64,000 bases of DNA from a virus. Where the stretch lies: IMG/VR virus record IMGVR_UViG_3300047548_001261, positions 1 to 64,000 of that record. The stretch is one strand, 5' to 3'. The notes under the pieces were generated by a model. The model ran no database searches, was not told the DNA's origin, and saw nothing but the letters and a program-made list of their open reading frames with translations. The translations under genes were made by a program, and so were the position numbers. The first letter of the stretch is position 1; the number at the start of each line of letters is the position of its first letter. Below, piece after piece: positions 1 through 64,000 of the stretch.

Positions 1-126
1 AACGTCAGTGCTGGTATCAACGTCAGTGCTGGTATCAACGTCAGTGCTGGTATCAACGTCAGTGCTGGTATCAACGTCAGTGCTGGTATCAACGTCAGTG
101 CTGGTATCAACGTCAGTGCTGGTATC
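1..126. repeat. 18-bp tandem repeat AACGTCAGTGCTGGTATC x7
   Basis: Directly visible; encodes (DTSTDV)n on the minus strand. Confidence 0.95.
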
Positions 127-804
127 AGGTAACACACAATTAATCAACCCATTGCCATCAATCCCTAAGGATTCCAGCATAGATTGATACACGGTTGTTA
201 TACCCTTAACTTTTGTCTCTAACGCTGTTTTGCCGCTATCAATCCACGCCAAGTTAAATGGTTCAGCTGACTTAATCAAAGCACTGTAAGTACGGGTAGT
301 TTTTAAAGCACTAGCCATTCCTGCGCTTGGTGCGGGTTTTTTGGCTATTCTTTCGCCCTTGTCGTTAAGGACAAACAAGCCTTGTTTCGTGTATTCGACA
401 CCGTGTTTAGCGCCTTTCAAAGCAATGGTGTCCTTATCATTGCAAAGCAACCCTCTCTCTTCAAGCGATTCAAGGTGCTGGATAGCATCTTGTTTCGTGC
501 TATCTATCAATGCAAGACGTTGATCTAGTGATAATTCACCAAACTTTGAGGCTTGTTTGAAGTTAAGGGTAATAGCCAGCTTAAAAGCCAGCCATTGATT
601 AGAATCGCCAATGAATGATCCGGCATATGTACTTAATAGGTCGTCATAACCTAATTTATTTAATTCATCAATACGCTTTTCTGTTTCGGCTTTTATTCTC
701 GCATTCAGCCTGCCCTGTTCAGCTGCGTGCAAGTCCATTTGATAGGCTTTCACGTCCACTAGGGGACGGTTTTTAGAGTTGGTTTTTTTAGTTGCAGTTT
801 TCAT
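1..804 (-). CDS. hypothetical protein (>=268 aa, runs off the window; C-terminal DTSTDV repeats)
   Basis: Manual translation from ATG at 804 (RBS AGGA upstream), MKTATKKTNSKNRPLVDV..., is open to position 1; absent from the ORF track because it has no stop in the window. Confidence 0.75.
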   Translation of the reverse strand, partial: MKTATKKTNSKNRPLVDVKAYQMDLHAAEQGRLNARIKAETEKRIDELNKLGYDDLLSTYAGSFIGDSNQWLAFKLAITLNFKQASKFGELSLDQRLALIDSTKQDAIQHLESLEERGLLCNDKDTIALKGAKHGVEYTKQGLFVLNDKGERIAKKPAPSAGMASALKTTRTYSALIKSAEPFNLAWIDSGKTALETKVKGITTVYQSMLESLGIDGNGLINCVLPDTSTDVDTSTDVDTSTDVDTSTDVDTSTDVDTSTDVDTSTDV

Positions 805-929
805 TGTCGTATTCCTATATAGGGTTAGTGAGTAGCGATATTGCTACCACGTTTTAAGTATAGCAGGTAGTATGCCAATAATGCAAGTGGTTGTTCTATC
901 TAAGGTTTATTAGCATACAGTCTTAAAAG

Positions 930-1260
930 ATAGTAAGTTGTAAAGAAAGTTGACAGGTGATTGACTTAAGTCATTGATTTATAACAGAGTGATAACTGTA
1001 AAGAAAACTGTAAAGAAAGCTGATAGTTTAGATAAGTGGTTGATTTATAAAGGTTTTAGGTGTAAAGAATCTTGACAGGAAGCAAGATGCGTGCCAAGAC
1101 CCGGGGGGCATTTTTGGCGGGCATGTCTTCGGCTGGGGGAGTGGAGTCTGCAAAGAGATTTTTGGCATGTTCCAAAAACCGTCCCACACCCAGCAACAAA
1201 ACCGTGATAAAATCCTCCCCGTAACAACAAAACCGTGATAAAATCCTCCCCGTAAAAAGC
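930..1260. promoter_or_regulatory. putative packaging (cos-like) or origin region with IHF consensus sites and direct repeats
   Basis: TAAnnnnTTGATT at 967 and 1033; TGTAAAGAA repeats at 939, 997, 1009, 1061; ~27-bp direct repeat AAAACCGTGATAAAATCCTCCCCGTAA at ~1198 and ~1229. Confidence 0.45.
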
Positions 1261-1315
1261 GGTAAAAATCATGTTCTTCACCCTACCCTACACCAAGCTA
1301 TTAAAGGTCATCCTA

Positions 1316-1543
1316 ATGAATCAAGCACAACTAGCCGAAACCCTAAACAACATCGCTGCCCAAAACAAAAAGGCCCACGATGAAATCAAAGCCGCCACAA
1401 CCTCCCTTATCGCCCAAGTCGCAGACCTGACCGATAAACTGGCCGGCGCTCCGATCTCAGACGAAGCCGTCGCAGCTTTGGCCCTCGTGCAAGAAACCTC
1501 ACAAGCAATCGACGACCTGAACCCGGACGCCGCTGCGGAATAA
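1316..1543 (+). CDS. small coiled-coil hypothetical protein
   Basis: ORF MNQAQLAETLNNIAAQ..., helical and acidic. Confidence 0.6.
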   Translation: MNQAQLAETLNNIAAQNKKAHDEIKAATTSLIAQVADLTDKLAGAPISDEAVAALALVQETSQAIDDLNPDAAAE

Positions 1544-1575
1544 ACCCCAATCCCCGGAGCAAGGACGCTCAAAAC

Positions 1576-3354
1576 CTATCTACGAACAAACCCCATACCT
1601 GCTGCCGCAAGGTTGCCCGCCTCTTGTCCGGCCCCGATAACTTGCCCGCCGACCGCAACCTTCCCCACCCCAACTCCAGGGAAGACCTTAGCCAAACCCC
1701 ACCTAGCCTCTACCGAGGAGAAGCCAGCAAAACAGTAACCGAGAGCGTGCCCAAAGTGATCCTCGCTGCTTGTCGAGGTCCACCTTTCCTCGATTCCTTT
1801 TGACGTTTGCACTTTAGCCTTTTTCAGCACACTTAAATGCGCTGACATCAAGTCCTCGCCCACCGGAAATCCAACCCTCCCGCCGTTCACCCACTGAGCC
1901 AGATCATCGAAATGGCCATCCCGCTCAATCTTGACCACGCCTTTATTATCATCCCATTGGTAAATATCCAATCCGGAAGCCCTTGCGTATTCGGCACCGT
2001 AACCTACACCCATTTGATGCGCGTGAAGCGACACAGAGTAGTCAGGCATAGCATCGATAACCATTCGAACAGATCGTGTCACACGAGCTAACCTGACGAG
2101 GTAGGCACCCAGGTTGCAGTCGGGAAGGTCGGCAACTTTTACTCTTTCGGCACAAATGATGTCAAGGCCCCTAGGAGAAGGCAGCCCGACGGTGACATGA
2201 GCAATCTTGCCCAAATCCACCCCGATGTAGACGCCGTAAATGCCGCCACGGAGGAGGTCGGCAAGGGTGACGCGCCTGACTACGGTGTTTCGGAGGATGA
2301 CGGACAAGAGGAAACTGTTTTCGGCGGATTCGTAGGCGAGACCGAGACGGAAATTGTTGTAATCGCTGTAAGAATAGTCTTTAACAGACCTGAGAATCTC
2401 TTGCAAGGGGTTGTACTTGGGCACGTCCCACGGTGATACTCTGAACCCTCGGCGCCAATGTCCAGGGAATTTATCTACCCATTGGCGCCTTTCTGGGTTA
2501 TTAAGTACCTCGCCGGTAATTTCCTCGCCGCAATGAGGGCATTTGTACCAACAACCCTCGATCCCAGGGTGCATAGCCATTTCCTTCCTCCACTCGGACA
2601 TTGGTTTGTCGGAAGCTGTACCGTAATTGAAGCCTGGGATCATTACGTCCGTCCAGAAGTTAAGCTCGACCCACTCGGAGCAGTGCTCGCACTTAACTAG
2701 GCGCACAGCTTGGGAACTATCTGCATACTTCTCTGAAATACCGTATCCTGGGAGCGTTGGGGTCGAGAAGTCCCTACGCAGTTTCAAATCACTGTGCTGC
2801 AGGCGAGAGTTATAAGAACCTAAAACTGTTTGCGAACAAAAATCATTTTCATCCACAATGATCATGTCCAAATCGAACGAGATAGCACTACTGGTCCCAC
2901 TAGTTCCGCGCATCAAGAGAAAACAAGAGCCGATCTTTTTCAGTGAAGTGTTGTCTGTGTCGGTACTGACAAGGCGGGAGATGACTGGGGAGTCGTCAAT
3001 GGTAGGGTTAACGCGGCTCTGCGTAAATTCCGAAGCAAATTTCGATGTCGGAAGTACGTATGCTGCCTTTAAATTATTGTGTTGAATAAGGAATGCTAGA
3101 ATAATCCTGATCTGTAAGGTACTTAACCCAGTCTGTGCGGGTTTGATTACACAAACTTCACGCACATCATCACCTTGGTTGGCAATATCTATTTGAAATT
3201 CGTGGTCGGCAAAAGACCAGTTCTTTCTACTGTCCTTTGGGTTTGTAAAGTTCTTTTCGATCCACTGACTTGTTACCAAGCTTGAACGGTCAATTTGAGC
3301 TTCAACCGATTGCCTAAATGTCTGTGCTACTGACGAAACTTTAAACGTACTCAC
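1576..3354 (-). CDS. terL: terminase large subunit, lambda gpA type
   Basis: KPAQTGLS Walker A, IIVDEND Walker B, STPT motif, CEHC...CPHC zinc pair, GVDLG nuclease motif. Confidence 0.9.
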   Translation of the reverse strand: MSTFKVSSVAQTFRQSVEAQIDRSSLVTSQWIEKNFTNPKDSRKNWSFADHEFQIDIANQGDDVREVCVIKPAQTGLSTLQIRIILAFLIQHNNLKAAYVLPTSKFASEFTQSRVNPTIDDSPVISRLVSTDTDNTSLKKIGSCFLLMRGTSGTSSAISFDLDMIIVDENDFCSQTVLGSYNSRLQHSDLKLRRDFSTPTLPGYGISEKYADSSQAVRLVKCEHCSEWVELNFWTDVMIPGFNYGTASDKPMSEWRKEMAMHPGIEGCWYKCPHCGEEITGEVLNNPERRQWVDKFPGHWRRGFRVSPWDVPKYNPLQEILRSVKDYSYSDYNNFRLGLAYESAENSFLLSVILRNTVVRRVTLADLLRGGIYGVYIGVDLGKIAHVTVGLPSPRGLDIICAERVKVADLPDCNLGAYLVRLARVTRSVRMVIDAMPDYSVSLHAHQMGVGYGAEYARASGLDIYQWDDNKGVVKIERDGHFDDLAQWVNGGRVGFPVGEDLMSAHLSVLKKAKVQTSKGIEERWTSTSSEDHFGHALGYCFAGFSSVEARWGLAKVFPGVGVGKVAVGGQVIGAGQEAGNLAAAGMGFVRR

Positions 3355-3545
3355 CGCTTACGCTCCACTTTAACAAATTCCGTACAGCTCACGACCCCAT
3401 CCACCCCACGGACGGGGTGGAAAAATTTCACCCGTCCCCCATCACCAACCTTTCTTTTATCGTCCCTGGCGCAAACAGGCTTCAAGGAGCAGCGCGTATT
3501 ACAACAGAAACACCAAGTAAGCCCTTTCACGCCCAGGTCTCCCAT
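3351..3545 (-). CDS. small Cys-rich hypothetical protein
   Basis: Short ORF overlapping the terL start by 4 nt. Confidence 0.45.
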   Translation of the reverse strand: MGDLGVKGLTWCFCCNTRCSLKPVCARDDKRKVGDGGRVKFFHPVRGVDGVVSCTEFVKVERKR

Positions 3546-3697
3546 TGTAATTTCACCCCTCGATCCCCTAAGCCCCAATTCCTTCCCTCGATCTGACCCT
3601 TGAAGGCAATGCCAGCGAAGTCACCGTCTTTACGACCAGTCTCGAAAACGTTAACTACTTGTTCTATAAAGAGCTTTTGTTCAGGTGAAAGGTTCAT
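3527..3697 (-). pseudogene. possible relic of a GH46 chitosanase-like endolysin N-terminus
   Basis: MNLSPEQKLFIEQVVNVFETGRKDGDFAG resembles the recalled 'QK..IVNVFETG...GDY' start of chitosanase-like lysins; only 56 aa. Confidence 0.35.
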
Positions 3698-3825
3698 AGT
3701 AGTAAATAAAATTTAGTTGAATGAAAATTATGTTTATCTTAATAGAAAAACGCATAAAAAAGGGCAAAATTCTATTAAGATAAACATAAATATTTATTAT
3801 TAAATATTTTATTTATATAAGAGGG

Positions 3826-4278
3826 TTACCCCCTTTCCTCCGACAACTCGTCAAACCTCTGGAAAAACCTTACCTGAGCAGGCTTATCCAAAGTTTCAAC
3901 TGCCTGAATTACCGCTGCCCGAAGGTGTTCGACCTCCCGGATATGGTCCAACTTCTCCCTGTTTCTTAAGAACAACTGAATCAAGGAATTAACCGAGGCG
4001 GAAAAGGACGCTAAAGCCCGTGTCTCAATGCCGGCCAACAGACCCTCATCGTCATCAAGAAGGCGGTCGCGTATTTTCAACACGAGCTCATACTGCTTCT
4101 GGACCTGATCCACGGATATGTTGTTAGAGGACGGGTCGTACCCAGATAACCTTAAAAGGGTAGCCTTCTGCTTGCCAGTTAATAAGCTCATGTGCTCTTC
4201 CAAGTCCACAAGAATTAAATCAAGTTCTGCTACTGCCTGATGGTAACTGGCTGCGCTATCTGTTGTTGGTTTGTTCAT
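3826..4278 (-). CDS. hypothetical protein, candidate terminase small subunit
   Basis: 150 aa, helical, upstream of terL on the same strand, divergent from portal. Confidence 0.45.
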   Translation of the reverse strand: MNKPTTDSAASYHQAVAELDLILVDLEEHMSLLTGKQKATLLRLSGYDPSSNNISVDQVQKQYELVLKIRDRLLDDDEGLLAGIETRALASFSASVNSLIQLFLRNREKLDHIREVEHLRAAVIQAVETLDKPAQVRFFQRFDELSEERG

Positions 4279-4320
4279 AAGTGTGTGTAATAATGAATAA
4301 TATTTAACTCGGACACTGCC

Positions 4321-5814
4321 ATGGCTGCTACCCCTCCTCCAATCAAACTTCCCACAAGGGTTGTTGCTACAAAAGTGCAGGTCTCGGATGTCGGGTACAG
4401 GAAGGATAAAGATACTGTCATTCCTGACCAGGAGCAGAAGTTCTTTAATACTGGGGTCAAGGACCTTCGCCAGTTAGATCACACCAGGGCGATCCGAATA
4501 CTGACGCGAGTCAACGGGACATTCAGCGCGGCACTTAATAGCTACTTGCAGCTGGCTATGTCTTCGGGATACAGAATCACAGGGTACTCTGCGGGCAGCC
4601 ACCAATTTGACCCTGGGGCGACATTAACCGCGATGACAATTGCGGCGTCGATGGATACATTGTACGACTACACCGAAGGGTTCTCAAGCAAACAATCTTT
4701 ATCTGGCACCCTGGAAACACTTTTAAAAGAGGTCTTACAAACCGGGGCATGTATGACGGAGCTTGTTTTGAACAAGTTTAAGCTGCCCGAGAACATAGTG
4801 TGTATACCGACGAACTCTATTGAATGGGTGTCCAAGCCGGACGGCGGGCGCTACCCACGACAGATTCCAACTGGAACCGGTGGCGACCCGATCAACTTAA
4901 ATTTGGCCACGGTGGATTACGCTGCCACGGCACAGCAAAGTAACAGCATATTTCCTCGAAGCCCGTTTGAGTCTGCGTTGAACACCGTCTACATGTTCAC
5001 CGAGTTGCTTGAGGATGTTTTCAAAGTTATCAGGAGATCGGGCCATTCCAGATTGGTAGCCAAGCTTCTACAGGAGGCTGTGCAGCAGATGGCTGACCCG
5101 GAAACACAGAACGATCCAGAGAAGATGGCACAGTTTTTTGAAACTGTCCGTAAACAGGTGCAGGATACCCTTAGCCAATTGGGTCCGGATGACGCCCTAG
5201 TCACTTACGATACCGTGGAAATCGACTCTATTTCTGCAAAAGGAGAGAAAGCGGACTATACTGCTATTCTGGAAACGATGGCAGGCATGTTGGCGTCATC
5301 TTTGAAGAGTATGCCGTCAGTGCTGGGGATGCGCGGTGCTGGCTCGCAATCTTTGTCGAACACTGAGAGTTTAATTTTTGTTAAAATGGCCGAGGGGGTT
5401 CGGGCGCCGGTTGAGACCGTTATGTCACGTGCGTTGACGTTGGCGACGCGGTTGGCAGGTGGGATGGATGCTTATGTTGAATTTAAATTCAAGCCAATTG
5501 AATTACGGACAGAGTCGGAATTGAGTGCACATAGGGCGGTACTGTTCCAAGATGTGATGAGGAAGCTGTCTATGGGTTACTATACGTCGCAAGAGGCAGC
5601 CCATGCTCTCGATATGTTCCCTATGTCTCCAGGAGCCCCTGACCTCTCAGGAAAACTCTTCATGGGAGAACTAACCGGGAGCGCGGGCGACCCGGGTATT
5701 CAGCCTAAAGACATGGCTACGCAAAATGATGGCGCCCAACAGAAATCTGGTAACGCTGGCACTAAAACTAGCGGAATTCCGCCGGCTAACGGGGGAGGCA
5801 ACCCAAAAGGGTAA
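4321..5814 (+). CDS. portal protein
   Basis: 497 aa, first gene of the head module, upstream of the S49 protease; low-complexity C-terminal tail. Confidence 0.8.
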   Translation: MAATPPPIKLPTRVVATKVQVSDVGYRKDKDTVIPDQEQKFFNTGVKDLRQLDHTRAIRILTRVNGTFSAALNSYLQLAMSSGYRITGYSAGSHQFDPGATLTAMTIAASMDTLYDYTEGFSSKQSLSGTLETLLKEVLQTGACMTELVLNKFKLPENIVCIPTNSIEWVSKPDGGRYPRQIPTGTGGDPINLNLATVDYAATAQQSNSIFPRSPFESALNTVYMFTELLEDVFKVIRRSGHSRLVAKLLQEAVQQMADPETQNDPEKMAQFFETVRKQVQDTLSQLGPDDALVTYDTVEIDSISAKGEKADYTAILETMAGMLASSLKSMPSVLGMRGAGSQSLSNTESLIFVKMAEGVRAPVETVMSRALTLATRLAGGMDAYVEFKFKPIELRTESELSAHRAVLFQDVMRKLSMGYYTSQEAAHALDMFPMSPGAPDLSGKLFMGELTGSAGDPGIQPKDMATQNDGAQQKSGNAGTKTSGIPPANGGGNPKG

Positions 5815-5816
5815 AT

Positions 5817-6542
5817 ATGATGATTAACACAGAAATGTTAGACGATGTACTGTTCGACAGCTTGAGAAAAGACCCGTCGAAAGAAAGCGGTTATGCAGGG
5901 TGTCATAAGACTGCGAACGGCAGTTGGAGGGCTGTACTTGGGGATAGAAAGAAGACGTTTAAATCTTTGTCGGATGCCGTGGCACACCTTAAATGGTTGG
6001 TTTTAAATAACCTACCGACTAGGCCGCCTAAAGAATTGACTCAGGACTACCTGAAAGAAATTCTGTCATATAACCCGGAGACGGGCAACTTTACTTGGAT
6101 ACAACCAAGAAGAGGGCATTTGGGACACCAAGAAGCTGGCAACCTTACAAAAACAGGATACATAAGAATCACTGTTGGTCGGCAAGAATTCTTCGCACAT
6201 AGGCTAGCTGTGTTGTACATGACTGGCGCATGGCCTACCCAGCATGTAGATCATGTAAACCAAGTGCGTAGAGATAACCGGTGGGTAAATATACGACAAG
6301 CCACAAGAAGCCAAAACGGGGTTAACGCCGGAAAGATGCGAAATAACACTTCTGGATTCAAGGGTGTACGGGCGTCTAAGAACAATAAGACAAACCCCTG
6401 GCAGGCACAAGCAGCACTTAACGGCAAGCAAGTACACATCGGATCCTACCCCACCCCCGAACTTGCCTACGAAGCTTATAAAACTTTTTGCCAAGAGCAC
6501 CATGGCGAATTCCTCCACCACACATTGAAGGCACAACCATGA
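5817..6542 (+). CDS. HNH homing endonuclease with AP2 domain
   Basis: LSYNPETGNFTW, AHRLA, VDHVN...DNRWVNIR, NNTSGFKGV, HIGSYPTPELA. Confidence 0.9.
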   Translation: MMINTEMLDDVLFDSLRKDPSKESGYAGCHKTANGSWRAVLGDRKKTFKSLSDAVAHLKWLVLNNLPTRPPKELTQDYLKEILSYNPETGNFTWIQPRRGHLGHQEAGNLTKTGYIRITVGRQEFFAHRLAVLYMTGAWPTQHVDHVNQVRRDNRWVNIRQATRSQNGVNAGKMRNNTSGFKGVRASKNNKTNPWQAQAALNGKQVHIGSYPTPELAYEAYKTFCQEHHGEFLHHTLKAQP

Positions 6543-7987
6543 CTGACCTATGGCTCGGCAGCATAGAATCGTTTGAGCGGGTACAGGAGATCGAAAGAAT
6601 GATCGCCAAAGCCCCCAAGTCCTTACGAAAGCAAGCCGAGGCTTACAACCTCAAGCGCCTCTCGATGTGGGGCGAACCCGGTGACGAGGGTTCCGTCGAA
6701 GATGAAGTGGAGCACTGGATGCTGGAAATGAACAACACCCTTGCGGTTATCTCTGTTGAAGGCCCTATGGTTGATGGCTCTGCAGGTTGGTTTGGCAGAT
6801 ACTTCGGGTATACCGGTTACGACGATATTAAAGAGGCGGCTATTTGCGGAATCAATGCTGGAGCCACGGATTTCCTATTTAGTTGGAAAACTCCTGGGGG
6901 CAGTGCTGCCGGCATTGAAGATACGTCCTATTTCCTGGAGCAGTTAGCCAAGGAGTTTCCCACAACCTCACACACTTCCAGCCAATGTTGCTCGGCAGGG
7001 TTCTGGCTGGCGACAGCTCTTGATGACTTTTACGCCACGCCTATGGCAGAGGTCGGCTCCATTGGTGTTGTCGCGGTTCATACAGAAGTGACAAAGATGC
7101 TGGAAATGGAAGGTATTTCCAAAACTGTGTTCCGCTCGGCGAAATACAAGCACATCGGAGGCCCTTACGAAGCACTAACGGATTTCAGCACAGGGGTTAT
7201 CCAAAACGACCTCGACAAAGCTCACCAATTTTTCGTCGACGTAGTGGTTAAGCACTGTAACTTGGACCCCGAATTCGTGGCCAACAGCATTGCCACAGGC
7301 CAGACATGGTACGGCGAAGAGGCTTTATCACTAGGCATTATTTCCGGGATCAAAACGTTTGACCAACTTTTAATTGCATTTTCAAAGAAAAGCGTCGAGA
7401 ATACAAACTATTACGGTATGAACTATTCTAAAGAGGGCGGTATGAAAAAAAGATTAATCACACCGGGGGTTGCTGGCGCTATCGCTTCCGGCATACCTCC
7501 CGAAAAAGCGTTGGAAGGTGCGCCTTTGGTTGACGAACCCGAAAAGGAAGTCGATGAACCCGAAGCAAAACCAGAAGCCAAGGCTGAGGACATACCCGGC
7601 ACATTGGAAGTTAAATCCGACGAGAATCTTCAAAACCAGCTGATCGACGCAAAAGTCGAGTTGCGCACGCTCTCGGCCAAACTGATCTCCCTGGAAGCAT
7701 CTCAAGACGGGCTTAAAAAGATTGCCGCACTGTCTATCCAACGAGCTTTCGCTGGTATCGGAAGTCCGGTCCCGGAAATGGAAAGCTTACTAGCTATGGA
7801 CCCTAGTTTGTTGATTCAACAACATGCTATGGCGGACGCACAATTGCAGAAAAAATACGGCAACGGAGGCAGAGTTTCTGTCGAAGTCGAAGAGGGTGGA
7901 GAAGAGGATGTGGCTGCAGAGGCAGCCACAAACTTCATGGAAGAAACCCTCCAGAATCTGGCAACATTCCGCCCACGCAACCCTTAA
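6539..7987 (+). CDS. prohead protease (S49/SppA family) with C-terminal scaffold-like region
   Basis: TPGGSAAG, CCSAGFWLA, VGSIGVVAVH, FRSAKYK; acidic coiled-coil C-terminus. Confidence 0.88.
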   Translation: MTDLWLGSIESFERVQEIERMIAKAPKSLRKQAEAYNLKRLSMWGEPGDEGSVEDEVEHWMLEMNNTLAVISVEGPMVDGSAGWFGRYFGYTGYDDIKEAAICGINAGATDFLFSWKTPGGSAAGIEDTSYFLEQLAKEFPTTSHTSSQCCSAGFWLATALDDFYATPMAEVGSIGVVAVHTEVTKMLEMEGISKTVFRSAKYKHIGGPYEALTDFSTGVIQNDLDKAHQFFVDVVVKHCNLDPEFVANSIATGQTWYGEEALSLGIISGIKTFDQLLIAFSKKSVENTNYYGMNYSKEGGMKKRLITPGVAGAIASGIPPEKALEGAPLVDEPEKEVDEPEAKPEAKAEDIPGTLEVKSDENLQNQLIDAKVELRTLSAKLISLEASQDGLKKIAALSIQRAFAGIGSPVPEMESLLAMDPSLLIQQHAMADAQLQKKYGNGGRVSVEVEEGGEEDVAAEAATNFMEETLQNLATFRPRNP

Positions 7988-8004
7988 TTAATAGAGGACC
8001 ACTA

Positions 8005-8454
8005 ATGTCTAATTTTCAATTCACAGAGTTAACCAGCTCCCCGTTGCCCGACATTGTCACGGCATGCCTCGGGACAGCCGCAAACGCTAAACTTGTGCAA
8101 GCCGATGTCGGCAAGCCCGTAAAACTGGGCGTCTTGAACAACTACGTTGTCTGTACAGCTGGCGACGAGATCGAAGGTTTCGTTGACACTGTCGATATTG
8201 GCACTTACAACGACGGCTTCTCTTGGGGCGGTGTAATCAAGAACAAGCGCAAGGTTGCAAAGGTTGATGCGGCCCAAGTGGGCGCAATCGGCATCCGCTC
8301 TTTGGTTGTTGCCGGCGCTTCTGCGGCTTTAGGCACAGCGGACGCTTACCCAAAAGTCAAATCCGGTTCGCCGACAGTTCACTTATGGCGCGTTATCAGT
8401 ATCGTTTCCGGTACGGGCGTCGCTGGCGACTTAGTCCTCATCGAAAGGATTTAA
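8005..8454 (+). CDS. head decoration/cement protein
   Basis: 149 aa, beta-rich, between protease and major capsid. Confidence 0.7.
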   Translation: MSNFQFTELTSSPLPDIVTACLGTAANAKLVQADVGKPVKLGVLNNYVVCTAGDEIEGFVDTVDIGTYNDGFSWGGVIKNKRKVAKVDAAQVGAIGIRSLVVAGASAALGTADAYPKVKSGSPTVHLWRVISIVSGTGVAGDLVLIERI

Positions 8455-8458
8455 TATC

Positions 8459-9637
8459 ATGGCAAACAAATCAAGTTTTAAAGGTGCGGATGGCAAGAAC
8501 CACGAGGTGGAGATTGACGTAACCGATTATTTAGCTGCCGCAGATCAGAAGATCAACCTGACACAGTACTATTCTCGCAAATTCCAAACAGCACCGGAGC
8601 AGCCCACTGCTTTCGAGCAAATGATTAGCCGCGCAGGTATCCGTTTACGTCCCGACGATGCACGCGGCATCCCTGCCTCCAGCCTTCACGAAATTTTCAA
8701 CGGTACTTTGGACAAGTCCATGGGTACGATCCTTCGTGGCGATGGTGCGGACCGTCAAACAACAACTGGCCGAATCTTGTTCCCGGAAATCATGCTTAAC
8801 TTGATTGCCGCGAACCTGATAGATAACAAAGACGACTATTTGTTGCCTTGGGAAGGTGCAATCGCATTGAAAACCACTGTAACCGGTGCCCGAGTTGACC
8901 AACCACGTATTGATGTGACCGCGCCCATGGCAAGTGCGTCAATGCCGGTCGCGCAATTGGCGGAACCTGCGACCATGGTGTCAATCACCTTGAGTGGAAA
9001 GTCTTACATCATCCCCTCTAAAGGGATTGGTCTGGCGGTTTCTGACCAAGCGTTGCAAGCTACTACCATTGATTTAGTCGGCATTACCATGGCTGCGCAA
9101 GCCAGAGGCGAACGTATTCGTCGACTGGAAGAGGACATGTCCAACATCATTAATGGTGATACGGATTTCGGCATTGCAGCAACACCTTTTGTGAATGCTT
9201 CAACCTTTGACTCCGCGATCCCTGGTACAGCCAAGATCACGAGACGTGGGTTCATTAAGTGGTTACGTCAGTATTACCAAAAAATGACGATTACTCACAT
9301 CATGGGCGACCTTGATGCTGCCTTGGATTTGGACCAGTATGCCCGCAACCCTAATGGTGTAACAGGCGACACTAAGTTCGAGCTCGACTGGTCAGTGATT
9401 AACGCTAACCTACCCAAACCACAGTTCCTGTCACTGCCGACATCCATCATTGGTGCAAACCGTTTGGTTGGTTTCGACAAAGCCAATGCGTTACACCAAA
9501 TCACCAACGTCTCTGCCAGTTACTCAGCGGTAGAGAATTTCGTGATGAGACGAGCCACTGAGTTCCGAGTGGATAGTGGTGTCCTGTTAGTGAAATTGTA
9601 TGACGAAGCGTTCCAAGGTTTGACGTTAGGCTCGTAA
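8459..9637 (+). CDS. major capsid protein
   Basis: 392 aa, canonical position, followed by a strong terminator. Confidence 0.8.
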   Translation: MANKSSFKGADGKNHEVEIDVTDYLAAADQKINLTQYYSRKFQTAPEQPTAFEQMISRAGIRLRPDDARGIPASSLHEIFNGTLDKSMGTILRGDGADRQTTTGRILFPEIMLNLIAANLIDNKDDYLLPWEGAIALKTTVTGARVDQPRIDVTAPMASASMPVAQLAEPATMVSITLSGKSYIIPSKGIGLAVSDQALQATTIDLVGITMAAQARGERIRRLEEDMSNIINGDTDFGIAATPFVNASTFDSAIPGTAKITRRGFIKWLRQYYQKMTITHIMGDLDAALDLDQYARNPNGVTGDTKFELDWSVINANLPKPQFLSLPTSIIGANRLVGFDKANALHQITNVSASYSAVENFVMRRATEFRVDSGVLLVKLYDEAFQGLTLGS

Positions 9638-9657
9638 GCTCTTAATTTTAGACGAAA

Positions 9658-9695
9658 ATAAAAAGGCCGAGAAGGTTAACCTTCTCGGCCTTTTT
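9658..9695 (+). terminator. intrinsic terminator (bidirectional form)
   Basis: AAAAGGCCGAGAAGG-TTAA-CCTTCTCGGCCTTTTT. Confidence 0.9.
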
Positions 9696-9766
9696 AATGC
9701 TTGTTCGAGCTTGAGTTTGAGGGGTATAATACGGTTCCTCACACCCTCCTAACTCCGACGAATACC

Positions 9767-11470
9767 ATGAAACGTAAAACAGCCTTACAAACCCTAGCTG
9801 AGTTCAAAGCTATTCACGGCAACAAATACGACTACTCTCTTGTTGAGTACAAAGGTACAGACAAGAAAGTCACCATCATCTGTCCATCTCACGGCCAATT
9901 CCAGCAACGCCCAGGGAACCATATCCGAGGAGAAGGTTGTCCGAAGTGTAAAGTGAGCAAGGTTGCCGATAGCCACAGACACACGACGGACATTTTCATC
10001 GAGAAGTCAAAAGCTAAACACGGTGCAGATCGGTACTCTTACACCCAAACGGTTTACACAGCATCGAAAGCAAAGGTTAATCTCGGGTGTAATATCTGCG
10101 GGACGATCTTTTCTCAATTGGCGGGGGATCATTTAAAAGGTAGTGGGTGCCCTAAGTGTGCCACCGTATCCCGAGCCGCTAAGAATGCGCTTATTGATAA
10201 GGTTATGCCGATAAGGACAACGGAAGAGTCCTATGTTCAATCCCTAAACCTTCCCGACAACATCTCTTACGTACCAGGGAGTTTCAAGGGTGTATTCAAG
10301 CACGTAAAGTTCCTGTGCCAAAAGCACGGAGAGTTTACCAAGATAGGCAACTCTGCCAGGACGTCCCAATACTTGTGCCCTGACTGCGTTAGCGAACAAA
10401 GCTCTGCAAGGCAGTTCCACACCCTAGGCCAAGTCATAGATAAAGCTAACAAGGTGCATGGGCAATACACATATAGGAGAGGGCAGGAGTACAAAGGCAA
10501 CCGCACTCTGCTGGAGATCACATGTCCTACCCACGGAACGTTTACGCAAACAGCTATGGGGCATCTAGCTGGCGCGGGGTGTAAGGCTTGTGGGTATGAG
10601 AAGGTTGCAAGCTTATTACCAACCTATGTCTCTAAAGGGGAACAAGAAATCGCAGATCACTTCAAGGGTCTAGCAAAGGTTATTCAATCGGATAGGGGTA
10701 TTCTCTGGGGGCAAGAGCTCGATATTTACTTTCCGGAGCAGAATGTCGCCGTGGAATACAACGGGTTGTACTTTCACGGCGAAAACTTTAAAAAACCACG
10801 AGACCACTTGGATAAACTGAAAAAGTGCCAAGAAGCTGGGGTCGACCTAATCCAAATCTACGAGGATGAGTGGCAGAATAAACCCGATATTGTGAAATCC
10901 ATTATCTCCTCTCGGCTAGGCATTTACACACGGCGCGTTCCAGGAAGAAAGACCAAACTTGTTGCTGTCAATTCCACTGACGCGAAAAAATTTTATAATG
11001 AGAATCACATCCAAGGGTTCGTAGGTTGCCAACAACACTTCGGGCTGGTCATCGACGGTGAGATAGTTTCTATGGCGTCATTCTCCAAACCTAGGGAAAT
11101 CTTCAAGACAGTTCCCGCTGATCTGGAACTGGTGAGGTTCTGTCACAAACTAAACACAACCGTTATCGGCGGCTTTAAGAAACTTTTGAAAGCCGTACAA
11201 GGAAAAACCCTCATGACGTATTGCGACAAAAGGCTGTTCAACGGGGAGGGCTATTTATCCGCAGGGTTTTTGCTTTCCCATGAAAGCTCCCCTGGGTTCG
11301 ACTACGTTAAAGGTAAAGGCAGATACTCCAGGTTTCAATTCCAAAAGCACAAATTAGCTAAAACCCTAAAGAACTATGACCCTGACCTAACCGCTGAAGC
11401 AAACATGAAAGCGCACGGCTATAGCCGTATTTATGGTTGCGGTAACATGGTTCTCACACTCAAACCCTAA
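9767..11470 (+). CDS. zinc-ribbon repeat (DUF723-like) putative homing endonuclease with PD-(D/E)xK/Vsr-like domain and Hef/GNAT-like C-terminus
   Basis: Repeated 'HG.KYDYS..Y...V.I.CP.HG.F.Q...H..G.GCP.C'; ELDIYFPEQNVAVEYNGLYFH; LELVRFC...TYCDKR. Confidence 0.75.
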   Translation: MKRKTALQTLAEFKAIHGNKYDYSLVEYKGTDKKVTIICPSHGQFQQRPGNHIRGEGCPKCKVSKVADSHRHTTDIFIEKSKAKHGADRYSYTQTVYTASKAKVNLGCNICGTIFSQLAGDHLKGSGCPKCATVSRAAKNALIDKVMPIRTTEESYVQSLNLPDNISYVPGSFKGVFKHVKFLCQKHGEFTKIGNSARTSQYLCPDCVSEQSSARQFHTLGQVIDKANKVHGQYTYRRGQEYKGNRTLLEITCPTHGTFTQTAMGHLAGAGCKACGYEKVASLLPTYVSKGEQEIADHFKGLAKVIQSDRGILWGQELDIYFPEQNVAVEYNGLYFHGENFKKPRDHLDKLKKCQEAGVDLIQIYEDEWQNKPDIVKSIISSRLGIYTRRVPGRKTKLVAVNSTDAKKFYNENHIQGFVGCQQHFGLVIDGEIVSMASFSKPREIFKTVPADLELVRFCHKLNTTVIGGFKKLLKAVQGKTLMTYCDKRLFNGEGYLSAGFLLSHESSPGFDYVKGKGRYSRFQFQKHKLAKTLKNYDPDLTAEANMKAHGYSRIYGCGNMVLTLKP

Positions 11471-11524
11471 TTTGCCAACCCCTCCCAAATTCTGTATAGT
11501 CTTACCATTCCAAAGGAGAGCGAA

Positions 11525-11857
11525 ATGGCTACCAAAAACCCCGCACCAGTAAAAATCGATGAAACCGTCGCCAACGATGAAACCGTCGCCAACGATGAAA
11601 CCGTCGCCAACGATGAAACCGTCGCCAACGATGAAACCGTCGCCAACGATGAAACCGTCGCCAACGATGAAACCGTCGTCAACCCATGGGAAACCGAAGG
11701 CCCGGTCAAAGTTATTGCCCTGTACCACAAACTCCGACACCCAGTAACAGACGTCATGTTCCAGGTCCACGCTGCACAAGAGATCAATGACCTCCAGGCA
11801 CCCGAACATAAGTTTGTAAGGGATCAGCTTGAGGCGAAGATATTTAAACTGGTGTAA
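11525..11857 (+). CDS. hypothetical head-associated protein with DETVAN repeats
   Basis: RBS AAGGAG; in-frame 18-bp repeat. Confidence 0.7.
   Translation: MATKNPAPVKIDETVANDETVANDETVANDETVANDETVANDETVANDETVVNPWETEGPVKVIALYHKLRHPVTDVMFQVHAAQEINDLQAPEHKFVRDQLEAKIFKLV
11558..11683 (+). repeat. 18-bp tandem repeat GATGAAACCGTCGCCAAC x7
   Basis: Directly visible; the last copy is variant. Confidence 0.95.
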
Positions 11858-11859
11858 CG

Positions 11860-12264
11860 ATGAGCGACAATTCGAGCGTTACACAGAGAAACCTCTCTGA
11901 ATTGTCGGACATGATCCGCTTGGAAAACGACCAGGATAAACGCAGTATCCTCTTGGTTTGCCAAGGGTTGATGTCAGAGTTAGCTCAGTTGACTCATATC
12001 CTAGACGGGATGAGAAGAGAGCACTCCTCAAGAATAAACGACCACGAGGTGAGGCTAGAAACCCATTGCACTAAAATAGAAGCCCACACCACCATTGCAG
12101 ATAAGGCACAAACTATGCTAAGAGTTTGTATATTTATGGTGACACTATCTTCTGGAGGCATACTTGCGGCGGGTAAGTACGCCTACACCAGCATTGCAGA
12201 TTTACGTGATCGGGTAACCCAGCACGAAATTCAGTTAAACATTATGGACAAAGCACCCCGATGA
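11860..12264 (+). CDS. membrane-anchored coiled-coil protein (possible holin)
   Basis: One hydrophobic segment (MLRVCIFMVTLSSGGILAAG). Confidence 0.45.
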   Translation: MSDNSSVTQRNLSELSDMIRLENDQDKRSILLVCQGLMSELAQLTHILDGMRREHSSRINDHEVRLETHCTKIEAHTTIADKAQTMLRVCIFMVTLSSGGILAAGKYAYTSIADLRDRVTQHEIQLNIMDKAPR

Positions 12265-12692
12265 TCTCCGTCCTATACACCAACTCAGACGCCATCAGGT
12301 CATCCATCGGAGTTGACGAGAACGACGTTAGCGACGCCATGATCGCTGCACAGAACCTTGACATGCAAATGATCGAGAGGTTGTCAGAGATAGCGCCCAC
12401 ATACGAGACCATTTTTGATAGCTCTGATGACGGGGAGCGCAGGATGACACTGTGGTGTCAGTACTTCGGAGCATTGACTCTGTTGGAGAACGCAGCTCTC
12501 GCTATCCCTCAAAAAATCCAAGCCAATAACGACCAGCTTTCCAGATTCTCAGTAGACTTTGAAGCGATAAAGGAATCCTTGCGGGGCAAACTTAAAACTT
12601 TAGAAAATAAAGTTAACCCGCCTGTGTCAGCCATTGCCCACAGCGTCATGGGAATCTCTCCTGCTGGATATAACCCTGTAACCGGTGCATGA
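12261..12692 (+). CDS. putative head-tail adaptor
   Basis: Size and position downstream of the major capsid. Confidence 0.55.
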   Translation: MISVLYTNSDAIRSSIGVDENDVSDAMIAAQNLDMQMIERLSEIAPTYETIFDSSDDGERRMTLWCQYFGALTLLENAALAIPQKIQANNDQLSRFSVDFEAIKESLRGKLKTLENKVNPPVSAIAHSVMGISPAGYNPVTGA

Positions 12693-13273
12693 GACTTTCG
12701 CAAGCAACATTAAAAGTTTGCCGTACGGAACTCTGGGGTTTTACGGGAGTAACCTGGGAGAAACTCCCGTTCGCGTGTAGTTACCCGCCAGACGGCAGGT
12801 TCATAGGGCGGAATGTGAGTTTCTACGACCGACGCACACTAATAACACCCCAAGACATTCCAGAGAAATACTCTATTTTGCGTATTGGCTCGGATACTTC
12901 CGAGGAAGTTATTCTCTACGCCAGCCAACAGAATATCAACAACGGCGACACATACCTCTTCTCTCACACGGTTTTTAACGTAATGGCTTACGCTACTGTG
13001 CGTAGGCTAGTAAAAACGCTGTCAGCGTCAGGTATGGCAGGGAAAGCGACCAATTCCATGGTAGGGTTATTCCCAATAATTTTCGAGAAAGGGTTTTCTG
13101 GACCAGAAAACCGAGATGCTGCCGGTGTTTACGTAACTAGGGTGTCATGTTACATTCACCCATCATCCGGACTTAAGAAGTCTGACACCTTGGAGATAGC
13201 TGGGGGTACTTACACGGTCGACGAACTCGTCCCTGAGTTGAAACTGCTTTTTGCCCAGTTAACCAAATTATGA
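12689..13273 (+). CDS. putative head closure/neck protein
   Basis: Position; C-terminal 'DTLEIAGGTYTVDE' is typical of closure proteins. Confidence 0.5.
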   Translation: MRLSQATLKVCRTELWGFTGVTWEKLPFACSYPPDGRFIGRNVSFYDRRTLITPQDIPEKYSILRIGSDTSEEVILYASQQNINNGDTYLFSHTVFNVMAYATVRRLVKTLSASGMAGKATNSMVGLFPIIFEKGFSGPENRDAAGVYVTRVSCYIHPSSGLKKSDTLEIAGGTYTVDELVPELKLLFAQLTKL

Positions 13274-13725
13274 GCATCGACACTTTCCTCCTCGCGGTTA
13301 AATCCACTATCGATAAGGTTGGTGTGGACATGGCTGCCGCACAGCCTGGGGCACCCAAATTCGTTGATTTAGACGACGCCACGGCAACGGAAGAAGCGAT
13401 GTCTAAACCGGACCCTGTATTCATCTGGGAGATGAGCAATTTTCAAGAAGCCCCTAAAGACCCTCTATATCGCGCGACATTCAGCGCGGGGGTGAGAGCA
13501 ATGAACGATCCGGCGAACTACGGATTATTGAAGATGACTGGTATCATAAGTGGTGTTTTTCGGCCTGGGACTTTTATCGAAGTCAAAGATTGGTCGGATA
13601 CGTTTGTTTCCGCTTCGCAAGGGCGGATTCTAATTTCCAAGGCTTACGTCAATGCGCAGGGTTTCGACCGGGCGGCGGGTGTAAGAATGATTTCTATAGA
13701 TGCCATGGTGCAAAGATGGCTTTAG
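13270..13725 (+). CDS. putative tail terminator/completion protein
   Basis: Position and size. Confidence 0.45.
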   Translation: MSIDTFLLAVKSTIDKVGVDMAAAQPGAPKFVDLDDATATEEAMSKPDPVFIWEMSNFQEAPKDPLYRATFSAGVRAMNDPANYGLLKMTGIISGVFRPGTFIEVKDWSDTFVSASQGRILISKAYVNAQGFDRAAGVRMISIDAMVQRWL

Positions 13726-14459
13726 TATCCAAAGTAACCTTCAACAAGGACGTTATCTCCCAAAAGATCAAGGCCGAAATCACCCGAGCAGACGGTAACC
13801 CCGTCAACGTTCAAGTCTCTGAGTTGATACGCAAAATCTCTAATCGTATGGTCGGTGTAGGTGCCGGCCAAAGCTCCTCTTCCGTGGCACAAGCTGTTAA
13901 GCACCTTGCTGCAGAAGAAATGGCAGCCGGGCTTTTATCTGTTAACTCCTTGTTAAAAACCGGCATCACAGGTGGCACATCTGGTAACACAGGTTTCGGT
14001 TTCCAACCCCTTTCAAAAAGCTGGCTGCGGAGAAAGAAAGAAGCCAACCGGGATAAGTTCTGGAAGAACAAGGGAAACCTTGCTTTCGGGTTTGCCCCTT
14101 TCGCGCACGGGTACATATCTCAATTACGTAGTGCGAAAACCGTAGTCAAAGCCAGGGCACGTAAACGCACCTTTGGCAAAAAGATGTTCAGCTATGAGAT
14201 TTCAGTACAGTTGCCCTCACACCGAGAGCCATTTATCACCGAGATTACCCGGAATTCATTTATAAGGGCAACCCCTTATATTGGTGTCGGCTCTTCATCA
14301 GAAGATTTATCTAAATCTCGTCCCCGAACTTTTGGTAAGATAGGTTTACTAGAAGGCACTGGAAAATACCACAGACCATTCATTGCCAAGATCATGGCTA
14401 ACCGAGGTAAAAATTACCAATGGATGGTTAGCCAAGTTATCCGCAAGATTGTGGTTTAA
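13716..14459 (+). CDS. putative basic neck/tail completion protein
   Basis: 'FQPLSKSWLRRK', C-terminal 'RPF' motif; likely start MALVSK. Confidence 0.5.
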   Translation: MALVSKVTFNKDVISQKIKAEITRADGNPVNVQVSELIRKISNRMVGVGAGQSSSSVAQAVKHLAAEEMAAGLLSVNSLLKTGITGGTSGNTGFGFQPLSKSWLRRKKEANRDKFWKNKGNLAFGFAPFAHGYISQLRSAKTVVKARARKRTFGKKMFSYEISVQLPSHREPFITEITRNSFIRATPYIGVGSSSEDLSKSRPRTFGKIGLLEGTGKYHRPFIAKIMANRGKNYQWMVSQVIRKIVV

Positions 14460-14483
14460 ATTAATATTACTGAGAATTTAAAA

Positions 14484-14579
14484 ATGGCAACAAGATTAGG
14501 CACGAATTTACAGTGGAAAGAAAATAACCCATTACTTGCGGATGGCGCGACGATAACCCTTGTTTATTTGCTCGTCTAG
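14484..14579 (+). pseudogene. relic of an Mtd_N/hyaluronidase-type fibre N-terminal domain
   Basis: MATRLGTNLQWKENNPLLADG matches the 'RGT..W...NP.L..G' motif, then stops at 31 aa. Confidence 0.5.
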
Positions 14580-14587
14580 GTTTTAAT

Positions 14588-14904
14588 ATGTTTACAATTC
14601 CGTTAAAACAGGGTGACAAATTCGAGAAATTGTTTGAGCTTTTTACAGACCTGGGTGAGCCAGACAACTATCTCGGCGGATTGCAAATATCATCGCAAGT
14701 GCGCGGCATTAGGGGTAATTTAATTTTTGATTTTCAAGTGATTCGCGCGGGGTTGTTGTCGCATCAGTTTATTTTATATGCGCCCTCCTCCGCCACAAAA
14801 ATGTGGCCTATTGCTCAATTAAGGTTTGATGTTAAATTTTTTGACGGAGCTGACTCTATCCGCGTTGAGACTGTGGCGATTGTTGTGAGTGAGGCCGAAA
14901 CTTT

Positions 14905-14908
<4 letters not shown>
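14588..14908 (+). CDS. small Ig/BppU-like virion protein
   Basis: 'LKQGDKF...QISSQVR...WP...LRFDVKF' pattern typical of fibre adaptor domains. Confidence 0.55.
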
Positions 14909-17822
<2,914 letters not shown>

Positions 17823-17881
17823 GCTTTCGCTTAAGTATCGAGAATTATGAACGCTTTTAAATCTTTTTTAGGAAAAATAAA

Positions 17882-18079
17882 ATGACTATTGTAAAAACTG
17901 GTGAAGTGAACCGCTGGCCCGATGAGGGTGGCGAAACAATTAACTCTCAGACATGGAATCCTGAGACTGAATCATTCGATTCTCAAAGCATATTTGTCGC
18001 TGATGGGGATATTATTGTGTGCGAGTCGTGGTTGAATATTGAAACGGGAGAGACTTTCTCTACTGTCCGCTTGCCGTAG
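17882..18079 (+). CDS. small acidic hypothetical protein
   Basis: ORF with AGGA RBS. Confidence 0.55.
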   Translation: MTIVKTGEVNRWPDEGGETINSQTWNPETESFDSQSIFVADGDIIVCESWLNIETGETFSTVRLP

Positions 18080-18162
18080 GCTTTTTTTGTCGCAACTTAA
18101 GTTGTTTTTATCGCAATTTAAGTGTGCGCGTACAAACTAACCAATTATTTAGTGGTGATTTT

Positions 18163-18590
18163 ATGGTAGTGAAGTCGCCACTCAGGTGGATGGGCGGGAA
18201 ATCAAAGCTTGCTGATTCTATCATTTCTAAGATGCCCCCTCACCGTTGTTATGTTGAGCCGTTTTGCGGCGGCGGTGCTGTTTTTTTAAAAAAAATCGTT
18301 CTAAATCAGAGGTCGTAATATATAACCCTGATGAGTATAACCCTGATGAGTATAACCCTGATGAGTATAACATCCTTGTCAATGGCCCGTTACTTGTAAA
18401 GAACGTCAACGTGGCGGCCTTGACTATAACTAACGGGGTGTGGAGAAGATTAGACGGTATTTCTTTGGTTGCACCAACGTCCAACACCATTCATTGGCTA
18501 CCTGACGGTAGGGTTTATACTGCATCGGATATTAAAGGTGACATTACTAAAATAAAAAGTAATACGGACATAATCCCAACCCTTTTATAA
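18163..18590 (+). pseudogene. Dam/D12-class adenine methyltransferase N-terminal fragment, frameshifted and fused to unrelated sequence
   Basis: SPLRWMGGKSKL...YVEPFCGGGAVF, frame break at T8A8 (18281-18296), then RSKSEVV; no DPPY motif. Confidence 0.7.
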
Positions 18591-18852
18591 AATGCGCCTC
18601 ATGTGCATTCCGACAACCCTCTTGTGCACTCTGTTTGGGTGGATTAAGTCTGTCTGAGACGCCAAATCTTCTATAATTTCAATTTTTTTTTTTTTTTTGC
18701 AGTTTGCTTGCGGTTTATTTTCAGTTGAAGCGCACGGCAACATGTAATACCGTCAAACCCTAATAGCGCGGGCCAAGAAATTGCGCGCGGGGTTGGCACT
18801 AACGTATTGAGGCATTAAACCAAAAATAACCCATTTTTAACCCATCAAAATA

Positions 18853-18884
18853 ATCGTAAGCCAGAAAAGTTCCTGGCTTACGAT
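18853..18884 (-). terminator. hairpin terminator after 18891..19466
   Basis: ATCGTAAGCCAG...CTGGCTTACGAT. Confidence 0.6.
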
Positions 18885-18890
18885 CAGCAC

Positions 18891-19466
18891 TCAAAAGCCT
18901 AGGCGTCTAAGGGCAGCAACTCCTTCCGGTGTCCGAAGGTCGTGCGCGTTGGCACTATCGAAAGCTTTGCCCCTACCTTTGTCTTCAGAATAAGAATTAC
19001 CGAACCCGTACATCGTAGACTCCAGCAGCATCAACCCCTCTTGCATCAGGCCAGAAGTGTAGTCGCGAACCAGCTTCATTGTGTCAGACCGGTCCAGGTC
19101 GCAGTATAACTTTTTGGCTGCGTCGAAATCATACCCGACCATACGGAGGATCACACTGTCCAGGGACATTTTTTGCAGGAATTCCACATAGCTTGACCCC
19201 CACCCTTTTTTGGCGCCTTTCCTCGCACTGTCCGGCCCCGACGTTATCTCTTCCTGAATTTCCTGTAGTCGCCCCACGAAGTAATGAATATCCTCTGTAG
19301 TCGGGTTGGTTACCCCACAAATTTCGGTGACGATGCTAACGAATAGGTCGAACAGCTCGTCGTCGGTCACAGCACCCCCGACATGGATAGCATAGGTTTC
19401 TACGGCTAACAAAGAGATAGGAAAGCGTCTACCTGACCCCATTAAGTAAAAAATTGAGTGAGACAT
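18891..19466 (-). CDS. hypothetical protein, possible tail assembly chaperone (inverted)
   Basis: 191 aa, helical, divergent from the tail tube gene. Confidence 0.5.
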   Translation of the reverse strand: MSHSIFYLMGSGRRFPISLLAVETYAIHVGGAVTDDELFDLFVSIVTEICGVTNPTTEDIHYFVGRLQEIQEEITSGPDSARKGAKKGWGSSYVEFLQKMSLDSVILRMVGYDFDAAKKLYCDLDRSDTMKLVRDYTSGLMQEGLMLLESTMYGFGNSYSEDKGRGKAFDSANAHDLRTPEGVAALRRLGF

Positions 19467-19561
19467 TAGGGCCTCTCGGAATCTATTGTAATTTATATGA
19501 ATTGTTATTATACTCTCTCAAGATATATCAACTCATCAATCTTTGCAAAGAGGAAAGTACC

Positions 19562-20362
19562 ATGGCCCAATTAGGTGCACCAGTCACTTCAGCATTCCAG
19601 ATCGGAACAGCAGAACTTCGCATTGGGCCAATGTCCAGTGCTGGAAAATTATCTCAAGCCCACTCCATTGGTTTGGTGGACAGCGTAGGGGTTACGATCT
19701 CGCAAGAGACCAAAGAACTCGAAGGGGGGTTTCCAAAGAACCTCATAGCCTCCGCAGTTACCAAACAGTTGGGGTCTATCAGCGCAACTTTCAGGGAATA
19801 TTCCAGAAGAAACTTATCTGTGCTGCTCGGCGCGGGCATCGTTGCCGCAGCCACACCCGTCGCCACCACAATCGCCGCCGACTTGGCTTTGAACGCTGCC
19901 GGTGCGACGCTGGCATCCGGGGTAGGCTTCACTGCCGGCGATATTTGCGTCATTTACCAGACAGGTAAACCCGAGACTGTCTCTATTGTTAAGCTGCTAA
20001 CAGTCAGCAGCAACGCAGTTACCTGGACAGCAAACAGTTTGGCTAACGCTTTTACTGCCGCGCAGGGTGCCATTAATTTTTACAAAGCCAATGAAGTGCC
20101 ACTGGGCGCTGTAACATCGGTGAACTATTTCTCAGCGACTGCGGTCTGGACTTCGGCTTCAGGTAAACCAGATTTCTTCAACTTTTGGAAAGTTTCCGTC
20201 GGGGGAAACATGAATTTCAAAACTAGTGCAGACGACTTCGCGTCTTCTGACATGGAGTTGAAGGTCCTGTTACCGTCAGCCGCAGACATTGCCGGCGACT
20301 TGGCCCCTGTTGCGTCGATCATCGCTACCAACCCAATGGGGTTGTTGATCCAGTCATCATAA
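19562..20362 (+). CDS. major tail (tube) protein
   Basis: Start MAQLGAP after GAGG; 'HSIGLVDSVGVT...L.GGFP'; upstream of the tape measure. Confidence 0.75.
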   Translation: MAQLGAPVTSAFQIGTAELRIGPMSSAGKLSQAHSIGLVDSVGVTISQETKELEGGFPKNLIASAVTKQLGSISATFREYSRRNLSVLLGAGIVAAATPVATTIAADLALNAAGATLASGVGFTAGDICVIYQTGKPETVSIVKLLTVSSNAVTWTANSLANAFTAAQGAINFYKANEVPLGAVTSVNYFSATAVWTSASGKPDFFNFWKVSVGGNMNFKTSADDFASSDMELKVLLPSAADIAGDLAPVASIIATNPMGLLIQSS

Positions 20363-20436
20363 ACGTTCAAATAATGGTGTATAACGCCAAAATTAAACAG
20401 CCCGCCAGAAACTGAACTTAAATTAGGTACAATGAG

Positions 20437-20589
20437 ATGAAAAAGCTACGAATTATCTGGTGGAACATCAAGTCAACCGCCGCATTAAAACTATACGACT
20501 TTCTGTCATTTATCGGCTTGTGTGAGGGCGACTTTGGCAAGTATGCGGTTGGTGTGTTGGCGAAGCTTGAGGTCGAAGACCCCAGATGA
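20437..20589 (+). CDS. 50-aa moron-like ORF
   Basis: MKKLRIIWWNIKSTAALKLY..., followed by a terminator. Confidence 0.4.
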   Translation: MKKLRIIWWNIKSTAALKLYDFLSFIGLCEGDFGKYAVGVLAKLEVEDPR

Positions 20590-20645
20590 TAGCCACATGA
20601 TCCAAGCGACGTAAAAAATTTAAAACTCCTCCTGTTGGACCTCTT

Positions 20646-20678
20646 GGCCCGGTTGTTCCCCTCAACCGGGCCTTTTTT
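20646..20678 (+). terminator. intrinsic terminator
   Basis: GGCCCGGTTG...CAACCGGGCC-TTTTTT. Confidence 0.8.
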
Positions 20679-20751
20679 ATGCCTGTTGAAAAATACGCTG
20701 AAAGGTTTAAACTGCATCAGACACCCCTCCCCAAATTAATTGAGCAAATCA

Positions 20752-23700
20752 ATGGCCAACGAAGCACAAATAGATTTAGCCGTCGACGTAAATGTCCAGA
20801 TAAAAGAACTGAAACTGGACACAGAGAAGCTAACCAGCAAAATCAAAGCCGCAGTCGGTAGTTTAAAAGATATCCCGATAAGCCCTAAGCTGGCTACAGA
20901 TTTCAAAGAGTTGGATAAAGACGCCGCGAACCTTAGTAAAAAAGTCCAGGATGCGTTTGCGAAAATATCTAAACAAACCCCAGTCGCCCTTAACCTTGCG
21001 GAAAAACTTCGGAAAGAATTTCTATCCGGCGCAAATGCGGTGGACAAAGACGGTAATATTATCGGTAAGCAGCTACGAAGATTCATGTTGCAACAGCTGG
21101 AGTCGGTGCACGCATACGCGAATCTAGATAAGAAAAAGACATTGTGGGGGCAATTTGTCGATATAGAGGGGCAAAACATAGCTACTGCTAAGAAGATGCT
21201 GACGGACATGTCTACCAAGATGTCTGCGGAGGCGTCTAAGGTTACTGTCGCCCAGACACAAATGGCGCGGAGCCTGAATCAAGCTAGCGAATCACTAAAG
21301 CTGGGTATCGGTGCCGCAACAAACGGCATTTCTTCACAAGTATCCAAAACCATTTCCGATGTTAACTCGTTGGCGGAGGCTTTCAAATTCCTTGGGTTAA
21401 AGAATAAAGACAGGCAACTCCTCCTCGACCCTACGCCAACAGCGGAAAACTATGGTCGGTTGGTAAAAGTCCTGGAAGCGGCCAGAGAAAGGTACTTCAT
21501 TCTTGCTGCACAAGTCCATAACAATAAGAAGGCAGAAGAAGAGTTGGGGGTGTCCTCCGAGCAGGTTGCTGTTCACTTGGCAAAGGTTCGGGACGAGATC
21601 GACCGACAGCTCCCCAAGTACCGTGCCTTGGCGGAGGAGCAGGCACGGAAGGTAAAGTTGGACAAGGAGTTAGCGAACCAACAAGCAAGGCTACAGAAAG
21701 CCTTGTCAACAGTTACCGACTCCGGCACCAAGCCTTTGCGAGACCAGATCGAAGCCTATAACGAACTTCTCAGGATTCAAAGGGCGATCCGGGCAAACTC
21801 CGGCACCGACCTGGGGGTTAAATCTACCAGGGACACTCTTGCCCAGCTGAAACTTCAACTCAAGGCTACCGAGCAGATCGCCACCGCACAATCCTTAGTG
21901 GATAGAAGTGCCGACCTTGGGACTAGGGAACAAGCCGCTGCCAGAAGTAAACTCAACAACTTGTTGATCCAGTACAAGGACTTGTTGGCTGGGGACACTT
22001 CTGCGGAAGTCTCCGCGAGTAAGCAGGCTTTAGCAAGACTTGAAGAAAGATTGGCCAAGGAAAAGCAAATCGCGGCTGCGGAAGAACGTTTGGTTCAACT
22101 CACCGCCGCTAGAGCGAAAAGCAGCCTGTCAGACACCCAAACCCTCTTGCGGCTGAAGAAGGAAGAGTTCGACGTCACCCTTGCCTTGGAGAAAGCAAAA
22201 GGGCTTGGTAGGGACGGCTCCGCACAGGTTCTTAGAGAAGTCGAAGCGCTCAAGCAAAGACTGGCTACTGAGGAAAAAGAACTATCCACCCTGACCAAGC
22301 TGAAAGAAGCCAACAAAGAGCTTTACTTTAGGAGGAGCGCTACCGCCCCTTCAGCCTTAAATACCCAAAGGCTTGGGTCGGGTGCTCCAGCGCAGGCAAT
22401 GGGCGCACAGGAGTTTGCCAAGCTGAAATCATCTGTAGAAGCGTATTCTAAGGCAATTCAGCAAGCCCAGGACGGCGTGGCTCAGATGTCAGCGCGCGGA
22501 CTTCATTACGCCCTCGCGCTGACGGCTGCGTGGGAAAAGGACCGGGAGACTTTACTCGGAGTTATTGCCGTTCAAGAGCAACTTCAAAAAGCACAGGCCG
22601 CCACTCAACGAGTAGGCACTGCAAAAGGCAACGATGCCGCTAAGCTTATCGCCATGCGGGAAGAGGTTACTGCCCACCAAAGAATCGTTGATATTTTAGG
22701 TGTACAAGGTAGGGCACAGTCTGCCGTTGACCAAGCGACACTTGCCCACTCTCGTGCTAGGGTGTCTGCCTTACAAGGCGACATCGCAATGATTCGGCAA
22801 CAAGTCAATGAGACAAACAGGCTGGGGGAGTCATACACCTCCCTGTCGTCTGCTTTCAGGTCGTTCTTGCGGTATGCCGTGGAGATGGCAGCCTTCTATC
22901 AAGGGTTGTCTGCCTTCCAGGCTGCGGCTAAATCAGTTGTGGACCTTGAAGACGCCCTAAAAGGTGTCCAAGCCGTCGCCCGCGCAACTGACACGGAAAT
23001 GGAGAAGGTTGCTGCATCGGTAAAACGTGTCGCCATTGATACCGAGTTCTCGACCAACGACATAGCCGGTGCGGCCCAAACCTTATCCCAGGCGGGTGTT
23101 GGTATCGGCGAGATCGGGGAAGCCTTAGATGCAACCAGCTTGGCTGCATCTGCTACTGCGACATCGCTAGCAGTCACAGCGGACGTCTTGACAACGATGC
23201 ACAACGTCTTTAAAGACATGAGCTTCACAGAGATCGCTGATCAGATGACGTCAACGATCAACTTGTCAAAACTGACGGGGGCAGAGCTAAGCACGATCCT
23301 GAGCAGGGCTGTGGAGGTCTCAGATTCATTCCACATCATTCCGGCACAGATGAACGCAGCCTTTGCTGTGCTGAGAAACGCAGGTATCAAGGCAAGTACG
23401 ATCTCCACAGGGTATAGGGAATCCTTGCTGGAACTGTTCGCGCCTGACGCCAAGACACTTAGCTTCCTTGAGAAGAGGTATGCAGAGCTTGGGCAAACCT
23501 TATCGCAAGGAGCAATCGCGGAGTTGTTCCAAGGGTTTGCAAACTCCGCTGACCCTATTAGCGCAGTTACAGCAGAGTTGGATAAGCTTGGGTTCGCCAC
23601 ATCCGCCTCATCAGACTTTGCTCGTGTCTACAGTGTTCGGGCAAAGAACGTCCTGGACGTTTTAGTTAAGCAACGTGGTGAGTACGTAAATTTAACTACT

Positions 23701-26700
23701 CAAGTCGGGGCGCACGGCGCGGCAGCCAAAGGCTCTGCCACACAAATGGAAGCGTTAGGGAAGACCTGGGACAACCTTGGGTCTGTCATAACCGCAGTCG
23801 CTGCTAATGCTTTTGGCCCCGCTTTAGACCACCTACAAAAGTTAACGAAAGGGTTGTCGGATTTCATTGAACGTGGCGGTGAAGCTGCGGACACAATGAA
23901 GAAGGTCTCAGGGTCGTCAGGCACAGCTGTTGCCGGTTTGTCTGGACTTGCCTCACTAATGGCTACCATTCGAGGGGGAGGGGGTGCTCTTCGTGGGACC
24001 ACAGTCGGGCTAGGTGTCGCAGCCCTTGCACAAGGTGTGCAGGTGTTCGCTTCCGAATATATGGAAAAAATTCACACAGGCCTAGGAGAAGTGACAGCGA
24101 AAGCTGCTGAAGCTGCTGGACTTTTCTTTGCAGTACGGTCGGTCATACTGCGAAGAGACTTGTTGACGAGCTTAACAGGTATCTACACACAGTTAAGCAC
24201 AAGAATTCTTGCCGCAGGAGCTGTGGCGCAGTCGGCAAGAATTCTAGCCGGCGTGGACCCTGCTGCATCCGCAAGAGCAGGGGTAGCGAAAGGATCCGCA
24301 GCTGCGGCTTCCGCACAGGTGTTTATACAGTCCACATTCCTGGGGAGATTGGTAACTTTTTTCGACAAGGTAAAGGTAGCAATATTAAGCAACGGAGTGG
24401 TTCGGGCTTTAACCTTTACACCTTATGGCCGAATCATATCCGCTTCTGTCGCGGCTGTAGGCGCTTCCCTACTGTTCTTTAGAAAGGACGTTAACGAGCA
24501 GCTTAACGCGATCAATAATCAAATCGCAACCGCCGAAAACGCCCTCAAAAAGGCGACGACCATCCAGACAGACTTGGCTGCGGAAAAGGCTCAGAACCAA
24601 GACTTAAAGGCGGGTCTGGATGCTGTCCAAAAATCTGCTAAGGAGTATTTTGACCGCACCATTGATAACGCCAAAGGCAGGGCTCTAAATATCTCCGGCA
24701 TGCTGTCCAAGCTGCAAGGCGTGTCTACCGACCTCCAAGGCAGCCAGTTAGCCGGAGCCATTGACGAACTCCAAACAGAGTTTGGCGTACTATTCAACAG
24801 CACCTACAACATTGACCAGTTAATCGGAGAGATGAATGGTGCCAACGCAATCATGGCGAAAGCCGAAGGCGGTCGGCAAGCTTATTACCAAAAACTGATC
24901 GAGGCTTTCGAGGCGTATAACCCAGCCGACAAAACCAAAATCAACGAGAATGCACTTGTCGACGCTTTCCAAAAGTTAAGCGAGGCTCAGAAGGCGGTAA
25001 TCCTGAACGAGGTTAACACCCTTGACGAGGCTATCTTATTTCAACAAGCGTCAGAAACATTTGGGGAGCGGTTAAAGAAGGAAGTATTCGATAAGATTGA
25101 AGATGCCAAGGCTGACCTTGCCGCGAGAGAGGGCGAGGCTGTTAAGGTTATTTTGGACAAAGCTATTCAGGATAAATCTTTTGCCGGCGTCTATGCCAAA
25201 CTTCTCCAGGCGGTAAAGGAAGGAAACCGAGACTTGATTGACGTTTATATCGAGCAATTGCAACGGGTTAATGAGGAAAGTAAGAATAAGCTTGGGGACA
25301 ATGCGGAAGGGTGGTTGGCCGAGGTTTCAAGTTTCGGTTCACTGATAAAAGAAGACTTGGGTCTTGGGCTGTCTGCAATTGCGGAAGGATTTAAAAACGC
25401 CTTCAACAACCCTTTGGACGAGTTTTTTGCGGAATTAAAAAAACTCACAACAAACGAGTTAGGGAATATTATTCAGAGACAAGCGGACAAGATTTTGAAC
25501 GACCCTGTTGCGTTTTTTGCTGACCCCGCCAAGGCTATTGCCAAAAGCACCCTCTACAAAAAACCTGACACCAAAGGAGAAGTCCCTCAAGAAGCTTTCG
25601 ACGCTGCAAATCTGTACAAAGAACAGGCACTTGCCAATGCCATAAGTAAAGCGAAATCCACGACTACTTCCCAGGCCGCAATTGCAGGGGATCAAGCCGG
25701 CAGGTTAGCGCGATCTCTAACCCCGGAAAGAAGAAAAGAGCTGGAGATTCTTGACGAAACCATTGCTGTACAAGCCAAATCAATCGAGGAACAGCTTAAG
25801 AACGTCGATAAGGAGTGGACGACATTCTATGAGGAAACTTTCAAGACCAATAAGTCTGCAAAGGATATCCAAGACATACTGAAAAGAACCGTTGCAGCTA
25901 AAAAAGATACCCCAGAACTATTCATCAAGGAACTGGCGTCTATCGAGGAGCGAGTCAAGATTGAGGCTGCAGCGCAAGTTGCGGCAAAGGAGTCCGCGCA
26001 ACTGGCCGATGACCACTTACAAGCGTCCAGAGCGCTGGTAGATTCCACGCAAAGGATGTACGAAGAAAAGAAAACCGCTGACCCTGCCAGAGCCGCAATC
26101 CTGCAGGAGAGGATAGACGCCCAGCTTGCTAAACAAGGTTTGGAGCAGGAAGAAGTAGCGAAGGCTATCGAGACCAACAAGGTTGACCTAACAAAGTTAA
26201 ACATCCATGTAGCCAGCACTGCGGTCTCAGCGGAGGAGATGGAGAAAGAGTACAAAGAGCTTAAACAAAAGAGTTCGGCGACAACCTCCGCTATGGACAA
26301 ACTGACCAGAGCTCGGGAAGCAGCCTTTGCGTCGGGCAATGCCCAGTATATTTTGGATAACGACGTTGACCAAAATATTTACAACTTAAAAGTTAAGTCT
26401 TTGGAGCCTTTACGGGCAGCTTCCAAGACTGCTCTGTTTCGTATGGAGCGTATCCCTGAATCCCTTCGTGCGGTTGAAGAGTCTTATGAAGGTATCTCCC
26501 AATTTTTTGAAACAGGAGAAGGGGCAAAGTTTCTACAAGACCATGCTGACGCCGGCAAACGCCTAGAGGTTTTAAACGAGGTTAACAAAACTTTAGCCGA
26601 CGCTGGGTTGGATTTGGCGGAGAAACAATCAACCCTGGCGAACGTTCTCGCTGAACAATCGCTTAAAAATTCTACGGAAAAGGCTTTAGCGAACAAGGCG

Positions 26701-28566
26701 GTTTTAGATCGGGAACAGGCACTGGCTAATATAAACGACCCTGTTAAGGCGGAGATCGCTAAAGACACGACTGAGATCGAGACTGCCAAAGAACTGGTGG
26801 CTTTGCAGGATATAGCCAACAAAGCTCGCGTTGCCGGGTATGAGGCTGCGATCGCTAAAGCTGAGAAGTTAAAAGGAGTGGAAGCATCCACAGTTAAACT
26901 CTCTGTAACCAAGCAGCAAATCACGGATTTAGAAACCCTACGGACTGCCCACCGGCAGACGTACGAGCAAATGCGCGACGTTGAGCTGAAGCATGCCCAG
27001 GCTGCGGAAGCGATCGAGACACAACTTTTCTCTCAGAAGCGTGGGCAGTTGGAGTTCTTGAGGGGGATTGAGTCCCAAGGTCTCAGCGAGTATCAGCAGC
27101 TACAGAAGGCAAAATCCAATGCAGCTAAAGACGCTTCAGAGGCAAGAACTCTACTTGCAAAAGGAGAGTATGTTCAAGGTAAACAGCTTCTCGAATCGGC
27201 GATCAAGGAACAAGAAACTATTGTACAAACTACTGCCCAAGCCAAGGGCGAGGGTTTATCTGGGCAAAAGTCCCGGCTTAAAGGTTTGTACCAGGAGAAC
27301 AACAAACTTCTCGAAGGCGAGATCGCTCTCCACAAACAGGCCGAAGCCGCTGCCAAGCAAGCAGCTGATCAACAGTTGTCGGCCATTCAAGGGTTAACGA
27401 CAGCTATCGAAACGCTCAACACAACTCTTGCCGGGATTAAGGTTGGCGCCCAAAATGCCGCCAAAGAGGTTACTGGGCTGGATCAGGCAGCCCAAGGTTT
27501 GGCTGAGAACGCAGACATCAAGCTAAACTTCAATGTCGAGTCTGCCAGACAAGGTTTAGCTGCGATTCTGGAAGGTGTCCGCCAAGTTGCCAAAGAATCC
27601 CAGACCCCTGAAGAATTACAGTTGTCTGTAGGGAGAGCCAGAGAAAGCATTGCGGCTTTGCGCGAGCAGTTCCTGGCTTATGCAAGAGACGCCAATACAC
27701 CTATTGCCGCACAGGAAACTGTCGGGAAGGCCCTGGGCCAGCTTACTGACCTTGATACATCGGTGGCGGCTGCCGGGGAAGGGCAACCTTCTAAACAAGC
27801 CCTTGCTGGTTTTGGCTCTCAACTGGCGGCGATCAAAGGGTACATCGAAGAAATCGAGACCTCCCTTCAAAGCTTGCCACAAGACGTGGCCCCGGCTGTT
27901 CAGGTAGACCCAACCCAGGCGGTCCAAGCCACCGACGAAATTCAGGCAGCCATCGACGGCATAACCGGTAAAGAAGTTGAAGTTATTGTCAACAAAGTTG
28001 TTAAAGGGGGTAACGCTTACAGCAACGTGCCCGAAGAGCCTTTGCCAGAATTTGCCCAAGGCGGCCTAGTCTCCGCAAAGGTCTCCAACAACGAGTACCA
28101 AATGCCTCCTGAGACCGTCAAAGCGGTCGGCACCGGCTACTTATCCAGCTTAGGGGAAATCTCGCAGCCAGGGTTGATTAAGGGGCCAGGATCGGGCACT
28201 TCCGACTCAATCCACAGGAGCATCCCAGAGAACTCTTTCATCATCCCTGCGAAGGTTGTAGATAAGTTGGGGGTGCCTTTCCTGGACAAAATAAGGCAAG
28301 GGCATAGACCAATCTTGCGGGCAGCAGGGGGGCTGATTTCTGACATGCGCGGAATAAATTTTGACCCGTCTATCGTAGCGCAAGTGCCCCCCATAGACCT
28401 GAAGATGCCACCCTTGCCGCAAGCAAAGTCAACGGCTCCGCTACAACATGTGACGTTTAATGTGGGGGGCGCAACCATCGCCGCCCAAGCCCCTGCAGAT
28501 GCGGTTGCAGATTTCCAATCGGCACTCAGATTACAAGCTTTGAAGGCTGGGCGTAAAGTAGTATGA
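20752..28566 (+). CDS. tape measure protein (TP901-type core)
   Basis: ~2600 aa, Ala/Leu/Glu/Lys-rich; 'TEFSTNDIAGAAQTLSQAG', 'LRNAGIKASTISTG'; C-terminal 'FAQGG...GPGSGTSDSI'. Confidence 0.92.
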   Translation: MANEAQIDLAVDVNVQIKELKLDTEKLTSKIKAAVGSLKDIPISPKLATDFKELDKDAANLSKKVQDAFAKISKQTPVALNLAEKLRKEFLSGANAVDKDGNIIGKQLRRFMLQQLESVHAYANLDKKKTLWGQFVDIEGQNIATAKKMLTDMSTKMSAEASKVTVAQTQMARSLNQASESLKLGIGAATNGISSQVSKTISDVNSLAEAFKFLGLKNKDRQLLLDPTPTAENYGRLVKVLEAARERYFILAAQVHNNKKAEEELGVSSEQVAVHLAKVRDEIDRQLPKYRALAEEQARKVKLDKELANQQARLQKALSTVTDSGTKPLRDQIEAYNELLRIQRAIRANSGTDLGVKSTRDTLAQLKLQLKATEQIATAQSLVDRSADLGTREQAAARSKLNNLLIQYKDLLAGDTSAEVSASKQALARLEERLAKEKQIAAAEERLVQLTAARAKSSLSDTQTLLRLKKEEFDVTLALEKAKGLGRDGSAQVLREVEALKQRLATEEKELSTLTKLKEANKELYFRRSATAPSALNTQRLGSGAPAQAMGAQEFAKLKSSVEAYSKAIQQAQDGVAQMSARGLHYALALTAAWEKDRETLLGVIAVQEQLQKAQAATQRVGTAKGNDAAKLIAMREEVTAHQRIVDILGVQGRAQSAVDQATLAHSRARVSALQGDIAMIRQQVNETNRLGESYTSLSSAFRSFLRYAVEMAAFYQGLSAFQAAAKSVVDLEDALKGVQAVARATDTEMEKVAASVKRVAIDTEFSTNDIAGAAQTLSQAGVGIGEIGEALDATSLAASATATSLAVTADVLTTMHNVFKDMSFTEIADQMTSTINLSKLTGAELSTILSRAVEVSDSFHIIPAQMNAAFAVLRNAGIKASTISTGYRESLLELFAPDAKTLSFLEKRYAELGQTLSQGAIAELFQGFANSADPISAVTAELDKLGFATSASSDFARVYSVRAKNVLDVLVKQRGEYVNLTTQVGAHGAAAKGSATQMEALGKTWDNLGSVITAVAANAFGPALDHLQKLTKGLSDFIERGGEAADTMKKVSGSSGTAVAGLSGLASLMATIRGGGGALRGTTVGLGVAALAQGVQVFASEYMEKIHTGLGEVTAKAAEAAGLFFAVRSVILRRDLLTSLTGIYTQLSTRILAAGAVAQSARILAGVDPAASARAGVAKGSAAAASAQVFIQSTFLGRLVTFFDKVKVAILSNGVVRALTFTPYGRIISASVAAVGASLLFFRKDVNEQLNAINNQIATAENALKKATTIQTDLAAEKAQNQDLKAGLDAVQKSAKEYFDRTIDNAKGRALNISGMLSKLQGVSTDLQGSQLAGAIDELQTEFGVLFNSTYNIDQLIGEMNGANAIMAKAEGGRQAYYQKLIEAFEAYNPADKTKINENALVDAFQKLSEAQKAVILNEVNTLDEAILFQQASETFGERLKKEVFDKIEDAKADLAAREGEAVKVILDKAIQDKSFAGVYAKLLQAVKEGNRDLIDVYIEQLQRVNEESKNKLGDNAEGWLAEVSSFGSLIKEDLGLGLSAIAEGFKNAFNNPLDEFFAELKKLTTNELGNIIQRQADKILNDPVAFFADPAKAIAKSTLYKKPDTKGEVPQEAFDAANLYKEQALANAISKAKSTTTSQAAIAGDQAGRLARSLTPERRKELEILDETIAVQAKSIEEQLKNVDKEWTTFYEETFKTNKSAKDIQDILKRTVAAKKDTPELFIKELASIEERVKIEAAAQVAAKESAQLADDHLQASRALVDSTQRMYEEKKTADPARAAILQERIDAQLAKQGLEQEEVAKAIETNKVDLTKLNIHVASTAVSAEEMEKEYKELKQKSSATTSAMDKLTRAREAAFASGNAQYILDNDVDQNIYNLKVKSLEPLRAASKTALFRMERIPESLRAVEESYEGISQFFETGEGAKFLQDHADAGKRLEVLNEVNKTLADAGLDLAEKQSTLANVLAEQSLKNSTEKALANKAVLDREQALANINDPVKAEIAKDTTEIETAKELVALQDIANKARVAGYEAAIAKAEKLKGVEASTVKLSVTKQQITDLETLRTAHRQTYEQMRDVELKHAQAAEAIETQLFSQKRGQLEFLRGIESQGLSEYQQLQKAKSNAAKDASEARTLLAKGEYVQGKQLLESAIKEQETIVQTTAQAKGEGLSGQKSRLKGLYQENNKLLEGEIALHKQAEAAAKQAADQQLSAIQGLTTAIETLNTTLAGIKVGAQNAAKEVTGLDQAAQGLAENADIKLNFNVESARQGLAAILEGVRQVAKESQTPEELQLSVGRARESIAALREQFLAYARDANTPIAAQETVGKALGQLTDLDTSVAAAGEGQPSKQALAGFGSQLAAIKGYIEEIETSLQSLPQDVAPAVQVDPTQAVQATDEIQAAIDGITGKEVEVIVNKVVKGGNAYSNVPEEPLPEFAQGGLVSAKVSNNEYQMPPETVKAVGTGYLSSLGEISQPGLIKGPGSGTSDSIHRSIPENSFIIPAKVVDKLGVPFLDKIRQGHRPILRAAGGLISDMRGINFDPSIVAQVPPIDLKMPPLPQAKSTAPLQHVTFNVGGATIAAQAPADAVADFQSALRLQALKAGRKVV

Positions 28567-28591
28567 TGACAACAACTTATCTGAGAACCCT

Positions 28592-29134
28592 ATGAGCGAT
28601 ATTGAATACCTAACAAGGTGGATGGAACTATCGGACGGGACTTTGTCTTGTCGAACGACTCTTTACGAAGCCATGAGGTTTAACCAATCCTACGAACCCT
28701 TCGGCGGGTCATCTGTGCATCGGATGATGAATGGCGCGGCGGCAAAGCAAACAAACTGGCAACGGCTGCGTACCACAATGTCCGGCAGCGGAGGCATACC
28801 TTTGGGGCTTGTGGACTTGGACTATTCAAAACCCCTTCTGCTTAAGTGCGGAGTGCCCAGGATGATTACAAGGCCTGCGGCAGGGTTCAATATTAACGTA
28901 GGCATCCCGCTACCCGCCGCCCGCAGAACCGACGGGCTTTATGCTCCGGAGTATATGCAACTGATAGGTGGGTTGTGGAGCAAAATCGTGGGCGGGGTTG
29001 TGAGCGGAAGTGCGACAAGAATCGGGGCGGTGTATTACCCTCAGTTCAATTGTTTTGCGGAGGCCCCAAAAGAAACTTATTCGTGGGATGAGGGGTTGCC
29101 TTCGTCCTGGACACTTGAAGCAGAGGAAATATAA
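28592..29134 (+). CDS. putative distal tail protein
   Basis: Follows the tape measure; ends WTLEAEEI. Confidence 0.65.
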   Translation: MSDIEYLTRWMELSDGTLSCRTTLYEAMRFNQSYEPFGGSSVHRMMNGAAAKQTNWQRLRTTMSGSGGIPLGLVDLDYSKPLLLKCGVPRMITRPAAGFNINVGIPLPAARRTDGLYAPEYMQLIGGLWSKIVGGVVSGSATRIGAVYYPQFNCFAEAPKETYSWDEGLPSSWTLEAEEI

Positions 29135-29536
29135 ATGGCTGGAATATTGCCGAACGAGGGCGAAGCCCTTATCGCACAATGGTTGTGCGGGAATGTTGTA
29201 ACTGATAAAGGTACAGATTTAGAGTTGGGGTTATTTACTAATTCCTCGATCTCGGAAACGACCACTCACGCTACGCTGACGGAGCCTACAGGAGGTGGGT
29301 ATGCACGAATCAATCTAACCGACGCTTCCTGGACGGGCGCTGCAGATACCCGAAGTTACGCAGAACAAACTTTCACAGCTACCGGGTCGGCTATGACTGG
29401 GGCTGTGTACGGCGCATTTGTCTGTACTAAGGGTGCAACTAAGCGCATCATTTCCATCGAACTCAACCCTGCAGGGTCGGTAACCCTTGCAATGGGCGAC
29501 TCATATAAAGTAACGCCCACTATCGTCGTCGCGTAA
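29135..29536 (+). CDS. tail-tip structural protein
   Basis: 'LELGLFT...TEPTGGGYARI' motif typical of small tail proteins. Confidence 0.65.
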   Translation: MAGILPNEGEALIAQWLCGNVVTDKGTDLELGLFTNSSISETTTHATLTEPTGGGYARINLTDASWTGAADTRSYAEQTFTATGSAMTGAVYGAFVCTKGATKRIISIELNPAGSVTLAMGDSYKVTPTIVVA

Positions 29537-29545
29537 GAGGTTTCG

Positions 29546-32500
29546 GTGGCAAACCAATTCCTCAACCCTGGGTTTGAGACAACAGGCTTAACGAACTGGA
29601 CGTTAGCTGGGACGAATAGCGCGACGAAGATAACCAACGTCACTACGGCTACTTTCTCCCCGGTTACCTACACTGCAAAAGTCGGATCAAGGTTTTGCAG
29701 GATGTCTGACGACGTTCAATCTAACTTGACGGGTCAGACACTGAGCCAAAGCAGGGCGCTCCTTGCAGGGGAGATTGTTACTGCTTGGTACGCTTTCATC
29801 TGGCTTTCAGCGAAGTCTAACAGCGTCTTCAGGCATGAGTACGTCACCATAACGATAAAACAAGGCAGCACAGTAATTGCAACGCCTGTTGACATCGATA
29901 GCTACCGGGACAATATTCCTGATAACGACCGAGGGCCTTGGAAAAGGTTCATGTGGGTTGTCCCTTCTTCCGGCACTTACACAGTTGAGTTCAAGATTTG
30001 GCACACTTCGTCTAACGCGGGTGGCGGACACCTACTTGTCGATGACCTCACAGTGCTCGATGCCGGCCAATGGTTTTTGGACTCGTCTACAAGCATACCT
30101 GTATCTAGTAACCTTTACCCTACAAGAGAGCAGTTTTACAACAAAAGTTTTGAACTCGGTTCCGGGAGTGGGTGGGTTTTAGAATCTCCACCGTGGGCTT
30201 CAGAATCTCCATTTCGCTCGGGGGGGCCTTCCTATGGGACCCCACAGACTTCGGCAAGCATCACTGTCTACCGGTATAACACAAGCACCCCTATTGCGAC
30301 CTACACACCTAAATCCGGGGCGTATTTGGGATACTTCAGCAGCGGGTGGGGCATAGACGTAGCGACGAGACGGCTTTGGCATACAGGTTATTTAAGCGCT
30401 GGACAGGTAATCTCTTGGTGGCAGGCCTTTGTCTGGCAAGGTGCCGGGGCCGCCTACGTCGAATACCTTTCAGTTAAGATTAAGCAATTAGGTGTCGTGG
30501 TCGACACAGTTCTCACTTGGGACACCCTAACTGCAGGAGTCGCGGATTATTACGCAAGCCCTTGGGAATTGTTGAGTTGGTCCGCGCCCTCCAGCGGGAT
30601 GTATACAATAGAGTTTGAACTCTCCCACCCGTCGGCAGACGCAACAGGAAGTACACTCCTTGTAGACGGGTTATACATCACGGACGCTAACACGTTCCCA
30701 TTACAGCCGTTTGAAGGTACAACGCTCAATGTGACGTCTTCTTTGCCTGTCGTTTACTCAAATTTTTATAACCCAGGCTTCGAGAATTCGACACCGTTCG
30801 GGTGGGAAAAGGTTTTCAGCAATACGAGCTGGTTGGGTGCATTTTCCAATGTCCAGGGGTTGCTACCAAAGTCTGGAGATTGGTTTCTCCAGCTAGGTGA
30901 CCCAAATGGATCGGTGCCCGACGGTACTGTTTTTGTTAGGCAGACTGTCACAGTTCCAGTAGGGAAAGCTATCTCAGGGTGGTTTACTTGTGGAGGGTGG
31001 GTATACGCTGCTGGTACGGCGGAGATTGTGATAAAGCAAGGCTCCACAGTTGTTGCCACACTCTTCTCTTACCATTGCACCACTATTTATACAGGTGACT
31101 TCCAGTGGTTTATCGGGCAGGTCTGGTTGCCCTTCTATTGGGTATCCCCTGCCACTGATACTTACACCCTTGAATTCAGAATAATTCGGGATGTACCTGA
31201 TAACTCTACCGGCACATATATCAGTCTTTTCGCTGACGACGTTAAGATTTCTGACCCGTTTTTTCCGGAATCCATTACAGTTGTAAAGGTCAATAGTGCG
31301 CACTCGTTTGCTGTTGTCCGGACCATACAGTTTTTAAATGGGGGTTTTGAGACCGGAACCAGCTCTGGGTGGGCTAAGTCCGGTAGCGGAACTGCAACCT
31401 ATAATAATACGTCCTACGTTGGGTCACAACAAACATACTTTCCGGTTGCAGGGACATATTTTGCAAGGATAGCAGACGCTAACAACACAGGTACGACAGG
31501 CACAACTTTAGTAACGCAAAGCAAAAGTTTGCTTGCCGGGCAGATCGTTACAGGTTGGTACGCCTTTAGGTGGGAGAATGCCTCCGTAAAAGGCGCTGTC
31601 TTAATCACGATAAAGCAAGGTTCGACGGTAATCGCAACGGTCGTCTCAGTCAACACGTCCGCAGAATTAACCTTCCCCGTAGAGTACCCTTGGACACAAT
31701 TCTCTTGGACGGTGCCCGCCGACGGAACATACACGGTTAATTATAAACTCTCTCAGTTTTCCCCAACCACTGCAACAGGCGGCCAACTCCTAGTTGATGA
31801 GCTTGTGGTATCCCCTCCTGTGGGAACCGTTAATCTAGTAGGGACTACAATAACAGTAGGGTCAGAACTAACCCAACTCCATGTGCCTTATGTACCTACC
31901 CTCGATATGAGTACAGTGGTGACTATCCTATCGAGTCTCACGCCGAGAGTTACAAGTCGCACAGTTTCGACGCAGATTACGGTAGTACCATCGAACACCT
32001 TTGCTGTGGTTCCGCATCTTGCTTACACGCCAGCTATCCCCGTACAGGTTTCTGTCTTGCCGATTAACCTTCGGCCAAGCATAGACATCGTCTTTCGAGT
32101 ATTTGAAACTTACTCGCTCGAAATAGGCGTGGTTTTTGACGTCACCGTCACAACTTATTCGCCAACCATCCCGGTTTCGTTCGTTGTTTATGAAACGTAC
32201 CAACCCACCATAACGACGCGTATAACAGTTTTCCCAACATTCACGGATGGCATTGGCGCACAAGGTGTCGGTGGACAAGTTGCCCTGACCACAGCCTCGG
32301 GGGGTACGGACGTTGTTCCTTACGCCCCACCGTCAGCACCGCCGATGGCCGAGCCGGAAGTCCCTTTAAGTATCGAAGGGTTGGCAATTTCCTGGAGACT
32401 TTCAGTATCCCTAAACGGCATAGACATTTCCGCAAGGTTAACCGGTGGCGTATCCATTGACCAGGAAGAGAGTGCGGCAGCTGTGGCTGTGTTCTCGATT

Positions 32501-34345
32501 CGCCCAGCTGCCGGTAGCGTTGACCCCTACACATGGATCAAGGCACCTGTTACGATCGATTACGTTGAAACGGATTCGACAGGCACACCGATCTACACGA
32601 TCCGAATGTTCTCTGGCATCGTGGACACTCCAGCATATAACGTCATGACTCGTGTTTGCCAATTCACCTGCACAGACAACCTGCAGAACGTAATCAGCAA
32701 CATGAGTAGGGATACACTTGCAGCATTGACACCTTTAGCGCAGTGGTCCAAATACGTTTACACCGAGGAGTCGTCCGGGTGGGATTACTTACAGCAAAGG
32801 CTGGAAACTTACCCTTACACGGTTCATCTTGACACGAACTCCCAGGTTACGGTTAAAGATTGGCGGGCAGGGGTTATTTCACTGGAGTTCACAGAAGGTG
32901 CAATAGTCGACCAAAGCCTCTCAGTGTCCCTTGCTAATGCAAGAGATTTGACCAACCAAGTCACTGCCAGTTTAGGTTTTCAACAGGATATTTACCGTGA
33001 GAACGTACTACGCCTTTCTTGGTTTGAAGAGATGTGGCTGAGCGCGGGTGACGGGTTTAATGAGTCGCCTAAAGCCACCCCACAAATGATCTCAGACGCA
33101 GTGTCTGCTGCGGGCGCGGTTTTTGTAGAGGACCCTTGGTGGCAGATTCAACCAGAGAGCGGGTGGCTAACCCAAGGAAGTAAATATGTTGGGTTCCTGA
33201 ATTGGGGGGATGAACTTTTAGCGCAAGGGTTCAAAGCACTGGTTGCGAAGCGACATAAACAAAGTGTCAAGAACGTGGCCCGCGTCACCGTACAATCCTC
33301 TGCGAGCATAGAGGCGATCGGGTTCGCCAGAGACGAGAAGTCTGGAACGATTGCTGTAGAGTATACCGGATCACTTGATGAGGCTTTTTTCGCTTCAAAC
33401 GAGGTGACTAGATTTGTCTGTACAGCTGGCCCTAGCATGACCCAGGGTAAAGTCACAGACATTACTTACGGCAATACCCGGAACGGGTCTTTTGGAAATG
33501 CGTACCCTAACTTGCCAGTAAAATTTCAGAAAGCTGGGGATGGGCAACAATACTTCGGAAGTCCTTTTGACCTTGCAGACTTCGGCCACCTGTTAGATAG
33601 CAACAACTCATACAACACCTTGACCGGACTTGCTTCAGGGCATTTACAACCTGGGCAGCACGTCTACGATTTTGACAGCTTCGTTGTTCGTGGCAGTAAG
33701 GTCGAACGGGCCGCTGCTTTAGCAGTTGTGATGGCCCAATCATCCAGAACGATTCTTGCGTCCCACAGGCAGAACAGGGTTGGGTTTACGACCCTTCTAA
33801 GGCCTACGTTAAACCGAGGGGACACCGTTCGTGTGGACACAGACCCAATTAAAGCCACCGGTGTGGTCTACCAAATCGTCCACAACTTCAACATAGACAA
33901 CGGGTCCGCACTAACGTCGGTGACACTTGCTTTGAGTTCCGCGAAATCGGTCGGAATTCGCCCAGTGGCGTCGGTAACTTTCCGTCCGGAGATTCGGGTA
34001 ACGATAAACGTTCTACCGGTTACTGCGAAGATCACAGAGGTAATTGGCCAGGTTAAGTTAGTTGGCCCGCACGGGGCGTTGGTAAACGGCGTAGTCAAGA
34101 CTCCTGCAACGGAGTTCTTATCGAGCATTAACCTGGACTCTCATATTCACACTGGAACCGTCGACCCGTCGTGGACAGGTCACATAACCCCTTCCGCTTC
34201 GGGTACGTTTGAAAACAAAGAACACACCTTTGTGATAGACTTCCCAAACATCCCGATAGCGACGACGGAGAACGCAGATATCGTCGTTTACGGGGATACA
34301 ATAGAGGTCAACGTACCTCAAGACGAACTATTTCTTTTGGCATAG
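29546..34345 (+). CDS. tail hub/tip protein with four N-terminal carbohydrate-binding-like repeats
   Basis: Four 'F.N.GFE.G...W' repeats, then a hub region 'LSVSLNGIDISARLTG...'. Confidence 0.75.
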   Translation: MANQFLNPGFETTGLTNWTLAGTNSATKITNVTTATFSPVTYTAKVGSRFCRMSDDVQSNLTGQTLSQSRALLAGEIVTAWYAFIWLSAKSNSVFRHEYVTITIKQGSTVIATPVDIDSYRDNIPDNDRGPWKRFMWVVPSSGTYTVEFKIWHTSSNAGGGHLLVDDLTVLDAGQWFLDSSTSIPVSSNLYPTREQFYNKSFELGSGSGWVLESPPWASESPFRSGGPSYGTPQTSASITVYRYNTSTPIATYTPKSGAYLGYFSSGWGIDVATRRLWHTGYLSAGQVISWWQAFVWQGAGAAYVEYLSVKIKQLGVVVDTVLTWDTLTAGVADYYASPWELLSWSAPSSGMYTIEFELSHPSADATGSTLLVDGLYITDANTFPLQPFEGTTLNVTSSLPVVYSNFYNPGFENSTPFGWEKVFSNTSWLGAFSNVQGLLPKSGDWFLQLGDPNGSVPDGTVFVRQTVTVPVGKAISGWFTCGGWVYAAGTAEIVIKQGSTVVATLFSYHCTTIYTGDFQWFIGQVWLPFYWVSPATDTYTLEFRIIRDVPDNSTGTYISLFADDVKISDPFFPESITVVKVNSAHSFAVVRTIQFLNGGFETGTSSGWAKSGSGTATYNNTSYVGSQQTYFPVAGTYFARIADANNTGTTGTTLVTQSKSLLAGQIVTGWYAFRWENASVKGAVLITIKQGSTVIATVVSVNTSAELTFPVEYPWTQFSWTVPADGTYTVNYKLSQFSPTTATGGQLLVDELVVSPPVGTVNLVGTTITVGSELTQLHVPYVPTLDMSTVVTILSSLTPRVTSRTVSTQITVVPSNTFAVVPHLAYTPAIPVQVSVLPINLRPSIDIVFRVFETYSLEIGVVFDVTVTTYSPTIPVSFVVYETYQPTITTRITVFPTFTDGIGAQGVGGQVALTTASGGTDVVPYAPPSAPPMAEPEVPLSIEGLAISWRLSVSLNGIDISARLTGGVSIDQEESAAAVAVFSIRPAAGSVDPYTWIKAPVTIDYVETDSTGTPIYTIRMFSGIVDTPAYNVMTRVCQFTCTDNLQNVISNMSRDTLAALTPLAQWSKYVYTEESSGWDYLQQRLETYPYTVHLDTNSQVTVKDWRAGVISLEFTEGAIVDQSLSVSLANARDLTNQVTASLGFQQDIYRENVLRLSWFEEMWLSAGDGFNESPKATPQMISDAVSAAGAVFVEDPWWQIQPESGWLTQGSKYVGFLNWGDELLAQGFKALVAKRHKQSVKNVARVTVQSSASIEAIGFARDEKSGTIAVEYTGSLDEAFFASNEVTRFVCTAGPSMTQGKVTDITYGNTRNGSFGNAYPNLPVKFQKAGDGQQYFGSPFDLADFGHLLDSNNSYNTLTGLASGHLQPGQHVYDFDSFVVRGSKVERAAALAVVMAQSSRTILASHRQNRVGFTTLLRPTLNRGDTVRVDTDPIKATGVVYQIVHNFNIDNGSALTSVTLALSSAKSVGIRPVASVTFRPEIRVTINVLPVTAKITEVIGQVKLVGPHGALVNGVVKTPATEFLSSINLDSHIHTGTVDPSWTGHITPSASGTFENKEHTFVIDFPNIPIATTENADIVVYGDTIEVNVPQDELFLLA

Positions 34346-34353
34346 GATCAAAC

Positions 34354-34773
34354 ATGGCCGCAACCTTTAACTTTTACTTGGACGCAGGTTTGACAGTACC
34401 TTTAACCAGCGACCTCTTAACAACTCAAAATGCTGACGGGTCTACCGGCCCCCAGGATTTTCAAATTTGGTTTGGGTCGAACGCCGTTGGAAGAACCCTA
34501 CGAGCAGACTCTAGCCCCGGAGTAGACCAACTCACACTATCCATTGTGGACTCGGCTTCAGGGACGGGACAGCCAGCAGCAGCCGTAAAATTGGCAAGTA
34601 CACAAGGCGGGCTAGCCTCTGCCACAGGTGGTGCACCACTGAACTTAGGGACCACGATCTTATCAACAGTCGGTCTGGCTGTCTCTTTCTGGGTGAGGGT
34701 TACTGATGCCACATTTACCGTAGGAACCTACACCGATTTATCCCTGACAATGAATTTGGCCCGCGAGGATTAA
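34354..34773 (+). CDS. tail-tip structural protein
   Basis: 139 aa, beta-rich; position. Confidence 0.55.
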   Translation: MAATFNFYLDAGLTVPLTSDLLTTQNADGSTGPQDFQIWFGSNAVGRTLRADSSPGVDQLTLSIVDSASGTGQPAAAVKLASTQGGLASATGGAPLNLGTTILSTVGLAVSFWVRVTDATFTVGTYTDLSLTMNLARED

Positions 34774-34776
34774 TAA

Positions 34777-35289
34777 GTGGCCGACCAATCCATAAAGAAG
34801 GACCTGCACAGGCTAACTTTAAGCCCAGCCTTGGCAACGCCAGGGCTGCCAGAAAGGGTTGCAGCCCTGGAGATCGGTTTAAAGCGGGGCATCGGTTTAC
34901 CAAATTACGTGTCTCGGGCGCCAAGCTCCTCGACTCATGTTGAGGTTATTTCCGTTTACTCACATATTCTGGTGACAGAAGCAGGGGCGTGGGAGGTGCC
35001 GCAAGGGTTCCCTGACTCTGGGGATTACATCAACGGATCGACATTCGATTTGCTAGAGCCACATTATATGCAAAGGCGGGTGCACGCTGTTTGGTACGAC
35101 ACTGGCGGTGCAAACTTGTTGGAGACTCGGTTTATGGTTAGGTTGGAACAGCCTTACAGCGCACTGATAAACACGTTGGAAGAGGGGGGTATTCTCGGGG
35201 AAGTTCTGTACGGTATTGATTTCATTGATTCAGGGAAACCGCTGATCTTGAATAAAGTTGAGCAGCTGAGGAGTTTGTTGGGGATATGA
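34777..35289 (+). CDS. tail-associated hypothetical protein
   Basis: ORF coupled to neighbours. Confidence 0.5.
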   Translation: MADQSIKKDLHRLTLSPALATPGLPERVAALEIGLKRGIGLPNYVSRAPSSSTHVEVISVYSHILVTEAGAWEVPQGFPDSGDYINGSTFDLLEPHYMQRRVHAVWYDTGGANLLETRFMVRLEQPYSALINTLEEGGILGEVLYGIDFIDSGKPLILNKVEQLRSLLGI

Positions 35290-37163
35290 ATCGGTCTTGG
35301 ACGCATAAGAATATTGCGAGGAGTATTCAGTTTAGTTCGAAAGGGGTCCTTCTTTGGCCCACAAGTGACGACGCACCGAACGGGTGGGGAGAACCTTTTG
35401 ATACGATTACTGGTACGATAGGGGGGCCGAACCCAAACGTCTTACTGACATACACAGGGCCTACGGTAGGTATTAAACGAGGAGTCAAAAGGTCGCAGGC
35501 TGGTAACTGTTACTGGCGCGGCCCGCAAGGCAGAGTTATCTCTTGGCAAGGCCCTTGGGGCTTTCAAGTCGAATCCCCTGCACACTACTTCGGTACACCG
35601 TCGTACTCGTCCTCGTACGAAATAGCTCTGGCTGCAAGGGCTGGCGCTGCTCTATCCTCCATCGGGTACACTCAGACTACATCTTATATCCCGATAAACC
35701 CTTCTAACCCAACAGGCCCAGGTACATGGCTTATCCACGGGTCTCGGTTTTCCACAAAAATTTTCAAAACTGGTAAATTATTTGCCACCGCGCCAAATAA
35801 AATTCTAGGGGCTGCGGAATTAAATGGGGGGATTATAGCCATCTTAGTCGACCAGACGATCCGGTATAAAAAAGGTCCGGCGGATTGGGTAACTATAGGG
35901 ACTTTAACAGACCCAACTGTCACCGATCCGGCTAAAACACTTTTGCCCTACTTAGGTATATTCTCCTTTGATGCCGACGGGTTGCACGCTATCGCTATCC
36001 GATCTGTCCTTTGCCGGGACAACCTTAACCCGAATTACGCAACGAACCACATAGAGAAAGTCCTGACTAGGGTGTCGGTGTCCCTTGATGCAAATGGAAA
36101 CCTAAGCACTTCCGTTTCACACACTGCCACAGGGGCTTTAGCGCTTATATCGACATTTCACTCGGTCAGTACTTATACCCCACCACCGCCCCCGTATACA
36201 GACGGTGGATCAGGGAGTTATTCAGACACAACAACGTACTCGTCAGAGGGCGAAACTGTTGTTGCAGCAGGATTTTACGGCAATACAGAGGTCGTCTTGT
36301 CGGCTAAGGCTCACGAAACTTCCCAAATATGGTCCACCTCATCTTCTGGGTACCGTTATGGGGATGGAGGGGAGAACGGGGAAGGGTTATTATCGCACTC
36401 ATACACTGAATCGGGGAGTAATAAAGTCGGATTGTATAACGGCGAGGACTTATTGGTTGATTTGTTTGTCAGCACTAAAACTACGTCTTCTTCTAGCAGT
36501 GAGCAATCACATTGGGGTGAGCGTAGGGGCAGCGATTCTGCGTCTGGTGGTTCAACGTCTTCAACTACTTCTTCTACAGAGTCATCTTCTTTACTATTCG
36601 CAGATGTTTCTGTAAGTCTTCCGGAACTCTGTCTTGTTAAGGAAGTTTCGTACTCCTCGTCAGAAAATTCAGGCTCCTTCGAGGTCTCCGTCGTGGTTAA
36701 TACCACCGAAAGTACCTCTTCCTCCACAGCGTCTCATACAAATTCCGTCATTAACCCTAATGTATCCTTCCCTGTAGATCAGAGAGGGCCTATCACAACA
36801 ACAAGTACTGGGCATCTCGAAACCCTTGCAAACATCGGGTTCAATTCAGCAGGTAACTATGAAACCACTAACACGAATAGAGAATACAATGTCGTAGGGG
36901 CCAATCACTTTAGGAGTTACCACCCAACGGCGGGGTATGTAGATATATTTCCCGTCTGTTACGGGGTTGTTGACCCCGTTTCCGGGTTTTGGGCTACTGT
37001 TCACTACCTGTATACAGTGAATTCCGGAACTGCAGACCTTAGTGTTGTAGAGACGACGACTGCGCAACTACCGAATGGGTTAACCCCAGAAAGTTTTCTG
37101 GGGTTAACTGGAGACAACCAAGCACTTGGCAATCTTCCTAGCAAGGGGGTTTACTTACTTTAA
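35286..37163 (+). CDS. tail-associated protein (possible receptor binding), Ser/Thr-rich C-terminal half
   Basis: 625 aa, last gene of the virion module. Confidence 0.55.
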   Translation: MNRSWTHKNIARSIQFSSKGVLLWPTSDDAPNGWGEPFDTITGTIGGPNPNVLLTYTGPTVGIKRGVKRSQAGNCYWRGPQGRVISWQGPWGFQVESPAHYFGTPSYSSSYEIALAARAGAALSSIGYTQTTSYIPINPSNPTGPGTWLIHGSRFSTKIFKTGKLFATAPNKILGAAELNGGIIAILVDQTIRYKKGPADWVTIGTLTDPTVTDPAKTLLPYLGIFSFDADGLHAIAIRSVLCRDNLNPNYATNHIEKVLTRVSVSLDANGNLSTSVSHTATGALALISTFHSVSTYTPPPPPYTDGGSGSYSDTTTYSSEGETVVAAGFYGNTEVVLSAKAHETSQIWSTSSSGYRYGDGGENGEGLLSHSYTESGSNKVGLYNGEDLLVDLFVSTKTTSSSSSEQSHWGERRGSDSASGGSTSSTTSSTESSSLLFADVSVSLPELCLVKEVSYSSSENSGSFEVSVVVNTTESTSSSTASHTNSVINPNVSFPVDQRGPITTTSTGHLETLANIGFNSAGNYETTNTNREYNVVGANHFRSYHPTAGYVDIFPVCYGVVDPVSGFWATVHYLYTVNSGTADLSVVETTTAQLPNGLTPESFLGLTGDNQALGNLPSKGVYLL

Positions 37164-37248
37164 GTTCCAGCGGAGCCGCGTCCGCTGGGTTGGTCGTGTT
37201 TCTGGAAGTCCAGTTCAGAGCGCACCGACCCTTAACGTGGCGTTATAC
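37152..37248 (+). repeat. attC-1 (degenerate left end)
   Basis: ...TAC-TTTAA-GTTCCAGC...CCTTAAC-GTGGC-GTTATAC. Confidence 0.6.
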
Positions 37249-37468
37249 AGCAATTTCCAGCGTCGCATTCCAAAAGTCCCGCCCCAAAGGCGCAATCATG
37301 GCAATGCGGCTCTCCATCGTCATTAAAAATTCCGTCTTCCTCGCAATTTCCAGTTGGCTCGTCACACTTACAACAAAGTTGCCGCGTTCCAGGATAATGC
37401 GTGGCATTCCATCGCTCATGGCTGCCCTGATCCATAGCGTGTCTTTTTCCACCAGGCCATTCGTTCAT
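37232..37468 (-). CDS. cassette 1: small Cys-rich zinc-finger-like protein
   Basis: CCKC...CHDC. Confidence 0.65.
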   Translation of the reverse strand: MNEWPGGKRHAMDQGSHERWNATHYPGTRQLCCKCDEPTGNCEEDGIFNDDGEPHCHDCAFGAGLLECDAGNCCITPR

Positions 37469-37481
37469 TTTTTGTTCCAGT

Positions 37482-37578
37482 GCATAACTCTTAGTTCAAG
37501 CGGACAATCCGCCATTTAACGCATTTGCGTGGTTAAATTTCAGTGTGTGGCGGCTTGCCACTTAACACGGCGTTATGC
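37482..37578 (+). repeat. attC-2
   Basis: GCATAAC-TCTTA-GTTCAAGC...ACTTAAC-ACGGC-GTTATGC. Confidence 0.9.
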
Positions 37579-37755
37579 ACCATATCCGCGTTCAAATACT
37601 TCATATCCAAAATTCTTGCCAAATGGATTATCTTCAGCGCATTCTTTAGCCAATTCAGCCGTCTCGAATTTAGCTATTTCATCGCCGTCTTTATCCATTA
37701 GCGGTGTGTACCCGCCACTTTGTGTTGTTAGCATTACGAAAAAATCGCCTTCCAT
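37573..37755 (-). CDS. cassette 2: hypothetical protein
   Basis: 60 aa, GGAG RBS; TAA stop lies inside the attC-2 core. Confidence 0.7.
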   Translation of the reverse strand: MEGDFFVMLTTQSGGYTPLMDKDGDEIAKFETAELAKECAEDNPFGKNFGYEVFERGYGA

Positions 37756-37773
37756 TTTTTATCTCCAGTTGAC

Positions 37774-37857
37774 GTATATCCCATCATTCAAGCCGACGCT
37801 CTAAGCATCAGCTCATTGTTTAGAATCTATCCCGCGAGGCTTAATCTTGCGTTATAC
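37774..37857 (+). repeat. attC-3
   Basis: GTATATC-CCATC-ATTCAAGCCGACGC...GGCTTAAT-CTTGC-GTTATAC. Confidence 0.8.
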
Positions 37858-38136
37858 GCACTGGGTTTCGTCGATAGCGTAAACACTCACAGGTTTTTCT
37901 CCAAAATGCGGATGTGTGATCCGCTTTTGTGGCGGATACCCTGCCCACTTTCTGCGTATCGTTTTTGACTCATCACCACGCTTCGGGTACCCTAATTTTA
38001 TGTGGATTTCGTCGTATTCAGGCCCACGCAAGCGGCGTTCCCAATAGTCGTTTGTCGCGCGATATTCCTCTGTCTTTTCGCCTTTGGCTATCGCGTGCCA
38101 ATATTCAGCCTTTAGATGCAACGTTAAAATACGCAT
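37852..38136 (-). CDS. cassette 3: ASCH/PUA-like domain protein
   Basis: LTLHLKAEYWHAIAKGEKTEEYR. Confidence 0.8.
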   Translation of the reverse strand: MRILTLHLKAEYWHAIAKGEKTEEYRATNDYWERRLRGPEYDEIHIKLGYPKRGDESKTIRRKWAGYPPQKRITHPHFGEKPVSVYAIDETQCV

Positions 38137-38232
38137 AACTCATAGCTCCAAGCGACGCAGTGCCGCGCCACGGTATTTTATTAAATTTAAGATAAGTGGC
38201 GCGGCACTGCGCTCCTGAGCATGGTGTTACGC
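38133..38232 (+). repeat. attC-4
   Basis: GCATAAC-TCATA-GCTCCAAG...CCTGAGC-ATGGT-GTTACGC with a long GC stem. Confidence 0.88.
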
Positions 38233-38522
38233 CCTTTTAAAATATGACTCAAATTCCGCTCGCCATGTATCCATGTATCCCTGTATTGCTCATATAGCCC
38301 TAGCATCCAGTAAATTACATAAGCTTGCTCTTCTTCCGCTTTCTTTGGTATGTCGTGACCTAATTCACGCAAATTGCGCGATAGCTGTCCGCACCAAAAA
38401 TTAGGGCGGCCTAGGATAAATCTTGTTTCGTTATTTAGTTCAATTGTTACTTTTTGGCACAACAATCCGGTCAACTCATGCCCACCGACCTGTGGCGGTT
38501 GTGTAGTTTTGGTTTGGTTCAT
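38187..38522 (-). CDS. cassette 4: hypothetical protein
   Basis: Starts inside attC-5 and ends inside attC-4. Confidence 0.65.
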   Translation of the reverse strand: MNQTKTTQPPQVGGHELTGLLCQKVTIELNNETRFILGRPNFWCGQLSRNLRELGHDIPKKAEEEQAYVIYWMLGLYEQYRDTWIHGERNLSHILKGRNTMLRSAVPRHLS

Positions 38523-38579
38523 AGTTCATCGCTCCGTTAAGGTTTCGTGTCCGGCTGGCTGGTTAGCTTTGCGTTAGGT
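38457..38579 (+). repeat. attC-5
   Basis: GCACAAC-AATCC-GGTCAACT...GGTTAGC-TTTGC-GTTAGGT. Confidence 0.75.
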
Positions 38580-39481
38580 ATACTCCGCAAAATATGCGCT
38601 ATTACATCCACAGTCCAGCCATTTCCTAGCATTCGTTTAGCCTGATTATCAGAGACAGAATCAGTGTACCCCTCTGGCACGGTTTGGAGTCTTTCGCACT
38701 CTCTGCGGGTATAGTGCCTGTACGGCAACCTTCTACCAAATGCGTCAGGATGTCTGCCTATCGGCATTGAAGTAAGTACATTATCTTTTGCCACTGTCGT
38801 TAAACAATTCGATTTATTCCTGTTACTTTCGCGCACCTCTAGGCATTGTGTTATCGGGATAGATTTATTGCAATCATCCCTAACTCCTCTTTCGTTTAAT
38901 CGTCGCCCCAGAATAGTCGCTTTGTTTAGATACCTTCCCCGTATCGCGGCCGGTGAAATAACCTCAATATCATCCAAAATATCAACTAGGTTTATGTTTT
39001 TATTCTCCGGCCGCTCGATATTTGGTATGTTTGTCCAATATAGCCTTACTCTGTTCTGTGCGGAAAGCAGCGAAGAATTTATCTCAATGGGCAAAACCCC
39101 AAGTTTGTCACTTATTACATCTTGCCACTCCTTTTTCATTCCGACGTTTTCAAGTAGGAAATATTTTGGCTTGCATTCTTTCATCAGCCTAACAAATTCA
39201 AAGAATAACTTACTACGCGGGTCTTCAAAATTAAGTTGCAGCCCGCTAGATGAGAACCCTTGGCACGGTGACCCTCCTATCAGCAAATCAATCTGTGGTA
39301 AGTCTGCCGCTACGACATTGACCACATTTCCAATCCTGATAATTTCTGGATAATTTGACTCTGATACCTTGATAGCGTGTTTATCTATTTCGCTGGAATA
39401 ATAGGCTTTAACTGGTATTCCTGCGCGCTCCAAAGCTATACGGCCACAGGACATTCCGTCAAAAAGCGATAGTACGTTCAT
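38537..39481 (-). CDS. cassette 5: DNA cytosine-5 methyltransferase
   Basis: LSLFDGM, GGSPCQGFS, ENV, QNRVRLYW, ECERLQT, LGNGW. Confidence 0.92.
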   Translation of the reverse strand: MNVLSLFDGMSCGRIALERAGIPVKAYYSSEIDKHAIKVSESNYPEIIRIGNVVNVVAADLPQIDLLIGGSPCQGFSSSGLQLNFEDPRSKLFFEFVRLMKECKPKYFLLENVGMKKEWQDVISDKLGVLPIEINSSLLSAQNRVRLYWTNIPNIERPENKNINLVDILDDIEVISPAAIRGRYLNKATILGRRLNERGVRDDCNKSIPITQCLEVRESNRNKSNCLTTVAKDNVLTSMPIGRHPDAFGRRLPYRHYTRRECERLQTVPEGYTDSVSDNQAKRMLGNGWTVDVIAHILRSIPNAKLTSQPDTKP

Positions 39482-39513
39482 CCAATTTACCTATTCGTTG
39501 TAAGTAAAAACCA

Positions 39514-39577
39514 GCCAGACCCTGCGCTCCAGAGCGACGGCGGAAAAGCACCGCCGCGCCTGAACTATGCGTTGGGC
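39514..39577 (+). repeat. attC-6
   Basis: GCCAGAC-CCTGC-GCTCCAGA...CCTGAAC-TATGC-GTTGGGC. Confidence 0.8.
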
Positions 39578-39578
39578 T

Positions 39579-39803
39579 TCAGCCTATATCGTCTAAGTAA
39601 TCCTTGAGTGCAACATAAGCTCGCGCAAATGCCTCTTTTCTTGATGGTGAATTGTTAATTTTTATCTCTGCATCGCCCCATTTGCCAGGTTCTTTGCCTC
39701 TTCGGTCATAGACAAAAATATTCCAGTCTGTAATCCCGTTGTGACCAATTTCCAGTGCCAGCATTGATTGCTGGGCATATAAATCTAAAAAATCTTCTTC
39801 CAT
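39579..39803 (-). CDS. cassette 6: hypothetical protein
   Basis: 74 aa, GAGG RBS. Confidence 0.7.
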   Translation of the reverse strand: MEEDFLDLYAQQSMLALEIGHNGITDWNIFVYDRRGKEPGKWGDAEIKINNSPSRKEAFARAYVALKDYLDDIG

Positions 39804-39825
39804 ACAAGCCTCTTAATTATCTATA

Positions 39826-39947
39826 GCCCAACAAGTCAGTCAAGCTGGACGGTGCGCCTGTGGCGCGGGTTAAAGTCAGTGTTTCGGTAAGGGCCAGTGC
39901 GCTAATCAGGTTATTCCAGCGCACCGCCCCTTACCTCTGCGTTATGC
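39826..39947 (+). repeat. attC-7
   Basis: GCCCAAC-AAGTC-AGTCAAGC...CCTTACC-TCTGC-GTTATGC. Confidence 0.88.
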
Positions 39948-39949
39948 AC

Positions 39950-40117
39950 TTACATGTCCAGCAAGCTGCGCACAACATCAAGCAACGTATCAGCAATCTT
40001 ACCGTCTTTGCCGTAGTCGGCGGCAAGGCGGCGAAGGCGCTTATAGCAAGCTTCGTCAACTGCGTTGTTATCGTCTCTATCTTTCAGCAATTCTTCAATC
40101 AATTCTTCGTCTGTCAT
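39950..40117 (-). CDS. cassette 7: small acidic protein
   Basis: MTDEELIEELL...; could start upstream within attC-8. Confidence 0.6.
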   Translation of the reverse strand: MTDEELIEELLKDRDDNNAVDEACYKRLRRLAADYGKDGKIADTLLDVVRSLLDM

Positions 40118-40119
40118 GT

Positions 40120-40216
40120 GCATAACTCTTAGTTCAATCGGACAAGCCGCCATTTAACGCATTTGCGTGGTTAAATTTCAGTGTGTGGCGGCTTGCCGCT
40201 TAACACGGCGTTGGGC
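40120..40216 (+). repeat. attC-8 (near-identical to attC-2)
   Basis: 3 mismatches to attC-2 up to the final GTT. Confidence 0.92.
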
Positions 40217-40217
40217 C

Positions 40218-40517
40218 CTACCAGCGGCGGATATTCGCAAAATCCCAAAATTGTCGGCGACCCTCAGCATCGGTTGCGTCGCTCCATAGCAAAGCTATCC
40301 GCTGGCCCGTCATTGCCTCGACAACACCGTTAATTAGCCCGAGAGCTCCAACGGCGTATCCGCCGGTTACGCCTAGCTCATCAACCTGCACCGTCGGGTG
40401 ATCTGCCAGCGCATGATTACACGGCACGCGGTTGCACATCAGCGCATGAATTGCGTTTCTGTCGTCGTTGTACGCGCCATTTAGTGTGTCGATGGCTTTT
40501 TGTATTTGCGTTGCCAT
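40218..40517 (-). CDS. cassette 8: hypothetical protein
   Basis: 99 aa, GAGG RBS. Confidence 0.7.
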   Translation of the reverse strand: MATQIQKAIDTLNGAYNDDRNAIHALMCNRVPCNHALADHPTVQVDELGVTGGYAVGALGLINGVVEAMTGQRIALLWSDATDAEGRRQFWDFANIRRW

Positions 40518-40532
40518 ATTGGCCTCAATTTT

Positions 40533-40577
40533 GCCTAACGTTACATTCGAGCGGACGCGTGGTAAGCGCCGCTCATT
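40533..40577 (+). repeat. attC-9 (right core missing)
   Basis: GCCTAAC-GTTAC-ATTCGAGCGGACGC...GCGCCGCTCATT; no GTTRRRY at the expected spacing. Confidence 0.7.
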
Positions 40578-40714
40578 TACCCAGCCCCGTTCGCCTGCAC
40601 CTGTGAATTCAGGTTAAGGGTGCCTGCTAATCTTCCAGTGAGCTTATTCGTGCCCTGGTTAGCCTTCCAAGTGAACTCGCCGGTTTCCTGCTCGTAATTT
40701 ACTAAATCTTTCAT
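40577..40714 (-). pseudogene. HNH endonuclease N-terminal relic
   Basis: MKDLVNYEQETGEFTWK...LAGTLN resembles the N-terminal HNH region at 5817 (LSYNPETGNFTW); 45 aa. Confidence 0.65.
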
Positions 40715-42744
40715 AGTTGTATAACATTCTCAGCCACATCATCTTCCCGGTGAGTTACCGTAAGCGACTGGCCACAAAAAGAGTTTAACGCAAGCATACA
40801 TTGCAGACTCACATCCTTATCCATATCGGCGGAAACTTCGTCCAGGATCAGGCAGTCCAGGTTCGTCGTCGATAACCTAACAAGCCCAAGCTTCATTCCA
40901 AGACCCATCAAAGTTTTCTGCGCACCCGATGCCGACGACTTACTAAACACATGGTCATTCTCTTTATAAGAGATGGCGCCATTGTGGAGCAGCACACTTT
41001 GAATATCTCCCTGCGTCGCTGTCTTGGCAAACTCCGAAGCTACAGAGAAGATTACGTCGTTCGCCTCGGAGACAATACTTGCCCTGTGAGTAGAAAGAAC
41101 CTGTACAATTTCGGCATAAAGCTGAGCTTTGTCGGAGTTTTCCTTTTCCAGTTCTAGCGCTTTCACATGTTTGGCAAAGGCGTCTTGTGCAGTCCGTAAA
41201 GCTTCCTGGAAAGTTCTTAGCTCAGAGGATGCAGCCTCGAATGCCTTGCGGTTATCGGTAGAGTCCTGACAAACCTTATTGAGTTGCGCCGTTAACTCGC
41301 TGAGGTTTATCAACCCGCCGGCAGGTGGAGTCAATGCTGCAAACTCCGTCGTTAGCTGGGTAAAGTCGTCGTTCTCTCTCTGGGTCTGCTTATTTTGCTG
41401 GGTTTCCTCAGCGATTTTCTTTGATAATGCACGGGCTTTCGTCGTTAAATCATCAAGATTATGCCCAGGGTTTTTACCTAATGCGTCATTCGCTGATGCT
41501 AAATCTTTCTTCGCCCTTTCGACCTTTTCCACATAGGATTCGTAAGCGTTGACAAGTTTAGTGTTGGCACGAACCGCTTCGCTTGCTTCAGAAAGCCTTG
41601 CTTTCGCTTCCGCAACCTTGGACTCTAGCCCAGGAATGCTATTTGAAGCCTCTGCCAAAATCTTTTCAAGCGTAGGTAATTCGTGGTAGCCGTCATAAGG
41701 TCTCTTGCACTCAGGGCAAACAGCATCGTGTACCGCAGACCGAAGCCGCTTAACCTCGTCTTGCTTATCGCGCAAAACACCGTTTGCCGCAGTCAACAAA
41801 CCCCCAAGGTGTGCGGTTTCGTCCACGATTTCTTCAACCTTTTCGACAGGCTCTCTTTCCAACCTCGCGAGGATGTCCTTATAAGTTGAAACCTTTTCAA
41901 ACTCCTTATCGTACTTCCGTTGATCTTTCTCTTGTTGATACAGACTAGCAACCTCAGCCTCGTCCTCGACAGTATCGAACAAAGGCTGCAAAGCTAACCC
42001 GTCCAAAGCTTTACGTTTGGTATCGTAAGCGTCCACAGCTTTGTTATGGTTCACTGCTTCCGTCAGCTGTTTCGTCAAGGATGCTGTTTGTGTGTCACAT
42101 GCCTCGCTTGCAGCCTTAAGCCCGCTTAGCGCCTTTTCTGTGTCGGATATATCGCTGGCAAAGATGGTCCTGGCGGTAACATTTTCAGCCACATCGTCGT
42201 CGCTAAGAATGTCTGAAGCATAAGCCGTCGCCAAGGTTGTAAAGTTTGCCTCCCCCTTCCTGGCCGCCTTCACAACCTTGTCCAGCACATCCACACCAAT
42301 ACAAGACTCGATAAACCGCTGAAGTTCAGACCCCTCCATGTCCAGCAAATGCTGAGGGGACCCTTGCGGGCTCATATAAATTTGATTAAATTTCGCTTTG
42401 GTAATGCCCAACTCTTCAACTATTGCCGCATTGACTGCTGTGTGACCTCTGACGAACGGCTCTGCCGAACCCCTTGCGATGTTACTCTCCTTGGACGATC
42501 TCGTCACAGTGAGCCCTGAGCTCAGCGTAAGCACGATCTTGAAGTCCTTTGTGCCCCGACGAATTAAGTCTTTGGTGTCGCAAGGGGCGACGCTGTTACC
42601 GAACAGCGCAACATGAATCGCTTGTAACACCGTGGATTTGCCTTGGTAATTCTTGCCTTTGATGAGGTTTGACCCGTCGGCGAAGTCCAAGGACAACTCA
42701 CTGAAGCGTTTAAAATTGGTCAGGTGTAAAGATTTAAGCTTCAT
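40711..42744 (-). CDS. SbcC/Rad50-like ATPase
   Basis: GKNYQGKST, CPEC zinc hook, ASGAQ signature, LILDE. Confidence 0.9.
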   Translation of the reverse strand: MKLKSLHLTNFKRFSELSLDFADGSNLIKGKNYQGKSTVLQAIHVALFGNSVAPCDTKDLIRRGTKDFKIVLTLSSGLTVTRSSKESNIARGSAEPFVRGHTAVNAAIVEELGITKAKFNQIYMSPQGSPQHLLDMEGSELQRFIESCIGVDVLDKVVKAARKGEANFTTLATAYASDILSDDDVAENVTARTIFASDISDTEKALSGLKAASEACDTQTASLTKQLTEAVNHNKAVDAYDTKRKALDGLALQPLFDTVEDEAEVASLYQQEKDQRKYDKEFEKVSTYKDILARLEREPVEKVEEIVDETAHLGGLLTAANGVLRDKQDEVKRLRSAVHDAVCPECKRPYDGYHELPTLEKILAEASNSIPGLESKVAEAKARLSEASEAVRANTKLVNAYESYVEKVERAKKDLASANDALGKNPGHNLDDLTTKARALSKKIAEETQQNKQTQRENDDFTQLTTEFAALTPPAGGLINLSELTAQLNKVCQDSTDNRKAFEAASSELRTFQEALRTAQDAFAKHVKALELEKENSDKAQLYAEIVQVLSTHRASIVSEANDVIFSVASEFAKTATQGDIQSVLLHNGAISYKENDHVFSKSSASGAQKTLMGLGMKLGLVRLSTTNLDCLILDEVSADMDKDVSLQCMLALNSFCGQSLTVTHREDDVAENVIQL

Positions 42745-43762
42745 TTGATTCTTCCAGTAATTGTTTGAATACCTCTTGGGCGTCGGCACTCAAGCTATCG
42801 GCAATCTTTTCGACCCAGTGAAGTTTGGGGCCATCTTCATCCATAATCACGTCTGTCTCAGCTTTCAGGGACCGAGTATTGGGCTTGATTGCGATCAAGG
42901 TTTCGGACGTTTTATACCACTCGGCAATCCTGGAGTTGATGGCAATGGTCTCACCGATGTCCACGGTGCCGGTTATTTCGATGAACTGTAAAGGGGCGTC
43001 CAGCGGATAGGCAAGGAAATCTTTGTAGTCGAGGGACCTGAACCGACCATCTACCGGCCACACACACTCCTTTGTCCCATCTACGGAAATAAACTTATCC
43101 GTCATCTCCCCAAACGACATCGGTAAGACGGACCCCAACATCGTTACACCTATCATTGGCTCCCGATAATTGTGCTCATGGCCGGAGATGATCGCGTCGA
43201 AATGCTTCATTGCGTGACCGCCGTGCTCGTCAGACATCAGGTGTGCTGCTACATTAGGCCTTAAATAATTTTCCGTCTCTGTCCCAGGTTGGTCGCCAAA
43301 GTTGCAGTGAAGTACCAGGATGTTGTACTTTTCAGTGTTCGGAAAGTTTTTGGCGCTTGCCAGCATCGTATCAAACTTTTCTTGGGTCAACTGGTGAGGT
43401 AGCAGGGTGTACTTTGTGGACTCAGTTTCAAAGAAGTAAGGTTGTTCCCAAGCAATTGTGCAACCGGTTTTGCGAAGTAGATTTACTGCCGATTCTTTTT
43501 CCGTGTTGTTGGATACATCGTGATTCCCTGAAAGGACGACTTCGCATGACGCGGCAAACATGTAACCTTCGACAAAGGTCTCTGAGTTGCAAGAGAAGCT
43601 GTCGAATAAATCCCCAGCCTGGATAATGCTTCCCTTGTACTCTTCGGTAAACCATATTAAAAGGTCTTTCTTGTACTGCGCCCACCGTGCCGCAGTTTTG
43701 GTTGATGTGAAAGGGAAAGGTTTTCCCAAGTGGATGTCGCCGACTATTGTTATGTTATTCAT
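42734..43762 (-). CDS. SbcD/Mre11-like nuclease
   Basis: GDIHLG, AGDLFD, GNHD, SGHEH. Confidence 0.9.
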   Translation of the reverse strand: MNNITIVGDIHLGKPFPFTSTKTAARWAQYKKDLLIWFTEEYKGSIIQAGDLFDSFSCNSETFVEGYMFAASCEVVLSGNHDVSNNTEKESAVNLLRKTGCTIAWEQPYFFETESTKYTLLPHQLTQEKFDTMLASAKNFPNTEKYNILVLHCNFGDQPGTETENYLRPNVAAHLMSDEHGGHAMKHFDAIISGHEHNYREPMIGVTMLGSVLPMSFGEMTDKFISVDGTKECVWPVDGRFRSLDYKDFLAYPLDAPLQFIEITGTVDIGETIAINSRIAEWYKTSETLIAIKPNTRSLKAETDVIMDEDGPKLHWVEKIADSLSADAQEVFKQLLEESNEA

Positions 43763-43790
43763 GATATTTGTCCCCTGTTTTATTTGTAAT

Positions 43791-43809
43791 GTGATGTATT
43801 ATACATCAC
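43791..43809 (-). promoter_or_regulatory. palindromic operator overlapping a TATAAT -10 box
   Basis: GTGATGTATTATACATCAC. Confidence 0.65.
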
Positions 43810-44294
43810 TTTAAAATGTCAAGTAAAGCCGAGATCACCGACGATTCTGCGTTGCCGCTACCGAACGAATCAGCAGCAAGTTTCCGGCACCTGGGGGGCG
43901 CAAGGTACGCCGCAACAATATCCCGCATGTCCCACCACTCGAAGGCCTTAGACTTGTGACTGTAAAATGCCGCTGTTGCAAGGTTGCCTGCACGCATCCA
44001 GAGCCTTGCCCCTTTTATCTGATCTTCAGAAAATACATTCCTAAGTACAGTTTCCCTCAAGCTTTTGTGAATAATGCTTGATTTAACCTCCAACAAAGAC
44101 ACTTTGCCCTGATAAGTGACAATGAAATCGGCGGGCTGGGAAGGTAGAAAATTACCTCCCGTAGCTACCCCTGCCGAAGTAGAATCATAGAGCCGCACAA
44201 ATGTGGCTCTATGCGTTCTCTCGAAGAGAATTAACGCGTCTTGGATTAATCCCTCCGCGCCCTTACCGTCGTTGCGCTTACCTTTTACTTCCAC
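43806..44294 (-). CDS. Holliday junction resolvase (RecU/Hjc-like PD-(D/E)xK)
   Basis: GKGAE...PADFI...LLEVKS. Confidence 0.75.
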   Translation of the reverse strand: MEVKGKRNDGKGAEGLIQDALILFERTHRATFVRLYDSTSAGVATGGNFLPSQPADFIVTYQGKVSLLEVKSSIIHKSLRETVLRNVFSEDQIKGARLWMRAGNLATAAFYSHKSKAFEWWDMRDIVAAYLAPPRCRKLAADSFGSGNAESSVISALLDILK

Positions 44295-45042
44295 AGCTCC
44301 CCCTAAAAATCTTCTCCAGTGAAGGTAGATGTTCTAATAAACCCGCACGGGAGCAACGAGATGTAAACTCATCAATAGAGTCCTCCAAGACGTGTCCACT
44401 TTGGGTCATCGTCTGGAAAACCGATAAGAGTTTATCTTTCGTACCCCCGCCGAAGCCCTCCCCCTCGTCTAAAATGTCAAGGAATCGCTGGATAAAACGC
44501 TGGTTGTATGTGTGCGAGCTCCTCCCCAGCAGAATATGCTCGACCTTTGCCAGGACTCTCCGGAGAACAACTTCGTTTTCATACTGATCCTTACCTAACG
44601 ACATGATGTGCTTAATGAACTCTACTGCATACCCGCTATCGTCAAAGTCAATTAGGGTAGAGTTCGCAAGTCGGCCAGCCTTCTCTCCAGAAACCCTGTA
44701 CTGCGCCCCGTGGCAACCCCTCGCCACCGCACAAGGAAACGTGGACCCGTCCTGCAGCGCAACGTAGGGGGAAAGGTCATGCGCCTCGCACATCGTCCGG
44801 TAAGCTTCCGTAAGGACCTCTGTATAGTGGGCATTGGCCATGAAAGCCTCAACCTCGTCCCCCTCTTTGGCAAGGTTATTGGGGATGTATACATACTCAT
44901 CGGATTCGCCAGAAACAGACCACGCTTTAATATCTGTCACGGCAGGTGGCTTCTTGAACACAGAGTCCCAGATAAGCTTACCGATGGGTGCCATTGCATC
45001 AAAGTCTTCTCCGTCTGTTTTCAGTGTCACTTGCAAACTCAT
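44278..45042 (-). CDS. hypothetical protein
   Basis: 254-aa ORF coupled to neighbours. Confidence 0.6.
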   Translation of the reverse strand: MSLQVTLKTDGEDFDAMAPIGKLIWDSVFKKPPAVTDIKAWSVSGESDEYVYIPNNLAKEGDEVEAFMANAHYTEVLTEAYRTMCEAHDLSPYVALQDGSTFPCAVARGCHGAQYRVSGEKAGRLANSTLIDFDDSGYAVEFIKHIMSLGKDQYENEVVLRRVLAKVEHILLGRSSHTYNQRFIQRFLDILDEGEGFGGGTKDKLLSVFQTMTQSGHVLEDSIDEFTSRCSRAGLLEHLPSLEKIFRGSCGSKR

Positions 45043-45266
45043 GGGGTGCTAGCCTCGTGTTGGTTGGTGTCTAAGCTGTTGTAAAGCCGTCGATCAACCG
45101 AGTAAGAAGCTGGCTTTAACCTACCCTCTTTTTCCTTGGAGTCTCGGACAGTCTCGGCACCGGCGTTACGGGCCTCGGTGTAACAGGCTTGCTCTATGGA
45201 CAGGCCTTTGAGTTTTGTACCATAACGGTTGTAGAAAGTTACTTGGTAGTTGCCCGTGGTAATCAT
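45039..45266 (-). CDS. hypothetical protein
   Basis: ORF coupled to neighbours. Confidence 0.55.
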   Translation of the reverse strand: MITTGNYQVTFYNRYGTKLKGLSIEQACYTEARNAGAETVRDSKEKEGRLKPASYSVDRRLYNSLDTNQHEASTP

Positions 45267-46288
45267 TGTACAAAGTCCCCTGTAGAACCGAACCCATTAT
45301 CACCCCTTTCGGAGTCCTCCAGACTCGCCACCCGTTCATAAAAATCTAAATTAACAGGGATAGTTAGAAGTTGTGCTATTTTTTGACCGATATTTACCTC
45401 GTAAGCCTTATCTCCTAAGTTATATAGATGAACAAGAACCTCTCCCGTATATCCGCTATCAATACACCCGGCTCCGACCTCTATTTTATGCTTTACAGAT
45501 AACCCGCTTCTTGACCAAATTAGGCCGACGAAGCCATCTGGTACATTGATTTTTATCCCTGTCGAGATTATTTGACTACCTCCAGCCAGTATTGTTGTCT
45601 TGACGCAGGATAATATATCGAGACCCGCATCTAATCTGACATTTTTTGTTAACTGGGAACCAGTAGATTGCCCAGAATCCGCTAGCTTACCTTTTGCTGA
45701 CCTAGCAGCATTATGTAAAGCTGTGTGTTCTCCCCTCGTCATAACTTCCAAATTACTTAAGGAATTGTTTAACCTGTTTTCATCGACATGGTGGACGTCA
45801 AACTCTGGATTTAAATACCAACCCCCTTCTATTTCTTGCAGAAACCTGTATTGGTGTGTAGCCCTTAAGTAATGCTCCATAATCAACCTGTGTAGGCGTA
45901 TATCATCGTCGCAAGTCCTATAGGGGTGTGTGTAGTTTTTCACTAAAACGTACCCGTTAGGCCCTACACGAATACCAGACACCCAAGAAGAGTTTTCAGG
46001 GCCTTTTACTCCGAACTGGTGGTTAAGCTCTCCCACCATTCTTTTGCTACGAGCGACCTTACCACAATCATACGAGCAAGTTATGTCACCCGGATTTACA
46101 CGCTTAGCTAAGTGGCTTGGCTTTAAGTGGAAAGGTTTTGCACAAACCGAGCACTGTACGTTGTTAGTCGCCCTGAATCTCACGCCCATACACTCCTTAG
46201 AGCAGCAATGGTGTTTATTATTCTCCATACGCTGTCTGGACAACTCAAAAGGTTTTCCGCAGACTTCGCAGTCAACTATTACTTGCAT
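45263..46288 (-). CDS. dut: zinc ribbon-HNH endonuclease fused to trimeric dUTPase
   Basis: HRLIME...VHHVDENRLNN..NLE, then DAGLDI, RSG, GCIDSGYTG, IAQL, RGDNGFGSTG. Confidence 0.85.
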   Translation of the reverse strand: MQVIVDCEVCGKPFELSRQRMENNKHHCCSKECMGVRFRATNNVQCSVCAKPFHLKPSHLAKRVNPGDITCSYDCGKVARSKRMVGELNHQFGVKGPENSSWVSGIRVGPNGYVLVKNYTHPYRTCDDDIRLHRLIMEHYLRATHQYRFLQEIEGGWYLNPEFDVHHVDENRLNNSLSNLEVMTRGEHTALHNAARSAKGKLADSGQSTGSQLTKNVRLDAGLDILSCVKTTILAGGSQIISTGIKINVPDGFVGLIWSRSGLSVKHKIEVGAGCIDSGYTGEVLVHLYNLGDKAYEVNIGQKIAQLLTIPVNLDFYERVASLEDSERGDNGFGSTGDFVQ

Positions 46289-46790
46289 CTTTCCTCTCCA
46301 AAATTGTGTGATATTTTCTTTCAGCTTCTGCCCGAGCAGCTATTGCCGAGGCAGCATCCAAATATGACCCCAGGTAGGTCGGTTCTCCGCACGAAACTAT
46401 TGTGGCGATATACCTGCCCCTAACCTTTTTTACCCCTTTAGGTAACCCTCCCTTGCCTCCTTTCCTGTTCTGCATAACTACAGAAGAAGTTGTGTCGACC
46501 AGATTGTCAGGCAGGTTATTGTCCATATCTTTGTCTCTGTGTGTCACAAGATTTTTCGGCCACTCTCCAGTGTCCCAAAGCACTGCCAATCGGTGTGCGG
46601 CGAAAGGTACGCATCTGATACCGATAATCCGATACCCCGTCTTAGCACATTTAAACCCTGCCGGTAGCCCCGTTTTGGCTCTTCCCTTGGGGTTTATCCA
46701 GTAAAACTTCCCGTCTTCCCTAAGTTCCAGCAACTCTTTAAGCGTGCGTTGAGTGACTAAACTCTGCTTCTTACACGAGGATGTAGACAT
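46272..46790 (-). CDS. HNH-AP2 homing endonuclease (possibly degenerate)
   Basis: AAHRLA, VTHRD..DNNLPDNL, YLGSY. Confidence 0.8.
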   Translation of the reverse strand: MSTSSCKKQSLVTQRTLKELLELREDGKFYWINPKGRAKTGLPAGFKCAKTGYRIIGIRCVPFAAHRLAVLWDTGEWPKNLVTHRDKDMDNNLPDNLVDTTSSVVMQNRKGGKGGLPKGVKKVRGRYIATIVSCGEPTYLGSYLDAASAIAARAEAERKYHTILERKDASNS

Positions 46791-48033
46791 TGTATCTAGC
46801 CCTCGTCAATGCAACATAAAAAGCTCTGTCAGCTTCTGCCAGAATCCGGTTTTTGTAAATATCCTGGAAATCCAAGAAGATGTTATCGAAGGTGCTGCCC
46901 TGGGTCTTATGAGTTGTTAAAGCCCCTAGGGGACGAAGATCGCAAAAAGACTCTTTCAGCCGGTAATAAGGCCTCCAGTCATTACTCGTCTTGGCGTTTT
47001 CTGCCAATCTCAAAACCCGTTTCTTGTAGTCTTCCCCACAGGTTTGGTAATCAAGCACATCCACAGGGGTGGGTAACTCGACGCCGTCCAATGACAAGAT
47101 AACTTTCCACCCTGTTAATTCCGAATAGTTCGAGTGAACCATCGGCTCCATTTGTTTAACAGTGAACTCCTCACCGGCATTGAAAATCACTGTGTCGTCC
47201 AGGGTGTAAGCCTCATTGACGACAACAAACTCGCCCTCACTGAACGGGACAGATATGTCCTTGCCCTGTAAATTGCGGATAATCTGGTTGTATTCCCTGA
47301 CGGTTTCGTTTCTCCAGGCTGTGATCCGGAAAGAGTCCGGATCGTGCTTTTCAATGTATCTTCCAAGGCGATCCAAGGCTGGGGCCCGTCTCATCTTATA
47401 AACTCCCATTCCCTCGAACTCGCCCGTGACAATAGGCGGGGCTTCTCCGAGTTTGATGGCGCCCCGGATTGCGGTCGCAGCCTTAATTATTGGACTGTCG
47501 GCAGCTTGCCTGACGATTTGGTTCAGCTCAAACTGGTATCTGCCATAGTCAGCCGCAAACAGAGGCGGGTGAATTTCGCCGACAGGGTTTAACTGGTAAG
47601 GGTCTCCTGCGTAAATGTACTTTCTTCCCCAGTCTTCAATGTCCTTTAGGATGAAACTGCGGAGGATTGAATCTACCATACTAGCTTCGTCGAGTTCCAC
47701 GGTTCTTACGTCAATGAATGCCGAAGGGTCGTAATTGTTCTTCCGGACAAGCATTTGTTTATCCTTGGACATCTTTGGCCTAAGCCCAAGGAAACTATGG
47801 ATGGTTGAGCACTCTGTTCGTGTCAGCCTTGTTTTCAAGACATCCACACTTTTGTGAGTAGGGCCAGTACCGATCAGGGAACCATCAGGAACAAGGTTTT
47901 GCGTACTGTCCAGCAAGAACGTCTTCCCGGTCCCGGCGCTGCCTTTTATAAGCAGCTCATGCGCCCGGTCATCATCAAGGAATCGCTCTACCAGGTCGAG
48001 TGCGCCTTGCTGGTCTTTGGTTAGTTCAATCAT
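46771..48033 (-). CDS. Dda/RecD-like SF1 helicase
   Basis: GSAGTGKT, DEASM, GDPYQL, THKTQGST, YVALTRA. Confidence 0.9.
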   Translation of the reverse strand: MIELTKDQQGALDLVERFLDDDRAHELLIKGSAGTGKTFLLDSTQNLVPDGSLIGTGPTHKSVDVLKTRLTRTECSTIHSFLGLRPKMSKDKQMLVRKNNYDPSAFIDVRTVELDEASMVDSILRSFILKDIEDWGRKYIYAGDPYQLNPVGEIHPPLFAADYGRYQFELNQIVRQAADSPIIKAATAIRGAIKLGEAPPIVTGEFEGMGVYKMRRAPALDRLGRYIEKHDPDSFRITAWRNETVREYNQIIRNLQGKDISVPFSEGEFVVVNEAYTLDDTVIFNAGEEFTVKQMEPMVHSNYSELTGWKVILSLDGVELPTPVDVLDYQTCGEDYKKRVLRLAENAKTSNDWRPYYRLKESFCDLRPLGALTTHKTQGSTFDNIFLDFQDIYKNRILAEADRAFYVALTRARYNVYILV

Positions 48034-49091
48034 TTCGGGTCTCCTATCGCCACAGCCACAGGAAATTGTGGCACGGAATTTGCAGTCTGTGTCATTGCAA
48101 AATACCGGATAGTTGCTTGATTACCCACGCAAGCCCCGTCCATCAACGACTGCCGGTAATCCAAGGTGCCGCGTGGTCGGGCCCGGAATTCATTGCCTTG
48201 GTCTGTCAGAAGCACCAAGACCGCCCCACCTTCTTTATCTTCTTCAACCCCCACAATAATAAATTCAGCCTCTTTGAAGTTTTTGTATTTAAAAATGCCT
48301 GTAGTCCGCTCACCGAAGGCGTACTGACTATCTAAATTGCGGATAATCAAGCCCTCGAATCCTGCCTGAACGTATTTGTTGTGCAGATCGACCATCGAGT
48401 CTTTGGTTATTGGCTCATAATTAACGATCTGTAAGTGAGGTTGTTCGACCAGCCCGCCATCATAGAACATATTGGACATGACCCCATGTCTTGTTAGAAA
48501 GCTGCCGGAGTCGTCGGCTATATCGAAAGCATGAAATTCCAATTGATCCGTCAGAGGCCTCCACTTCCTTGCTGCACCCAGGATGTCATTTAAAGGGGCC
48601 CCCCTTAAATAGAGTTCCCCGTCTAAAGGCCGGTTAACACCTTTCATTTGCTCAAGGATGTGTTCAGGGGCGTCATAAAACGTCCCCTCACGGGACTGGA
48701 GCTTGTGAATTTCTGGGCGATACAAGCAACGGAGGCCGTCAAGCTTCGGCTCCCCTACTACTTGCCCCCAAGGGATTCTGTGTCCGACCTTGGTTGCGTC
48801 CAACGCCAGTTCAGGTTGCAAATAAAGCGGGGGCTTGTCCAAATCCCCGGATATCGTGTAAAGCTCCCGCTCGACTTGTTTAACCCAACGGGCTTTTGCT
48901 TCAGCTACAGCTTGCTCGTGGGCGTTTGTTTCATTAGCCTTGCCAATGTTCTTGCCTTTGACTTTCGTGGTTTTGGAAATAGATTTGCCGCCCTCCTCGC
49001 CGTAAGTTACAGTGAAGGTATCGCCCTGGACAGAGACGGACCATGTGCGGAGTTTGCCGGTTGATGTCTTTTTATATAGTGTTTCAAGCAT
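48030..49091 (-). CDS. ATP-dependent DNA ligase
   Basis: PKLDGLRC, LDGELY, EGLIIR, KYK, PQFP. Confidence 0.9.
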   Translation of the reverse strand: MLETLYKKTSTGKLRTWSVSVQGDTFTVTYGEEGGKSISKTTKVKGKNIGKANETNAHEQAVAEAKARWVKQVERELYTISGDLDKPPLYLQPELALDATKVGHRIPWGQVVGEPKLDGLRCLYRPEIHKLQSREGTFYDAPEHILEQMKGVNRPLDGELYLRGAPLNDILGAARKWRPLTDQLEFHAFDIADDSGSFLTRHGVMSNMFYDGGLVEQPHLQIVNYEPITKDSMVDLHNKYVQAGFEGLIIRNLDSQYAFGERTTGIFKYKNFKEAEFIIVGVEEDKEGGAVLVLLTDQGNEFRARPRGTLDYRQSLMDGACVGNQATIRYFAMTQTANSVPQFPVAVAIGDPK

Positions 49092-49151
49092 TTGTTACCC
49101 TCTCGTTAGTTGCGAATTTATCTATCTATCTATCTATCTCTTCGATGTTCA

Positions 49152-52100
49152 TCAAAACTTCTCCAGGGCTGCATTAACGGTTTCCAAAGACGGGCGATTA
49201 CCTACTTCGTACTGTTTTCCCCACGACGGCCCAAATGAACAGTCGGCCACCATCGGTATCGCCGCCCCAGGAATATCTTGCTCCATGTCGTCACAAATAT
49301 CCTGCAGGAAAGCGTGCAAAGATTTCTTTGGCACATGGAACAACAACTCGTCATAGATCGCTGCGATTAACCGGGCACCATGTTTCTTCAAAGTACCCCT
49401 CTTGTGCATGGTTGCGAACACAACCTTTAAAAGGTCGGCGGCAGTGCCTTGCATCATGAAGTTTGAGAGCTGGCGCTCCATCCGGCTAATCTCGCTACGA
49501 GAACCTTGTGACAACTTACGACCACAATGTCTGCGGCTTCCAAAGGCTGTCTTGACGTAGCCATCGATCCGAGCTTGCTTGTAAAGAGCGTTCTTCCATT
49601 TTTGAATGCCTGGATAGGTTTCATCCATTGCCTTCAAAATCAGTTCAGCGTCTTCCAAATTAATCATCAATTGCATGGAAGTTTTCTGCGCACCGATGGT
49701 GTTAGCCACACCGAAGTTCGCAGTCTTGCCATAAGCCCTACAAGTCTTGATGAACTTTCCTAAAGGTGTGTCATCATCTTGATGCGCCTTGAACCAGTTG
49801 TACTCAGCACGTTTCGGCCCATCCAAAGTAAGCTCTGCAATTTCCATACCCAATCGTTGACAGAATAAAACAGTCAAGCCAGTACCAGTAAGGGCGTGCA
49901 AGTCCAGCGGATCGCCGTCCGCAGGGTATGCAGACATCAGCACGGGGTCTTTACACTCATTGGCCAAGATTCGTAACTCTTGTGAGGCAAAGTCCACTGA
50001 ACAGATGACATGGTCCTCATCATCAGGGATGTATACCTTTCGGACATCTCCCTTGCTTACCTGCAGCGTGTTAGGGTTAGACCCCGTCGGTCTCCTTGTG
50101 ATAGTCCCACAAGAGTTAAACCCTGGATGGATTTTGTCGTTATCATCCATCCACAAGGGATACGGTTTCCAATAGTTAGACAACCTTGTATTCGCGTCCC
50201 GGTAATCAAGCAAGTCCTTCAATACTTGCGCTTTCCAAGGGTGTTCTTCACAATCGTTGGCGATGGCAAACTGCATTGCCGACTCGTCAGTAGACGGGGA
50301 GCCCTCGAAACCGTTCTTATACCGTAAAGATTTTTTATCGGGTTCGGTGCGCACACGGATCGGCAACTCCAGCAATAAATAAAGAAGCGCTTGCATCTGT
50401 TGTGGTGACCCGAAGTTTAACTCTGTGCCTTCCATAACCGAGGGGGTATTGGCTTCGATTACCCCGTTACAAAAGTCTTCCAGAGCTTGGTAAGTGTCAC
50501 CGGCCCTTGCTTTCATTTCTGCAGCTGGCACAGGTGCCAAAATCTTTGCCAACTCAGACGGGTTGTCCTCCACCCAATTGGAGATATTTACCTTTGACAG
50601 AGTCGCTATCGGTCCCAAACCCAAAAGCGCTGCCACATCGTTAAACATTTTCGGTGTAGGTATGAACGGCTTGAAGTGTTTTACATCCTTTGGCTCCTGG
50701 TAAAAACTGAGCTGCAAGAAGTTAGACTTGAACTTGCTTAAGGCAGACTTCACGGCAGATTGGACAGCTTCGCTACTCGTGTCCGACATCTTTTTAACGT
50801 GCTCATTCTTGGCCTTAAACGCAATGTAATCCCGTTGATCGTCCAAGAGAGCTTCTACGGCGTCAAGCCTGGGCTCGGTGCAGTGTTCGTTAAGCGTGGC
50901 ACGGACAGCTGCCATCTTTGCCTTGGTTGTCTCTTCGTCCTTTGCCTTTTGCTTTTCCATTTCGACACGGTCGATTTTGACTCCGTCGATGTGGGCATAC
51001 ATTAGCGGTGCGGTAGCCGCACACTCGTATTGGCTGACAAAATCGTAAGTCTCTTCAAGTTGGGAGAGAATCGCAAAGTACTGGAACAAATGCCCGGTTA
51101 CAAGAGAGTCGTCACAACCGTAGTTGAGGACCTGCTCGCCGGTTATGTCAGCCATTACTGACACGGATGCGTCGGCAATGGCGGCTTCCTGGCTAGGGTT
51201 AAGTCGAGCGTAAAGGGTTTTCAGTACCGAGTTAACCGCAGAGTAGCTTTCCTGTTTAGACAGGGTTTTTAAGGGCTTGCTAACATCGCCGCCTGCAAAT
51301 AGGGGTGGGAGAATGCTTTCTAACTGTCTTGGCAAAGTTCCTTTTAGTTTTAGTGGTCGGAGAAAATCGTTAACCCACAGTTGTATAGGGGTAAACTCTC
51401 CCATAGGGAAAGACAACTTGGTTCCGAACTTTCCATACTCTTCATTAATGAACGCAATCCAATCTTCACCGCCTATGATACCGTCATAGTAATTATGAAA
51501 CTTCTCCTCTAAGTCTTCCCTAAACTCCTCAACCCAGGCGAGCTTCTTTTCATCCTCAGAAACAAGGATAGTGAACTCTATGCTTTTACCCGCCCTTAAC
51601 AACCCCAGCAAATTTTCCTGCTCTGCGCCGGCCAAAGTATCCGTATAAGAGGCCTGAGAGTAATTCAAATAGCTTTTTGACAAAGCCTTCAGGCCATTTT
51701 CGGTGTTCTCGTCGATGTGGTGGGCAAACAACTTAGTGTCGAACCAGGATTTCAACTCGTGCCCGAAAACATTTCTTGTAATGGTAGCCTCAAAATTTAC
51801 GTTTTGAGCGCACATGGGTTTATCCCTACGCTCAATATCCAAAATCATGGATAACACTTCGTCCTGAGAAACGTTATCAGTACCCTTGTGGTCAACAGAG
51901 AAATAGAACACATGGTTCAAGTTGGCCCCGAAAGCAAAAGAGCACCCCGTAACCGAGGAGTCCAACATCGACACAAAATCCCTGCCATTGCACGCGGCAA
52001 CGTAATTAGGGTTCTTGACCTTATCCGTCGACTCATAATCCCAGGGAACAATCGGTGTCTCAGGCAATAACTTGGCGATCTCAGCTAAACTCGTTTCCAG

Positions 52101-53057
52101 ATTCCCTTGTGTAACCAAAGTCGCCCGGTAGCAAAAACCCTCGTACTTGCCAACTAAATCCAGGCATCCCGCCTCAGACAAAACCGATGTAAGCCTCTCT
52201 ATTGTCGGCGCCCGCTTTACCCACTCCAAGGGGTTTTTCGGTGTCACACAGATTTCCGGCGCCAGTTTGGCGACCTTGTACATCAGGTTCCAGGTTGAGT
52301 ACTCGTCGACACATTTGATGAATGGCTTGATTGCGTTATGTTTTACGGCTTCTTTCAGCGCTTTCAGATCGCTGTTGGCGATCATGCCGTCGATCTGTTC
52401 CATTCCGTCAAGGCCAAACGCATCGACCATCTTGGTCCAAGCAGATTCTCCGAGGCCTTTAACACCAATATAACCATCAGACGTGTCGCCGACAATGGAC
52501 TTGAACAGCGTAATCAGATTTGGCGGCACACCCTTCATGCTTGTCGTCAGGGCATTTTGATACATAACAAACGTATCAGGTAGCCCAGCCAACGCGAGGA
52601 TGTCCTGGTCTTTCGTGTAAATAACTTTGTTGCCCTTAAGCCCTTTGGCAAGATAAGCGATGATGTCGTCGGCTTCCTGGTTTGGTAACCGAACCAGAAA
52701 CGCACCTTGTGCAACCAAGAATTTTTTAACAAGCTCAAGACACTTGGCAAGTTGTTCACGCTCAATAGGGTCCTCGGTAGCTTTCTTTTTCTCACGCCCG
52801 GACTTGTACTCGGGCAATAACGATTTGCGGTACACATTGCCGTCGTCTAGGCAGGCAATGATGTTCATTGGGGCATCAACCACCTTCAAGACTTCGTCGT
52901 AGTACATCTTCAAGAAAGTAGTGAAGCCGAAAGTGGCGGTATTAATTTTGGGTTTAACATCGCCCTGGATGGGTTCTGGGGTCATGCTTGCATGAAATGT
53001 GTGGGAGACCACGCCTTTCAGGTCGAGGATCGCCCATTTAAAATCTGGGTCTTTCAT
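49152..53057 (-). CDS. polA: DNA polymerase family A with 5'-3' and 3'-5' exonuclease domains
   Basis: EADD and GDTSDG (5' nuclease), WDYE and YGCDD (3' exonuclease), DFASQELR motif A, KTANFG motif B, YDEL motif C. Confidence 0.92.
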   Translation of the reverse strand: MKDPDFKWAILDLKGVVSHTFHASMTPEPIQGDVKPKINTATFGFTTFLKMYYDEVLKVVDAPMNIIACLDDGNVYRKSLLPEYKSGREKKKATEDPIEREQLAKCLELVKKFLVAQGAFLVRLPNQEADDIIAYLAKGLKGNKVIYTKDQDILALAGLPDTFVMYQNALTTSMKGVPPNLITLFKSIVGDTSDGYIGVKGLGESAWTKMVDAFGLDGMEQIDGMIANSDLKALKEAVKHNAIKPFIKCVDEYSTWNLMYKVAKLAPEICVTPKNPLEWVKRAPTIERLTSVLSEAGCLDLVGKYEGFCYRATLVTQGNLETSLAEIAKLLPETPIVPWDYESTDKVKNPNYVAACNGRDFVSMLDSSVTGCSFAFGANLNHVFYFSVDHKGTDNVSQDEVLSMILDIERRDKPMCAQNVNFEATITRNVFGHELKSWFDTKLFAHHIDENTENGLKALSKSYLNYSQASYTDTLAGAEQENLLGLLRAGKSIEFTILVSEDEKKLAWVEEFREDLEEKFHNYYDGIIGGEDWIAFINEEYGKFGTKLSFPMGEFTPIQLWVNDFLRPLKLKGTLPRQLESILPPLFAGGDVSKPLKTLSKQESYSAVNSVLKTLYARLNPSQEAAIADASVSVMADITGEQVLNYGCDDSLVTGHLFQYFAILSQLEETYDFVSQYECAATAPLMYAHIDGVKIDRVEMEKQKAKDEETTKAKMAAVRATLNEHCTEPRLDAVEALLDDQRDYIAFKAKNEHVKKMSDTSSEAVQSAVKSALSKFKSNFLQLSFYQEPKDVKHFKPFIPTPKMFNDVAALLGLGPIATLSKVNISNWVEDNPSELAKILAPVPAAEMKARAGDTYQALEDFCNGVIEANTPSVMEGTELNFGSPQQMQALLYLLLELPIRVRTEPDKKSLRYKNGFEGSPSTDESAMQFAIANDCEEHPWKAQVLKDLLDYRDANTRLSNYWKPYPLWMDDNDKIHPGFNSCGTITRRPTGSNPNTLQVSKGDVRKVYIPDDEDHVICSVDFASQELRILANECKDPVLMSAYPADGDPLDLHALTGTGLTVLFCQRLGMEIAELTLDGPKRAEYNWFKAHQDDDTPLGKFIKTCRAYGKTANFGVANTIGAQKTSMQLMINLEDAELILKAMDETYPGIQKWKNALYKQARIDGYVKTAFGSRRHCGRKLSQGSRSEISRMERQLSNFMMQGTAADLLKVVFATMHKRGTLKKHGARLIAAIYDELLFHVPKKSLHAFLQDICDDMEQDIPGAAIPMVADCSFGPSWGKQYEVGNRPSLETVNAALEKF

Positions 53058-53090
53058 AATTTTCCTTTTATACCTACTTAGTTAGATTAA

Positions 53091-53121
53091 AAATTTGGGG
53101 CGAGAGTGTCGCCCCAAATTT
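53091..53121 (-). terminator. hairpin terminator
   Basis: AAATTTGGGGCGA...TCGCCCCAAATTT. Confidence 0.7.
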
Positions 53122-53123
53122 AT

Positions 53124-53981
53124 TTATGGGAGGAGGAAAAGCTTTTTGAAAAAGTCGGTGAATTTGTCGACAATATTTTCCAAGTGACAAAGAGGTTCTT
53201 TGTAAACCGCAGTACCTGTTGTCAACGCGGCAAAGGAGTATGGGAATAATCCCTCAACAATGTCTGCTAACTCACTGGCAAAGTATTGAGCCTCTTTTTG
53301 TGCATGACCATTAGACCGAAGGCTCAGAACCCTTGTCCAAGCAGACAACGAACCCGTCCAAACCCAAGAAACCATCATACCTTGTGAAAGCCCGAATCTG
53401 GCCAACTCCGGAGCGGTACCTGCTGATATCAGGGCTTTGTACCGGCTTGAGCTAATTTCGTAAGTCTCCTCCAAATACCGGAGCAACGCTTGGTTCTGGT
53501 CGAAAGACTCGTCAGATGACCCTTGTTTAGCGTGGGCCGGTCGACCTCTTAAGCTATCTGGCAGGAAGCAGATAGGGTCGTCGTCAACGTACCGACGACT
53601 TTCTTCAGACCAACCAGGATACCCGCAATCCCCGCCGCTTAGCCCAACGTGAGACCGCCAAAGCTGTCTGGCAATGCTCAAGGGGGCTTCTACCCGTATA
53701 GACAACTGTGGATGAGTGAAAGGGGCAAAGTGAGTTGGTGTGGTTTTGATTTTCCACAAGAGTTCTTGCACTTCTTCAATGGATTCGGCCCACCAAACCT
53801 CGATTGCTAACTCGTACCACTCTTTCTGGGTAAAGCCCCTGGCCAGAAAATTTAACAAGCTGACGTCAGCTTCTGTAATCGGGCCTTTACTTTCTTTGCC
53901 AAATGACGCTCTGGCTGCGTTTACTACTTGCAGGTCTGACCCCATGTGATCGAGGTAGGTGACTTTTATTTGGTTGTTCAT
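53124..53981 (-). CDS. thyX: flavin-dependent thymidylate synthase
   Basis: VVNAARASF, HFAPF, ARQLWRSH, SEESRRY, PELAR, HAQKE. Confidence 0.92.
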   Translation of the reverse strand: MNNQIKVTYLDHMGSDLQVVNAARASFGKESKGPITEADVSLLNFLARGFTQKEWYELAIEVWWAESIEEVQELLWKIKTTPTHFAPFTHPQLSIRVEAPLSIARQLWRSHVGLSGGDCGYPGWSEESRRYVDDDPICFLPDSLRGRPAHAKQGSSDESFDQNQALLRYLEETYEISSSRYKALISAGTAPELARFGLSQGMMVSWVWTGSLSAWTRVLSLRSNGHAQKEAQYFASELADIVEGLFPYSFAALTTGTAVYKEPLCHLENIVDKFTDFFKKLFLLP

Positions 53982-54029
53982 TTGATCCCCTAGTGGACAT
54001 TGGCCTGGGTTTCCCCAGGCCGGTTGAAC

Positions 54030-54716
54030 TTACTTAACGGATGCCATATCCAGCGCGAACTCGAATGGGCAGAAAGCTTTTCTGCCTGCTCCGCGCTCAG
54101 CGCCGACAGAGACATCGGTGACAACTGTACGGGGGTCGATCCGCTTCATTGCCAGCTTGATTAAGTAACCAGAGAAAGCCCCACGAGAAGATGGGGAAAC
54201 CTGGATTTGGCAGACGTCACCTTTGTGTGGTCCGTCCAATACTTCAGCGACAACGATATAATACTCACTGCGATCCCAGGGAATGTCGCGGGCCTTCCAG
54301 TCTTCGATATACTCGGAAATAAGCTTGCCCTCTTCGTCGTGAAGGGCGTCGCGGGAATAAACCAGTTCTGGCTCTTTATCCCGCCCCAGGTCGCCTTTAA
54401 ACAGCCATTGAGAGTAGTGGGACAGGTAAACCATTTTAAACTTGTCACCGAAGCCTTTATTGGCCGCCGTAGAGAAGATTTCGTTGTTGAGCGTGATCAT
54501 CGGGAAGCTAGTCCAATCGATCTGGACATCATTGATGCCTAGCTCTTTCAGGAAGGCCGTAGGGTCGCCGGGTTTGACGGTTGCTTGTGCAGACATAGCG
54601 ACTTCGGTTTTGTCTTGTGCAGACATAGCGACTTCGGTTTTGGCTTGCGTCTCTTCCTCTGCCACCAAATCCATAACGCCAGTTTCTACTTGTGAACCAT
54701 TTGTATTTAAAGCCAT
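54030..54716 (-). CDS. putative ssDNA-binding protein
   Basis: Position in the replication cluster; acidic; 30-bp duplication (KTEVAMSAQ x2). Confidence 0.45.
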   Translation of the reverse strand: MALNTNGSQVETGVMDLVAEEETQAKTEVAMSAQDKTEVAMSAQATVKPGDPTAFLKELGINDVQIDWTSFPMITLNNEIFSTAANKGFGDKFKMVYLSHYSQWLFKGDLGRDKEPELVYSRDALHDEEGKLISEYIEDWKARDIPWDRSEYYIVVAEVLDGPHKGDVCQIQVSPSSRGAFSGYLIKLAMKRIDPRTVVTDVSVGAERGAGRKAFCPFEFALDMASVK

Positions 54717-54764
54717 GATATTTACCTCGATTGTGATTGTGATTGTGATTTTTGGAACTTACGT

Positions 54765-54804
54765 TTCAATCCGCTCCCGGCGGTTGGGACGGGAGCGGAT
54801 TGAA
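54765..54804 (-). promoter_or_regulatory. 15-bp perfect inverted repeat after the HU gene
   Basis: TTCAATCCGCTCCCG...CGGGAGCGGATTGAA. Confidence 0.6.
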
Positions 54805-55077
54805 CTACAGCAAGGCACCCTTAAACGCCTTGCCCGCTGTAATCTTTGGCACCCGTTTGGCCGGGCTGTGGTAGGGCTTCCCGTTTAGCGGGTTGTTCCC
54901 ACTTCTTTCTGGTTTTGTTACCGAGTCGAACTTGGCGAAACCTGGGATGAGGACTTCGCCGCCATTTTTAACTTCCTCCTGGATTGCATCGATAAACAAC
55001 CCCAGCGCGTTACCAAGGGCCCTACTTGTCAGTGGCGATTTCTCAGCCACCTTTGCTATCAACTCTGTTCTATTCAT
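54805..55077 (-). CDS. HU/IHF-family DNA-binding protein
   Basis: MNRTELIAKVA, GFAKF, RSGNNPLNG, PAKRVPK. Confidence 0.9.
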   Translation of the reverse strand: MNRTELIAKVAEKSPLTSRALGNALGLFIDAIQEEVKNGGEVLIPGFAKFDSVTKPERSGNNPLNGKPYHSPAKRVPKITAGKAFKGALL

Positions 55078-55264
55078 TTTCACCTACCTTAGTTACGGCG
55101 GACCACCCGCCTTGTTTATACCGTTGCACTTGTGTAACGACCATTGCTGCAAAGATTTCGCTGATCGAGCGTTGTTCTGCCCCAGCGATCTCTTTAACTT
55201 CTTCATATACAAGCGGGTCACATCGAAACCCCGCCTGAATCTTGCTTACTTTATCCTCGGCCAT
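55070..55264 (-). CDS. ribbon-helix-helix (Arc/CopG-like) regulator
   Basis: AGFRCDPLVYEEVKEIAGAEQRSISE. Confidence 0.75.
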   Translation of the reverse strand: MAEDKVSKIQAGFRCDPLVYEEVKEIAGAEQRSISEIFAAMVVTQVQRYKQGGWSAVTKVGENE

Positions 55265-55292
55265 GACGCCCTCTTAATTGTTAATTTATTAT

Positions 55293-55327
55293 GATGTATT
55301 ATACATCGCTTTATGGTGCTGGGTCAA
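55293..55327 (-). promoter_or_regulatory. sigma70-like promoter with overlapping palindromic operator
   Basis: Minus strand TTGACC-18nt-TATAAT within GATGTATAATACATC. Confidence 0.7.
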
Positions 55328-55545
55328 CTCGTTGGCACAAACTCCTTAGTAGTTAAAGTTTTCAAATACGCCACATCTTTTCGAGGCAAAGTTGACGAGG
55401 AAAGATCAAGCATTTCCTGCGGGGACAGGCACTGCCCACTGTAGTAAGGGATTTTGGTTTCCAGTTTGGCGCACCAACATTTACGGTCAACGGTGCATCG
55501 TACCGTAGGCTTCAGTTTGTTTAAAAGGATTTGCCGGTCTTCCAT
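55324..55545 (-). CDS. small Cys-containing hypothetical protein
   Basis: ORF. Confidence 0.5.
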   Translation of the reverse strand: MEDRQILLNKLKPTVRCTVDRKCWCAKLETKIPYYSGQCLSPQEMLDLSSSTLPRKDVAYLKTLTTKEFVPTS

Positions 55546-55778
55546 CAAACCTCCCAAGGCAAACCTTTATTTGCCCGGACAGCTTGCACAGTATCTTGCA
55601 AAATGGTTTCAATACTCAAAGGCCATTTACCTGCCATTTTCTGCGCAGCCTTTATCACGTCGTCAGGCTTCAAGTCGTCTCTGGCTTCGCAAACCTGCAC
55701 AGCCAGTTCTTGAAATCTCTTTGCCAAATCATTAACCCTATGGTCAATCGTCTTGCGTTGAAACAATTTCAGGTACAT
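55545..55778 (-). CDS. hypothetical protein
   Basis: ORF. Confidence 0.5.
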   Translation of the reverse strand: MYLKLFQRKTIDHRVNDLAKRFQELAVQVCEARDDLKPDDVIKAAQKMAGKWPLSIETILQDTVQAVRANKGLPWEV

Positions 55779-57186
55779 TGGAAAATATCTCCGTAGTTAA
55801 GTTATCCACAAAGGACGAGTTGTCCTTCATTATTTGTTTCAATTCTTTTGCTCTTGCCATAGCTTTCCCAAATAGGCGGGTACTTGATGTAAACGCAAAG
55901 CGGAATACCCATGCCACTACAGGGTGCTTCTGCCCTTGCCTTTGTACACGCCCTAAAGCTTGCTCAAAATCCCCTGGTGAGCCTGTGGGCTCGTAGAAAA
56001 TCATGTGGTGACAATTTTCCTGTAGATTAAAGCCCGCCCCGCCCGACCTGTAGTTCATGATCGCCATTGTGCAAGTATCGTCGTTCAAGAACTTGTCTAC
56101 GTTAGCCGGCACGTTGCTGCCTCCGTAAACTAAGGCAGGATTTCTGCCTTTGAATATTTGTGCAAGACTCTCTACGGTCTTCCGGTAATGGCAGAAAATA
56201 ACCACCTTACCTTCAATAGACCCGACGATCTGCTTCAGGTTATCTAAGGGTTCATTATCGATTTTTTCAAGAGTAAATGCCCCGATGTTGGTCACCAATT
56301 GCAGAGCCATCTGTCGCAAGGATTGCTGATTCCTTGCGACAATCAATTCCTCCCCGTATTCCAACATCCTTTCTAACAAAAGTTGCTGATACAGGTTCTG
56401 GTGGGCGTCATCCAGCAAGACATGGTGATCGATTATCGTGGGCGCTTCCAAGGATAATACATCTTCTTGCCGTCGGCGTACCGCTCTGTAATTCAGATTC
56501 TCACTTAGCAAATCAAGTTGTTTATACCCGGCAATCTGATCCTTCATGAACGGAATGTAGTCAACATGAATCCGGTCGAATTGCGCAAGGTCAACGTAGG
56601 CTTCTCGCTTTTTCAATCGGATGTGCCCATAAGCCGACCTCAGCTCTGTGGGGCAAGGCGTGGCTGTCATAGATAGTAAGTCCATGTCCTGCATGTAGAC
56701 CGCCCTATACATCTCTTGGAAAGCTTGGGAGCTAGCATTTGCCATCATGTGGGACTCGTCGGCGACGATCGATTTGTAGCGCCCGTGTTTCCTTATTTCC
56801 GCGCCGTGCTTCACAAATAGTTGGTAGGACATCATTAACACGTCTGCCCAAACTCCCCCTAACATCAACGCCTTACGCTTGGCAGGGTCTTTATCAAGTC
56901 TTGCACAAGTAAACTCGTGCCCAACAATTTGCTGCTCAAAATTCATCATATACTGAGTCAGCAAAGGAGGGGGCATGACGACTATAACCTTCTTGCCGGA
57001 GTAGAGTTTATCCATGATCCAAAGATAAGAGATTAGGGATTTACCTGTTCCAACATCCGAGAAATTATTCGACCGGCGCCAGTCCAGGTGCTTCTGTAAA
57101 TCCTCCCGTTGATAGGGTTTGGGTGTTAGGGTAACTTCCACCTCGTCGGGAATTTTAGGGTTAGATAGGATTTGATTAAGTCTCAT
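55744..57186 (-). CDS. SNF2-like SF2 helicase
   Basis: PYQ, DVGTGKS, DESH, TATP, GFNLQ, QALGRVQRQGQ. Confidence 0.9.
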   Translation of the reverse strand: MRLNQILSNPKIPDEVEVTLTPKPYQREDLQKHLDWRRSNNFSDVGTGKSLISYLWIMDKLYSGKKVIVVMPPPLLTQYMMNFEQQIVGHEFTCARLDKDPAKRKALMLGGVWADVLMMSYQLFVKHGAEIRKHGRYKSIVADESHMMANASSQAFQEMYRAVYMQDMDLLSMTATPCPTELRSAYGHIRLKKREAYVDLAQFDRIHVDYIPFMKDQIAGYKQLDLLSENLNYRAVRRRQEDVLSLEAPTIIDHHVLLDDAHQNLYQQLLLERMLEYGEELIVARNQQSLRQMALQLVTNIGAFTLEKIDNEPLDNLKQIVGSIEGKVVIFCHYRKTVESLAQIFKGRNPALVYGGSNVPANVDKFLNDDTCTMAIMNYRSGGAGFNLQENCHHMIFYEPTGSPGDFEQALGRVQRQGQKHPVVAWVFRFAFTSSTRLFGKAMARAKELKQIMKDNSSFVDNLTTEIFSNVPEIVSTQDD

Positions 57187-58382
57187 ACATTCATAAATGC
57201 TTTAATAAATTGCGCGGCCACTTGTGGGACTATGGCGTTGCCGTAACCCTTCAATCTCATAACCCGCGCTTCTTGCGTGTTTTCACAGTCAATTTCAAGT
57301 GCTTCTGTGTTTCTATCGTTGCTTGGCACCACTCGACGGGGAACCCCATCAACCAGCGGCTTAACGCCGGGTTTAATTGGCCTCCATTTGTCATCCCTGC
57401 AATAGAGCCATTCTGGATTAGTCCATTCTGTATTAATCCATTCGGATACAAGTGCGGGTGTACCTGCTCCCTTAAGTTCGCTGGAGATGTTCGCCCTGGC
57501 CTCTCTGCTGTAAATTGCCGACGCATCGCTTCCTGACCCCTCGCTGGGAGGTCGTCCATTGTGTTCGGTGTTGCCCATCCTGCTAATGTCGCCTGTTGGC
57601 TCAATGGAATCCCGGTATCCTGTGACCTCGGTAAACTCCCGCCCCTGCTGTGATCCTGCGCCATTGGGGTACACCGCCCCACTACATGAGCCACCCCCTC
57701 TAAATTGATCCCGTGATTCCCTGCCATTACTTGTGGCGAGTTGTGATTCGCCCCTCCCGTACCCGTTTTCGGTGTTGGATACCCTGCCAACTGTGCCGCT
57801 ACATCCAACGTATCCCTTGACAGCTTCCCGTTCCGTATCCTGCCACCCTGATAGCCGCCCCTGTGATCCCTTGTTGTTGCTGTCGGCCACCCAGTAAAGC
57901 CTTTGTCTGATATGGGGTGCGCCCGCGCCTGCTGCTGTAAGTACAATCGACCCGACGGCGTAGTTTTCCCGCTCCATTTCAAAGCATAAATCATCGAGCC
58001 AGCCGTGTTTGATGGCGGCAGGAACTTGTTCTCCAAAAATTGTTCTGAAATTGCATTGCTTAACAAGTTCGATAAAGTGCGGCAAGAGGTGTCGTTCATC
58101 GTCTTTTCCTTTCCCTGCTCCGGCAACACTAAAAGGTTGGCAGGGGAGGCTTGCGGTGCAGACTGGCTTATCGTCTGCCCAGCCCGCAAGTCTAAGGGCA
58201 TAAGACCATCCGCCAATGCCGGCAAAGAAGTGGTGCTGGGTGTACCTTCTGATGTCACTTGCCTCAACTTCTGTAATACTTCGCTCATCTACATCCCCGT
58301 CGGCAATCAAGCCGTTTTTAATTAATTGCCTAAGCCACGCTGCGGCTTTAGGGTCGTATTCATTGTAATAAGCGCTCATCAA
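57183..58382 (-). CDS. DNA cytosine-5 methyltransferase, alpha polypeptide
   Basis: FFAGIGG, LPCQPFS, GEQV, PHIRQR, RLKGYGNAIVPQ. Confidence 0.88.
   Translation of the reverse strand: MMSAYYNEYDPKAAAWLRQLIKNGLIADGDVDERSITEVEASDIRRYTQHHFFAGIGGWSYALRLAGWADDKPVCTASLPCQPFSVAGAGKGKDDERHLLPHFIELVKQCNFRTIFGEQVPAAIKHGWLDDLCFEMERENYAVGSIVLTAAGAGAPHIRQRLYWVADSNNKGSQGRLSGWQDTEREAVKGYVGCSGTVGRVSNTENGYGRGESQLATSNGRESRDQFRGGGSCSGAVYPNGAGSQQGREFTEVTGYRDSIEPTGDISRMGNTEHNGRPPSEGSGSDASAIYSREARANISSELKGAGTPALVSEWINTEWTNPEWLYCRDDKWRPIKPGVKPLVDGVPRRVVPSNDRNTEALEIDCENTQEARVMRLKGYGNAIVPQVAAQFIKAFMNV
57257..58288 (-). CDS. overlapping alternative-frame beta polypeptide of the C5 methyltransferase
   Basis: WPTAT/YPTP/WATP TRD-like repeats and motif IX LNPALSRWLMGFP; true start uncertain. 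Confidence 0.7.
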   Translation of the reverse strand: MSEVLQKLRQVTSEGTPSTTSLPALADGLMPLDLRAGQTISQSAPQASPANLLVLPEQGKEKTMNDTSCRTLSNLLSNAISEQFLENKFLPPSNTAGSMIYALKWSGKTTPSGRLYLQQQARAHPISDKGFTGWPTATTRDHRGGYQGGRIRNGKLSRDTLDVAAQLAGYPTPKTGTGGANHNSPQVMAGNHGINLEGVAHVVGRCTPMAQDHSRGGSLPRSQDTGIPLSQQATLAGWATPNTMDDLPARGQEAMRRQFTAERPGRTSPANLREQVHPHLYPNGLIQNGLIQNGSIAGMTNGGQLNPALSRWLMGFPVEWCQATIETQKHLKLTVKTRKKRGL

Positions 58383-58702
58383 TGCAAAACCCCTTTCTCC
58401 GGCCCTTCCATAACTGCCAACCTCGTCTGCACATACTTTAAAAATGCCTTCAATATAGGCTCACTCGGCTGGTCGTCAGCTTGTAAGGTTACCGCAGAAC
58501 ATTTCGGGCACGGGCAAGTTGGTACTAATCTGAACAATTGTGGCTTACCTTCTTCTAGCATACTGAAGGAAAACGCCGGCTGACCGCCAGCTAAACTATC
58601 GGCGATCTGTAACAGAAGGGTGATGTCGGCGACGTCTACCGGCTCTTGAAGCACGCTGGAGAAATGACCTGCTAAAAATTGTTTTTCTATTTTTGGGTTC
58701 AT
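58379..58702 (-). CDS. hypothetical protein
   Basis: ORF coupled to neighbours; CPCPKC. Confidence 0.55.
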   Translation of the reverse strand: MNPKIEKQFLAGHFSSVLQEPVDVADITLLLQIADSLAGGQPAFSFSMLEEGKPQLFRLVPTCPCPKCSAVTLQADDQPSEPILKAFLKYVQTRLAVMEGPEKGVLH

Positions 58703-58932
58703 AGTGTGGCCTTTAGGTATTTTTCAAGTTCTTCCAGAGCTTGCTCCGGGGATTCGAACCCGTTTTTATGTTTGGTAAACGTGGCAACATGGAAGTTAAA
58801 AATTCCCTTCTCCCCGGGCACGGCTATGTACCACACCCAACACTCTTTGTTATTCATCGCACGCTCGATGTAAAAATAAGCGCCAGGTTTTATGTCTTGA
58901 TCAACTCTGTATTTTATAGGTATTAATTTCAT
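58699..58932 (-). CDS. hypothetical protein
   Basis: ORF coupled to neighbours. Confidence 0.55.
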   Translation of the reverse strand: MKLIPIKYRVDQDIKPGAYFYIERAMNNKECWVWYIAVPGEKGIFNFHVATFTKHKNGFESPEQALEELEKYLKATL

Positions 58933-61763
58933 AAAAACGCCTGCACAGGAATACTCTTCTCCTGCAAAATGTTGATATCTAGTGCCAGTATAGTCCGCCC
59001 AGCTGTTGGGAGCAGCCTTGACAAAGCCGTGTCGGATATGAAGTAACTCATCCCCTTAACTGCGTTTAGGAATGCCTGCTCTGTCTTTATCTTCAACGGA
59101 TCGGAGCTTCCGGATTTATATCTGCTTAACATGGGCCACGTCATCATTGTGTCGATGTACAACACACCATCCTCGGCCACGAAGTGAATACCCTTATCAA
59201 TCCCCCACTGGACGTTGTCCTTGCCAGAGTAAAGCGCCATGACCGCAAAATCTCTAACGACCTTATCGACTTCTGTGACGCTAGAGGATTTAGCAATCTG
59301 TGCCGAGGAGCTCTCCATATAGTCATAAAACTTCTCGCGCATCTGGCACAAAGCGTTGTAATTCTCTGCGGAGAACCCGGACTCCTGCGAGCCTAAAACA
59401 CTGATCGCCCAATCGTAAGCAACAAGAATGCACTTGTATCCAAACCTAAGCCGCTCATTAATGTCCCGTACATCCATAGATACCGGCATCTTCGCCCGCT
59501 GAAGCATTTCCCCGATAGCCTTGACGGGTGTTTGAAGAGCGCCGTGAACTAGCTTTGGTGCGAACTCCGCGAGTGCATCGGCTTTGGGTTCCAGTTCTGT
59601 GAAAACGTCAAACCCGTAATCGTGCCCGGCTGCTGTCATGTTTACCATGATTGCCCTGTGGTGAATCGCTGGAACATCAACCATTTCTTCAGAGAGTGTA
59701 CAAATGGGGGCAGAAATTCTCCAGGATACAGTTGAGACATTTGCCCCGTTACGGTCGCCGCCACCCAACCGACCCTTAGATATAACTTGGGAATCAAATG
59801 CACCTTTCAAGATTTCTATAATATCCGTATAGTGCTTTTGGGTTGTACACGACTTCGGATTAAGCTCGTTTATAATTCGGGGGATCGTCGTAGACTCAGA
59901 GACCCCTTGTTGAAATGGCAGCTTTGTAGAGTTAGGTGCCTCCAGTGTCGATAATGCCGCCTCCCCCTCTAACCCGGATAGGCGCATTAAAACCCCTGTC
60001 AAAGCATTTTTGCCCGTGCCGGCAACCCCAGATATACAAAGCAAGGGAAACCGCTTGGATACTTGGTAGATATGGGTCTTCAAATGCGCAGCTAAAAACC
60101 AGCCTAGCACAGGTGATATTGCCTCAACAGTGTTGCACTTGAGTAACAAGCTAAACGCATGGTTAGCCTCCGCCGAGATTGGGTTATACCAGTCTTTTTG
60201 GCTAAGCCTTGGCGCAACTACAGATTCATTGCCCTTGAATAAAAGGGTGTCGTAAACGCCAACATTGTTGACGCTAAATCCTGGCTCGATATAGGTGAGC
60301 CTGCCTGAGTGCCCTGGAGACATGACGTCTTCAGGTCCAGTTCTTTTCCTGTAGTGTATTCCTACTGATGATGCCGCTATCACGATGTTTATCTCCGATG
60401 ATGCTTGTAGTTCCCCTAAAGAAATTGTGTGCCTAATCCTGGTGACATCGTCATCGGTGCCCACAAAGGCTGCCCCGTCAATTCCAGATATTTCCTTCTT
60501 GAATTGACTCTTAGACGTCCAGGCACTTTCATCAAAATCTTTTATGGTGTGTGTGCTTGCTCTGCTTGGTATCGCCAAGCTGACGGTCGATGCCAAGCAT
60601 TTCCCGTCTAATTCGTCCATGATTATAGACTCTCTCTCCATGGTAAAAGTGGACACGACATGGGTGTGATCCTGGTCTGTATACCATTGCCCGCTATGCT
60701 CAAAAAGCAACAGAGTTTCTAAGGACTGGGTCGTAGCTACCATAGCTTTTACTGGGCATCCCTCACACGGCTTAACCGAAATTGTGTTAAGAATTGACCC
60801 ACAGATAAACTTATTTTTATCTAAGTTTCCTGCCGCATACCCGTGGAAGGCAAGTAATAGCGTCTTTCTTTTTTGGCTCGATACGCCCTTCCTGGAAGGG
60901 CAGGCATCTACAATGCGGGCATGTACCGACTCCAATTGGTCTTTAGGGACGTCAGCCCTGGCCGACCAACAGCCGACATTGTACGCAATCTGATTAAAAG
61001 ACGCTGCCGAACCTCTCTTACCCTCCATTAGCGCAGTCACACATGCCGGCACAATCCCGCCAAAGATGCCTGTGTCAGTGACTGCTTTGGCTGTCTTGAA
61101 TTTACTTTCAAGCTTGGCATGTTCCTTGTACTCTTTCTTGACTTGGTCAAAAAGGTTCGCAAGGACTTGGCTTTTGGTGTTAGGTCCAGAGAAAGTTTCC
61201 TGTCCCCTAGGGGATTTAACCATTTCCCGGTAACCGTCAACAGTCAATGCCTGGAGCTCCTCGAAGGTAACGATAACTTTGTACTTTTTGTCCGGACGTA
61301 AGCTATCAGGTGGCCTGACCATCCGCCCCCTGCCGTTCGAGTAAACCTGCTGGTCGAGACCCGTAACATACAGCTTCAAAGCCAGCATACGGTACAGGTC
61401 GGGCAGGTTCTTTTCAGGCTTCCCTGTTGAGAAAATATTCATGTTGATGAAAACGTGAATACCTTTTGCCCCGGATAAATGGATTTCTAAATCGTCTTCC
61501 TCAACACCAATACTTGTCAATTTCTTACAGAGCTGCACGCCGGACTCCAGTGCTACTGATAAGTCCGTGTGGTCGATATCGAAGAACAGTGGACCTTGAT
61601 ACGTCATCGACTCGGGCCCAGCAATCTCTGGATCGGAGTTCAGAGCCAGGATTGTTATCCTTGAAGCTTCGTGCTGTCTTGCAAAATTCCATAGGTTGTG
61701 AGGGTCTTTATCGGTAGATGTTACCCATTCCCCGAAATCGCCTCTTTGATAGCAGCGAAACAT
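58929..61763 (-). CDS. AEP primase-helicase
   Basis: FFDIDH, SGAKGIH, Cys cluster, P-loop GVAGTGKN. Confidence 0.82.
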   Translation of the reverse strand: MFRCYQRGDFGEWVTSTDKDPHNLWNFARQHEASRITILALNSDPEIAGPESMTYQGPLFFDIDHTDLSVALESGVQLCKKLTSIGVEEDDLEIHLSGAKGIHVFINMNIFSTGKPEKNLPDLYRMLALKLYVTGLDQQVYSNGRGRMVRPPDSLRPDKKYKVIVTFEELQALTVDGYREMVKSPRGQETFSGPNTKSQVLANLFDQVKKEYKEHAKLESKFKTAKAVTDTGIFGGIVPACVTALMEGKRGSAASFNQIAYNVGCWSARADVPKDQLESVHARIVDACPSRKGVSSQKRKTLLLAFHGYAAGNLDKNKFICGSILNTISVKPCEGCPVKAMVATTQSLETLLLFEHSGQWYTDQDHTHVVSTFTMERESIIMDELDGKCLASTVSLAIPSRASTHTIKDFDESAWTSKSQFKKEISGIDGAAFVGTDDDVTRIRHTISLGELQASSEINIVIAASSVGIHYRKRTGPEDVMSPGHSGRLTYIEPGFSVNNVGVYDTLLFKGNESVVAPRLSQKDWYNPISAEANHAFSLLLKCNTVEAISPVLGWFLAAHLKTHIYQVSKRFPLLCISGVAGTGKNALTGVLMRLSGLEGEAALSTLEAPNSTKLPFQQGVSESTTIPRIINELNPKSCTTQKHYTDIIEILKGAFDSQVISKGRLGGGDRNGANVSTVSWRISAPICTLSEEMVDVPAIHHRAIMVNMTAAGHDYGFDVFTELEPKADALAEFAPKLVHGALQTPVKAIGEMLQRAKMPVSMDVRDINERLRFGYKCILVAYDWAISVLGSQESGFSAENYNALCQMREKFYDYMESSSAQIAKSSSVTEVDKVVRDFAVMALYSGKDNVQWGIDKGIHFVAEDGVLYIDTMMTWPMLSRYKSGSSDPLKIKTEQAFLNAVKGMSYFISDTALSRLLPTAGRTILALDINILQEKSIPVQAFL

Positions 61764-61778
61764 ACTGATTTCCTTATA

Positions 61779-61976
61779 TTATATTTTAATTGCAGTTGCT
61801 AGCTTTACCGTAGCCTTGCCCTGTCTCGCTATTCGGATGGCGGCCTCTAAGTCTGAAATAACTTCAGGGTCAGTGGCAGACTTCAGCGCCTTTTTAGCCT
61901 CGGTAACCGTTAGGCTGGCGCGCAATTTGCCGTTAAGTCTTGCTCCGCCCAGAGGGAAGGCTATAATTTCTGGCAT
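61779..61976 (-). CDS. hypothetical protein
   Basis: ORF. Confidence 0.5.
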   Translation of the reverse strand: MPEIIAFPLGGARLNGKLRASLTVTEAKKALKSATDPEVISDLEAAIRIARQGKATVKLATAIKI

Positions 61977-62004
61977 GTTTGTGGCCTGTGAGTGTACAAG
62001 TCCT

Positions 62005-62343
62005 TCATAAACCCGCCTTTAATTCCTCGATAGCCGCCTTGGCCGCTTCCGTCCGCCCCAAAATCACCTCTGCAATCGCCAATGCTTTAGTGTCAGAAAG
62101 TTTATTGGCTTCGACAAAATCTTCAATATCAATCGGCGGGTACTGAATCTCCAATAAATCCAACTCATGAAGGCACTTCTCCAAATCCTCCAATCCTTTG
62201 CCTGTCGGTTTATCGAACCGGCAAAGACGTTTAACTATGCACCCTTGCAAGAAACCTAACGCCCCGCCCTCGATAAACTCAACAGGTTGAATAGCAAACC
62301 CCTTGTAATGGCTGCCGCCAATTTGTACATTCAAAGCACTCAT
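62005..62343 (-). CDS. DUF3310/SaV-like protein
   Basis: QIGGSHYK..IQPVEF...G..GLEDLEK. Confidence 0.8.
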   Translation of the reverse strand: MSALNVQIGGSHYKGFAIQPVEFIEGGALGFLQGCIVKRLCRFDKPTGKGLEDLEKCLHELDLLEIQYPPIDIEDFVEANKLSDTKALAIAEVILGRTEAAKAAIEELKAGL

Positions 62344-62522
62344 AAAACCACCCTCAGATTATTATCTTTCAACACATTACCGGAAATAATTCCGGACTTA
62401 ATTTTTTCTTCTAACTCAGATTGTTTAACCACAACCCCCAATCCATAAGGGTGAACCTCATAAATCAGCGTCGCTGCGTCTAAGATGTAGCCCTCCGCTA
62501 TAAATAAGCTTGCGTCGTTCAT
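62340..62522 (-). CDS. hypothetical protein
   Basis: ORF coupled to neighbours. Confidence 0.45.
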   Translation of the reverse strand: MNDASLFIAEGYILDAATLIYEVHPYGLGVVVKQSELEEKIKSGIISGNVLKDNNLRVVL

Positions 62523-62763
62523 ATTCTTCTCTCACTTGTTTTGATGGGACCCACAGGGTGTGCCCACGCCGGTATTTCCGGGCATATGTCGGATTATGGG
62601 CAATAGCAAACCCTACCCCTGGAGGGGTGTCCACCTCGTTAATAAACACTTTGAAAACAAGCCAATCAATATTGGCGTTTTTCATAAAATCTTTGGAATT
62701 TATAAGAATTTCCCAAGCAATTTTGGCGCTCAGGACGACGTCGTTAGGGCTGTTCTCCACCAT
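62458..62763 (-). CDS. hypothetical protein
   Basis: ORF. Confidence 0.45.
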   Translation of the reverse strand: MVENSPNDVVLSAKIAWEILINSKDFMKNANIDWLVFKVFINEVDTPPGVGFAIAHNPTYARKYRRGHTLWVPSKQVREEYERRKLIYSGGLHLRRSDADL

Positions 62764-63268
62764 CGATTACTCCCACGACTTCGACATAATACCCTTGGAC
62801 AACTTCCCTTGTCGCCGTGTTGATAAGGGAAATTTGCTGGCGAGCGCACCGTAGATTATTCTTGGCAGTTATGTTACAAAGTACGCCTTTTATAACACTG
62901 TGTATTTCTCCGTCGTTGGCCCCGCAAGAAAATATCCAACCTTGGCCAACTCCAAGTTGCCTGAAAATATTTGCGGACCGGTGTTGCCAACCACTTGGGT
63001 TACGCCTTCCACCTTTTTGTATACCGCCTGGGGTAGAAGGCAAAAAGGGTGCTGGTAAGTCAGGGTTTCTTTTCTCCAATGTGACTTTACAAATGTCCCA
63101 ATTAACCCGCGAACCCTTGGGTTCACAAGAGACTGCGATAAAGTTTTGTACTGATAAGCGCTCGTAGGTGTTGACAAATTTCTGAGCCATGTCGCCAGGG
63201 CAGAAAAAGCTGTCCCCTTCTTTAAAAACCTCGCTGGGGTCGATCACCCCTAAATTTTTTAAATCCAC
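62744..63268 (-). CDS. hypothetical protein
   Basis: ORF. Confidence 0.55.
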   Translation of the reverse strand: MDLKNLGVIDPSEVFKEGDSFFCPGDMAQKFVNTYERLSVQNFIAVSCEPKGSRVNWDICKVTLEKRNPDLPAPFLPSTPGGIQKGGRRNPSGWQHRSANIFRQLGVGQGWIFSCGANDGEIHSVIKGVLCNITAKNNLRCARQQISLINTATREVVQGYYVEVVGVIDGGEQP

Positions 63269-63850
63269 TCACACCACCTTAAATACTTCAAAATTATAGA
63301 TTCGGTCGGGGACTCTTACGAGGTCCCCGACCGCTGGAAAAAGCTTTTTAAATAGCTCGTCTTCGTTATTAATGTCTTCGCAGGCAGTAATGTCAGCTTT
63401 GACTGCCGCAACCTTCATTGCCTCTATTGCAGATAAGAACGGGGGAGATTTAATCTCTACTGTACCAGACCCTTGGCTGCCTCCACCTACATCCCAAAAC
63501 CTAACGGTAGTAATTAACTTCCTTGTGGTTACCCGCTTCCGATAGTAAATATTCTTTGGGGGTCGCTCCTGAATCTTCAGGTCGAAAACCTTTACCAAGT
63601 TACCATCAAAGTTGGCGATGCCGACGTAATGGTCGAGGGTTATCAGCCCTGGGGTATCCTTTCCGTTCTCAACAGCCTTTTTACTGCTGAATTTAAGGTG
63701 AACCCTCTGGGACTGCTCTGCATCTGTAAATCCGTCGAACCACTGCAAAGCTTGCTTTGCCCCCTCCGGGTAGGGGTTGTCCCAAGAGTGTGCCCTGCCT
63801 TCCTTACATGCCAATTGGCCTTGTAGGTAGTATTGCCCACGGTTTCGCAT
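63269..63850 (-). CDS. hypothetical protein with Rmf/CrpP-like N-terminal motif
   Basis: YLQGQLACKEGR...NPYP...QWFDGF. Confidence 0.5.
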   Translation of the reverse strand: MRNRGQYYLQGQLACKEGRAHSWDNPYPEGAKQALQWFDGFTDAEQSQRVHLKFSSKKAVENGKDTPGLITLDHYVGIANFDGNLVKVFDLKIQERPPKNIYYRKRVTTRKLITTVRFWDVGGGSQGSGTVEIKSPPFLSAIEAMKVAAVKADITACEDINNEDELFKKLFPAVGDLVRVPDRIYNFEVFKVV

Positions 63851-63884
63851 TACACCCCCTAAAATGTGCATGTTACATATATTT

Positions 63885-63901
63885 TGATGTAATGTACATC
63901 A
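63885..63901 (-). promoter_or_regulatory. third copy of the palindromic operator
   Basis: TGATGTAATGTACATCA. Confidence 0.6.
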
Positions 63902-64000
63902 TTTCTCACTGTCCGGCCAGCCCGCCTCAATCAAGTGCTGGATCACGTTGACAGCCGGAGGGTTTTCAGCAGCTTCCCAAGGGTCTTTGGGTAGGTATTT

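Follow-up and report, generated by a model that had tools for sequence, protein, structure and literature searches.

Inverted gene polarity in an integrase-less attC cassette array carried by a freshwater phage

An array of integron attC sites occupies positions 37150-40600 of the window (the 64,000-nucleotide stretch of viral DNA analysed here), which is part of the complete 81.9-kb genome of a lytic-type freshwater phage. The plus strand is the canonical top strand of these sites, and all eight ORFs of the cassettes that they bound lie on the minus strand. Phage attC arrays as such are already known from Qi et al. (2023, Front Microbiol, PMC9892861); no description of reversed polarity in phage cassettes was found in the literature that we searched.

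The array is located at the junction of two convergent modules, the late (+) and the replication/repair (-) genes. It starts directly after the stop codon of the last late or structural gene in the ORF list (35286..37163, plus strand, 625 aa), and the minus-strand replication/repair operon reads into it from the other side, its last backbone gene encoding an SbcC-like ATPase (40711..42789, minus strand; homologues at 74-93% identity). Its eight cassettes are bounded by seven good sites together with a remnant and a half-site. The site positions agree with those of the earlier note, but two of the nine are not full attCs. The first, s1 (37219..37249, plus strand), is a half-site at the left array end that consists of L'-R' only (R' GTTATAC), is 81% identical to the right half of s7 (repeat families D2/D3) and is without a complementary left arm. 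The other, s5 (about 38525..38579, plus strand), is a degenerate remnant with R' GTTAGGT at 38573-38579 and is conserved in the relatives found in sequencing runs X3 (matching piece 38473-38577) and X5 (38512-38565).

All seven good sites have the plus strand as top strand. They are s2 (37482..37578; R'' GCATAAC, 5-nt spacers, R' GTTATGC), s3 (37774..37857), s4 (38133..38232), which has a perfect 16-bp inner stem (inverted repeat I2), the short s6 (39514..39577), the long s7 (39826..39947; repeat D3, R'' GCCCAAC, R' GTTATGC), s8 (40120..40216) and the last site, s9 (40533..40595), with R'' GCCTAAC, a poor R' (GTTCGCC) and a long outer spacer. Each carries outer inverted repeats R''/R' with AAC ... 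GTT triplets, the R'' triplet being ATC in s3 and GAC in s6. Unpaired 5-nt spacers are present on both sides in s2, s3, s4, s6 and s8, and terminal loop length varies between 7 and about 60 nt. The s8 site, identified by repeat D1, folding and the covariance model described below, is 97% identical to s2, although unrelated genes are attached to the two and their R' boxes differ after GTT (GGGC in s8, ATGC in s2). With seven co-oriented attCs within 3.1 kb and no intI nearby, the array is a CALIN. It is not a complete integron, since intI, attI and Pc are all missing beside it and its left end is a truncated attC rather than an attI. We found no further attC sites elsewhere in the complete 81.9-kb genome, no tyrosine, serine or Y1 recombinase anywhere in it (including no PF00589 match), and no recombinase or integrase in ten other viral records. 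Our own regex and pairing scanner for attC recovered only s2 and s8 amid noise and was replaced by the covariance model; when all site types were aligned together with MAFFT, the short ones came out misaligned, and no model was built on that alignment.

The ORF list places 8/8 cassette ORFs on the minus strand, as the earlier note had it, and the three with family support are no exception. Cassette 1 (37232..37468) encodes a Cys-rich protein of 78 aa with no family and starts at a distance of 13 nt from R'' of s2. The 60-aa ORF of cassette 2 (37573..37755) ends in a TAA stop that forms the final 3 nt ahead of the AA|C crossover in R' of s2. Cassette 3 (37852..38136, 94 aa) matches phrog_625 (E 8e-31), with its ATG start within R'' of s4 and its TAA stop in R' of s3, while the 111-aa ORF of cassette 4 (38187..38522, no family) extends about 40 nt into s4. 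A C5 cytosine DNA methyltransferase of 314 aa is encoded by cassette 5 (38537..39481; PF00145, E 3.9e-43; phrog_116, E 6e-68). Cassette 6 (39579..39803, 74 aa) had no family in the PHROG search, cassette 7 (39950..40117) encodes 55 aa, or 57 aa from an in-frame ATG inside R'' of s8, and cassette 8 (40218..40517, 99 aa) matches phrog_21281 (E 1.5e-8). Between s9 and sbcC lies a minus-strand ORF of 45 aa (40577..40714) with weak HNH likeness (phrog_99, E 2e-4), which falls in the variable stretch of the relative in X5 (joint 38565 to 40715). The earlier note had allowed that plus-strand ORFs might be the real cargo; of seven such ORFs, none matches any PHROG at E<=0.1. In a classical cassette the ORF lacks a promoter, reads along the attC top strand and is followed by the attC; none of the eight window cassettes has this layout, their ORFs all being on the bottom strand. 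In integrons, bottom-strand selectivity puts promoterless genes in the Pc sense. By the polarity rules set out in PMC5027507, a bacterial integron that took up cassettes of this kind would have them antisense to its Pc, as had been anticipated.

The top strand of an attC site is defined by extra bases on the 5' arm together with AAC, the extrahelical bases of the bottom strand lying opposite AAC (PMC5027507), and the canonical bottom-strand pattern is T-N6-G (PMC3053210). We folded the sites with DNA parameters and with the R boxes forced to pair. In the folds and hand alignments of the good sites, the unpaired bases of the minus strand are all on the 3' arm, opposite its 5'-RYYYAAC box, and their plus-strand equivalents are an extra C and A on the 5' arm, the same arm as AAC. 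The claim that s2 and s8 pair with one C and one A looped out was borne out, both minus-strand folds giving single G and T bulges as T-N6-G. The same pattern had been ascribed to s3, s4, s6, s7 and s9; here the bulges do lie on the same arm, but their identity and spacing vary. The s3 fold, with a G bulge and a 1x2 loop, was classed as T-N6-G, s4 has T and G bulges at about N5, and s6 has two T bulges instead of T and G. For s7 the MFE fold was captured by the long loop and hand alignment gave T-N7-G, while the T-N6-G of s9 combines a T bulge in the fold with a G visible by hand alignment only.

The plus strand is thus the canonical top strand by the arm that carries the bulges, and this is one of four independent tests that agree for the strong sites. 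Another test used a covariance model built from window-type attC sites on the plus strand (model R1), which scored s2 at 112 bits (+) vs 34 (-), s4 at 47.9 (+) vs 23.8 (-), s3 at 22.4 on the plus strand only and s6 at 14 (+) vs 8.7 (-). Strand calls below about 18 bits were not trusted alone; the model assigned attC1 of phage TJE1 to the wrong strand at 13.7 bits. In plasmid R100, taken as benchmark, model R1 found the attC of aadA1 in the sense direction of that gene (35.6 bits vs 12.9, E 7e-10). This control is canonical in that the aadA1 sense strand carries RYYYAAC and the extra C and A, which agrees with the premise of the earlier note that cassette ORFs read along the top strand. The other two tests concern the boundaries of the mobile unit. 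A set of 11 homologous attCs (92% identity) keeps the left box unchanged and varies in the right box directly after GTT, and a methylase family (53-65% aa identity) always adjoins R'' of the same attC type, placing the attC at the gene start; identity in these methylase-linked sites is 0.81-0.92 on the R'' side vs 0.35-0.70 on the stop side. Crossover at G|TT is indicated by the divergence after GTT, by this linkage of ORF and attC, and by the relative in X3, whose match to the window ends exactly at G 37851 of G|TT in s3. Complementarity between R'' and the preceding R' was dropped as a polarity test, both polarity models predicting the same pairs. Taken with the strand of the genes, the polarity of the sites supports the proposal of the earlier note that the recombinogenic bottom strand is the mRNA-sense strand.

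The window attC type is shared by 35 viral or metagenome contigs, with 59 cassettes and 95 sites. All of the sites (95/95 in 35 loci) are co-oriented within their own locus. The longest ORF is on the bottom strand in 47/59 cassettes, although the 35 loci were ascertained through one attC type and are therefore not independent samples. Median coverage of the cassette interval by an ORF is 0.98 for the bottom strand vs 0.56 for the top, and 25/51 well-filling ORFs have a TAA stop that coincides with the AA|C crossover. At about 80%, the bias is not absolute, two Pfam-supported cassettes being canonical in sense inside inverted arrays. On re-examination the published phage PH101 also has the inverted gene/attC layout, while that of the published phage TJE1 is canonical. 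These observations support the inverted layout as a recurrent class rather than an accident, in keeping with the distinct cassette class that had been proposed. The same attC type is present in phage contigs without backbone homology to the window, and tblastn of the window proteins against loci L001-L019 gave no matches. The s2 attC had no match in cultured phages or plasmids, nor did megablast of 20 kb of the window find any in cultured phages; a scan of viral contigs with SbcC as single protein found nothing. No bacterial integron with the window attC type was detected in an exact-pattern scan of 185,579 species genomes, and an IntI1 search of all loci returned one match only, of 55 aa, to a generic recombinase in L031. 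Five bacterial MAG loci (L015-L019) were uninformative, an attC-like left half being present in L017 only and without a right half, and the apparent occurrence of one cassette in two contexts (L022/L042) was rejected on finding that these are overlapping contigs of one genome.

Close relatives have different cassettes between the same backbone borders. The relatives in X3 and X5 have the backbone in common up to exactly 37166 and again from 40131 or 40715, with different cassettes between, and a distant relative has an empty site with no cassettes; the arrays of relatives with 74-93% SbcC identity are known through sequencing reads only.

Support for the expression of the cassettes from phage promoters, as the earlier note envisaged, comes solely from their co-orientation with the upstream minus-strand operon. 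Sigma-70-like sites numbered 4 vs 6.5 expected from shuffled sequence and terminator-like sites 6 vs 5.6, neither in excess, in a scan confined to these two kinds of signal. Start codons lie 0-30 nt after R'', at times inside it, and stops coincide with or adjoin AA|C in the R' that comes next. The sites supply SD-like purine spacers, start codons and stop codons. The attC sites are placed where roles in translation or transcript structure are possible. A search of sequencing runs yielded no RNA run carrying the phage; one run labelled RNA-Seq is probably DNA and covered scraps of it.

The closest published parallels are the arrays of Qi et al. In that paper (PMC9892861) these are likewise integrase-less phage attCs with small ORFs and DNA methyltransferases as cargo, and the attCs of PH101 and TJE1 were recombined by IntI1. 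The arrays described there have 2-4 sites, whereas ours has nine sites and eight cassettes, and the available text gives no gene strand relative to attC polarity and calls the layout 'most typical of bacterial arrays'. The aadA1 attC (In2 of R100, NC_002134) shares with the window sites RYYYAAC, a 5-nt spacer, the GTT-C-AAG...A... arm, GTTRRRY and the G|TT crossover. In R100, however, a top-strand gene precedes its attC and is expressed from Pc beside intI1/attI, whereas in the window bottom-strand genes follow their attC, and intI, attI and Pc are missing. Reverse-sense coding also occurs among promoter-bearing cassettes of sedentary chromosomal integrons, such as the toxin-antitoxin cassettes of Vibrio cholerae and its superintegron. 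These are a minority class with their own promoters, whereas in the window every cassette gene is reversed, and in the phage cassette family about 80% are, with no promoter-like excess and with co-orientation with a phage operon. Bacterial cassettes with Pc-independent expression also exist (PMC13108822, PMC8876359).

We consider it probable that this is a phage-borne, integrase-less attC cluster with canonical sites whose top strand is plus, cargo on the bottom strand, read-through from an operon, a host integrase acting in trans, and membership of a separate phage pool of cassettes, to which the layout points. We observed the anatomy and polarity of the sites, the strand of the genes, the recurrence of the layout, cassette turnover among relatives and the lack of a recombinase; to these, this reading adds a likely acting enzyme, mode of expression and reason for the polarity. 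The mobile unit runs on the minus strand from attC to start codon, ORF and a stop codon at or near AA|C of the neighbouring R'. Expression would most likely be by read-through from the sbcCD/replication operon, and the enzyme that exchanges cassettes between phages would most likely be an integron integrase of the host, which would act in trans on the bottom strand in its folded form. Recombination of the window sites in this way by IntI gains indirect support, by analogy, from the IntI1-recombined attCs of PH101 and TJE1. An attC x attC exchange keeps polarity, and where arrays are transcribed in the bottom sense only bottom-sense cassettes would be useful. The outcome would be a phage cassette pool, largely of DNA-modification or counter-defence genes, separate in expression from the bacterial top-sense pool. 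Cassette polarity would then be set by where the array is transcribed and not by recombination chemistry, and phages and bacteria may run two cassette economies in which DNA is exchangeable and expression is not. The bottom-strand cargo of related arrays includes N6_N4 methylase, Dam, MT-A70, PAPS-reductase-like and RNA ligase genes. Together with the C5 methylase of the window this cargo suggests a phage counter-defence store, which would be a counterpart to the defence cassettes lately reported from bacterial integrons. Because the attC is here joined to the 5' end of genes, cassette genesis becomes testable.

A more far-reaching version, which we offer tentatively and would not presume, is that phages keep their own reversed-polarity cassette pool, in which the attC bottom strand forms part of the mRNA leader (RBS spacer, start, stop), the cargo is counter-defence by DNA and RNA modification, expression is isolated from bacterial integrons, and the recombinogenic strand is exposed in phage transcription or replication. 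If true, this would imply phage-specific cassette genesis or the hijack of the host SOS-induced integrase during infection.

Exposure of the strand could also by itself be what is selected. The polarity would then place the recombinogenic bottom strand where it is most often single-stranded: it would be the non-template strand of an operon under strong transcription and, provided that forks meet near 36-37 kb, the lagging-strand template, maximising turnover with genes co-directional with replication. The cumulative GC skew has its maximum at about 36 kb, the array is G-rich on its minus strand, and cassette content differs among close relatives. Folding and excision are favoured when the bottom strand lies on the lagging-strand template, an orientation that sedentary integrons avoid (PMC13108822, PMC11551772). 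However, GC skew tracks the direction of transcription throughout the genome and therefore cannot separate replication from transcription, so that it is compatible with replication asymmetry as cause but confounded, and the TJE1 array is canonical. We regard this account as unlikely.

Quite unlikely, in our judgement, is that the hairpins are attC-like intergenic regulatory or recombination repeats of phages, acting in transcript structure, translation coupling or modular shuffling, and that homologous recombination or template switching between them moves the genes. The PeSL elements of T4-type phages, each a terminator hairpin with an early promoter, are shuffled by homologous recombination. 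Like the window sites they are short stem-loop repeats that flank small accessory genes in hypervariable phage regions, but the window sites have attC-specific bulges, spacers and AAC/GTT boxes, and sigma-70-like promoter and terminator-like signals do not exceed chance. Such repeats would fit the lack of an integrase in eleven viral records, the failure to find a bacterial integron with this attC type, the translation signals within the sites, and a repeat in phage H101 that extends about 60 nt past the attC into an AT-rich leader. Against this, the attC hallmarks are all present (two bulges at N6, 5-nt spacers, AAC/GTT triplets), model R1 retrieves a bona fide attC in the right polarity, homology ends at GTT with one relative's joint at G|TT, and phage attCs of this kind were recombined by IntI1 in Qi et al. 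(PMC9892861).

Finally, an error in the polarity call, such that the plus strand is the one recombined and the cassettes are canonical after all, is highly improbable and largely refuted here: attC sites are near-palindromes, weak ones can be given the wrong strand by model R1, as TJE1 attC1 was, and s6 and s7 are without a clean textbook fold, but the four tests agree for the strong sites, orientation is uniform within each of the 35 loci, and the PH101 oligos of Qi et al., which represent the bottom strand, correspond to the coding strand of the phage.

Between 37150 and 40600 the window carries eight minus-strand ORFs (cassettes 1-8) with nine repeat elements (s1-s9) between them, and no attC was found outside this array in the complete 81,895-bp genome. 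Seven elements are full hairpin attC sites: s2 (37482-37578), s3 (37774-37857), s4 (38133-38232), s6 (39514-39577), s7 (39826-39947), s8 (40120-40216) and s9 (40533-40595). Only the right half of s1 is present (37219-37249), and s5 is a degenerate remnant (about 38525-38579). The source record is a complete IMG/VR virus genome with direct terminal repeats, and the window covers its first 64 kb. ORF and family searches placed the array at the exact convergent junction of a + strand structural module (ORFs for portal and major head and very large tail-associated ones, up to 37163) and a minus-strand replication/repair module, which begins near 64000, ends at 40711 and encodes SbcCD, a Dda-like helicase, ligase and a PolA-type polymerase. 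A perfect 8-bp hairpin at 37169-37190 (+), 3' of the late gene stop and 5' of the s1 half-site, is likely the late-operon terminator; it delimits the variable region on the left.

Using DNA energy parameters, we found the minus-strand fold to be more stable than the + strand fold at all seven full sites. When the outer left (R'') and right (R') boxes were constrained to pair, single-base bulges fell on the 3' arm of the minus strand: G and T separated by six bases in s2 and s8, slight variants of this pattern in s3, s4 and s9, and two T in s6; the T-N7-G of s7 was obtained from hand alignment only. Bulges on this arm place the + strand extras, C and A, on the 5' arm that bears AAC, in agreement with the earlier note. 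The s2 and s8 sites are 97% identical, with differences that include paired stem positions, and the genes attached to them (78 aa and 55 aa) are unrelated.

Four independent tests establish that the + strand is the attC top strand, as had been proposed from the sequence. First, extrahelical bases of the bottom strand are found on the arm that is opposite AAC and those of the top strand on the same arm as AAC (PMC5027507), and, in the sites that IntI1 excises best, the bottom strand when folded reads T-N6-G (PMC3053210); the minus strand of the window agrees with both rules. Second, we took as a benchmark the In2 integron of plasmid R100, in which intI1, aadA1 and qacEdelta1 are annotated. A covariance model of the s2-type attC (R1), built from eleven homologous sites, all in the orientation of the window's + strand, scored 35.6 bits (E 7e-10) on the sense strand of the R100 aadA1 attC and 12.9 bits on the antisense strand, and that sense strand carries RYYYAAC together with the extra C and A. 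The + strand of the window therefore corresponds to the gene-bearing strand of a classical cassette. Third, the eleven s2-type sites (one set drawn from nine viral contigs and the window) share 92% identity, with a left box that is nearly invariant and a right box that varies directly after GTT (ATGC, GGGC, ATAC, AGCG, AGTG or AGGC), as expected if, on the + strand, crossover falls at the G|TT of R'. Fourth, an N4/N6 methyltransferase family, 53-65% identical, is present in six loci, and in 6/6 its start codon adjoins R'' of an s2-type attC (site identity 0.81-0.92), while the site past its stop codon is unrelated (0.35-0.70). The gene is thus carried along with the attC that precedes it, as canonical cassette borders demand when + is the top strand.

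All eight cassette ORFs lie on the minus strand, in agreement with the earlier note, and three have family support: a C5 DNA methyltransferase (38537-39481; PF00145, E 4e-43) and matches to phrog_625 (37852-38136; E 8e-31) and phrog_21281 (40218-40517; E 1.5e-8). Seven + strand ORFs (50-161 aa) gave no match at E<=0.1. Since the family-supported genes are all on the minus strand, every supported gene of the window's array is on the attC bottom strand. These ORFs fill the cassettes, with starts from inside R'' to 32 nt past it and stops inside, or a few bases from, the neighbouring R'. On the bottom strand the R'' box GTTATGC includes an ATG that is the start codon or in frame with it (38133-38136, 40120-40123 and related loci). 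The purine-rich spacer TAAGAG before this ATG resembles a ribosome-binding site, and in the folded RNA the stop codon of the preceding gene, in R', would pair with the start region.

We searched for relatives of the array with a 21-nt pattern from the s2 arm, which was present in 14 viral and 35 metagenome contigs; 185,579 species genomes yielded nothing beyond chance or partial matches. R1 identified 95 sites in 35 loci, always co-oriented inside a locus. The longest ORF was on the bottom strand in 47 of 59 non-redundant intervals between sites, and median interval coverage was 98% for bottom-strand ORFs and 56% for the top strand. Among 51 well-filling bottom-strand ORFs, TAA formed the final three bases before the AA|C crossover in 25, and the start fell within -4 to +7 nt of R'' in 23. 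Among the bottom-strand cargo with Pfam support are N6_N4 methylases, Dam, MT-A70, an RNA ligase and PAPS-reductase-like proteins. The bias has exceptions: Methyltransf_12 and Laminin_G_3 genes lie in the canonical sense inside otherwise inverted arrays (fetched loci L022:273-1016, +; L042:185-928, -; L042:1882-2766, -). The reversed layout is not a one-off. No backbone proteins were common to the window and the fetched loci, so the s2-type attC crosses unrelated phages; the loci were ascertained via one attC type and hence describe a pool rather than independent events. The interpretation in the earlier note is thus partly supported: the distinct cassette class stands, as a recurrent, reversed one, and the proposals on expression and cause stay putative.

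For the cause of the reversed layout we prefer a minimal account based on preservation of polarity. Exchange between attC sites keeps polarity, so that in arrays transcribed in the bottom sense only bottom-sense cassettes would be useful, and phages would then build up a cassette pool whose expression is separate from that of bacterial integrons. The top-sense Methyltransf_12 and Laminin_G_3 cassettes, which may be captures from bacterial integrons, fit this account. An alternative is that the layout was selected because the bottom strand is exposed, as the non-template strand or as the lagging-strand template; a GC-skew peak near 36 kb and published work on array orientation (PMC13108822, PMC11551772) are compatible with such exposure, but GC skew is inseparable from transcription in this phage genome. 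The view that the sites are regulatory repeats merely resembling attC is weakened by the complete attC feature set, the aadA1 cross-match and the GTT boundaries. A misread polarity, with + not the top strand, is left very little room by the four strand tests.

Phage attC arrays are already known; what is new here is the reversed polarity, the attC as a 5' leader and the stop codon at the crossover. Qi et al. 2023 (PMC9892861) described 17 phage CALINs, with methyltransferase cargo, and showed recombination of five phage attCs by IntI1. One of its cultured phages, Pseudoalteromonas phage H101/PH101, has four co-oriented attCs with + as the top strand (1420-1477, 2030-2086, 2809-2885 and 3432-3488 of locus L065, NC_029094 74500-80500), and 12/12 annotated genes of the region are on the minus strand; the bottom-strand oligos that Qi et al. 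used for PH101 correspond to its coding strand. PH101 is therefore inverted like the window. Unlike the window, Tetrasphaera phage TJE1 is canonical, with genes and C/A extras both on +. The text of the paper that was read makes no comment on this difference in polarity, and no equivalent of a reversed or antisense cassette layout turned up in the literature searched. In H101/PH101 the repeated unit runs ~60 nt past R'' into an AT-rich leader before each minus-strand gene, and its attC may be embedded in a more extensive promoter or leader module.

Comparison of window positions 36500-41500 with contigs from other public runs revealed relatives with a 90-95% identical backbone in one wastewater run (X3) and in a further metagenome (X5). 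Identity ends at 37166, three bases past the late gene stop, and restarts at 40131 (X3) or 40715 (X5). These relatives retain some attC sites (s2, s3 and s5, with portions of s7 and s8), and cassettes 1-2, 3-4 and 5-6 are replaced by other DNA of similar length, so array content changes among close relatives; one match breaks off precisely at G 37851, in the G|TT of s3. In a distant relative (SbcC 36% identical) sbcC abuts the convergent late gene without an array, constituting an empty site (L056:9025-12654). Shared borders, a differing interior and an array-free distant relative together indicate that the array is an insertion at the convergent junction. A 45-aa ORF between the last attC and sbcC (40577-40714, -), with weak likeness to an HNH endonuclease (phrog_99, E 2e-4), falls within the stretch replaced in X5. 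Another ORF (45263-46288, -) matches HNH endonucleases over residues 5-200 and dUTPase over residues 220-337, and may be the dUTPase gene carrying an HNH insertion or fusion.

Both in the window and in most related loci, the bottom-sense ORFs prolong the phage operon that lies upstream, so the cassettes are likely expressed by read-through; promoter-like and terminator-like sites in the array were not above shuffled expectation. The complete genome contained no tyrosine, serine or Y1/HUH recombinase, and ten further viral records sharing its attC type (three complete) had no IntI-like protein, in a search that was positive in 14/14 control genomes. We infer that the simplest agent moving the cassettes would be a host integron integrase acting in trans. 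On a 2.5-kb metagenome contig a generic tyrosine recombinase of 335 aa (L031:1025-2032, -) adjoins an s2-type attC array; its score with the integron-integrase model was 28 bits, where the cut-off is 265, and it might be the integrase of a temperate phage or else a diverged partner of the array.

Follow-up and report, generated by a model that had tools for sequence, protein, structure and literature searches.

The window analysed here, 64,000 nt in length, is the first 64 kb of a virus record of 81,895 bp that carries direct terminal repeats and has a completeness estimate of 100%. The genome encodes a portal, a protease, a major head protein and a 2,608-aa tape measure, and among its replication-side genes are a DNA polymerase, helicases, a primase and an SbcCD-like pair. 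An array of eight cassettes and nine attC sites occupies 3.4 kb at 37.15-40.6 kb. It is bordered on the left by the end of a rightward tail-fibre gene (stop codon at 37161-37163), and on the right by the SbcC-like gene (40711-42789), with which the leftward replication module ends. The features of the array are as follows.

37152-37248, plus strand: attC-1, degenerate boundary site; R' GTTATAC, G at 37242
37232-37468, minus strand: cassette 1 (c1), 78-aa Cys-rich ORF
37482-37578, plus strand: attC-2, family-type site; R'' GCATAAC, R' GTTATGC, G at 37572
37573-37755, minus strand: c2, 60-aa ORF; stop codon inside the R' of attC-2
37774-37857, plus strand: attC-3; degenerate R'' GTATATC, R' GTTATAC, G at 37851
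37852-38136, minus strand: c3, 94-aa ORF, phrog_625 (PHROG E = 8e-31)
38133-38232, plus strand: attC-4; R'' GCATAAC, R' GTTACGC, 16-bp perfect stem
38187-38522, minus strand: c4, 111 aa in its longest reading
38454-38578, plus strand: attC-5, decayed, no hairpin; R' GTTAGGT at 38572-38578
38537-39481, minus strand: c5, solitary C5 cytosine DNA methyltransferase, 314 aa
39514-39577, plus strand: attC-6, short; degenerate R'', R' GTTGGGC, G at 39571
39571-39578, plus strand: start of cassette 6, GTTGGGCT, complementary to AGCCCAAC at 39825-39832
39579-39803, minus strand: c6, 74-aa ORF
39826-39947, plus strand: attC-7, composite; R' GTTATGC, G at 39941
39941-39949, plus strand: start of cassette 7, GTTATGCAC, complementary to GTGCATAAC at 40118-40126
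39950-40117, minus strand: c7, 55-aa acidic ORF; ATG abuts the R'' of attC-8
40120-40216, plus strand: attC-8, family-type site; R'' GCATAAC, R' GTTGGGC, G at 40210
40218-40517, minus strand: c8, 99-aa ORF, phrog_21281
40533-40595, plus strand: attC-9, partial boundary site; R'' GCCTAAC, L-box hairpin, no proper R'

A covariance model built on 14 copies of attC-2/attC-8-type sites found seven of the nine sites, all on the plus strand, with no other matches in the 81.9 kb. Scores for attC-2 and attC-8 were 108 bits on the plus strand (108.2 and 108.9) versus 27-32 bits on the minus strand (32.2 and 27.4, respectively), and the strand asymmetry elsewhere was 43 versus 22 bits by the same model. 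These sites have the canonical anatomy, with an R'' and an R' box, spacers of 5 nt, and one extra C and one extra A in the L box. In attC-2 and attC-8 the extra bases sit in the 5' arm of the plus strand, and the minus strand shows G and T bulges 6 bp apart in the 3' arm, a layout that marks the recombinogenic bottom strand (PMC8946536). The bottom strand of attC-2 folds as a bulged hairpin of -24.9 kcal/mol. In an alignment of 14 sites, conservation spans R'' through GTT and ends there.

Both R boxes are present in attC-2, -4, -7 and -8. The R'' is degenerate in attC-3 (21.7 bits) and attC-6 (13.5 bits), attC-1 and attC-9 are without one R box, and attC-5, which has R' only, gave no match to the model. 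In attC-1, which scored 11.1 bits with model R1 when filters were off and falls in repeat families D2 and D3, L' and R' are conserved and the end of the tail-fibre gene occupies the place of R''; the site folds as two hairpins. attC-4 (43.1 bits) coincides with inverted repeat I2, and is 87% identical to a site in contig L014. attC-5 is 78% similar to an attC in L010. attC-7 (18.3 bits) consists of an R''/L'' half and a separate strong hairpin. attC-9 (7.4 bits, partial match) overlaps the 3' end of a 45-aa ORF (40577-40714) coupled to the SbcC-like gene. A single structure model finds sites of 64-125 nt with unrelated sequence. Bottom-strand folding gave z scores of -2.1 to -4.1 for sites 1, 3, 6 and 7 (-2.1 for attC-3, -2.5 for attC-6, and -4.1 for attC-7, the last as two hairpins), and sites 5 and 9 failed (+1.04 and -0.95). 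Sites 1, 5, 7 and 9 are thus decayed or composite, and much of the array may not recombine now.

A search of the whole 81.9-kb genome revealed no IntI (TIGR02249) and no tyrosine recombinase (PF00589) match at E ≤ 1. The array is therefore a CALIN (cluster of attC sites lacking an integrase), located in a complete tailed phage, and not an integron: the phage genome has no intI, attI and Pc next to the array, and combines seven model-supported attC sites with a genuine phage backbone. A promoter and terminator scan of the array gave nothing above shuffled controls, and we suggest that the array is transcribed with the leftward replication genes of the phage. Neither the array nor attC-2 had a match in GenBank phages, in near and distant searches, or in PLSDB plasmids. 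No relatives of the SbcC-like ATPase or of c8 were found in IMG/VR.

Several of the cassette genes have homologs. The methyltransferase c5 matches PF00145 (Pfam, E = 3.9e-43) and phrog_116 (E = 6e-68), and a c2 homolog with 48% amino acid identity (tblastx) is present in L010. Homologs of c1 occur in L005 (91% nucleotide identity) and L026 (83%), and c3 has six viral homologs. Many of these are flanked by attC sites or their remnants. In L026, the c1 homolog is accompanied by a family attC, and its cassette start fits its own R''; the homolog in L005 has a truncated attC on one side and none on the other. For c3, the homologs in L089 and L092 belong to cassettes whose attC is of another type (in L089, cassette start GTTAGGCC and R'' GGCCTAAC), L087 keeps just the 5' half of attC-4, and L088 is without attC. 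Homologs of c1 and c3 elsewhere thus do not consistently lack attC flanks, the outcome that the preliminary description had named as refuting its inference. The true start of c4 is probably near 38459; a homolog in sequencing run X5, which holds a small share of words and was used for this break only, diverges at 38450, and a homolog in L093 is 54% identical over residues 20-84.

All six of the ORFs scored for polarity in the window run opposite to the attC top strand, as do about 22 versus 2 in other viral contigs. The strand that codes for the cassette genes of the window, the minus strand, is therefore also the bottom strand of the attC sites. In a canonical cassette, a single promoterless ORF runs on the attC top strand and the attC comes after it; in the window the attC instead lies 5' of the gene. 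Polarity was calibrated on two arrays. The first, in the 163-kb bacterial contig L045, which encodes an MsbA-type transporter, is linked to a true integron integrase, whose TIGR02249 score of 383 bits exceeds the cut-off of 265; the integrase gene is divergent from the array, and the attC sites of this array match the model in the canonical sense. The second is L079 (21 sites), a large array in which, as in L040, the ORFs run with the attC top strand. Inversion between flanking R' and R'' boxes was considered as the origin of the reversed ORFs, and was rejected because 63 of 63 homologous cassette pairs share the same orientation. attC polarity and strand choice have been described (PMC8946536). 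No paper on reversed cassette polarity in phages was found in the literature.

The preliminary description of this DNA had pointed out perfect complementarity between the start of a cassette and its own R''. For cassettes 6 and 7, letters and coordinates are exactly as claimed: GTTGGGCT and AGCCCAAC form an 8-nt perfect complement with base 9 unpaired (5/6 variable positions matching), and GTTATGCAC and GTGCATAAC form a 9-nt perfect complement (6/6). It had also noted a poorer fit in the other cassettes, and the scores for R'' against own start were indeed 4, 3, 4, 2, 5 and 6 of 6. Since the R boxes hold little variable sequence, non-cognate R boxes were used as an empirical null, giving P(6/6) = 0.012 and P(≥5/6) = 0.09. 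By this measure the window alone, with two of six cassettes at ≥5/6, is not significant (p about 0.10), and the adjacent R' fits R'' better than the own start does in three of the six window cassettes.

We then extended the analysis to arrays in which this attC family occurs, which yielded 130 non-redundant cassettes. The mean match to R'' over six positions was 4.01 for the own start, 3.13 for the adjacent R' and 2.95 for the null. A match of ≥5/6 was present in 48 of the 130 cassettes, compared with 11.8 expected (binomial p = 5e-18), and the own start exceeded the adjacent R' with a Wilcoxon p of 9e-8. The end-complementarity is therefore real across the 130 cassettes, and not beyond chance in the window alone. 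A pair of 649-nt cassettes in L006 and L085, 94% identical and with unrelated neighbours, shows start and R'' covarying (TTATAC/GTATAA versus TTATGC/GCATAA). These footprints are the textbook outcome of recombination at G^TT, and imply no new principle. End-complementarity is strand-symmetric, and so cannot assign a strand or tell which flanking attC belongs to which ORF; the assignment came from other evidence.

As to which unit moves, that evidence is a 100% identical cassette, consisting of a 58-aa reversed ORF and a family attC, that occurs in L040, L053 and L079 in three neighbour combinations. It has two left and two right neighbours across overlapping contigs of one bacterial array. Its left break is C|GTTATAC and its right break GTTA|, both within 3 nt of G^TT. 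These breaks imply that the attC beside the start codon travels with the ORF, in line with integrase rules. The mirrored unit, an ORF with its 3' attC, was rejected, because the right break of this cassette falls at its own R' and the left one at the upstream R'.

We consider it probable that the array is an integron-type CALIN and that an integron integrase of the host brings about the gain, loss and exchange of its units. The mobile unit, read on the plus strand, would be TT(RRRY), one minus-strand ORF, an attC from R'' to L', and a closing G. Host integrase would insert, delete and exchange such units by acting on the folded bottom strand, which is the minus, coding strand, cutting between A and C of RYYYAA^C, equivalent to G^TT on the plus strand. 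In the circular cassette, its own first bases would close its own R'; for cassette 7, attC-8 would be followed by TTATGCAC. After insertion, the six bases that had closed the R' would end up at the left end of the cassette. This would leave a cassette start complementary to its own R'', as in cassettes 6 and 7. We infer that IntI is the enzyme and that it acts during infection.

The comparison with relatives was made by placing assembled contigs of public runs on 36900-40900. In X3, a wastewater run of another study, a near relative is represented by contigs of 21 kb and 16.5 kb, which were compared by match coordinates. It matches the end of the tail-fibre gene and 40131-40900 at about 94-98% identity, and three blocks between these are replaced: 37167-37773 by 637 other bases (divergence from 37166), 37581-38472 by 669, and 38578-39846 by 637. 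X3 therefore shows cassette-scale change between sister phages. One left break, at 37851, is exactly the G of the attC-3 R'; of the others, 37580 corresponds to the attC-2 R' plus two bases, and 38577 lies inside the attC-5 R'. The right ends fall at attC starts and not at G^TT, namely at 37774 (first base of the attC-3 R''), 38473 (in attC-5) and 39847 (21 nt into attC-7). X3 keeps attC-3, attC-5 (38473-38577), attC-7, -8 and -9, together with c7 and c8, in order, and the ORFs between differ.

The claim that site-specific events at G^TT had taken place in such arrays holds, given the population footprint, the cassette in three contexts, the covariation of L006 and L085, and the X3 break at 37851. 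The X3 pattern as a whole is not simply predicted by exchange of ORF-plus-attC units, and fits homologous exchange within attC better. It is the main reason for retaining two other readings: replacement of ORFs between standing attC sites, discussed below, and a role for the attC repeats as portable homology, by which co-infecting phages swap ORFs through homologous recombination or gene conversion with no part for IntI. The latter, which we regard as unlikely, would involve conversion within conserved sites of 60-120 nt, much as T4-type phages exchange their promoter-stem-loop cassettes. It accounts well for the collinear scaffold of X3 (attC-3, -5, -7, -8 and -9), with differing ORFs and similarity resuming at attC starts. 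It is also consistent with the homogenisation of attC copies within one genome, with the resemblance of attC-7 to a fusion of two sites, and with the recombination functions (SbcCD-like, and helicase or exonuclease) that the phage encodes next to the array; an integrase was not found in 12 of 14 viral records tested. The L006/L085 pair, with an ORF 94% identical and an attC only 77% identical, can be read in the same way, although neutral divergence of the attC loop beside a constrained ORF would give the lower identity as well. However, homologous exchange gives no reason for R'' to pair with the start of its own cassette, or for the two to covary. Nor does it predict the exact G^TT breaks beside unrelated left neighbours (at 37851, and in L040, L053 and L079), or the stop of conservation right after GTT in 14 sites.

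A further alternative is a static array. It would stem from a one-time capture from a bacterial integron, followed by vertical inheritance without recombination, and the complements would be leftovers or chance; we judge this very improbable. In its favour, the window taken alone reaches only p about 0.1, decay affects four of the nine sites, and X4, a run from a third study with small contigs at ≥99% identity, has one pair spanning c2, attC-3 and c3 in the same arrangement as the window. No alternative joints were seen in the source sample, where assembled contigs alone were searched, and this result carries no weight. On the other hand, the array of a relative whose backbone is 94-98% identical differs in what lies between its attC sites, and attC-2, -4 and -8 keep all canonical features. 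A simple block capture misfits the reversed ORFs, which run opposite to those of bacterial arrays, and the attC family is spread over unrelated phages.

attC-2 and attC-8 are near-identical (97% over 95 nt, 37480-37574 versus 40118-40212). The three differing positions of the first description were confirmed, over 95 bases, and beyond the common GTT the sites continue as ATGC and GGGC, respectively. All three differences are in the stem (37500/40138, 37508/40146 and 37561/40199). The divergence after GTT would follow from the proposed mechanism, since the R' beside each attC belongs to the neighbouring cassette. The ORFs next to the two sites (c1, c2, c7 and c8) are unrelated, with no similarity by blastp, in agreement with the first description. 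Among 56 distinct family members, the two sites are mutual nearest neighbours (96.8% versus at most 92.5%), and each has one or two private changes from the family consensus that break a stem pair. attC pair identity is 0.93 within a contig and 0.83 ± 0.06 between contigs. The R'' of attC-2, GCATAAC, misfits the c1 start TTATAC, which is fitted by the GTATAAC of the L026 homolog. The mutual nearest-neighbour relation, the likeness within contigs and the misfit of the attC-2 R'' make recent copying within the array, or gene conversion, the likelier origin of the twins. Gene conversion or homologous exchange between attC copies might account for their near-identity, as might duplication followed by replacement of the ORF, and such copying would have affected an attC type that stands next to dozens of unrelated ORFs across many phages. 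The observation that one attC is reused by different genes was right, and the bearing on cassette creation that had been drawn from it is supported only in part: the association of a single attC type with dozens of unrelated ORFs, familiar from chromosomal integrons, is by itself silent on cassette genesis.

The attC family is present in at least 25 IMG/VR contigs and at least 51 metagenome contigs, and the first 14 matches were all full attC sites. The major head protein of the window was common to none of 30 array- or c3-bearing viral records tested, which implies that the attC sites spread horizontally. Phages of similar size (L026 versus L032, and L012 versus L031) had only attC sites in common. 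A tyrosine recombinase was present in two of the 14 other viral records tested. The recombinase by the L004 array was examined as a candidate IntI and rejected, as it is an ordinary Xer/phage-type enzyme (26 bits versus the cut-off of 265).

A family attC with a reversed small ORF also lies inside the IntI-linked array of L045, whose integrase is 88-94% identical to the IntI of Methylovulum, Methylomonas and Methylicorpusculum. Because this integron, with its methanotroph-like integrase, contains the attC family, we propose Methylomonadaceae methanotrophs as candidate hosts, the sole link being this one metagenome integron. No cassette common to a phage array and an IntI-linked array was found. 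A 19-mer of the L'' arm gave seven matches in 185,579 species genomes, which is about chance, and none is an attC by the model; this pattern misses the GGAAAAG variant of L045, and therefore says nothing on absence from bacteria.

The scaffold of X3 leads to a further reading. Phages and their methanotroph hosts might share a reversed-polarity branch of integrons in which a small set of attC scaffolds persists in order and the ORFs between them are replaced, a possibility that we raise tentatively. The layout of such a branch is equally speculative: it might place the attC 5' of the gene with its bottom strand in the mRNA, the RBS in an unpaired spacer and the ATG against R''. If this were the case, ORFs could join an existing attC, and cassette genesis or ORF replacement would have been caught in the act; in that event, phages as well as bacteria would serve to make and store integron cassettes. 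The scaffold-kept, gene-swapped pattern is a concrete data set on how an ORF gains an attC.

What the footprints do establish is that the array carried by this phage consists of true integron cassettes. If host integrases act on infecting phage DNA, accessory genes could be drawn from the cassette bank of the host and returned to it. The cargo in this phage is a methyltransferase and small proteins of unknown function.

Phage CALINs were published in 2023 as attC arrays without intI that carry orphan DNA methyltransferase cargo (PMC9892861), and five of six attC sites from virulent phages were recombined by IntI1 in vitro, at G|TTRRRY (PMC9892861). The array described here is likewise a set of attC sites in a phage lacking intI, with an orphan DNA methyltransferase among its cargo. 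Unlike the published examples, for which the minimum is two, it has eight cassettes, its attC family is common to at least 25 viral contigs and a bacterial integron, and a sister phage has a different array. Every ORF here is reversed relative to the attC top strand; polarity goes undiscussed in PMC9892861. What the array adds to the published survey is accordingly its reversed genes, an attC family linking many unrelated phages and a bacterial integron, and a sister array in which the scaffold is kept.

The integron of L045 is similar to the phage array in having the attC family and a reversed small ORF cassette, which moves as a unit in L040, L053 and L079. It differs from the phage array in being bacterial, in having an integrase, and in the canonical polarity of most of its cassettes. 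The majority of its attC sites are of another type, 89-90 or 121-123 nt in length.

In chromosomal integrons, near-identical attC sites such as the Vibrio cholerae repeats (VCRs) accompany unrelated ORFs, and by the classical cassette rule the crossover occurs at G^TT and the first bases of a cassette complete its own R'. Similarly, the R'' here is complementary to the start of its own cassette and not to the adjacent R', near-identical attC sites stand on unrelated ORFs, and duplicated cassettes are present within the arrays of L040 and L079. Unlike chromosomal integrons, the phage is without intI, attI and Pc, and its ORFs are encoded by the bottom strand, their ATG adjoining R''.

The PeSL (promoter-early stem-loop) cassettes of T4-type phages are promoter-terminator modules exchanged by homologous recombination. 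As in the phage array, they concern small accessory ORFs in hyperplastic phage regions, with repeated stem-loops that permit shuffling; unlike the phage array, they are without RYYYAAC/GTTRRRY boxes, extrahelical bases and G^TT breakpoints.

The cassette ORFs (window positions 37232-40517) have a G+C content of 0.40-0.55, versus 0.48-0.51 in the flanking backbone, a spread that fits mixed foreign origins of these ORFs. Site attC-7 (window 39826-39947) folds into two hairpins rather than one, and resembles a composite in which the 5' part of one attC has been fused to most of another. A relative of the phage, present in the public wastewater run X3, has in common with attC-7 only the part from 39847 onward.

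The array is flanked by the following features:
Window 37079-37108: perfect palindrome with 14-nt arms (GTTAACCCCAGAAA and TTTCTGGGGTTAAC), within the tail-fibre gene at its 3' end
Window 40577-40714, minus strand: 45-aa ORF, overlapping the stop of the SbcC-like gene by 4 nt and extending into attC-9
Window 40711-43762, minus strand: gene pair encoding a 692-aa SbcC-like ATPase and a 342-aa SbcD-like nuclease

On the left, the tail-fibre gene reaches its stop codon ~55 nt past the palindrome. On the right, the 45-aa ORF weakly matches a portion of an HNH endonuclease in PHROG (E = 2e-4). Because this ORF both overlaps the SbcC-like stop and enters attC-9, the right edge of the array lies inside a small gene coupled to the backbone. 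The SbcC-like and SbcD-like genes directly adjoin the attC array; DNA hairpins are substrates cut by SbcCD-type enzymes, and the closeness of these genes to attC sites that form hairpins may be either relevant or incidental.

Other viral contigs with homologs of the cassette ORF c3 include L089 and L087, the former with this feature:
L089, 1418-1790: single reversed cassette with a c3 homolog and a short 62-nt attC

The start of this cassette (GTTAGGCC) and its R'' (GGCCTAAC) form a perfect 8-nt complement. No attC was detected on the other side of the cassette, which may have been inserted at a non-attC secondary site. L087 is a 46-kb IMG/VR record with a provirus classification, and its end coincides exactly with the initial TT of the c3 cassette (window 37852). 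The assembly probably broke at a repeat here. Its copy of attC-4 retains the 5' arm only, and this half site is probably a decayed attC.

Members of the attC family to which attC-2 and attC-8 belong occur in bacterial metagenome contigs, including a complete integron:
L045 (163-kb contig), 141-5712: chromosomal integron, IntI with seven adjoining attC sites

The L045 IntI comprises 466 aa, including an N-terminal extension of ~150 aa, and among named integrases its nearest relatives belong to methanotrophs of the Methylomonadaceae. Exact duplicate cassettes are present within single bacterial arrays, namely cassettes 3 and 8 in L040, and cassettes 13 and 18, as well as 14 and 17, in L079. Large chromosomal integrons likewise show within-array cassette duplication.
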